The translations under genes were made by a program, and so were the position numbers. The notes under the pieces are model-generated. The model searched no databases and was not told where the DNA came from. It saw only the letters and a list, made by a program, of their open reading frames with translations. Of a stretch of 24,000 nucleotides of DNA, positions 1-24,000 are shown one piece after another (the first letter of the stretch is position 1; each line of letters opens with the position of its first letter). The stretch comes from Parasutterella muris (GTDB taxonomy: Bacteria; Pseudomonadota; Gammaproteobacteria; Burkholderiales; Burkholderiaceae_F), in NCBI RefSeq assembly GCF_943193095.1, contig NZ_CALPCV010000006.1, forward strand, positions 39,145 to 63,144. Reading direction: 5' to 3'.

Positions 1-101
1 GCGCCGCCGGAACCCACCACGACGACATCCGCCTCTTCGGCGCTGACAGCAGTCATACCGAGACCGAGTGCACAAATAACCGCTAAAGATAATTTATTCA
101 T
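1..101 (-). CDS. First 33 codons of a secreted FAD-dependent oxidoreductase (flavocytochrome / fumarate-reductase-like flavoprotein); the gene runs off the window
   Basis: The reverse complement of 1-101 has ATG at 101..99 and reads MNKLSLAVICALGLGMTAVSAEEADVVVVGSGG. That is a hydrophobic signal peptide ending VSA, followed directly by a GxGxxG-type dinucleotide-binding motif. An AGGAGA Shine-Dalgarno lies at 113..108, 6 nt before the ATG. The ORF is absent from the ORF track because the window edge truncates it. Confidence 0.5.
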   Translation of the reverse strand, partial: MNKLSLAVICALGLGMTAVSAEEADVVVVGSGG

Positions 102-168
102 TGCCTTTCTCCTGAGATCAGATTAGTTGCAAAACGATGTTCGATGAAAGGAGTATCCGGTAAATCGG

Positions 169-178
169 TACTTAAGTA
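169..178. promoter_or_regulatory. Perfect 10-bp palindrome TACTTAAGTA upstream of the flavoprotein gene; candidate binding site for the adjacent LuxR/FixJ-type response regulator
   Basis: TACTTAAGTA is its own reverse complement. It lies in the 100-bp spacer between the regulator stop (202) and the flavoprotein ATG (101), about 70 nt upstream of that ATG. NarL/FixJ-family regulators bind inverted TAC-type half sites. The function is inferred only. Confidence 0.25.
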
Positions 179-201
179 GGAAGACAAAAATCAAATGCTC
201 T

Positions 202-825
202 TCAATTTTTTTCGTCAATGTGCGACAAAAGACGCGTAATGTCGGAGACCGACTGAAGTTTCAGCTTTCTCGAGGCGTTCTGCCGATGTACTTCCACGGT
301 TCTCTCAGACAGCGACAGCCTCTCGGCAATTTCCTTATTGATCAGACCGGACGCCACAAGACGAATCACCTGTTTCTCCCGGTTGGTCAGCGTTTCAAAC
401 CGTTTAATCTCATCGGTTGATTCAATCGTCCAGCCTCGGTGACTTTCATCCCACTTCACCGCCTTGGCAACCGCTTCCAAAAGTCTTGACTCATTAAGAG
501 GCTTCTGAATAAAGTCCACCGCGCCGTCCTTCATGGCCTGCACCGCCATGTCCAAGTCCCCGTGCCCGGTCAGAAAAATAACAGGAGTCGCGTATCCGCG
601 AGAACGCATTTCTTCCAGCACTTCAAGACCGCTCATCCCGGGCATCGCTACGTCTAAAATCACGCAGCCGAGCACGGACGGGCTGTCGCCGACGAGGAAG
701 TCTCTCCCGCCTGAATAACACTCTACGCACCAACCATCCGTTTCCAGAAGAAACTTCAGAGCGCCGGAGAACGATGTGTCATCATCAACGATTCGTATGA
801 GCGTTTTCTGCAGCCTTTTTTCCAT
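202..825 (-). CDS. Two-component response regulator, receiver domain plus LuxR/FixJ (NarL-type) HTH output domain
   Basis: The ORF track protein contains a receiver domain (IRIVDDD ... ILDVAMPGMSGLE ... PVIFLTGHGD ... DFIQKP) and a C-terminal LuxR HTH (LTNREKQVIRLVASGLINKEIAERLSLSERTVEVHRQNASRKL). I prefer the ATG at 825, giving MEKRLQ..., because GAGG lies 6 nt upstream. The track start at 837 has no Shine-Dalgarno. The gene overlaps the 3' end of the kinase gene. Confidence 0.9.
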   Translation of the reverse strand: MEKRLQKTLIRIVDDDTSFSGALKFLLETDGWCVECYSGGRDFLVGDSPSVLGCVILDVAMPGMSGLEVLEEMRSRGYATPVIFLTGHGDLDMAVQAMKDGAVDFIQKPLNESRLLEAVAKAVKWDESHRGWTIESTDEIKRFETLTNREKQVIRLVASGLINKEIAERLSLSERTVEVHRQNASRKLKLQSVSDITRLLSHIDEKN

Positions 826-2596
826 GATTCGCCTCATGAAGCGGCAAAGTGATTAAAACACTAAGACCGCCGACGTTATTTCGACTAAAAGAGATCTTTC
901 CGCCGTAGTTTTCAACTATTCCGCGAACAATCTGCAGTCCGAGCCCTAACCCGGTGGATTTGTCAGACTGTGTCGGTTCATTGAAAAGACTCAGCTTTTC
1001 TTCCGATAAATTTCCATTGTCACAGATCCTTAGCTCTGCGCGCTTTGCATCTTCAAAGATACTGACGGTAATCTTCGGGTGCTTGATATTCTGTTTGGTG
1101 AGCGCCTCGGACGCGTTTCTCAGCAGGTTGACAATACAAAGTTCTATTTCCAAGGCATTGACGTATACTATCGCCCTGCTGTTAAAGCGTGTCACAATCC
1201 CGGACTCTGAGCCTGTCTGTCGATTAAATTCACGAATAGACTTTGCCGCGAGCTCACTCAGCGCCAATGTCTGTCTTCCGCTGTCCCGACCTTTAGCGTA
1301 TTGTCTTACCCGATCGACAATTGCGGATGCCATATCCGCGTCTGCACGCATCTCTTCAAGTACCTCCTTCATCTTCGCTTCCGTGAGCATGCCGGCTTCA
1401 GAGGCGCGCTGAAGCGCTCTGGCGTATAACTTAATACTCGCTAAAGGCTGATTCAGTTCATGCGCGATCAGTCCGGAGACCTGACCGACAACCCCGGCTC
1501 TCTGCATTCTTAAAAGTCTTTCGTTAGCAGCTTTTGCCTCTTGAAACGTCTTATTCTCCCGCTCAAGAGAGACTCTGAGCTGTCGAGTCCGCCGCTCTAC
1601 AAGTTTGGAGACTAAGTACGTGTAAGTGAGCAAAAGAAGAAGCATTGCGCCGGCGCCTAACAAGACGTACTTGTATTCGTGAAGCATCCGCCCAAACCAA
1701 AGCCTGCTGAATCGCTGGTAAGCACCGAGATTCAGCGCGCGAAGGAGCGTATCAAGTTCAGTGTAGTCGCTCGCGACCGACCAATGAATCCCAAGCGCGG
1801 TCGGTTTCTGATGAATAAGCGCGGCTGTTACCGCCGAAACATAAGCCGCCGGAAGATTCGGGCTTGAACCAATACTCCAATTAGGATACAGCGCAGTCGA
1901 ATGCAGGCAGATATGTTCGTCTTCCGGCTGAAGGTTAATAAATTTCAATCGAGTCGGATCCACAACTTTTCGATTGACGGCATCTTCCAAATAACAAATT
2001 CTAAGAATGCCGACATCTGCTTTTCCTGTCAGCACATCTTCGATGATCTTGTCTCGGTCAAGCCCGTAAAAAGAGGTCCCGGAAAAGAACTGCTGAGGGT
2101 TGTAGCCGGCTTTAGCCACTTCGCCCATCGCCGCAAGATACATTCCGAACGCAGTCACTCTGCCAGCCGCCGCCTTTTTTCCTTTTAAATCGTCAATCGT
2201 GTTCAAGTCCTTTCGATCGGCATTCACGATGATGAGCGAACCTTCGCTTTTATTCGGATCTTTGGAAAACGGCGATGAGGCGGTCACCATGTCGCGCAGC
2301 CCGATATCCTGAAACCGGCGAACCGTGCTGCTCGTTGCGAGATAAAAATCCGCCGTCTTCTTCTCCATCATCTCTTCGATTTCCGGAAGCTCGGCGTATT
2401 TCACTTCCAGCCTGCGCGGGTATACATTCCGACGAATGGTTTCAATCGTTTCGTTAACGAATGCCTGATTCAGCAGCGGATTAACTGCAGAATTAATAAC
2501 GAACACAAGCGGCGGATGCGCTTTTACTTCAGCAAAAGCAACCGGCGCACACAAAAGCTCGACAGCGATCAGAGAAATCAGGATAAAAGGCTTCAT
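785..2596 (-). CDS. Sensor histidine kinase with an N-terminal periplasmic solute-binding (PhnD/TtrS-type) domain, one further TM helix, and HisKA plus HATPase_c domains
   Basis: The 603-aa ORF has a signal peptide or TM1 (MKPFILISLIAVELLCAPVAFA) followed by a periplasmic region of about 290 aa that resembles a solute-binding protein. TM2 is VLLGAGAMLLLLLTYTYLV. The H-box is AHELNQPLASI, and the ATPase G-boxes are DNGNL and STGLGLGLQIV. This architecture matches TtrS/ThsS-like sensors. The ligand is unknown. Confidence 0.85.
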   Translation of the reverse strand: MKPFILISLIAVELLCAPVAFAEVKAHPPLVFVINSAVNPLLNQAFVNETIETIRRNVYPRRLEVKYAELPEIEEMMEKKTADFYLATSSTVRRFQDIGLRDMVTASSPFSKDPNKSEGSLIIVNADRKDLNTIDDLKGKKAAAGRVTAFGMYLAAMGEVAKAGYNPQQFFSGTSFYGLDRDKIIEDVLTGKADVGILRICYLEDAVNRKVVDPTRLKFINLQPEDEHICLHSTALYPNWSIGSSPNLPAAYVSAVTAALIHQKPTALGIHWSVASDYTELDTLLRALNLGAYQRFSRLWFGRMLHEYKYVLLGAGAMLLLLLTYTYLVSKLVERRTRQLRVSLERENKTFQEAKAANERLLRMQRAGVVGQVSGLIAHELNQPLASIKLYARALQRASEAGMLTEAKMKEVLEEMRADADMASAIVDRVRQYAKGRDSGRQTLALSELAAKSIREFNRQTGSESGIVTRFNSRAIVYVNALEIELCIVNLLRNASEALTKQNIKHPKITVSIFEDAKRAELRICDNGNLSEEKLSLFNEPTQSDKSTGLGLGLQIVRGIVENYGGKISFSRNNVGGLSVLITLPLHEANHGKKAAENAHTNR

Positions 2597-2731
2597 GAGG
2601 AAATTCTACCGAACATACGAATGAAACTAAATCCGCGGTATCCGCCTAAAAAGCGTTCTCCTCAAACCCAGCTGATAAAATAATCAGGTTGTGTTCAATT
2701 AAATCTTTATAGAACTAAGGAGATACTCCAA

Positions 2732-3721
2732 ATGAAAAAACCAATTAAGGTCGCCGTCACAGGAGCTGCGGGCCAGATCGGATATTCGCTGCTCTTCCGT
2801 ATTTGCTCAGGCGACATGCTCGGAAAGGATCAGCCTATCGATCTTATGCTGCTCGAACGCAACAACGAAGCTTCCATGGCCGCCTCCCGCGGAGTCATCA
2901 TGGAATTGGACGACTGTGCTTTCCCGCTCCTTAACAGCGTCAGCTCCTCCTGCTGCGCTAAAGAGTGCTTCGCCGGTGCTCAGATCGCATTGCTCGTCGG
3001 CGCCCGTCCTCGTTCCGCCGACATGCAGCGCTCCGATCTGCTTGCCGCCAACGCTCAGATTTTCGTTGAACAGGGCCGCGCCATGAACGAAGTCGCTGAC
3101 CCCAACATTAAGGTTCTCGTCGTCGGCAACCCCTGCAACACCAACGCTTATATTGCCCGCCGCTGCGCTCCGAATCTGAATCCGCGCAACTTCACAGCAA
3201 TGATGCGCTTGGACCAGAACCGCACTTTCTCTCAAATTGCACACAAGCTGGACTGCAAAGTCACCGATATTGAAAAGCTTCCTGTATGGGGCAATCACGG
3301 CGGCACAATGTTCCCTGACCTTACCAACGCCACGGTTCGCGGCGAAGCGGTCATGAACCTCATCGACCAGACTTGGTACACAGAAGATTTAATCCCGACT
3401 GTCGCTTCCCGCGGAAGCGCAATTATTAAAGCACGCGGCCACTCTTCCGCCGCTTCTGCCGCGAACGCAGCGATCGACCATGTCCGTGACTGGGTCAACG
3501 GCTCCAACGGCCGCTGGGTCACAATGGCTGTTCCTTCTGACGGCTCTTACGGCGTTCCTGAAGGTCTCACCTTCGGCTTCCCGGTCGTCTGCAAAGACGG
3601 TGACTATGAAATCGTTAAAGGTCTTGAACTTTCCGACTTCCAGAAAGAAAGAATCGCTAAGAATGTCAAAGCACTGACCGAAGAAAGAGAAATCGTCGAT
3701 CAGATCATTGCACAGGCCTAA
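2732..3721 (+). CDS. mdh: Malate dehydrogenase (LDH-like MDH family)
   Basis: 329-aa ORF. The N-terminal Rossmann motif is [17 protein letters not shown]. The conserved motifs [15 protein letters not shown] and WGNHG are present. An AAGGAG Shine-Dalgarno precedes the ATG. Confidence 0.95.
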
Positions 3722-3735
3722 CCGACTCTGATATC

Positions 3736-3762
3736 GGGCCGCGAAAGCGGCCCTTTCCTTTT
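3736..3762 (+). terminator. Rho-independent terminator of mdh
   Basis: GGGCCGC-GAAA-GCGGCCC is a 7-bp GC stem with a GNRA tetraloop. It is followed by TTTCCTTTT, starting 15 nt after the mdh stop codon. Confidence 0.8.
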
Positions 3763-4227
3763 ATGCAGACCGTAATCTTTGATACCAATCTCCTGCTTGA
3801 TTTCTTTGTTTTCCGCGATAAAACAACCGCTCCGCTTTGGGAGGCTGCTTGCGCGGGACAATTCCGAACCGTCACAACACAGGAGGCGATTGATGAATTC
3901 AAAGATATACTGACCAGACCGGCTTTTAATCTGACGCAAAAGGCTCAGGAAGAAGCGCTTAAAGACTTTTTATCCGTCGCAGAAAACGTGGCAGTCACAA
4001 CTGAAGCACAAGCACGGTGCAGAGACCCTTTGGATCAGAAATTCATCGATCTCGCAGTGAGTGAGGCGCCTGCCGTTCTCATCACCAAAGATAAATTGGT
4101 GCTTCGCTGCGCGAAAAGAATAAAAAAGACCGGCTCAGTGATTTGCTCACCAAGCACGGCCTTACTGAATCCCGATCTCGTTAAAACGCCGCAGCCGTCT
4201 CCGCTTTCTGATTCAGTTCAGCGTTAA
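3763..4227 (+). CDS. PIN-domain protein (PIN_3 / TIGR00305-like putative toxin ribonuclease), with no adjacent antitoxin
   Basis: 154-aa ORF. The N-terminus VIFDTNLLLDFF matches the first acidic PIN motif. The later motifs QEAIDEF, DPLDQKFIDLAV and VLITKDK match the remaining acidic positions of this family. The ATG directly abuts the mdh terminator T-tract and has no Shine-Dalgarno. The 3' end overlaps nagZ by 47 bp. Confidence 0.7.
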   Translation: MQTVIFDTNLLLDFFVFRDKTTAPLWEAACAGQFRTVTTQEAIDEFKDILTRPAFNLTQKAQEEALKDFLSVAENVAVTTEAQARCRDPLDQKFIDLAVSEAPAVLITKDKLVLRCAKRIKKTGSVICSPSTALLNPDLVKTPQPSPLSDSVQR

Positions 4228-5254
4228 ACGCCTCAATCATCTCCACACACGTCTTGTAGTTGGCATTCAGTTCAAGCCCGTCACGGCTCGGGAATTTGCC
4301 GCGCGGAAGAATTCTGGCCAAACGCTCATCAAAGAGTTTTGTGCGAATCCAGCGCTGGTTGGCGAGAACCTGCTGAACTCCGTCCGGATCGTTGCAGATC
4401 AGGATCATGTCACATCCGGCAGCAAACGCCGCGTCACTGCGGGCGGTAATCTCACCGATCTCCGCCGCGCCCTTCATGCTCAGGTCGTCACTGAAAATCA
4501 AACCTGTGAATCCAAGTCTTGTCCGAAGCTCTTCCTGAAGCCATTTCTTAGAAAAGCCTGCAGGAGCGGAATCGACCTGAGAATAGGCCACGTGCGCGGG
4601 CATCACTGATGTCAGGAGTACGCCCAGAGATTTATACGGAACTTCATCATTGCTGCGAATATCCGATAAGGATCTGTCATCCACCGGAAGCTCAACATGA
4701 GAATCCGCAGACGCATAGCCGTGTCCCGGGAAATGCTTGCCGCAGCAGGCCATTCCGGCCTGGGACATTCCGCCGATCAGCGCGGTCGCAAGAATGCTCA
4801 CAACTCTCGGATTGCGATGGAATGAACGCGTGCCGATAACCACGCTCTGACCGTAGTCCAAGTCCAGACAGGGCGCAAAGGTGAAATCCACACCGCAGGC
4901 ACGAAGTTCAGCAGCCATAACCAAACCGCAGGCTGCCGCCAGACTATGTGCGCGCTGCGGCTCTTTATCATAAAGCTGACCAAGTGAATTCATCGAAGGA
5001 ATGCGGGTAAAACCCTCACGGAATCTCTGAATTCTGCCGCCTTCATGGTCCACGCCGATAATCAGCGGGGGATTGCGCAGCGCGTGAATGTCATGCGTCA
5101 GATTGTGCAGCTGATCGATATTCTCGAAATTGCGTGTGAACAAAATCACCATGCCGACCATCGGATGCTGAAGAAGCTTGATTTCTTCATCCGTCAGTTC
5201 CGTTCCGGCAATATCAACCACCAAGGGTCCAAGCGGACGATCTACTTTTTCCAT
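4181..5254 (-). CDS. nagZ: Beta-N-acetylhexosaminidase NagZ (glycoside hydrolase family 3, peptidoglycan recycling)
   Basis: Family motifs are present: GVDHEGGRIQRF, GVDFTFAPCLDL, KHFPGHG and FSDDLSMKGA. I prefer the ATG at 5254..5252, giving MEKVDRPLG..., because it overlaps the acpS stop codon as TAATG. The track start at 5272 is a TTG codon. Confidence 0.9.
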   Translation of the reverse strand: MEKVDRPLGPLVVDIAGTELTDEEIKLLQHPMVGMVILFTRNFENIDQLHNLTHDIHALRNPPLIIGVDHEGGRIQRFREGFTRIPSMNSLGQLYDKEPQRAHSLAAACGLVMAAELRACGVDFTFAPCLDLDYGQSVVIGTRSFHRNPRVVSILATALIGGMSQAGMACCGKHFPGHGYASADSHVELPVDDRSLSDIRSNDEVPYKSLGVLLTSVMPAHVAYSQVDSAPAGFSKKWLQEELRTRLGFTGLIFSDDLSMKGAAEIGEITARSDAAFAAGCDMILICNDPDGVQQVLANQRWIRTKLFDERLARILPRGKFPSRDGLELNANYKTCVEMIEAFNAELNQKAETAAAF

Positions 5255-5646
5255 TAATCTTTCCTTTCGCAAATCACTACGGCGATCGCCGTAGTTTCAC
5301 AATCGCTCAGCGAGATGTGAAACCGCATCGCGCGGCTTTCTATTTCCTCGGCAAGCGCGCCTCCAAACTTCAGGTACGGCGCCCCGAGCTCATTGTTCAG
5401 CACACTGATATCGCCAAAATTGACGCTTCCTCTGAAACCGGTGCCCATCGCCTTTGAAAACGCTTCCTTCGCCGCCCAGCGGGAGGCTAGGTAGCGCAGA
5501 CCTCGGACACGCGATAGCGAATTTCTATGATCATATACAACCCGCTCGTCTTCAGACAACACCGTACGGGCAAAATTAGGCTGTCTTGTGCAGGCTTTCT
5601 CTATTCGGGCGATTTCTACGATATCGCAGCCCAAGCCGCCGATCAT
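5254..5646 (-). CDS. acpS: Holo-[acyl-carrier-protein] synthase
   Basis: 130-aa ORF beginning MIGGLGCDIVEIARIE, with RWAAKEAFSKA further in; both are typical of AcpS. Its start overlaps the stop of the upstream gene as ATGA. Confidence 0.9.
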   Translation of the reverse strand: MIGGLGCDIVEIARIEKACTRQPNFARTVLSEDERVVYDHRNSLSRVRGLRYLASRWAAKEAFSKAMGTGFRGSVNFGDISVLNNELGAPYLKFGGALAEEIESRAMRFHISLSDCETTAIAVVICERKD

Positions 5647-6149
5647 TTGTCCTCTCCGCTGCCGCTGTACTTACCCCAGCGATTATCCTCCGGAAAACTC
5701 GGAAGACTCATCACGCCGAATGAAACCGCGGTGAGCGCGCCTAACGGCGCCCAAATAAACCAGTTGTAGCTCTGCATCATCGCGAATTCCGCCAGGCAGT
5801 AAAAGATCAGAATCTGCGGCATCCATGCCCACAGCGCGGATTTGTTGGCGTCGTGAAGACGACGCACCGAAATCGCTGCGGACGGTACCGCAATGTAAAG
5901 CCAGCCGCAGATCAGAAGTCCGAGAAATACTAAAACCGTATCTGTGGCGGTATCGCTGATCCACATCAGGACGGCTAAATAAAGTACGGTAAAAATCCAA
6001 AAGCGATAAAAACGAGCTCTGCCCGTGCGCCCTCCGAAATCGGTATAGCCGATCGTCATATCAAGATAAAGATCTCGAATCACAGGCGGCATTTTGTCGA
6101 CGTAGGAAGCCAGTTCAAAAGGATTTTTTCCGGGTGTCGGATTTTTCAT
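5643..6149 (-). CDS. DUF805 family inner-membrane protein
   Basis: 168-aa ORF with several hydrophobic helices and the family signature: GRTGRARFYRFW ... ISVRRLHDANKSALWA ... NRWGKY. It starts 5 nt after the recO stop and overlaps the acpS start. Confidence 0.85.
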   Translation of the reverse strand: MKNPTPGKNPFELASYVDKMPPVIRDLYLDMTIGYTDFGGRTGRARFYRFWIFTVLYLAVLMWISDTATDTVLVFLGLLICGWLYIAVPSAAISVRRLHDANKSALWAWMPQILIFYCLAEFAMMQSYNWFIWAPLGALTAVSFGVMSLPSFPEDNRWGKYSGSGEDK

Positions 6150-6154
6150 AACTG

Positions 6155-6859
6155 CTAAATCTTTTTAAGTTCATTAAGGATCCGCCGGGTGTTCAGCGGA
6201 ATTTCCTCGAGATAATAACCGATAAGGTCACGGGTTAACATTCGGGCTTCCCTCTCCTGCTCTCCGGGCTGCAGAGTTCTGGAAATCAGCGCGCGCAGCG
6301 TATCGGAAGAGACTCCGGCGTTTTCCAAAGCGGTGTTGTCCGAAGCGATCAGGTCCCCCACCACAAAGCGGTATCTCGATGCCGGAAAGGGACCCTCAGG
6401 CAGGCCGTAACCAAGTGCGTTCAGAAAATCAAGCTCAAAGTAGCGCAGCGTCACAAGCGGCTCTTCGCCCGAAGCGAGTTTCTTCAGTGTCTCGTAGTAG
6501 GATTTAAACAGCGCCTGCTCCGGAACTCCTCTGGGCAAAAGCCGCACCAGAAGCTCATTGATATAAAACGCCGACATCAGAAACTTTTCTCCGAGGGGAA
6601 TCGTGCCGTACCATTCCGCACGAATCAGATTCTTAATCTCGCCTTTGCCGGAGTAAGAAATCGCAAGCGGACAAAAGGGATTTAACAAACCCCTGTATTG
6701 GGACATCGGGCGCTTTGCGCCTCTTGCAACAAGCGACATGCGGCCGAAATCGCGCGTAAAAAACTCCACGATCAGACTGGTCTCCTTCCAGGGATACGTG
6801 TGCAGCACAAAAGCGGGCTGCCCGTTGACGCGGAAGTCCGAACGAGCTTTTTCTGCCAT
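6155..6859 (-). CDS. recO: DNA repair protein RecO
   Basis: 234-aa ORF. The N-terminal OB-fold region is AFVLHTYPWKETSLIVEFFTRDFGRMSLVARGAKR. Length and the neighbourhood with era and acpS fit RecO. Confidence 0.9.
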   Translation of the reverse strand: MAEKARSDFRVNGQPAFVLHTYPWKETSLIVEFFTRDFGRMSLVARGAKRPMSQYRGLLNPFCPLAISYSGKGEIKNLIRAEWYGTIPLGEKFLMSAFYINELLVRLLPRGVPEQALFKSYYETLKKLASGEEPLVTLRYFELDFLNALGYGLPEGPFPASRYRFVVGDLIASDNTALENAGVSSDTLRALISRTLQPGEQEREARMLTRDLIGYYLEEIPLNTRRILNELKKI

Positions 6860-6866
6860 TTAAAAA

Positions 6867-6875
6867 TAATGTCCT
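6867..6875. repeat. Left copy of the exact 9-bp direct repeat TAATGTCCT bounding the era-recO insert
   Basis: Read directly from the sequence. On the coding (minus) strand it is AGGACATTA, 7 nt upstream of the recO ATG. An identical copy lies at 10356-10364. Confidence 0.6.
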
Positions 6876-7111
6876 TTCATCAGTGGTCCGACTATTTTAG
6901 CGGCTGCAGTCGGCACGGCTCAAATCGAAAACACTCTGTTACGCACATCCCCGACTCGCCTCTGTCAACGACTCTCACGGGAAAAGAAACATTTACTCAC
7001 GGACTTTTTAAGGGAAACCACTAATTCATCAGATATATTACATATAAATACCTGTGATTAAGTATTTTTACTAATCGTAAATACGTTATTCAGCTTTTTA
7101 GGAGCGGAACA

Positions 7112-8482
7112 ATGAAAAAACCTTTTTACAAGGTCCTTTATGTGCAGGTGCTTGCTGCTATCGCTCTCGGCGTCCTGCTGGGATTCTTTTGGCCGGACCT
7201 CGGCGCGAAGATGAAGCCGCTTGGAGACGGCTTCATCAAGCTAATTAAAATGCTCATCGCTCCGGTCATTTTCTGCACTGTCGTCACCGGCATCGCCGGT
7301 ATGGAAAACATGAAGAAAGTCGGCAAGGTCGGAGGCTTAGCTCTTCTCTACTTCGAGGCGGTGACGACGCTCGCACTGATCATCGGTCTTCTCATGGTGA
7401 ATCTCTTTCAGCCGGGAAGCGGCATGCATGTGGACCCGTCCACACTCGACATGAGTTCGGTATCAATGTACGCGGCCTCAGAAAAGCCGCAGTCAACACT
7501 TGATTTCATATTTCACATTATTCCGTCTACCATTGTCGGCGCCTTTGCCGAAGGAGAAATCCTCCAGGTTTTATTCTTCTCGGTCATCTTCGGGTTCGCT
7601 CTGCAGCATCTGGGCGGCGTTAACCATCCGGTCTACAGTCTGATTAAGAAAGGATCCGACATCCTTTTCACCATGATCGGATGGATCATGAAAGTCGCTC
7701 CGATCGGTGCATTCGGCGCTATGGCGTTTACCATCGGCAAATATGGTATTCATACACTGATCCCGCTCAGTAAACTGATGTTGGTTTTTTACGCCACCTG
7801 TCTGTTTTTTATTATCTTTATTCTCGGCGCGATCTGTCGAAGCTGTGGGTTTTCTCTTTTTAAATATCTTGCCTACATTAAAGAGGAACTTTTAATTGTG
7901 CTCGGCACGTCTTCATCCGAGGCGGTTCTTCCGCAAATGATGAAGAAAATGGAACAAGCTGGCGTCAGTAAATCCGTAAGCGGCCTTGTCATTCCGACCG
8001 GTTACTCGTTCAACCTTGACGGTACAGCGATCTATCTGACAATTGCCGCAGTCTTTATCGCACAGGCCTGCGATATTCAAATGACGCTCAGCCAGCAGAT
8101 CACGCTGCTTCTGGTGCTCCTTCTGACAAGTAAAGGAGCAGCCGGTGTCTCGGGTTCCGGCTTCATCGTACTTGCAGCAACATTGAGCGCAGTCGGTGAT
8201 GTCCCAGTCGCCGGACTTGCGCTTATCCTCGGCGTAGATCGTTTCATGAGCGAAGCACGTTCCATCACCAACATGATCGGAAACGGCATCGCCTGTGTCG
8301 TCGTCGGCCGCTGCGTAGGTGAGCTGGATAAAGCGCGGCTCACCAAGATGCTTACCGCCAAACGCGACATCATCGCGGATCTGGAAGCCGACCTCGGGAA
8401 AGTCGAAGAGAAATTAGGGGGCGAGCTCACTTCCGCTGTTAACGAAACAGCCCTGCTGCCCGCAAAAGGCCTGAACGATTAG
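7112..8482 (+). CDS. dctA: C4-dicarboxylate:cation symporter DctA (DAACS family)
   Basis: The 456-aa ORF aligns by eye along its full length with E. coli DctA: [59 protein letters not shown] and [23 protein letters not shown]. An AGGAG Shine-Dalgarno is present. Confidence 0.95.
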
Positions 8483-9654
8483 AGTCGGTATTCGGAAATT
8501 TTCCCTTCACACGGGTATCCTGCGCTAATCCACAGAATACCCGAAGTCACGCCCATCACCATGGCGTAAACCGTGCAGTAGCGCTCTCCGCTCTGGCGAG
8601 GATCTTCGTGATAACAAACGGATTCCGGATAAAGTTCATGATCGCTCAGCAGTCGGAAAAGTCCTTTCATGCCGATCGGTCCCTTCATCTTGGAGAGCTG
8701 TCTCTGCACCCCGTTCAGCCGCGTATAGGTTGAGGAAATAAAACTCTTGGCAACGTCTTTAGGCGCAATCAGAGCGGACAGATAATGATTGGTGTGAACG
8801 AGCGCCTCGCCTTTACTCATGATCACATCAAATGCGTCCGGAGAAAATTCAACCTGCATCTCATAATTGCTGCGCGAAGCGATATTAAAGACTCCGGAAC
8901 CAGCCCTAGGAACAGCCGAAACCGCCTTTAGAGCTTCTGTCGGCAGGCTTGAATTCAGAATATTGCGCATCATCAGATGCAGCGGCATGCCGATTTTGCC
9001 TTTGCCGACGGAAGCGGCATTGAGACAGACGCCAAGACCCTCGGAATTCAGCCCCTTGCCTCCGACCAAACCGGCCTCGCAGACCATCAGAATCTCAGGG
9101 CGGCCTTCCTGCTCCACTTTCAGAATCACGGAGTTGGATCTTGCCTTTGCAAGCCAGTCCCAGGTTTGCCCCATGAACACATTGCCGCCTTCACCTAATT
9201 CAGCCGGAACCATAATGCAGGTACATGCGTCCGAGTTTGCAAACAAAACTTCGCTTCGGCAATTCAGCGTGAGAATGTCTTCAAAAGATTTTCCGCTTCC
9301 CTGCGCGATTCCCTTCATTTCCTCAATGGACTCAGGACTGTACTTTTGAATGACCGGTAAAAATTTTGCCGCCAGCGACTTCGCTTTCTCCCAGTCAATT
9401 CCTGCGGATGACTGAAAGACCGATGCATAAAACTTAATGTTTCTGTCTATCTGCTCAGCGGCACTTTGACCGTACGTGACGCCCCTCTGCAGCGCGGAAC
9501 CTTTCAATTCGATAAAAGGATAGAAGGGCTGCTTTTCAATTTCAGGCGAATGAATGTTAGGGACCGACAGCTCCGAGGCGACTTTCGCCTGCGCAGCAAA
9601 ACCACAGAAAGCGCTGCTGACAAGCGCGGCGATAAATTTTCTTCGGATGATCAT
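8479..9654 (-). CDS. Secreted peptidase C45 / acyl-CoA:6-aminopenicillanic-acid acyltransferase-like Ntn hydrolase
   Basis: 391-aa ORF with signal peptide [24 protein letters not shown]45-family landmarks are present: [17 protein letters not shown], a candidate nucleophile in DACTC, GQTWDW, VHTNHY and LSDHE...VCYHE. The substrate is unknown. Confidence 0.75.
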
Positions 9655-9741
9655 TTGTTCAAGTATTTGTAAGTTCGATCTTGGAATTATGACCGTTTAT
9701 TGCCCGAAATACCCGCCCGTCCGTAAATATTTTTAGCATAC

Positions 9742-9780
9742 AAAAAAAATCGGGACTCGACGTCCCGATTTATTTTGTTT
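9742..9780. terminator. Bidirectional rho-independent terminator, serving the orphan gene on the minus strand
   Basis: An A8 run is followed by ATCGGGAC-TCGAC-GTCCCGAT and then TTTATTTTGTTT. On the minus strand the hairpin is followed by T8, 10 nt after the stop codon of the orphan ORF. Confidence 0.7.
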
Positions 9781-9789
9781 GCAAGACTT

Positions 9790-10248
9790 TTACTTAGTCA
9801 GAAGTCTTGTCAGTTTGGTGATGCAGTCACGGCGCCAGAAGAGATGATTCTTGCGCACAGGCTCTCCGCCGAGGCTTTCGCAGTAAAGGTCCAAAGCTTT
9901 TTCAAGCGATTTCTTTGCTTCCGGGCCTTCAACTCCGAGAAGCTTGTTGATACGGTTGACCGCAATGACAGTCTTGTCATTGCTCTTGGTACCCGAGCCG
10001 TATGCAATCCATCTTGCAGGGATGAAATGCATCGCATCGTCCCAAATATACACAGCGAAATACTCGCCTCTCTTGACAATGTCCAGACGATCCTTCTTGC
10101 TGAGTTTTTCAAATGCGCGAATGTTCTTAACCAGAGCTTTGCGGCTGTCTGCGAGGTTCTTCTGATAACGGACGTTCTCACGTTCGAGAGTGTATTGCTT
10201 ATTCAATTTACGCCTCCGTATCTGACGATATATCTGTAATCCGTGCAT
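9790..10248 (-). CDS. Hypothetical protein with no family I can recognise; basic coiled-coil-like N-terminus and a mixed alpha/beta C-terminal part
   Basis: The ORF has natural-looking charged composition and is bracketed by intrinsic terminators on its own strand. The track start is the ATG at 10248, which has a poor Shine-Dalgarno. An in-frame TTG at 10206 is preceded by GGAGG (10217..10213) with a 6-nt spacer, which would give a 138-aa product starting MNKQYTLERENV. Confidence 0.6.
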   Translation of the reverse strand: MHGLQIYRQIRRRKLNKQYTLERENVRYQKNLADSRKALVKNIRAFEKLSKKDRLDIVKRGEYFAVYIWDDAMHFIPARWIAYGSGTKSNDKTVIAVNRINKLLGVEGPEAKKSLEKALDLYCESLGGEPVRKNHLFWRRDCITKLTRLLTK

Positions 10249-10315
10249 CCTAACGAACTTACACGATAATAAGTAATTACCCTGACCTTTTTGAGCACCT
10301 TTCCCGTTTTTCAGG

Positions 10316-10353
10316 CATAAGAAAAACCTCCGAACCCAATCTTGAGTCGGAGG
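10316..10353 (-). terminator. Rho-independent terminator after era
   Basis: On the minus strand, CCTCCGA-13 nt loop-TCGGAGG is followed by TTTTTCTTAT. It begins 26 nt after the era stop codon. Confidence 0.7.
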
Positions 10354-10355
10354 CT

Positions 10356-10364
10356 TAATGTCCT
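10356..10364. repeat. Right copy of the exact 9-bp direct repeat TAATGTCCT bounding the era-recO insert
   Basis: Read directly from the sequence. It lies 14 nt downstream of the era stop codon and immediately before the era terminator hairpin. Confidence 0.6.
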
Positions 10365-10378
10365 AAAAAGCTTACAGA

Positions 10379-11296
10379 TTACTGACCATAGCCGAGGGAC
10401 TTGAGAACACCGGCATCGTCGCCCCAGCCCTTGCGAACTCGAACCCAGACTTCCAGATAAACTTTCTTGCCAAGCATTTCTTCAATATCTTCGCGCGCCA
10501 GTCTGGAAATTTCACGAAGTTTCGCGCCTTTTTCGCCGATCACGATGCCTTTATGGCTTTCGCGGTTAACGATCAGTGTCGCAAAGATTCGCGCAAGCTT
10601 GTCGGTTTCTTCCCACTTATCGATCATGACGGCGACACCGTACGGCAGCTCATCGCCCAAGAGGCGGAAAGCCTTCTCACGAATAATTTCCGCAGCCAGG
10701 AAGCGCGGAGATTTATCCGTATAAATGTCGTCTTCAAACAGTTTGTCGCCTTCCGGAAGGAACTTTCTGATCACTTCAAGAAGTACCTTGAGCTGACGAC
10801 CCTTCTCTGCGCTCACAGGGACGACTTCGGCAAACGGGAACTTCTGCATCGACTCGGTAATGAGAGGAAGCATCGCCTCGCTTTCCTTAACTTCATCGGT
10901 CTTGTTGATCGCAAGAATGACATTCTTTGCTTCTTTTGAAAGAAGCGAGAGAACCGTCAGGTCTTCGGGACGCCAGCCGGTCGCTTCAATGACGAGAACC
11001 ACCGCATCAACGTCCGCAAGGCTCGATTTAACTGACTGATTCATTCTGGACAAAAGTTCAGAAGAATGTTTCGTTTGGAAACCCGGTGTGTCCACAAAGA
11101 TATACTGGGTGTCGTCGGTGGTTAATACACCCATGATGCGGTCTCGTGTGGTCTGTGGCTTCTTGCTCGTGATGCTGACCTTCTCGCCGACAAGTGCGTT
11201 GATCAGTGTGCTCTTGCCGACGTTCGGACGGCCGATCACGGCAACATATCCGCTGCGGAATTCTTTAGTTTCTTCTGTAACTGTGTTTTCTGTCAT
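10379..11296 (-). CDS. era: GTPase Era
   Basis: 305-aa ORF with G1 GRPNVGKST, G3 DTPG and G4 NKTD motifs. The C-terminal KH domain contains VNRESHKGIVIGEKGAKL. Confidence 0.95.
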   Translation of the reverse strand: MTENTVTEETKEFRSGYVAVIGRPNVGKSTLINALVGEKVSITSKKPQTTRDRIMGVLTTDDTQYIFVDTPGFQTKHSSELLSRMNQSVKSSLADVDAVVLVIEATGWRPEDLTVLSLLSKEAKNVILAINKTDEVKESEAMLPLITESMQKFPFAEVVPVSAEKGRQLKVLLEVIRKFLPEGDKLFEDDIYTDKSPRFLAAEIIREKAFRLLGDELPYGVAVMIDKWEETDKLARIFATLIVNRESHKGIVIGEKGAKLREISRLAREDIEEMLGKKVYLEVWVRVRKGWGDDAGVLKSLGYGQ

Positions 11297-11299
11297 AAC

Positions 11300-11986
11300 T
11301 TAGCCTTTCAATTTCTTAACGGCTTCGCTGTCCAGAGCTTTCTGCGCGGCTTCCTGTTCCGCCTGTCTGCGGGAACGGCCGACGCCTTGAAGGTTAATGT
11401 CCAGTTTCGGAACGCTCACGCTCACCAGGAACTCCTGATCGTGCGGCAGTCCGCGAACCTCCAGTACTTCATACACCGGCAGACCGTAATGATGGCCCTG
11501 CAGTACTTCCTGCAGGCGGGTCTTCGGGTCTTTGCCCAGCGTATCCGGCGTCAGCTTGCTCAGCATCGGCTCATATAAGCGAATGATGACAGTTTGCGCC
11601 GATTCGAAGCCGGAGTCGGTGAAAACCGCCCCAAATATGGCTTCTACTGCATCCGCAATAGTTGACGGACGACGATTTCCTCCAGTATGCAGCTCACCCT
11701 CGCCAACGCGAAGGAATTCGGAAATACCGATGCGTTCTGCGATTTCCGCAAGGGCGGACTGTTTGACAAGGTTGCTGCGAACGCGTGAAAGAGAACCCTC
11801 GTCAAAATGCTTGTCCTTCAAAAATAAGGCGTTGCCGATGACGCAGTTCAGCACGGAGTCTCCGAGAAACTCCAAACGCTCGTTGTTTTCCGAAGAAAAA
11901 GAGCGGTGTGTCATCGCGCGCTTCAAAAGCGATTCGTTTTTGAACTTATAACCGATTCTATTTTCAAGTTCACTGAGAGGCAGCAT
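11300..11986 (-). CDS. rnc: Ribonuclease III
   Basis: 228-aa ORF with the RNase III signature ERLEFLGDSVL and a C-terminal dsRBD (GVGRSRRQAEQEAAQKAL). An AGGAG Shine-Dalgarno is present. The stop codon lies 3 nt before the era start. Confidence 0.95.
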   Translation of the reverse strand: MLPLSELENRIGYKFKNESLLKRAMTHRSFSSENNERLEFLGDSVLNCVIGNALFLKDKHFDEGSLSRVRSNLVKQSALAEIAERIGISEFLRVGEGELHTGGNRRPSTIADAVEAIFGAVFTDSGFESAQTVIIRLYEPMLSKLTPDTLGKDPKTRLQEVLQGHHYGLPVYEVLEVRGLPHDQEFLVSVSVPKLDINLQGVGRSRRQAEQEAAQKALDSEAVKKLKG

Positions 11987-11994
11987 ATTTGCTC

Positions 11995-12885
11995 CTAGTC
12001 AAAGAAACCGATGCGGCTCGGCTTCGAAAGATTCATCCAAATCATATTGGCCCGTCCGACTAAATTTTTCTCCGGCACAAAACCCCAGTAGCGGCTGTCT
12101 TCGGAGTTGTCGCGGTTATCACCAAGGACGAAATATGTGTCCTTGGGCACGGTGCAGATCAATCCGCCTCTCACGTAATCACAAGCGTCGGGGTTGTTGT
12201 GAATCGGAAGCGGATAAGCGCCGGCAGGGGCCGCGCGATTGTTGAGAATACGGTGATCCTTCTTACCGAGCTGCTCGACAAACTGATCAAGCTCCTGCAT
12301 CTTGGCTTCATCGTAATACTTACCGTCAGCGGTGACGGGCACAGGCTTCCCATTAATGGTCAGCCGCTTGTTGATGTATTCAATCTTGTCGCCAGGCAAA
12401 CCGACAACACGCTTGATGTAGTCAATTTTTTCATCCGCGGGATAACGGAAGACAATCACATCGCCTCTTTCAGGCTCACCGATCGAAACAATCTTGGTGT
12501 TCAGCACCGGCAGACGCAGACCGTAGTTATATTTGTTCACTAAAATCATGTCGCCGCTTTCAAGCGTCGGCATCATAGATCCGCTCGGGATTCTGAAAGG
12601 CTCAAAAATGAATGAGCGCAGAATGAAAATAAAGAAAATTACCGGAAAGAAACCGGCAGTATATTCAAGCCACTTGGGACGCTCATTCATGCGCGTGACC
12701 ATCGCAGAGCGAGCTGCCACCACGGACTGTACGCCTCTGCGCAGCGCATCTTCGTTGCTTCTGTCGAACTGCTGCAGTTCATCAGACATGACTTTGACGC
12801 GTTTAGGTTTCCAGACAAATACATCAAGAACCCACAGCACGCCTGTAAAAACGGTCAGGAGGAAAAGAATGAGAGAAAAAGTCAT
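11995..12885 (-). CDS. lepB: Signal peptidase I
   Basis: 296-aa ORF with an N-terminal TM helix. The catalytic Ser box is IPSGSMMPTL and the Lys box is YIKRVVGLPGD. A GDNRDNSEDSRYWGFVP box is also present. Confidence 0.95.
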   Translation of the reverse strand: MTFSLILFLLTVFTGVLWVLDVFVWKPKRVKVMSDELQQFDRSNEDALRRGVQSVVAARSAMVTRMNERPKWLEYTAGFFPVIFFIFILRSFIFEPFRIPSGSMMPTLESGDMILVNKYNYGLRLPVLNTKIVSIGEPERGDVIVFRYPADEKIDYIKRVVGLPGDKIEYINKRLTINGKPVPVTADGKYYDEAKMQELDQFVEQLGKKDHRILNNRAAPAGAYPLPIHNNPDACDYVRGGLICTVPKDTYFVLGDNRDNSEDSRYWGFVPEKNLVGRANMIWMNLSKPSRIGFFD

Positions 12886-12906
12886 AGTGATGCTCCTCGA
12901 TGAGGG

Positions 12907-14700
12907 TTATTTGTCGTCTTGCTGAAGAATTGCAAGGAAGGCTTCCTGCGGAATCTCGACGGTACCGACCTGCTTCATGCGTTTCTTACCAGCTTTCTGT
13001 TTTTCCAGCAGTTTGCGTTTACGCGTAATGTCACCGCCGTAACACTTGGCAAGCACGTTCTTACGAAGCGCTTTCACGTTTTCACGCGCGATAATGTTTG
13101 CGCCGATGGCCGCTTGAATGGCGACGTCATACATCTGTCTCGGAATAATGCCGCGCATCTTGGAAACAATTTCACGGCCGCGGGAAACCGAGTTGGCTCG
13201 GTGCACAATGCTTGAGAGCGCGTCCACCTTATCACCGTTAATCATGATATCGATCTTGACGACATCAGAGGCTCTGTACTCTTTGAACTCGTAATCCATA
13301 GAAGCATAGCCGCGGGTCAGTGACTTAAGCTTGTCGAAGAAGTCCAAAACGATTTCCGCGAGCGGAAGGTCATAATGCAGATGCACTTGTCTGCCGTGAT
13401 AGGCGAGGTTCGTCTGAATACCGCGCTTCTGGTTGCAGAGCGTCATGACCGCGCCGACATACTCGTCCGGCACAAAAATAGTCACTGAATCGATAGGTTC
13501 GCGGATTTCCGCGATCTTATCCACCGGCGGCAACTTTGAAGGATTCTCAACATGGATAACATCGCCGTTGCGCAGCAGTACTTCGTAGACCACGCTCGGC
13601 GCGGTCGTAATCAAATCCATGTTGTATTCGCGCTCGAGACGCTCCTGCACAATATCCATGTGCAGCAGCCCGAGAAAGCCCGCTCTGAAACCGAAACCGA
13701 GCGCCTGAGAAACTTCCGGTTCAAAGTGCAGAGCCGCGTCGTTAAGCTGCAGCTTCGTGAGCGCATCGCGAAGCGCTTCGTACTGGTTTGATTCCACCGG
13801 GTAAAGGCCCGCAAACACCTGACTCTTAACTTCCTTAAAGCCGGGAAGCGGCTCCGAAGCCGGATTCTGAGCGCTTGTGACCGTATCACCGACTCGGGCG
13901 TCTTTCAATTCTTTGATTCCGGAAATCACAAAGCCCACCTGCCCTGCGCTGAGCTCGGTCTTCGTCTGAGATTTCGGTGTAAAGATGCCGACCTGTTCAA
14001 CCAAATGGTTTGCACCGGTCGCCATCAGACGGATCTTATCTTTCGGATGAAGTGTTCCGTTCACAACACGCACCAGCATCACAACGCCGACATAGTTATC
14101 GAACCAGGAGTCGATAATTAGCGCCTGCAGCGGCGCTTTCGGGTCGCCCTTAGGCGCAGGGACACGCTCCACAATGCGTTCAAGAATTTCATCGATGCCA
14201 AGACCGGTCTTGGCAGAGGCTTCAACCGCGTCCGTCGCGTCAATTCCGATGACTTCTTCGATTTCTTCACGGGCTTCATCAGGATTTGCGCTCTGAAGAT
14301 CCATCTTATTGAGAATCGGAAGCACTTCGACGCCGAGCTCAATGGCGGTATAGCAGTTGGCAACTGTCTGAGCTTCCACACCCTGCGTGGCGTCCACAAC
14401 AAGCAACGCACCTTCGCAGGCTGAAAGCGAACGGCTGACTTCGTAGCTGAAGTCAACGTGTCCCGGGGTATCAATAAGATTTAATAAGTACGTTTGGCCG
14501 TCTTTAGCCTTGTAATTGAGAGAGGCGGTCTGAGCCTTAATAGTAATGCCGCGCTCTTTTTCCAGATCCATGGAGTCCAGGACCTGAGATTCCATCTCTC
14601 GCTCGGAAAGACCGCCGCAGCGCTGAATCAAGCGATCAGCGAGCGTGGATTTGCCGTGGTCGATATGAGCGATAATAGAAAAGTTTCTGATCTGCTTCAT
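12907..14700 (-). CDS. lepA: Translation elongation factor 4 (LepA)
   Basis: 597-aa ORF. GTPase motifs [14 protein letters not shown] and NKMD are present, along with the LepA-specific C-terminal domain. Confidence 0.97.
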
Positions 14701-14724
14701 ACATTCCTAAATGGATGTTTGCTT

Positions 14725-14762
14725 GTCCGCATCCATCAGAATTGTTTCGAATGGATGCGGAC
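14725..14762. promoter_or_regulatory. Perfect 12-bp inverted repeat (GTCCGCATCCAT-14 nt-ATGGATGCGGAC) in the lepA upstream region
   Basis: Read directly from the sequence. It lies between the fabF terminator and the lepA ATG. A third copy of the 7-mer ATGGATG sits at 14711-14717, next to the lepA Shine-Dalgarno, and allows an alternative pairing on the minus-strand transcript. No T-tract follows the stem on either strand, so it is not a canonical terminator. Confidence 0.4.
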
Positions 14763-14771
14763 AAGGCGGTT

Positions 14772-14806
14772 CAAAAAAACATAAAGGGGGCGCTTGCGCG
14801 ACCCCT
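14772..14806 (-). terminator. Rho-independent terminator of fabF
   Basis: On the minus strand, AGGGG-T-CGC GCAA GCG-C-CCCCT is followed by TTATGTTTTTTTG. It starts 24 nt after the fabF stop codon. Confidence 0.6.
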
Positions 14807-14829
14807 GCTGCTGTTCAGTCGGATTGAGA

Positions 14830-16056
14830 TCAAACCTGACCGAAAACAAGAGAACCGTTGGTTCCGCCGAAACCGAACGAGTTCTTCATCGCGTAGCGTA
14901 TTCGCATTTTGCGCGCTTCGTTCGCACAATAATCCAAATCACACTCCGGATCTTGTTGAAAAATGTTAATGGTCGGCGGTGAAACTTGGTTTTTCAGAGC
15001 CAGAACGGTAAACACGGACTCGATACCGCCGGCGCCTCCGAGAAGGTGACCCGTCATAGACTTCGTGGAATTAACCACCAAATCCTTGGCCGCGTCGCCA
15101 AAAGCGAGCTTAATCGCCTTGGTCTCATTGATATCGCCAACGTGCGTACTGGTTCCGTGCGCGTTCAGGTACTGAACATCGGAAGCGTTGATTCCCGCCT
15201 GTCTGAGGGCAGCCTGCATACAGCGCATCGGACCTTCCGCACTCGGCGTCGTGATGTGATGCGCGTCTGCAGAAAGACCGTAGCCAACCACTTCGGCGTA
15301 GATCTTCGCTCCGCGTTTTTTCGCGTGCTCGTACTCTTCAAGCACCAGCACACCGGCGCCCTCGCCCAAGACAAATCCGTCTCGGTCCTTGTCAAAGGGA
15401 CGGGACGCGGTCTGCGGATCGTCATTGCGGCGGGAAAGCGCGTGCATGGAGTCAAAGCCTCCGAGACCGAGCGGGCAGACACCGGCTTCAGCGCCGCCGG
15501 CGACCATCACATCCGCGTCACCGCGGCGGATGAGCCAGACGGACTCGCCGATACTGTGCAGACCGGTCGTGCAGGCCGTCGAATAGGCAAGACTCGGTCC
15601 CTTGAGATTGCGCATAATGGAAACCTGACCGGCAACCATATTGGCGATACTGCCCGGAATCAGGAACGGCGAAATTCGACGAGGTCCTTTTTCCAGATAG
15701 GAACCGTTGTTGACGCAGATTGTTTCCAATCCGCCGATTCCGCTGCCGACAGCGCAGCCCGCTCTCACCGCGGTTTCTTCATCAATCTGAAGTCCGCTGT
15801 CATCCAGAGCCTGAAGAGAAGCCGCCACTCCGTACTGAATAAAGCGGTCAAAACGACGCGCTTCTTTCGCCGGAAGATACTTCTCCACTTCAAAATTCTT
15901 GACTTCACCGGCGATGCGGGAGCCGAAAGCGGACGCATCAAAGTGCGTCACCGCAACGATGCCGGATTTACCCGCCAGCGCATTCTCCCAACTCTCCTCT
16001 ACCGTGTTGCCAATCGGGCTGATCATGCCCAAGCCGGTAATGACTACTCGACGCAT
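14830..16056 (-). CDS. fabF: 3-oxoacyl-ACP synthase II
   Basis: 408-aa ORF beginning MRRVVITGLG. The active-site Cys lies in the STACTTG context and the His residues in HGTST and GHLLGGAG. Confidence 0.95.
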   Translation of the reverse strand: MRRVVITGLGMISPIGNTVEESWENALAGKSGIVAVTHFDASAFGSRIAGEVKNFEVEKYLPAKEARRFDRFIQYGVAASLQALDDSGLQIDEETAVRAGCAVGSGIGGLETICVNNGSYLEKGPRRISPFLIPGSIANMVAGQVSIMRNLKGPSLAYSTACTTGLHSIGESVWLIRRGDADVMVAGGAEAGVCPLGLGGFDSMHALSRRNDDPQTASRPFDKDRDGFVLGEGAGVLVLEEYEHAKKRGAKIYAEVVGYGLSADAHHITTPSAEGPMRCMQAALRQAGINASDVQYLNAHGTSTHVGDINETKAIKLAFGDAAKDLVVNSTKSMTGHLLGGAGGIESVFTVLALKNQVSPPTINIFQQDPECDLDYCANEARKMRIRYAMKNSFGFGGTNGSLVFGQV

Positions 16057-16081
16057 TAATTGCTCCGTTAATGCTTAAAAA

Positions 16082-16321
16082 TTAGGCCTTCTGATTGGCT
16101 TTGATGAAGTCGATAGCCTGCTGAACAGTCTGAATCTTTTCCTGCTGATCGTCAGGGATTTCAATGCCAAAAGCGTCTTCAAGAGCCATAACGAGCTCAA
16201 CTGTGTCCAGAGAGTCGGCACCCAGATCGCCAATGAAGGAGCTTTCATTCTTGATGTCTGCTTCGTTGATGCTGAGCTGTTCGGCAACTACTTTCTTAAC
16301 TTGCTGTTCGATATTGTCCAT
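16082..16321 (-). CDS. acpP: Acyl carrier protein
   Basis: 79-aa ORF with the phosphopantetheine attachment motif [16 protein letters not shown]. Confidence 0.97.
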
Positions 16322-16369
16322 TTGTAACCTCTTAAAAAAATATGTACTGCATAATTAGGCTAATCTCGA

Positions 16370-16396
16370 ATTATATCCGAGCCGCCGATGTTTAAA
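16370..16396 (-). promoter_or_regulatory. Candidate sigma70 promoter for acpP
   Basis: On the minus strand, TTTAAA-15 nt-TATAAT has a perfect -10 hexamer, about 50 nt upstream of the acpP ATG. The spacer is short and the -35 is weak, so this is tentative. Confidence 0.3.
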
Positions 16397-16415
16397 CTAG
16401 CCAAAAAAGGCGGAT

Positions 16416-17177
16416 TTACATTCTCATACCGCCGTTGACCTCGATCACCTGTCCGGTGATGTAGTCTGCGGCAACGGACGCAAGGAAGACGACAGCGTCT
16501 GCGATATCCTCCGGCTTGCCTAAGCGAGCCATCGGGATCTGCGCTAAAAGCGCGGCTTTCTGAGCTTCGCTGAGCGCGTCGGTCATATCGGTCGCAATAA
16601 ATCCGGGCGCGACACAGTTGACCGTAACACCTCTCGCACCGATCTCGCGCGCGATCGATTTGCTCATCGCGATTGTGCCCGCTTTGGCCGCTGCGTAGTT
16701 AGCCTGGCCCGCGTTGCCCATCATGCCGACGATGGAGGCGATGCTGATAATTCTGCCGTGACGCGCCTTCATCATGCCGCGAAGGCATGCGCGGGCAAGA
16801 CGGAATCCGCCTGTCAGATTGGTTTCAATCACTTCATCCCACTGTTCGTCCTTCATGCGCATCGAAAGCGTATCGCGTGTGATGCCGGCGTTGTTCACCA
16901 AAACCGTGACCGCGCCGAATTCGGCTTCAATCGCTTTCATAAAGGCGTCGCTCGCTTCGCGGTCGGCCACGTTAAGCACACGGCCGAATCCCTTTGCGCC
17001 CTGAGCTCTTTCTGTGATTTTGGCTGCGCCGGCTTCGCTTGTCGCCGTGCCGATTACGGTGGCGCCCGCTTTGAGGCACGCGTCAAAAATCGCGGCACCG
17101 ATACCGCGGGAAGCGCCTGTCACCAAAACAATTTCGCCTTTAAGCGCTTCAGCGCTGAATACATTATTTGTGGTCAA
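16416..17177 (-). CDS. fabG: 3-oxoacyl-ACP reductase
   Basis: 253-aa ORF of the SDR family, with motifs VTGASRGIG, NNAG and YAAAKAG. The start codon is TTG at 17177, preceded by AGGAG with an 8-nt spacer. There is no in-frame ATG near the N-terminus. Confidence 0.93.
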   Translation of the reverse strand: MTTNNVFSAEALKGEIVLVTGASRGIGAAIFDACLKAGATVIGTATSEAGAAKITERAQGAKGFGRVLNVADREASDAFMKAIEAEFGAVTVLVNNAGITRDTLSMRMKDEQWDEVIETNLTGGFRLARACLRGMMKARHGRIISIASIVGMMGNAGQANYAAAKAGTIAMSKSIAREIGARGVTVNCVAPGFIATDMTDALSEAQKAALLAQIPMARLGKPEDIADAVVFLASVAADYITGQVIEVNGGMRM

Positions 17178-17182
17178 TCTTC

Positions 17183-18124
17183 TTACTCCTGATTATTAGA
17201 AGCCGCTTCTTCAAGCGCTTCTTTGCTGTTCAATGCTTTTGCCGCGATACCCTTGGTAATTCTCTTGGTCATACCGGTAAGCGCAGCGCCGGGGCCGACT
17301 TCATAGAGTTCGGTACAGCCCATCTTTTCCATTTCGCGGACGGTATCGGCCCAAAGAACAGCCGAAGAAACCTGAGCGGAGAGCGCGCCGCGAATATCGT
17401 CGGCTTCGCTTCTGAGACGGACGTCCACATTGTGCAGAACCGGAATTTCAGGCGAGCGCAGTTCAACTGTGCGCAGGCGCTCTTCCATCGCAATCTCGGC
17501 GGGCTTCATCAGTGAAGAATGGAAGGGGCCGGAAACATTAAGACGGATCGCGCGTTTTGCACCCGCTTCAAGACTTTTGCTCATTGCGGCTTCCACTGCG
17601 GCAACGGTGCCGGCAATCACGACCTGTCCCGGTGTATTAAAGTTCACCGCATCGACGACGCCGTTGGCGGCGCACTCAAGGCAGACGGATTTAACTTTGT
17701 CGTCATCGAGACCAAGAATCGCGGCCATCGTGCCTTCACCGACGGGGACCGCCTCCTGCATTTTCTCGGCGCGGAAGCGCACGAGCTTAACGGCATCCTT
17801 AAATTCAAGCGCACCGGCAGCGACCAGCGCGGAGTATTCTCCGAGACTGTGGCCGGCCGCTACGTCGGGGCGTCGGCCGCCTTTGGAAAGATAGTAGCGA
17901 TACATCGCGGTGCTTGCGGTGACCAATGCGGGCTGCGTATTGACAGTGAGGCTCAGCTCCTCAGACGGACCTTCGGCAATGAGTTTCGCTAAATCAAATC
18001 CAAGTACTTCATTCGCTTCTTCAAGCGTCTGCTGCACAATCGGTTCGTCCTTAAGGGTTGAAAGCATTCCGACGGACTGACTGCCCTGTCCCGGAAATAC
18101 AAAAGCAATTTTCTTTTCTGACAT
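17183..18124 (-). CDS. fabD: Malonyl-CoA:ACP transacylase
   Basis: 313-aa ORF containing FVFPGQGSQ and the active-site motif GHSLGEYSAL. Confidence 0.95.
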   Translation of the reverse strand: MSEKKIAFVFPGQGSQSVGMLSTLKDEPIVQQTLEEANEVLGFDLAKLIAEGPSEELSLTVNTQPALVTASTAMYRYYLSKGGRRPDVAAGHSLGEYSALVAAGALEFKDAVKLVRFRAEKMQEAVPVGEGTMAAILGLDDDKVKSVCLECAANGVVDAVNFNTPGQVVIAGTVAAVEAAMSKSLEAGAKRAIRLNVSGPFHSSLMKPAEIAMEERLRTVELRSPEIPVLHNVDVRLRSEADDIRGALSAQVSSAVLWADTVREMEKMGCTELYEVGPGAALTGMTKRITKGIAAKALNSKEALEEAASNNQE

Positions 18125-18144
18125 TTGCGTTATAAGTTGTTTTA

Positions 18145-19146
18145 TTAGAATTTAAGCAGTGCGGAAGCCCAGGTGAAGCCGCCCCCGACGCCCTGAAGCA
18201 GAACAATGTCGCCGCGTTTGAGCTGTCCGCTCTGACGGGCCTTATCGAGCGCAAGCGGAACACTTGCCGCCGACGTGTTTCCGTGCTTAGTGACGGAAAC
18301 CACAAGATTGCTCTCAGGAATATTTAACTTGCCGCGAACCATATTCATGATGCGAAGATTTGCCTGATGCGGAATGTAGACATCGACATCACCGGGCGCG
18401 AGATTTGCCGCCGCAAGCACATTCAGCGCGCTTTCCATCATTTTTTCCACCGCGGCCTTAAATACGAGGCGCCCTTCCATACGAATATAGGGGTCTCCGA
18501 CAATCTTGCCGTTGTCAATATGGCTGTCGGCAGCGAGCACGTGCACACCGCGCGTGCCGTCGGCTTTAAGTTCTGTTGCGAGAATTCCGGGTTCGCTGCT
18601 CTTTTCGAGCACCGCAGCGCCCGCTCCGTCACCGAAGAGAACGCAGGTTGTACGATCATCCCAATCCAAAACGCGCGAAAGGCTTTCTGAACCGATCACC
18701 AAGACGCGCTCGGCGGATCCTGCGCGGATCATTGAATCGGCGATTGAGAGCGCGTAAACAAATCCGGAGCAAACCGCCTGAATATCAAAAGCGCCGGCGC
18801 TGCTGGCCTGAAGGAGCGCCTGCACCTGACACGCCGTGCTCGGGAAAACGGAGTCAGGCGTCGTCGTCGCGACGATAATCAGATCAATCTCGTCAGGTGT
18901 AAAGCCGCCGTTTTCCAAGGCACGCTTTGCGGCCTCAAAGGCCATAGCGGTCGTGGAGCCCGCGCCTTCGGCAAAATATCTCTGCTCAATACCGGTGCGG
19001 GTACGAATCCACTCGTCACTGGTTTCTACGCCTCTTTCGGCAAGCTTGGCCGCAAGTTCATCATTGCTGACGATCTTCTCCGGCAGGAAACTTCCTGTAG
19101 AAGCGATTCGGGAATAAATTTTTTCAGACACGAATTTCGTTTCCAT
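18145..19146 (-). CDS. fabH: 3-oxoacyl-ACP synthase III
   Basis: 333-aa ORF containing IASTGSFLP, the active-site Cys in AVCSGFVYAL, PHQANLRI and the C-terminal GGGFTWAS. The true start may instead be the in-frame GTG five codons downstream. Confidence 0.93.
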   Translation of the reverse strand: METKFVSEKIYSRIASTGSFLPEKIVSNDELAAKLAERGVETSDEWIRTRTGIEQRYFAEGAGSTTAMAFEAAKRALENGGFTPDEIDLIIVATTTPDSVFPSTACQVQALLQASSAGAFDIQAVCSGFVYALSIADSMIRAGSAERVLVIGSESLSRVLDWDDRTTCVLFGDGAGAAVLEKSSEPGILATELKADGTRGVHVLAADSHIDNGKIVGDPYIRMEGRLVFKAAVEKMMESALNVLAAANLAPGDVDVYIPHQANLRIMNMVRGKLNIPESNLVVSVTKHGNTSAASVPLALDKARQSGQLKRGDIVLLQGVGGGFTWASALLKF

Positions 19147-19304
19147 TACAAACAGATAAACGAGAGATTACTTTATTCTGGGGTTCTGTGCGAACCGCTT
19201 TTTCAGCATTACAAGAAAAAACAATTTCTAAAATCCGTAAAAACTATCCGGGAAAAATCGCAACACTCACTCCTGTACTTCTGAAAGACACCTGTGCGGT
19301 GCCC

Positions 19305-19336
19305 AATAAAAAAGGAAGGCCCGCTTACGGCCTTCC
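19305..19336 (-). terminator. Rho-independent terminator after the CMD-family gene remnant, upstream of fabH
   Basis: GGAAGGCC(C)G-CTTA-CGGCCTTCC. On the minus strand the hairpin is followed by TTTTTTATT, 27 nt after the TAA at 19365..19363. Confidence 0.65.
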
Positions 19337-19362
19337 CTGCAAAAATATTACGGCTTATAAGA

Positions 19363-19566
19363 TTATTTAAACGAATTCACGACCGCGAGCGCATTCAAAG
19401 TTCTCGGGAATCCGTTGAGCGGAATAGCGATCTGCAGCGCGTCAGCGAGATTCTGCTTCGTGTTTTCTTCTTTGAGATTAGCTCCCGTGTGCGCCTTTAA
19501 CTGAGACTCGCGTCCGCCAAGCGCGGCAATCGCGGCAAAGACAACGAGCTCGCGAACCAGGCGAAA
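19363..19566 (-). pseudogene. C-terminal remnant of a carboxymuconolactone decarboxylase (AhpD-like) family gene, 5'-truncated
   Basis: The last ~66 aa of the 109-aa track ORF are LVRELVVFAAIAALGGRESQLKAHTGANLKEENTKQNLADALQIAIPLNGFPRTLNALAVVNSFK. This matches the CMD-family C-terminal helices (RELv..a.aa.g......H........t.eei.e.l......G.P...na). The N-terminal ~43 aa of the track ORF are simply antisense to the LysR fragment and look non-native. Confidence 0.55.
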
Positions 19567-20269
19567 ATGGAGCTCTCGGAAAAAGGGGAGTTCCTTCTCG
19601 GCATCATCCGCATCGGCATTGTCGAAACTTCTGCCATGCGGATTCTCACACGGGAAATGCAGAAATTTACAGCGCAGTATCCGCACGTCCACTTTGAAAT
19701 CTATTCTGCCGACAGTGATGATTTAAAGCGTTCAATGGACGAGAACAAACTGGATTTAGCCATTCTTCTGGAGCCGGTTGAGAGCGCAAAATACGATAAA
19801 ACATCGATTCCGGCAAAAGATCGCTGGGGGCTTGTCGTTCGAAAGGCAGACTTTCCGAGCGATCGAAAAGAGATGACTTTCAGCGAAGTCGTCGCCACTC
19901 CTTTGATTTTGCCTAGAAGATTCATTGTGCTGGAAGAGATCAGCAGCTGGCTCGAAGTTTCCGATAAGGATTTAAAGGTAGCGGCTTACCACAACCTGCC
20001 CTCCAACGCTCTTGACCTGATCAGCTCCGGCATGGGCGCTCTATTGTGTGTGGAAGGCTCTTTTACCAATCGCGGTAAAAGCGGTTTGAGATTTGTTCCG
20101 ATTACGCCCGAACGAGTTTCCGGTCACGTCGCTGTAAAAAAGAAAAAGTCCTATCGCTAAAGCCGCGGCAATCTTTTGGGAGACGCTCTGCGCGCTGGAT
20201 TCAGCGGAAACCGCAGATGAGGCTCTGAAAAAGCTCGGCGGTCGGCGGAAAAAATCTGCAGGCCTATAA
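19567..20269 (+). pseudogene. LysR-family regulator remnant: effector-binding domain only, with no HTH, and a frameshift near its 3' end
   Basis: The track ORF 19567-20160 starts at the LysR linker (GIIRIGIVETSAMRILTREMQKFTAQYPHVHFEIY) and lacks the ~85-aa N-terminal wHTH. The in-frame upstream sequence is antisense CMD coding and hits a stop at 19498. After the A-rich run at 20137-20148 the LysR-like C-terminus continues in the +1 frame (KRKSPIAKAAAIFWETLCALDS...) to a TAA at 20267-20269. Confidence 0.6.
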
Positions 20270-20299
20270 AACAAAAGCCCGAGTTTGACCTCGAGCTTT
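20264..20299. terminator. Hairpin with flanking A/T runs; a likely bidirectional terminator downstream of rpmF (minus) and the LysR remnant (plus)
   Basis: AAAGCCCGAG-TTTGAC-CTCGAGCTTT is a 10-bp stem with one mismatch. It is followed by TTTCTTGATCTTT on the plus strand and TTTTGTTTTA on the minus strand. Confidence 0.5.
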
Positions 20300-20307
20300 C
20301 TTGATCT

Positions 20308-20323
20308 TTAGGCTTAAGCCTAA
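20308..20323. repeat. Perfect 16-nt palindrome TTAGGCTTAAGCCTAA
   Basis: Read directly from the sequence. It lies in the untranslated stretch between the rpmF stop codon and the downstream terminator, where plsX would normally begin. Confidence 0.3.
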
Positions 20324-20398
20324 GATACAAATTCTTTCATAATTCCTGCCGCATCGTCCGCCGTGGGTCTCGAATGAGAGCAGTCCTCAGGGAAGAAC

Positions 20399-20587
20399 TT
20401 ATTCCTGATCGTCGTTCTTAGTGGCGATGACTTTCTTGCCACGGTAGAAACCGGAAGCAGAAATATGATGACGACGATGTGCTTCGCCTGTTGTCGGTTC
20501 GACAGCGAGCGGAGGATTGGTCAGGAAATCGTGAGCACGGTGATTGCCGCGCTTATTGGTCGACTTCTTATTTTGCTGAACAGCCAT
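20399..20587 (-). CDS. rpmF: 50S ribosomal protein L32
   Basis: The internal ATG at 20587 gives the 62-aa product [19 protein letters not shown]..., a typical L32 N-terminus. The 25 extra N-terminal residues in the track ORF are upstream read-through. Confidence 0.95.
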
Positions 20588-20616
20588 GGTAACCCCACGA
20601 AAATAATATCTAAATC

Positions 20617-20651
20617 TTAAAAACGAGCGGACAACACAAACACTTCCGCTC
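20617..20651 (-). terminator. Terminator-like hairpin between yceD and rpmF; a possible attenuator
   Basis: On the minus strand, GAGCGGA-13 nt-TCCGCTC is followed by GTTTTTAA. The loop is long and the T-tract short, so any termination is probably weak. Confidence 0.3.
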
Positions 20652-20679
20652 TCGGAAAACATCGGATTTTACACTAACG

Positions 20680-21204
20680 TTAATTCTTTCGCAAACCTTG
20701 CAGATCTTTAAGTTTTGCAAAGGGATTTTCTTTCTTCGGCTCTTCTTGCTTAGGCGCTTCAATGTCGGATTTGCACGCGTAGTCGTGAACCGGAACATAA
20801 GGAAGCGAAAGCAGAATCTCCTCTTCAATCCATTCCATCAGATTGAGCTTCTCACTGCCGACAATCACTTCTGTGTCGTCTTCGTCGTCAATCGGAATGG
20901 AATCGGCTTCTTTTTCGTCTCTGGCGAAACGGAAAAGCACGTCGCTTTCAATCGGGAACTCCATCGCTTTGCCGCAGTGATTGCAAATAAGCGGCACTTT
21001 AGCGGCGAGCGTCATGACAGCTCCGGGCCAGCCCTTTTTGGCGGTCATCCCTTTGATCTCAAAAACGCATTCAGCGTCCGTCGGACAGATCTCTTCACGC
21101 AGTCTCGGCATATCGGTAAGCCGAACCTTCCCCGAAATGACACGTCTGTCACGGGCAAGATCATATGCGTTTACATAGTCTGTCGATTTTAGATACTCAG
21201 ACAT
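20680..21204 (-). CDS. yceD: YceD/DUF177 family protein (23S rRNA accumulation protein)
   Basis: 174-aa ORF containing the CxxC pair (LICNHCGKAMEF), an acidic region and the conserved LSLP...HD motif. It sits in the canonical position upstream of rpmF. Confidence 0.9.
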   Translation of the reverse strand: MSEYLKSTDYVNAYDLARDRRVISGKVRLTDMPRLREEICPTDAECVFEIKGMTAKKGWPGAVMTLAAKVPLICNHCGKAMEFPIESDVLFRFARDEKEADSIPIDDEDDTEVIVGSEKLNLMEWIEEEILLSLPYVPVHDYACKSDIEAPKQEEPKKENPFAKLKDLQGLRKN

Positions 21205-21283
21205 TCGGATCCTTCTTGTTAATACCTAGCACTGAACTAGAATAGTCGCATTCATTTATTTCTGTGGATGCGATAACCCAAAA

Positions 21284-21880
21284 ATGGATAATAGATTACA
21301 ACTCATTCTCGGTTCGAGCTCTCCGTTTAGAAAAGAATTGCTCGAACGCCTGCAGCTGCCCTTTACAACTTGTTCGCCCGAAGTTGACGAAACTCCGCTC
21401 AAGGACGAAAAGCCTAAAGACCTGTCCCTAAGACTCTCAATTCTTAAAGCACAGGTGGTCGCCGCTCAGCACCCCGACTGCGTCGTGATCGGCTGCGATC
21501 AGGTACTCGAACTTGACGGCAAACCGCTTGGCAAACCCGGATGCTTCGAAAAGGCGTTTGAGCAGCTCTCTGCGATGAGCGGCAAAGAAGTTGTGTTTCA
21601 CTCCGCAATGACCGTCATCGACGCAAAAGGCAACGTCTCTTCGACCGTTGTTCCCACCGAAATCAAGATGCGCGATCTTCCGCCTGAGGCCATTCGCCGC
21701 TATCTTGAAATCGAGAAACCTTTCAGATGCGCTGGAAGCGCCAAAATCGAGAAACTCGGTATCGCGCTCATCGCTGAATGCCGCTCCTCCGACCCGACAG
21801 CAATTATCGGACTGCCGCTGATTGAACTCACCACCATGCTCGCTAAGGCAGGCATCAGCGTTCTTCCGGAGCTCAGATAA
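21284..21880 (+). CDS. maf: Maf-like nucleoside triphosphate pyrophosphatase (YceF subfamily)
   Basis: 198-aa ORF containing LILGSSSPFRKELLERL, IGCDQV, KPFRCAGSAKIE and IIGLPL. It is divergent from yceD, as in E. coli. Confidence 0.9.
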   Translation: MDNRLQLILGSSSPFRKELLERLQLPFTTCSPEVDETPLKDEKPKDLSLRLSILKAQVVAAQHPDCVVIGCDQVLELDGKPLGKPGCFEKAFEQLSAMSGKEVVFHSAMTVIDAKGNVSSTVVPTEIKMRDLPPEAIRRYLEIEKPFRCAGSAKIEKLGIALIAECRSSDPTAIIGLPLIELTTMLAKAGISVLPELR

Positions 21881-22614
21881 TGACGCAGCTCGGCAGGCTT
21901 TTTATGCTCCCCGTGCCGATTTCACAGGGAACCGTCTCGGCTTCCCTGCCCGAAAGCTCGATTCACGTCGCGCGCGAGCTCAAATATTTTCTGGCGGAAA
22001 ACGCTAAATCGGCCCGAGCTTTTCTCAAAGCGGCCGAGCATCCGCTCCCGATCGCTTCTCTCTCTATTGAAGAGATCGGACACCGCCCGGATGTCAATCT
22101 GATTAAAACCTGGCTGAAACCCGCTCTGGAGGGTTTTGACATCGGTATCGTGAGCGAAGCGGGCTGCCCGGGCGTCGCAGATCCCGGTGCGCAAATCGCT
22201 GAGCAAGCTCATCGTCTGGGCATACGCGTCGTGCCGCTTGTCGGACCGAGCTCCATTCTTCTGGCACTCATGGCCTCCGGAATGGACGGACAGCACTTTC
22301 GTTTCTGCGGCTACCTGCCGATTAAAGAGCCTCAGCGCACGAACGCGATCAGAGATCTGGAAAGAAAGAGTGCGAGCGCCGAGGGCGAAACTCAGCTATT
22401 TATCGAAACGCCCTATCGCAACAGCGGCATGCTCGCCTATTTAGTGAGAGTCTGCGCACCGACAACGCTGATTATGGCGGCCACAGACATTACGGGAGAG
22501 GCTGAAAAAATCAGAACCTTCTCGGCCGCTCAATGGAAATCAAAGGATCTGAACCTGCCGAAACTTCCGACGGTGTTCGGAATCCTCGCCTCTAAACGCG
22601 GACGCCGAGCATAG
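21880..22614 (+). CDS. SAM-dependent methyltransferase of the tetrapyrrole-methylase fold (RsmI-like paralog)
   Basis: 244-aa ORF containing IVSEAGCPGVADPG, VPLVGPSSILLALMASG and FIETPYR. Its start overlaps the maf stop codon as TAATG. Confidence 0.8.
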   Translation: MTQLGRLFMLPVPISQGTVSASLPESSIHVARELKYFLAENAKSARAFLKAAEHPLPIASLSIEEIGHRPDVNLIKTWLKPALEGFDIGIVSEAGCPGVADPGAQIAEQAHRLGIRVVPLVGPSSILLALMASGMDGQHFRFCGYLPIKEPQRTNAIRDLERKSASAEGETQLFIETPYRNSGMLAYLVRVCAPTTLIMAATDITGEAEKIRTFSAAQWKSKDLNLPKLPTVFGILASKRGRRA

Positions 22615-23245
22615 AAGCAAGCTCGTCCATCGTGTCGGCAATGTGCTTGGGCTGATACTCTTCAAGCCTCAGCCTCGGGGCGGCACCCCACGAAACCGCA
22701 ATCGCATCCACTCCGGCTGCTTTTGCAAGTCTGATGTCGTGTTCGGTGTCGCCGACCATAACCATATCCGAAGGCTTAAATCCGCCGCGCTCCATCAGCA
22801 TATGAAGCATGAGCGGATCAGGCTTCGGCTTGGCTTCGTCCGAAGTCACCGAGTCATCAAAATAAGCTTCGATCCCCATGCGGTTCACAATTCTGGAAAG
22901 TCCCTTGCGGCTTTTACCTGTGGCAATCGCAGTTTTAATACCGGCTTCATGCAGCCGATCCATCAGATCGAGCACCTTCGGAAAGAGCTTCAGATACGGG
23001 TCGCTCTGCAGAAAGTATCCGACGTAAATATTTTTGTATTCCTCATAACGAGCCGGATCAAGATCTGAAGCGACAATCGGAATAATGTCTTTGAACCCAA
23101 GGCCTATAACGCTTTTTGCTGTTTCGTAGCTGACCGGTTTAATCCCGATCGTCTGATTCGCTTTCTGTATTCCTTTTGCGATTGCGTCCACGGAATCTAC
23201 AAGTGTTCCGTCAAAATCAAAAACCACGAATTTATAGGGTGTCAC
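22592..23245 (-). CDS. HAD-superfamily hydrolase (phosphoglycolate-phosphatase-like)
   Basis: 217-aa ORF with HAD motif I (VFDFDGTLVDS), motif II (ATGKS) and motifs III/IV (KPKPD and VGDTEHDI). It overlaps the rluC 3' end by 14 nt. Confidence 0.85.
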   Translation of the reverse strand: MTPYKFVVFDFDGTLVDSVDAIAKGIQKANQTIGIKPVSYETAKSVIGLGFKDIIPIVASDLDPARYEEYKNIYVGYFLQSDPYLKLFPKVLDLMDRLHEAGIKTAIATGKSRKGLSRIVNRMGIEAYFDDSVTSDEAKPKPDPLMLHMLMERGGFKPSDMVMVGDTEHDIRLAKAAGVDAIAVSWGAAPRLRLEEYQPKHIADTMDELASMLGVRV

Positions 23246-24000
23246 GCTTTTTCCTTTCCAATGCGTCCAACAGTTCCCGGCACTCTTTCGGAAGCGGTGC
23301 CTCGATTTTCAGATCAATTCCGCTCACCGGATGGTGAAATACGATTGATCCGGCATGCAGAAACATTCTTTTGAAAGGATATCCCAGAAGACCGTGTTCA
23401 ACCTCGCCGTTGAATTCAAAATCTCCGTACTTCTCATCTCCGACAAGAGGAAAACCTAAATGCGCCGCATGTACACGGATCTGATGCGTGCGTCCTGTCA
23501 ACAAATCTACTTCAAGAAGCGAAACCGCCCCGAAGCGCTCAATCAGCCGAAAAATTGAGTGACTCGGCAGCCCCTGCTCTTCATCAACCCGCACTCTGCG
23601 CTCGCCGGAGGCCGTGACATATTTATAGAGCGGAAACTTGACATGCTGACGATCGTTCTGCCAGTCGCCTTTTACAAGCGTCTTGTACGTTTTATGCATT
23701 TGTCCTTCACGAATCATTTCGTGAAGACGGACAAGCGCCTTTCTGGTTTTTGCCAGAACCAGCACTCCGGATGTCCCTCTATCCAATCGATGAACAAGTT
23801 CGAGAAAAGGAAGATCAGGACGAGAAGCGCGCATGCGTTCAATCAGTCCGAAAGAAATGCCGCTGCCTCCGTGGCTGGCCATGCCCGAGGGTTTATCCAC
23901 TGCCAAAATATGCTCATCCTCGTACAGGATCGTCGGAATTTCAGAGAGTTTCAGCGGCGGCGCTTTCTTCTCCTGAGGCTGAGCGCTGACGCGAATCGGC
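23232..24000 (-). CDS. rluC: 23S rRNA pseudouridine synthase, RluC-type (RluA family); the 5' end lies outside the window
   Basis: The catalytic motif HRLDRGTSGVLVLAK and the HQIRVH motif are present. The reading frame stays open upstream of the track start, which is a TTG codon at 23906, through ...PTILYEDEHILAVDKPSG to the window edge. Confidence 0.9.
   Translation of the reverse strand, partial: PIRVSAQPQEKKAPPLKLSEIPTILYEDEHILAVDKPSGMASHGGSGISFGLIERMRASRPDLPFLELVHRLDRGTSGVLVLAKTRKALVRLHEMIREGQMHKTYKTLVKGDWQNDRQHVKFPLYKYVTASGERRVRVDEEQGLPSHSIFRLIERFGAVSLLEVDLLTGRTHQIRVHAAHLGFPLVGDEKYGDFEFNGEVEHGLLGYPFKRMFLHAGSIVFHHPVSGIDLKIEAPLPKECRELLDALERKKRDTL

Follow-up and report, generated by a model that had tools for sequence, protein, structure and literature searches.

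Our results support a model in which the 3.48 kb (3,480 bp, 6876-10355) separating era from recO in Parasutterella muris is probably a lineage-specific islet of accessory genes that accumulated at a permissive intergenic site, rather than a single mobile cargo bordered by a target-site duplication. The exact 9-base repeat flanking this segment is most likely a coincidence and not the footprint of a mobile element. We analysed a 24,000-nt stretch of DNA (hereafter the window) and compared relatives over about 20 kb around the locus in each. Gene maps, junction sequences, polymorphism and composition were observed directly. A literature search returned nothing specific to the era-recO locus.

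The surroundings of the segment are conserved. The lepA-lepB-rnc-era run, in which era is the last gene, is intact in the window, and Era is 88-89% identical to its Parasutterella and Turicimonas counterparts; DUF805, acpS and nagZ lie 3' of recO, in the same order in all relatives. The era stop codon occupies 10379-10381 on the minus strand and the recO ATG 6857-6859. A preliminary description of this DNA had given the gene order on both sides (DUF805-acpS-nagZ downstream, rnc-lepB-lepA upstream), the 3,480-bp separation and a cargo of a small orphan gene (-), a C45 hydrolase (-) and dctA (+), all of which our gene and family calls bear out (Table 1).

Table 1. Features of the era-recO interval and its borders, in window coordinates.
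Feature	Position	Strand	Remarks
recO, 234 aa	6155..6859	-	Pfam RecO_N + RecO_C
Divergent dctA/recO intergenic region, 39% GC	6860..7111		promoter scan
recO-side 9-mer copy, AGGACATTA on coding strand	6867..6875	+	7 nt ahead of recO ATG
dctA, C4-dicarboxylate transporter, 456 aa	7112..8482	+	PF00375, NF002461
Secreted C45-family (Ntn) autoproteolytic acyltransferase/hydrolase (putative), 391 aa	8479..9654	-	PF03417, NF040521
Hairpin terminator behind orphan, A-/T-run flanks	9736..9782		21-nt arms, 90% complementary
Orphan, 138 aa from TTG 10206	9790..10206	-	no family match; 152 aa if ATG 10248
Predicted intrinsic terminator of era	10320..10358	-	stem CCTCCGA...TCGGAGG then UUUUUCUU
era-side 9-mer copy, AGGACATTA on coding strand	10356..10364	+	14 nt past era stop
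era, GTPase Era, 305 aa	10379..11296	-	Pfam MMR_HSR1 + KH_2

The rnc-era-recO operon is found in E. coli and other proteobacteria. At eight loci of more distant Sutterellaceae (Turicimonas and others; L005-L010, L014, L032), era and recO overlap (ATGA) or are separated by at most about 25 nt, and in the outgroups L012 and L013 by at most 56 nt. Contiguity had been put forward as the normal state, and adjacency of era and recO is indeed ancestral in this family, so that the DNA between the two genes in the window must have been added in its own lineage.

Within the Parasutterella clade, the gap takes at least four states. It is a 162-nt spacer without a gene in L064; it reads era, terminator, orphan, terminator, recO, without C45 or dctA, in L065; it holds orphan, C45 and dctA in the window species and in L069; and it carries an unrelated 6-kb cargo (DUF362-flavoprotein-response regulator-histidine kinase) in L001, L066 and L135. 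The interval thus has the marks of a variable hotspot, namely flanks that are adjacent in outgroups and unrelated contents in related lineages. Trees from RecO, from RecO, DUF805, AcpS and NagZ, and from RecO, Era, Rnc and LepB place ((window, L069), L065) as sister to ((L001, L066, L067), L064), which makes L065 the closest other lineage to the window species and L069. The L065 state, with the unrelated cargo of L001 and L066, is at odds with the earlier proposal of a single mobilised 3.48-kb unit. An orphan without its two neighbours points to assembly in two steps, or to a block too old for an intact duplication. Alignment of the 126-nt L065 orphan-recO spacer to the window recovered nothing but the terminator T-run, and no remnant of C45 or dctA was found in the spacer. 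Intergenic divergence between L065 and the window is too great for the donor and breakpoints of C45-dctA to be mapped. Recent copying of the two-component module at window positions 202-2596 was considered as a source of the L001-type cargo and rejected, since the proteins are 28% and 49% identical. A further locus, L002 (UBA7131), diverges about 70 nt past era, but it is N-masked there and the sequence ends soon after, and it was left out.

The geometry of the repeat is as originally described. The 24-kb window holds exactly two copies of TAATGTCCT, both on the + strand (Table 1); 0.13 copies are expected, and two were reached in 1 of 100 shuffles. To estimate chance matches, we shuffled both intergenic regions 20,000 times while preserving dinucleotides. 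A direct 9-mer common to both regions at any position arose with P = 0.13, a direct or inverted 9-mer with P = 0.25, and a direct 9-mer lying within 30 nt of both gene ends with P of about 0.004. The position is nominally unusual but chosen after the fact, and a P of ~0.004 is still not trivial.

Strains and sister lineages are more informative about the two copies. Across 20 conspecific contigs, the era-side 9-mer is invariant, and the recO-side 9-mer is polymorphic, reading AGGACATTA in 13 and AGGATATTG in 7 (35%). The homologous sites in L069 read AAAACTTAA on the era side and AGGACATGA on the recO side and match each other at 5 of 9 positions; the L069 intergenic regions have another 9-mer in common, at non-boundary positions. 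L064 has GAAAGGACC at the recO-side position. All window-group alleles and L064 retain the AGGA 5' of recO, as would be consistent with a ribosome-binding site, and conservation on the recO side is limited to this motif; the recO-side 9-mer overlaps the likely recO ribosome-binding site, AAAGGA. On the other side, the last base of the 9-mer enters the era terminator stem, and no outgroup is alignable there. No boundary repeats were found around the other cargoes in the era-recO gap. The two 9-mers would be a chance match between two AT-rich, AGGA-containing stretches, one overlapping the recO ribosome-binding site and the other serving as the A/U-rich lead-in to the era terminator.

Searches of the segment and its flanks confirm the reported absence of a transposase, an integrase and terminal inverted repeats. 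No cargo ORF gave a transposase-like match in Pfam, NCBIfam, PHROGs or PADLOC, and no tyrosine or serine recombinase gene lies in 6860-10378 or among the flanking genes. A repeat search of 6700-10500 found no inverted pair joining both ends; the nearest candidates were I5 (81%, partly within recO) and I7, a 12-mer matching the dctA 5' UTR. A tRNA/tmRNA scan of the window, an Rfam search and a plasmid search gave no match, and a phage collection gave generic dctA matches only. The cargo genes have GC3 of 0.56-0.61 and codon-usage distances of 0.11-0.17, within the core-gene range, and the tetranucleotide distance of the cargo (0.186) equals that of a core segment (0.186). Such native composition is an outcome that the preliminary description had itself named as contrary to its reading, as it had the separation of era and recO by unrelated junctions in close relatives, which we found in L064, L065, L001 and L066. 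The predicted empty site, a 30-nt era-recO spacer (TAA-tctgtaagcttttt-AGGACATTA-tttttaa-ATG) with a single 9-mer, occurs in no relative examined. A metagenome scan for it with TTTTTAGGACATTATTTTT returned 63 unrelated matches, none with era or recO, although this is a weak negative given that an exact match was needed. The near-empty site actually seen, the 162-nt spacer of L064, is unrelated to the predicted one.

The intrinsic terminator proposed for the era side of the segment is predicted to be strong, with a hairpin and U-run directly 3' of era (-24.2 kcal/mol, z = -3.8). Its hairpin is retained in L069 with one stem pair changed on both sides, and L064, L065 and L001 have non-homologous terminators behind era. 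The orphan terminator (-25.8 kcal/mol, z = -7.8) is detected by the terminator scan on both strands. In the dctA/recO intergenic region, which aligns with that of L069 at 83% identity, the promoter scan predicts a sigma-70-like recO promoter (TTGAGC 6923-6918, 18-nt spacer, TAAAAT 6899-6894), so that recO transcription in the window would have both the predicted era terminator upstream and a predicted promoter of its own. A 31-nt patch was tried as a common recO promoter across sub-clades, and hence as a marker of the right boundary, but was too weak (55%, window versus L001). Whereas related Sutterellaceae have recO directly behind era, often with overlapping stop and start codons, the Parasutterella clade has a terminator behind era and a separate promoter-like site for recO, so that the operon is split. 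Within the cargo, each gene or pair likewise has its own terminator and regulatory region.

We propose a history in which the tight, often overlapping era-recO junction opened into a spacer in the ancestor of the Parasutterella clade. This spacer would have held a terminator behind era and a separate promoter and ribosome-binding site for recO, a state that L064 would still have. With era and recO transcriptionally uncoupled, DNA could be added without cost to either gene, and the contents of the gap would have come to differ among lineages. The small orphan would have been gained before the window species and L065 diverged. The window/L069 lineage would later have acquired the convergent C45 and dctA genes, placed between the terminator of the orphan and the promoter of recO, and the L001/L066 lineage its unrelated DUF362-flavoprotein-response regulator-histidine kinase block. 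We infer both the order of these events and the recombination route: the additions would most likely have come about through illegitimate recombination or relocation of genes already in these genomes, and could then have spread through the conserved flanks by homologous recombination.

The earlier reading, in which the whole 3.48 kb arrived in one event that duplicated AGGACATTA, is strongly disfavoured, whether that event was a transposition or a Campbell-type crossover (at a 9-bp core or at microhomology). A 9/9 direct repeat near both gene ends at a positional P of ~0.004, the ancestral adjacency of era and recO, and the tidy 30-nt spacer left by removing one copy and the insert all speak for it. 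The segment also resembles an insertion sequence or transposon in having a short exact direct repeat around ancestrally absent DNA, and an integrase-mediated island (attL/attR, Campbell) in placing cargo between conserved core genes, with a direct repeat on either side of it. Unlike the former, however, it lacks a transposase and terminal inverted repeats, has no second copy or empty site in the ~20-kb loci and the collections searched, and is composite; unlike the latter, it lacks an integrase or excisionase, a tRNA/tmRNA target and an attB-like empty site, is native in composition, and has a core of only 9 bp that is polymorphic within the species and absent in L069. The sister lineage has the same insert and layout without the conserved repeat, and the near-empty site of L064 does not resemble the one expected. 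Moreover, the orphan-only state of L065 makes the era-side junction at least as old as the L065 split; intergenic DNA has become unalignable since then, and survival of 18 of 18 bases would be very unlikely. A target-site duplication or Campbell-type core is thus contradicted by the 5/9 match in L069, the polymorphic recO-side copy and the missing empty site. An old, real duplication may nevertheless have decayed only in L069. A related scenario makes the gap a targeted landing site for marker-less insertions (e.g. microhomology-mediated capture of circular DNA beside the era terminator) that occurred at least three times with different cargo, the 9-bp repeat being a true footprint since decayed in L069 and some strains; we regard this as very improbable.

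The two remaining alternatives differ in what they ask of the repeat. If the 9-mers were held identical by a common function, such as binding of one regulator or small RNA that couples termination behind era with translation of recO, their regulatory positions in the terminator lead-in and ribosome-binding site, and the invariance of the era-side copy in 20 contigs, would be explained; yet identity is missing in L069 and in 7 of the 20 conspecific contigs, no Rfam family matches, and on the recO side AGGA alone is conserved, leaving this idea extremely doubtful. In the other, the 9-mer is coincidental and orphan, C45 and dctA were gained together, before the window species and L065 split, with C45-dctA later lost from L065. 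One gain plus one loss is as parsimonious on the tree as two gains, the cargo is fully adapted to host composition, and the 4-nt overlap of C45 and dctA suggests that at least those two travel as a pair. Nonetheless, the L065 spacer holds no trace of the pair, the orphan is separable from it and has its own strong terminator, a member of the orphan family stands alone beside thrS in L068, and four relatives have C45 homologues but no dctA or orphan. We therefore consider this loss unlikely, and favour stepwise accumulation at a permissive site.

An islet formed by stepwise accumulation has parallels in accessory-gene hotspots, and comparative work by Oliveira, Touchon and Rocha in 2017 reportedly dealt with such hotspots of horizontal transfer. 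As in those, the same core interval holds unrelated accessory genes across lineages and is empty in others, no self-mobility genes are present in the era-recO cargo, and the conserved flanks could allow homologous exchange. The era-recO gap differs in being small (0.16-6 kb) and in having compositionally native cargo that may have been relocated within the genome.

The orphan belongs to a family with only three clusters among 5.8 billion sequences. Translation most likely begins at the TTG at 10206, correcting the 9790-10248 call; GGAGG precedes this codon, and L065 and most gene calls have the same start. Searches of Pfam, NCBIfam and PADLOC gave no match to the protein, and PHROGs gave only marginal ones (E = 0.01-0.04). 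It is 100% identical to its L069 counterpart despite 5% nucleotide differences, and 80% identical to the protein at the same site in L065. This divergence from L065 matches that of its neighbours (RecO 77%, NagZ 83%, Era 93%), as expected under vertical co-inheritance. In L068, a family member occurs alone at another locus, adjoining thrS. Judged from sequence, the orphan carries, by itself, an uncharacterised domain of ~110 aa, which in remote homologues lies N-terminal to HNH in 19 of 53 and to an AAA_5 McrB-like module in 1 of 53; the window copy is without a nuclease domain. Type IV (modification-dependent) restriction enzymes of the HNH and McrB types have N-terminal target-recognition domains, e.g. 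EcoKMcrA NEco (PMC7145662, PMC6182155), and the remote homologues have the architecture usual for such enzymes, with the domain N-terminal to an HNH or AAA_5 module. The orphan differs from characterised reader domains of this kind in having no sequence or fold match to any, and the domain fusion occurs only in homologues. It has no sequence match to the McrA N-terminal domain, and matches to PDB 6ghc are limited to the HNH part. An AlphaFold2 model from 3 sequences was unusable (pLDDT 47), and we took that from 26 sequences (pLDDT 88), which has no fold match in PDB or BFVD. The orphan may merit a separate look as a member, predicted to be well folded, of an undescribed domain family.

The other two cargo genes are convergent and overlap by 4 nt. 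The C45 proenzyme is assigned as a putative autoproteolytic acyltransferase/hydrolase by family score, with 242 bits against a curated cut-off of 85 for NF040521 over the full length (residues 51-372), and carries a Sec-type signal peptide ending AQA|K. Homologues 63-67% identical occur at other loci in related Parasutterella; in four relatives they lie without dctA or the orphan, and one of these is the genome with the empty site. DctA, a putative C4-dicarboxylate transporter, is placed in its family by PF00375 (398 bits) and over its full length by NF002461 (670 bits against a curated cut-off of 513, residues 1-418). The pair would likely act as a periplasmic amidohydrolase beside a dicarboxylate or amino-acid importer, a combination suited to an asaccharolytic gut bacterium.

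In summary, the main value of this work is a corrected call: an exact 9-bp repeat at the ends of a block mimicked an insertion footprint, and the correction rests on strains of the species, its sister lineage and a relative that has only half of the cargo. A modest comparative result is that, in the Parasutterella clade, a terminator and a new, predicted recO promoter interrupt the conserved rnc-era-recO operon. The opened gap is a small variable region that species fill with differing metabolic or sensory genes, and in this widespread gut species the gain of dctA and a secreted C45 hydrolase may be relevant to a lifestyle based on amino acids and dicarboxylates.

The era and recO genes are ancestrally adjacent, and the window DNA between them is an insertion relative to that operon, as the preliminary description had proposed. 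The window belongs to the Parasutterella clade of the Sutterellaceae. In Turicimonas (L005, L006 and L032) and five other Sutterellaceae lineages (L007–L010 and L014), recO-DUF805-acpS-nagZ comes immediately after era, with the era stop and recO start codons overlapping (ATGA) or at most about 25 nt apart, and era and recO are also adjacent in two more distant Burkholderiales (L012 and L013). None of these junctions resembles the 30-nt era–recO spacer that had been predicted for the uninterrupted site.

We looked up RecO homologues and inspected the contigs around them. In the near-empty contig L064 (RecO 76% identical to that of the window), the gap is 162 nt long and holds a terminator and no gene, with GAAAGGACC preceding recO. 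Contig L065 (RecO 77%) carries two terminators and, between them, a 137-aa gene whose product is 80% identical to that of the small orphan gene of the window; the C45-family hydrolase gene and dctA are absent, and its Era ends in YGQ, as in the window. Loci L001 and L066 (RecO 76% and 70%) contain an unrelated 6-kb block encoding DUF362, an FMN_bind/FAD flavoprotein, a LuxR response regulator and a histidine kinase. The start of this block is common to L003, L004 and L011, and we infer that a 590-aa minus-strand gene upstream of recO in L135 (RecO 74%), which has no Pfam record, may be its histidine kinase. The close relative L069 (RecO 97%) has the same layout as the window, with genes 87–97% and spacers 82–84% identical in nucleotide sequence, and this layout is present in 20 of 20 conspecific contigs. 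Two conspecific contigs, L046 and L059, have an orphan–C45 spacer 42 nt shorter than that of the window, the difference lying in or near the orphan terminator region. In L002 (Sutterellaceae UBA7131), divergence begins about 70 nt past the era stop codon; the stretch (10912–12078) contains masked Ns and no recognisable ORF and may mark a repeat, or a break in the assembly, at this junction.

Three protein sets gave concordant neighbour-joining trees, in which ((window, L069), L065) and ((L001, L066, L067), L064) are sister groups and L007 and Turicimonas fall outside. We propose a model in which era–recO coupling would have been broken in the Parasutterella ancestor, opening a permissive gap with a terminator and a separate recO promoter, as in L064, that different lineages would then have filled differently. 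In the window lineage, the orphan probably arrived first and the convergent C45–dctA pair after it. A single gain of all three genes followed by loss in L065 is equally parsimonious.

Genes of the window around the era–recO gap, short repeats within it, and C45 homologues at other loci of related genomes
Feature	Position	Strand	Remarks
lepA	12907-14700	-	
lepB	11995-12885	-	
rnc	11300-11986	-	
era	10379-11296	-	
orphan	9790-10248 as listed	-	9790-10206 from likely TTG start
C45 hydrolase	8479-9654	-	full-length proenzyme
dctA	7112-8482	+	only plus-strand gene among the listed window genes; score above curated cut-off
recO	6155-6859	-	
DUF805	5643-6149	-	
acpS	5254-5646	-	
nagZ	4181-5272	-	
9-mer, era side	10356-10364		
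9-mer, recO side	6867-6875		
12-nt inverted match	10361-10372 and 7092-7103		
C45 homologue, L070	6886-9173		adjoins divergent LysR-type regulator gene
C45 homologue, L136	3226-5521		adjoins divergent LysR-type regulator gene
C45 homologue, L071	8001-10671		between aroC and convergent Na+/alanine symporter

The terminator previously described after era was recovered as a strong predicted hairpin with a U-run at 10320–10358 (−24 kcal/mol, z = −3.8). A second strong predicted terminator lies 3' of the orphan, and a sigma-70-like site (TTGAGC, 18 nt, TAAAAT) lies upstream of recO. The window Era shares 88–89% identity with its P. excrementihominis and Turicimonas muris counterparts, and 1,420 blocks in the assembly collection list the exact RecO protein, indicating that the species is common. 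Beyond recO, a PIN_3-domain gene (3763–4227, plus strand) is convergent with nagZ, the listed ORFs overlapping by 47 nt, and no antitoxin partner is evident in the window ORF list. In L064, an inserted AAA_14/DUF4143 ATPase gene (12745–14013) separates nagZ from the PIN gene and marks a further small site of variation within a few kilobases of the near-empty era–recO gap. In one conspecific strain (L054, 12264–14323), all that is left of the ldh-downstream histidine kinase (785–2596 in the window) is a periplasmic Phosphonate-bd protein of 236 aa; this strain lacks the response regulator, and the flavoprotein gene comes immediately after the shortened kinase.

The central earlier claim was that the segment is one mobile unit bounded by an exact 9-bp direct repeat, TAATGTCCT, representing a target-site duplication or att core. 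The repeat itself was borne out, with exactly two copies in the window, 14 nt from the era stop codon and 7 nt from the recO ATG. Exact repeats of 9–12 nt are common across the 3.8-kb region in a repeat search. One 12-nt exact inverted match, AGCTTTTTAGGA, pairs DNA immediately past the end of era, where it overlaps the 9-mer, with the 5' UTR and ribosome-binding site of dctA; chance alone predicts about 0.4 12-mers of this kind in the region, which also holds a second, unrelated one (I13). When the two intergenic regions (130 and 252 nt, ~40% GC) were shuffled 20,000 times with their dinucleotide content preserved, a direct 9-mer common to both arose with P = 0.13, a direct or inverted one with P = 0.25, and a direct one no more than 30 nt from each of the two gene ends with P = 0.004. 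The placement of the 9-mer is thus nominally unusual, but it was picked post hoc and alone is not decisive. In L069, the two intergenic regions have another 9-mer in common, TATGAATAA, away from the boundaries.

Comparison with relatives bears more directly on the origin of the repeat. At the homologous sites, L069 has AAAACTTAA near era, identical to the window at 5 of 9 positions, and AGGACATGA near recO; these two match each other at only five of nine positions. Within the species, the recO-side site is AGGATATTG in 7 of 20 contigs, an allele that is derived if L069 is taken as the outgroup. On the recO side, AGGA alone is invariant, being present in L064 as well, in keeping with a ribosome-binding site. 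The era-side junction is common to the window and L065 and is therefore at least as old as their split; the divergence of the orphan is close to that of its neighbours (RecO 77%, NagZ 83%), as vertical descent predicts. A duplication needs both junctions to come from one event, so under a single gain that event would be as old as the L065 split and 18 of 18 bases would have stayed unchanged, at a depth where intergenic DNA is unalignable. If C45–dctA instead came later, its left boundary would lie between the orphan terminator and C45 and not at era, and the two 9-mers would stem from different events. Under either order, a duplication does not hold. Three elements of the insertion claim stand: DNA has been added to the ancestral operon, its genes are those described, and a terminator follows era. 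A single mobile unit with a 9-bp footprint does not stand.

Other signs of mobility were also sought. Protein-family searches of the window genes found no transposase or recombinase, the repeat search of the 3.8-kb region no terminal inverted repeats, and window scans no tRNA or Rfam match. Plasmid sequences contained no match to the segment, matches in the phage collection were confined to generic ones to dctA, and other cargoes in the era–recO gap have no boundary repeats. A single AGGACATTA between era and recO would have marked an empty site, but among 63 metagenome matches to the predicted junction there were none. Nor could the cargo be distinguished from core genes by composition, as GC3 (0.56–0.61) and codon-usage distance (0.11–0.17) both fall inside the core range; the slightly lower GC of the segment is due to long spacers.

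For the orphan, the most likely start codon is the TTG at 10206, which has a GGAGG ribosome-binding site, agrees with the L065 start and most gene calls, and gives a protein of 138 aa. Although 5% of the nucleotides differ between the window and L069, the two proteins are 100% identical, indicating strong purifying selection. Clustered at 90% identity, the orphan family makes up only three clusters in a set of 5.8 billion sequences. The sole other close member (L068, 2732–3157; 59% identity) is divergently oriented and adjoins thrS-infC, so the family is not tied to the era–recO site. When 1.84 billion representative proteins were searched with a profile, 56 matched at E ≤ 0.001, including the L065 orphan itself; the others are remote homologues with a common domain of ~110 aa (RGxxFVxY...FAPSRFxGY..N...DG..TN...IL...LE..Y..YC..LG..P...R.FW). 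Among 53 scanned homologues, this domain is N-terminal to an HNH nuclease in 19 and to an AAA_5 McrB-like ATPase module in one, and the remainder are stand-alone proteins of ~125 aa. No sequence match to the orphan was found in Pfam or PDB, and its confident AlphaFold2 model (pLDDT 88, pTM 0.80, 26 sequences) had no Foldseek match in PDB or BFVD. The orphan consists of this undescribed domain on its own. The HNH and McrB-like fusions suggest that this domain serves in nucleic-acid target recognition by restriction-like nucleases, here without the nuclease, although this is a lead rather than a result.

Finally, the remaining cargo suggests a metabolic pairing. The C45 protein has a Sec signal peptide, and with a periplasmic amidohydrolase encoded next to an importer, a dicarboxylate or amino acid may be released and then taken up. 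Homologues with 63–67% identity occur at other loci of related Parasutterella genomes (L070, L136 and L071), and L071 comes from the same sample as L064. Accordingly, C45 may have reached this site by relocation or exchange inside the genus, presumably by recombination, rather than by import from afar, and the pairing of hydrolase and importer (dctA in the window, the symporter in L071) may be recurrent. In the window, the era–recO gap is a variable site occupied by an ordinary, small islet of accessory genes.

Follow-up and report, generated by a model that had tools for sequence, protein, structure and literature searches.

The spacer between rpmF and fabH in Parasutterella muris is 1252 bp long, contains no PlsX-like ORF according to its ORF list and Pfam searches, and is occupied by the 3' remnants of two genes that face outward from a common junction. 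The explanation that best accounts for these observations, and which we hold to be highly probable, combines an old joint loss of plsX and plsY with a late insertion into the spacer, an internal deletion within the insert and the decay of the two resulting stubs, together with a promoter of its own for fabH and a PlsC-family enzyme that would serve as glycerol-3-phosphate acyltransferase (GPAT). All coordinates refer to the 24,000-nucleotide stretch of the P. muris genome that was analysed (the window), in which the relevant features are the following:

20680 to 21204, minus strand: yceD (Pfam).
20399 to 20578, minus strand: rpmF, ribosomal protein L32 (Pfam Ribosomal_L32p).
20329 to 20398, minus strand: genus-conserved 3' flank of rpmF, the native sequence that borders the insert (aligned with G001, G004 and G002).
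19274 to 20328, no strand: species-specific insert of ~1.05 kb with approximate borders, missing from all evaluable congeners; on the rpmF side congener homology stops at ~20329, on the fabH side at ~19250-19273.
20273 to 20300, minus strand: predicted hairpin terminator now used by rpmF (terminator scan), within insert-specific sequence and supplanting the native rpmF terminator of the congeners.
19548 to 20269, plus strand: LysR-family remnant, codons ~74 to stop, no HTH (Pfam LysR_substrate alone, and alignment to full-length relatives).
19548 to 19558, no strand: proposed deletion junction, a 7-11 nt overlap of CMD and LysR homologies (nucleotide and protein alignments to the G004 CMD gene and to the LysR genes of L175/L176).
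19363 to 19554, minus strand: CMD/AhpD-family 3' remnant, last 62 codons and stop, putative pseudogene (Pfam CMD, and alignment to intact proteins).
19312 to 19338, minus strand: predicted intrinsic terminator of the CMD remnant, a 10-bp stem followed by a T-run (terminator scan).
19147 to 19273, minus strand: native region upstream of fabH, loosely alignable to the rpmF-fabH spacer of the congeners; local alignments with G001 and G004 reach 19250-19273.
18145 to 19146, minus strand: fabH, 3-oxoacyl-ACP synthase III, leading fabH-fabD-fabG-acpP-fabF (Pfam ACP_syn_III and ACP_syn_III_C; 83-84% identity to the FabH proteins of the congeners).
17183 to 18124, minus strand: fabD (Pfam).

A profile search for PlsX (PF02504) gave no match in the spacer or in the whole genome, which bears out the claim of a preliminary description of this DNA that the interval lacks a PlsX-like ORF, and answers its concern that a homologue might have been overlooked there. 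An Rfam search between 18900 and 21400 returned nothing credible, its sole match being L20_leader at 20 bits (E=0.89).

Each of the two genes in the spacer is truncated. The minus-strand ORF at 19363-19692 matches the Pfam CMD profile through its residues 46-106, which cover only profile positions 24-83 of 84. Intact proteins of this type occur in two congeners (G004 and G001), where they are 255-269 aa long, start with a Tat-like N-terminus and contain the CMD repeat twice; the stub corresponds to residues 193-254 of these proteins, at 79-84% identity. Checked for completeness as a CMD/AhpD gene (PF02627), which would have a start codon, a signal peptide and the two CMD repeats, it falls short, with 62 of 255 residues left. 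Furthermore, Cys207 (G004 numbering), which is invariant in six aligned close homologues, is an Arg in this strain and a Cys in the conspecific contig L177. No intact CMD copy is present elsewhere in the P. muris genome.

The plus-strand ORF at 19567-20160 encodes 197 aa that match LysR_substrate (PF03466) over profile positions 6-183 of 209 (68.9 bits), with no Pfam match to HTH_1 (PF00126), and aligns to approximately residues 74-272 of intact relatives of ~292-295 aa. Its ATG at 19567 stands where the intact relatives have an Arg or Gln codon and is, judging from this alignment, fortuitous. At ~20148, an A-run is 2 nt shorter than in conspecific contigs; the resulting frameshift cuts the ORF of the window to 197 aa and deprives this strain of ~37 C-terminal residues, whereas the native frame, 234 aa in other strains, ends at the TAA at 20267-20269. 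Both the C-terminal CMD/AhpD fragment and the HTH-less LysR fragment of the preliminary description were thus recovered on the strands it had given.

Homology to CMD proteins extends rightwards to 19554-19558 and homology to LysR proteins begins at 19548 ('LANQAK'), an overlap of 7-11 nt that fits a scar of illegitimate recombination. The domain truncations and the alignments agree with the proposal of two outward-facing 3' remnants joined by a deletion scar, and the junction, expected at about 19560-19570, lies very close to that position, the homologies meeting at 19548-19558. An assembly chimera or collapse, for which nothing speaks except the abruptness of the junction, can be given next to no probability. 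A search among 5.8 billion proteins found an HTH-less 234-aa protein (P0001) that is 97% identical to the LysR stub and is encoded on 24 or more contigs, which derive from unrelated samples, runs and assemblers and all have the order fabH, stub, rpmF, yceD, maf. Over 6.3 kb, these conspecific contigs match the window at 99.3% identity. Recurrence of the same junction on so many independent metagenome contigs excludes an assembly error, and the arrangement is real.

In five of five evaluable congeners (G001, G004, G002, G005 and G006; G003 was left out of the comparison as too incomplete), rpmF and fabH are 145-210 bp apart, with neither plsX nor any remnants between them, which indicates that the ~1.05-kb insert is species-specific and late. 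Neither a target-site duplication nor terminal inverted repeats were found at its ends (the short repeats present, none above 16 nt, lie elsewhere), and it contains no transposase ORF, so that it does not classify as an IS element or a transposon. A search of the genome contigs with the LysR stub found no relative, and an intact ancestral segment running from CMD to LysR was found in the rpmF-fabH spacer of no genome.

That the accessory segment was instead ancestral to the genus at this spacer, with the other Parasutterella species each having deleted it cleanly, appears quite improbable. Such a history could draw on the homologous CMD and LysR genes present elsewhere in the congeners and on the variability of this spacer across the clade, but it would require several independent clean deletions. 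Moreover, the spacers of the congeners can be aligned with one another and share the native rpmF terminator, which the window lacks, and the intact CMD and LysR genes of G004 reside at another locus, the homologues of whose flanking genes lie on two other contigs of the P. muris genome. We thus favor a late entry of the segment into the spacer of P. muris.

The loss of plsX is of a different age. PF02504 (PlsX) and PF02660 (PlsY) are jointly absent from all 22 sampled genomes (1.6-2.9 Mb) of eight genera in the Sutterella/Parasutterella clade (g1, g4, g7, g8, g14, g36, g38 and g41). In the remaining genera of the GTDB family, almost every sampled genome has both, and most of the few gaps fall in incomplete assemblies. 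Among the order's 16 other families, 15 have PlsX, and the one without it is represented by a genome of 68% completeness. In a tree of FabH and FabD, the lacking genera constitute one side of a branch supported at 100/100, so that a single loss is enough to account for them, and no traces of plsX were found in their spacers. Contigs of uncultured Parasutterella and Sutterella likewise have no plsX, and Burkholderia, Delftia, Curvibacter and Pigmentiphaga keep the order yceD-rpmF-plsX-fabH. As far as gene content and phylogeny can tell, this pattern fits one joint loss of plsX and plsY in the common ancestor of the clade, which would have left rpmF beside fabH. Other spacers of the clade hold unrelated genes, encoding an LprI-like protein (G077), an ADP-ribosylglycohydrolase (G012), a rhodanese (G019) and an alpha/beta hydrolase (a Sutterella MAG), and these differences between genera mark the spacer as a recurrent landing site. 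Because plsX is absent throughout the clade, also where there is no insert, its loss long predates the insert of P. muris.

This chronology bears on the account given in the preliminary description, according to which an intact divergent LysR-CMD pair was inserted, displaced plsX and then lost its shared promoter and both 5' ends to one small deletion. The geometry is indeed that of a divergent pair, with CMD on the minus and LysR on the plus strand, the 5' ends gone and the outer ends and terminators intact, and an alignment to related genomes, which had been proposed as a check, did reveal such a pair in G004 and G001, where a divergent 295-aa LysR gene lies ~285 bp from the intact CMD gene, at a locus other than this one. 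Displacement is nevertheless contradicted by the absence of plsX where there is no such insert, in all congeners and in seven further genera, and the pair itself is called into question by the affinities of the LysR stub. Its nearest full-length relatives are P0002 (292 aa, 77% identity), P0003 (73%), P0004 (71%) and a copy in G061 (67%), and the LysR genes of P0002, P0003 and G061 are each divergent from an operon of Flavodoxin_4/cyclophilin-like, DUF4405 and flavodoxin genes, with or without a hydrolase and an aldo-keto reductase (AKR). The stub is 77% identical to these regulators versus 55-58% to the LysR that accompanies CMD, and in a phylogenetic tree it groups with the former with a support of 94/99, the CMD-partner LysRs forming a separate clade. 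Among 80 metagenome loci encoding CMD homologues, more than 65 have the flank present, and all of these are paired with the other LysR paralogue; none of the 80 adjoins rpmF, fabH or a P0002-type LysR, and no intermediate state was found. Elsewhere in the P. muris genome there is neither of the two LysR paralogues, nor the flavodoxin/cyclophilin/AKR operon. Therefore, while the deletion scar stands, it is doubtful that the two stubs were partners, and they probably were not, though an ancestor beyond those sampled may conceivably have had CMD and LysR-B as a direct pair. Taken as a whole, insertion of an intact pair with displacement of plsX seems highly improbable.

We also considered whether the HTH-less LysR effector domain might still function, perhaps by binding a ligand or by titrating a full-length LysR, with the CMD piece alone being junk. 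The 234-aa ORF begins with an ATG that follows a weak AGG, is intact and identical across many contigs, and is labeled by NCBI/PGAP as a 'LysR family transcriptional regulator substrate-binding protein'. In addition, the stem branch of the stub in the LysR tree (0.22) is no longer than the branches of intact relatives, meaning that inactivation was recent or that some constraint is left. These points are set against several others. The sequence upstream of the ORF consists of the antisense CMD stub and its terminator, and a consensus scan found no promoter-like site there; the 197-aa and 234-aa alleles are both present in the protein cluster, the frameshifted one in at least three cluster variants besides that of the window; and amino-acid polymorphism is abundant among the cluster variants. 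Compared with L177, the stub shows six nonsynonymous differences and one synonymous difference (dN/dS ~1.8), versus 13:14 for seven flanking genes combined (dN/dS ~0.29); when two amino-acid changes past the frameshift are added, the 8:1 ratio of the stub differs from that of the flanking genes at a Fisher p=0.051, a marginal result with 9 substitutions. The P. muris genome further contains no close full-length LysR that could act as a partner and no target operon, and every close relative of the stub outside the species is full length and has its HTH. Given this balance, a functional role for the fragment seems rather improbable, and the frameshift alleles and the 6:1 ratio of nonsynonymous to synonymous differences indicate, at the level of sequence, that these are pseudogenes.

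The course of events that we propose would begin with the entry of a LysR-regulated accessory segment into the spacer in the P. muris lineage. An internal deletion at the 7-11 nt of microhomology would have removed the stretch from CMD codon ~192 to LysR codon ~74, and the removed interior would have included a LysR gene and a target operon at the least. The deleted length would amount to at least 1.1 kb and probably to several kb, the latter since the stubs stem from different LysR units, and the stubs would now be drifting neutrally. That insertion came before deletion is something we infer, as the undeleted segment is found in no genome.

The terminator scan, which detected seven sites in total versus 2.5 expected from shuffled sequences, identified two strong hairpins flanking the remnants, one past the CMD stop codon (19338-19312) and one past the rpmF stop codon (20300-20273). 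Two terminators had been predicted at these places, and both turn out to be on the minus strand; the hairpin at 20273-20300 may also serve the LysR remnant as a plus-strand terminator. The terminator at 19312-19338 blocks read-through towards fabH, and as both act in the rpmF-to-fabH direction, fabH needs a promoter of its own within 19147-19304. A consensus scan found no sigma-70 match in 19147-19273, and the fabH promoter is presumed to lie there. The view that fabH is cut off from rpmF thus holds insofar as terminators separate the two genes, yet this separation is not new, because in the congeners, too, rpmF is immediately followed by a terminator, a hairpin in the same place with another sequence (AGAGCTCTC-TTCG-GAGAGCT, then a T-run). 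With a terminator after rpmF throughout the genus, transcription of fabH from its own promoter is common to all congeners and is not due to the insert.

The joint loss of plsX and plsY raises the question of how phospholipid synthesis starts in these bacteria. In the P. muris genome (99.97% complete, 72 contigs), no match was found to PlsX (PF02504), PlsY (PF02660) or PlsB (TIGR03703), and a tblastn search with the PlsX proteins of ten relatives gave a best E value of 0.078; the question of where a phosphate acyltransferase is encoded, posed in the preliminary description together with this search, is thereby answered, none being encoded. The genome does encode FASII, PlsC, a canonical CdsA and a CdsA paralogue, and two CDP-alcohol phosphatidyltransferases (PgsA/Pss-type), as well as GlpK, which can supply glycerol-3-phosphate, and a glycerol-3-phosphate dehydrogenase/oxidase. 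GpsA, GDPD, GlpT and OlsB were not found in it. Searches for GpsA likewise came up empty in four of the eight genera without plsX/plsY and in single genomes from two more, and in two plsX/plsY-lacking genera that keep gpsA its neighborhoods contain polysaccharide genes and no acyltransferase candidate. Judging from these gene inventories, the first acylation in the clade cannot use PlsX/PlsY or PlsB. Three PF01553 proteins are encoded by the P. muris genome, of 226-286 aa, none of them PlsB-sized:

C1:159556-160314: acyltransferase 1, PlsC, downstream of glyQS, with the HX4E variant HQSGWE.
C1:140303-141163: acyltransferase 2, PF01553, with the HX4D motif HVSWLD.
C7:39927-40607: acyltransferase 3, PF01553, with the HX4D motif HSSHLD.

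Acyltransferase 2 is an OlsA-like orphan, no OlsB being present anywhere in the clade, and acyltransferase 3, which lies in an operon with the CdsA paralogue, is 62-89% identical across the family. Phyletic profiles show both of these to be family-wide and not clade-specific, and sequence searches of the PDB with either protein returned T. maritima PlsC (5KYM) alone. PF01553 genes number 3-4 per lacking genome versus 3-10 in most others, and no replacement gene specific to the plsX/plsY-lacking clade stands out among the PF01553 acyltransferases.

Precedents exist for small enzymes of this family acting at the first step. Mycobacterial PlsM is a PlsC-like enzyme that acylates glycerol-3-phosphate. 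In Clostridium butyricum, the PlsC homologue PlsD is reported to complement plsB of E. coli (cited in PMC1950310). A small PF01553 enzyme acting as GPAT would be the simplest way to complete the pathway in P. muris as well, a likeness of mechanism and not of membership, and we infer by this analogy that one of the three PlsC-family enzymes acylates glycerol-3-phosphate. None of the three candidates is clade-specific. It is also possible, though we think it unlikely, that the clade starts with an enzyme of no recognised GPAT family (neither PlsB, nor PlsX/PlsY, nor the three PlsC-types), or that it makes no lysophosphatidic acid and needs gut lysolipids despite a full FASII.

To summarize, a family of Betaproteobacteria common in the mammalian gut keeps FASII and the later steps of phospholipid synthesis, with the first acylation of glycerol-3-phosphate left without a known enzyme, a clade-wide gap of which we found no report in the searchable literature. 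How the first acylation proves to be carried out bears on the culturing of these bacteria and on the extent to which they depend on host lipids. As for the stubs, they are ordinary, a dated case in which an insertion into a core housekeeping cluster has decayed, and they caution that a gene annotated as a 'LysR substrate-binding protein' may be a dead fragment.

Compared with the canonical yceD-rpmF-plsX-fabH-fabD-fabG-acpP-fabF cluster of Beta- and Gammaproteobacteria, the locus of P. muris has the same gene order, strand and divergent maf gene; the canonical cluster includes plsX, whereas in the Parasutterella/Sutterella clade plsX is missing, a terminator follows rpmF and the spacer holds lineage-specific cargo. 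With regard to the two established routes to lysophosphatidic acid, PlsX/PlsY and PlsB (Yoshimura et al. 2007, PMC1950310), the later steps, by PlsC, CdsA and two CDP-alcohol phosphatidyltransferases, are kept here, whereas neither first-step route is encoded. Finally, the remnants resemble the pseudogene stubs that reductive evolution leaves in host-associated bacteria, sharing with them truncation, lack of a promoter, a microhomology joint, frameshift alleles and neutral substitution ratios, and here too the remaining regulon is gone from the genome. Unlike the usual stubs of this kind, they lie at a scar that is fixed in the species and sits within one of the most conserved housekeeping clusters, and one of them is still annotated as a protein.

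In other genera of the clade that lacks plsX and plsY, the spacer between rpmF and fabH carries unrelated genes that differ between genera, and it is thus a recurrent insertion spot in this clade:

L035:2695-3186, LprI-like gene
L037:502-1380, ADP-ribosylglycohydrolase gene
L058:2623-3096, rhodanese gene
L072:406-1338, alpha/beta hydrolase gene

On the rpmF side, the ~70 nt lying 3' of the rpmF stop codon (window 20329-20398) are kept across Parasutterella species; this stretch matched no Rfam family and showed no clearly conserved structure. The perfect 16-nt palindrome reported in the preliminary description was located at window 20308-20323, within insert-specific sequence; it lies 5-20 nt inward from the edge of the insert on the rpmF side, and the congeners lack it. 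In these congeners the CMD-family protein is intact (L026:7703-8470 and its homologues, alignment A3) and harbors an N-terminal Tat-like signal containing RR; a periplasmic location is probable for this AhpD/CMD-type protein, as is regulation by LysR.

PlsX and PlsY were both missing from the P. muris genome and from 21 further genomes (genera g1, g4, g7, g8, g14, g36, g38 and g41), these genera forming a monophyletic Sutterella/Parasutterella clade, and PlsB was found nowhere in the family. The first step of phospholipid synthesis is therefore left without an assigned enzyme. The following P. muris genes may bear on this step and on its substrate:

C37:16425-17918 (L290:1480-2973), glycerol kinase, GlpK
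C7:38968-40607 (L153:3969-5608), minus strand, PlsC-family acyltransferase (226 aa) and CdsA paralogue (318 aa)
C1:140303-141163 (L152:4304-5164), OlsA-like acyltransferase
C1:159556-160314 (L151:4557-5315), PlsC linked to glyQS

GpsA was detected neither in Parasutterella, including the whole P. muris genome, nor in the genomes sampled from three other clade genera, and was also missing from single genomes of two more. Since glycerol kinase is encoded, alongside a GlpD/GlpO-like gene, glycerol is probably the source of glycerol-3-phosphate.

As for the acyltransferases, the OlsA-like enzyme is present in all 22 genomes lacking plsX and plsY, and it is unlikely to synthesize ornithine lipids there, because no OlsB (PF13444) turned up in these genomes. 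The 226-aa PlsC-family acyltransferase, followed after 3 nt by the CdsA paralogue and divergent from an MFS transporter gene, shares 62-89% identity across the family, a higher conservation than that of FabH. Finally, the glyQS-linked PlsC bears HQSGWE (HX4E) where the catalytic motif is usually HX4D.
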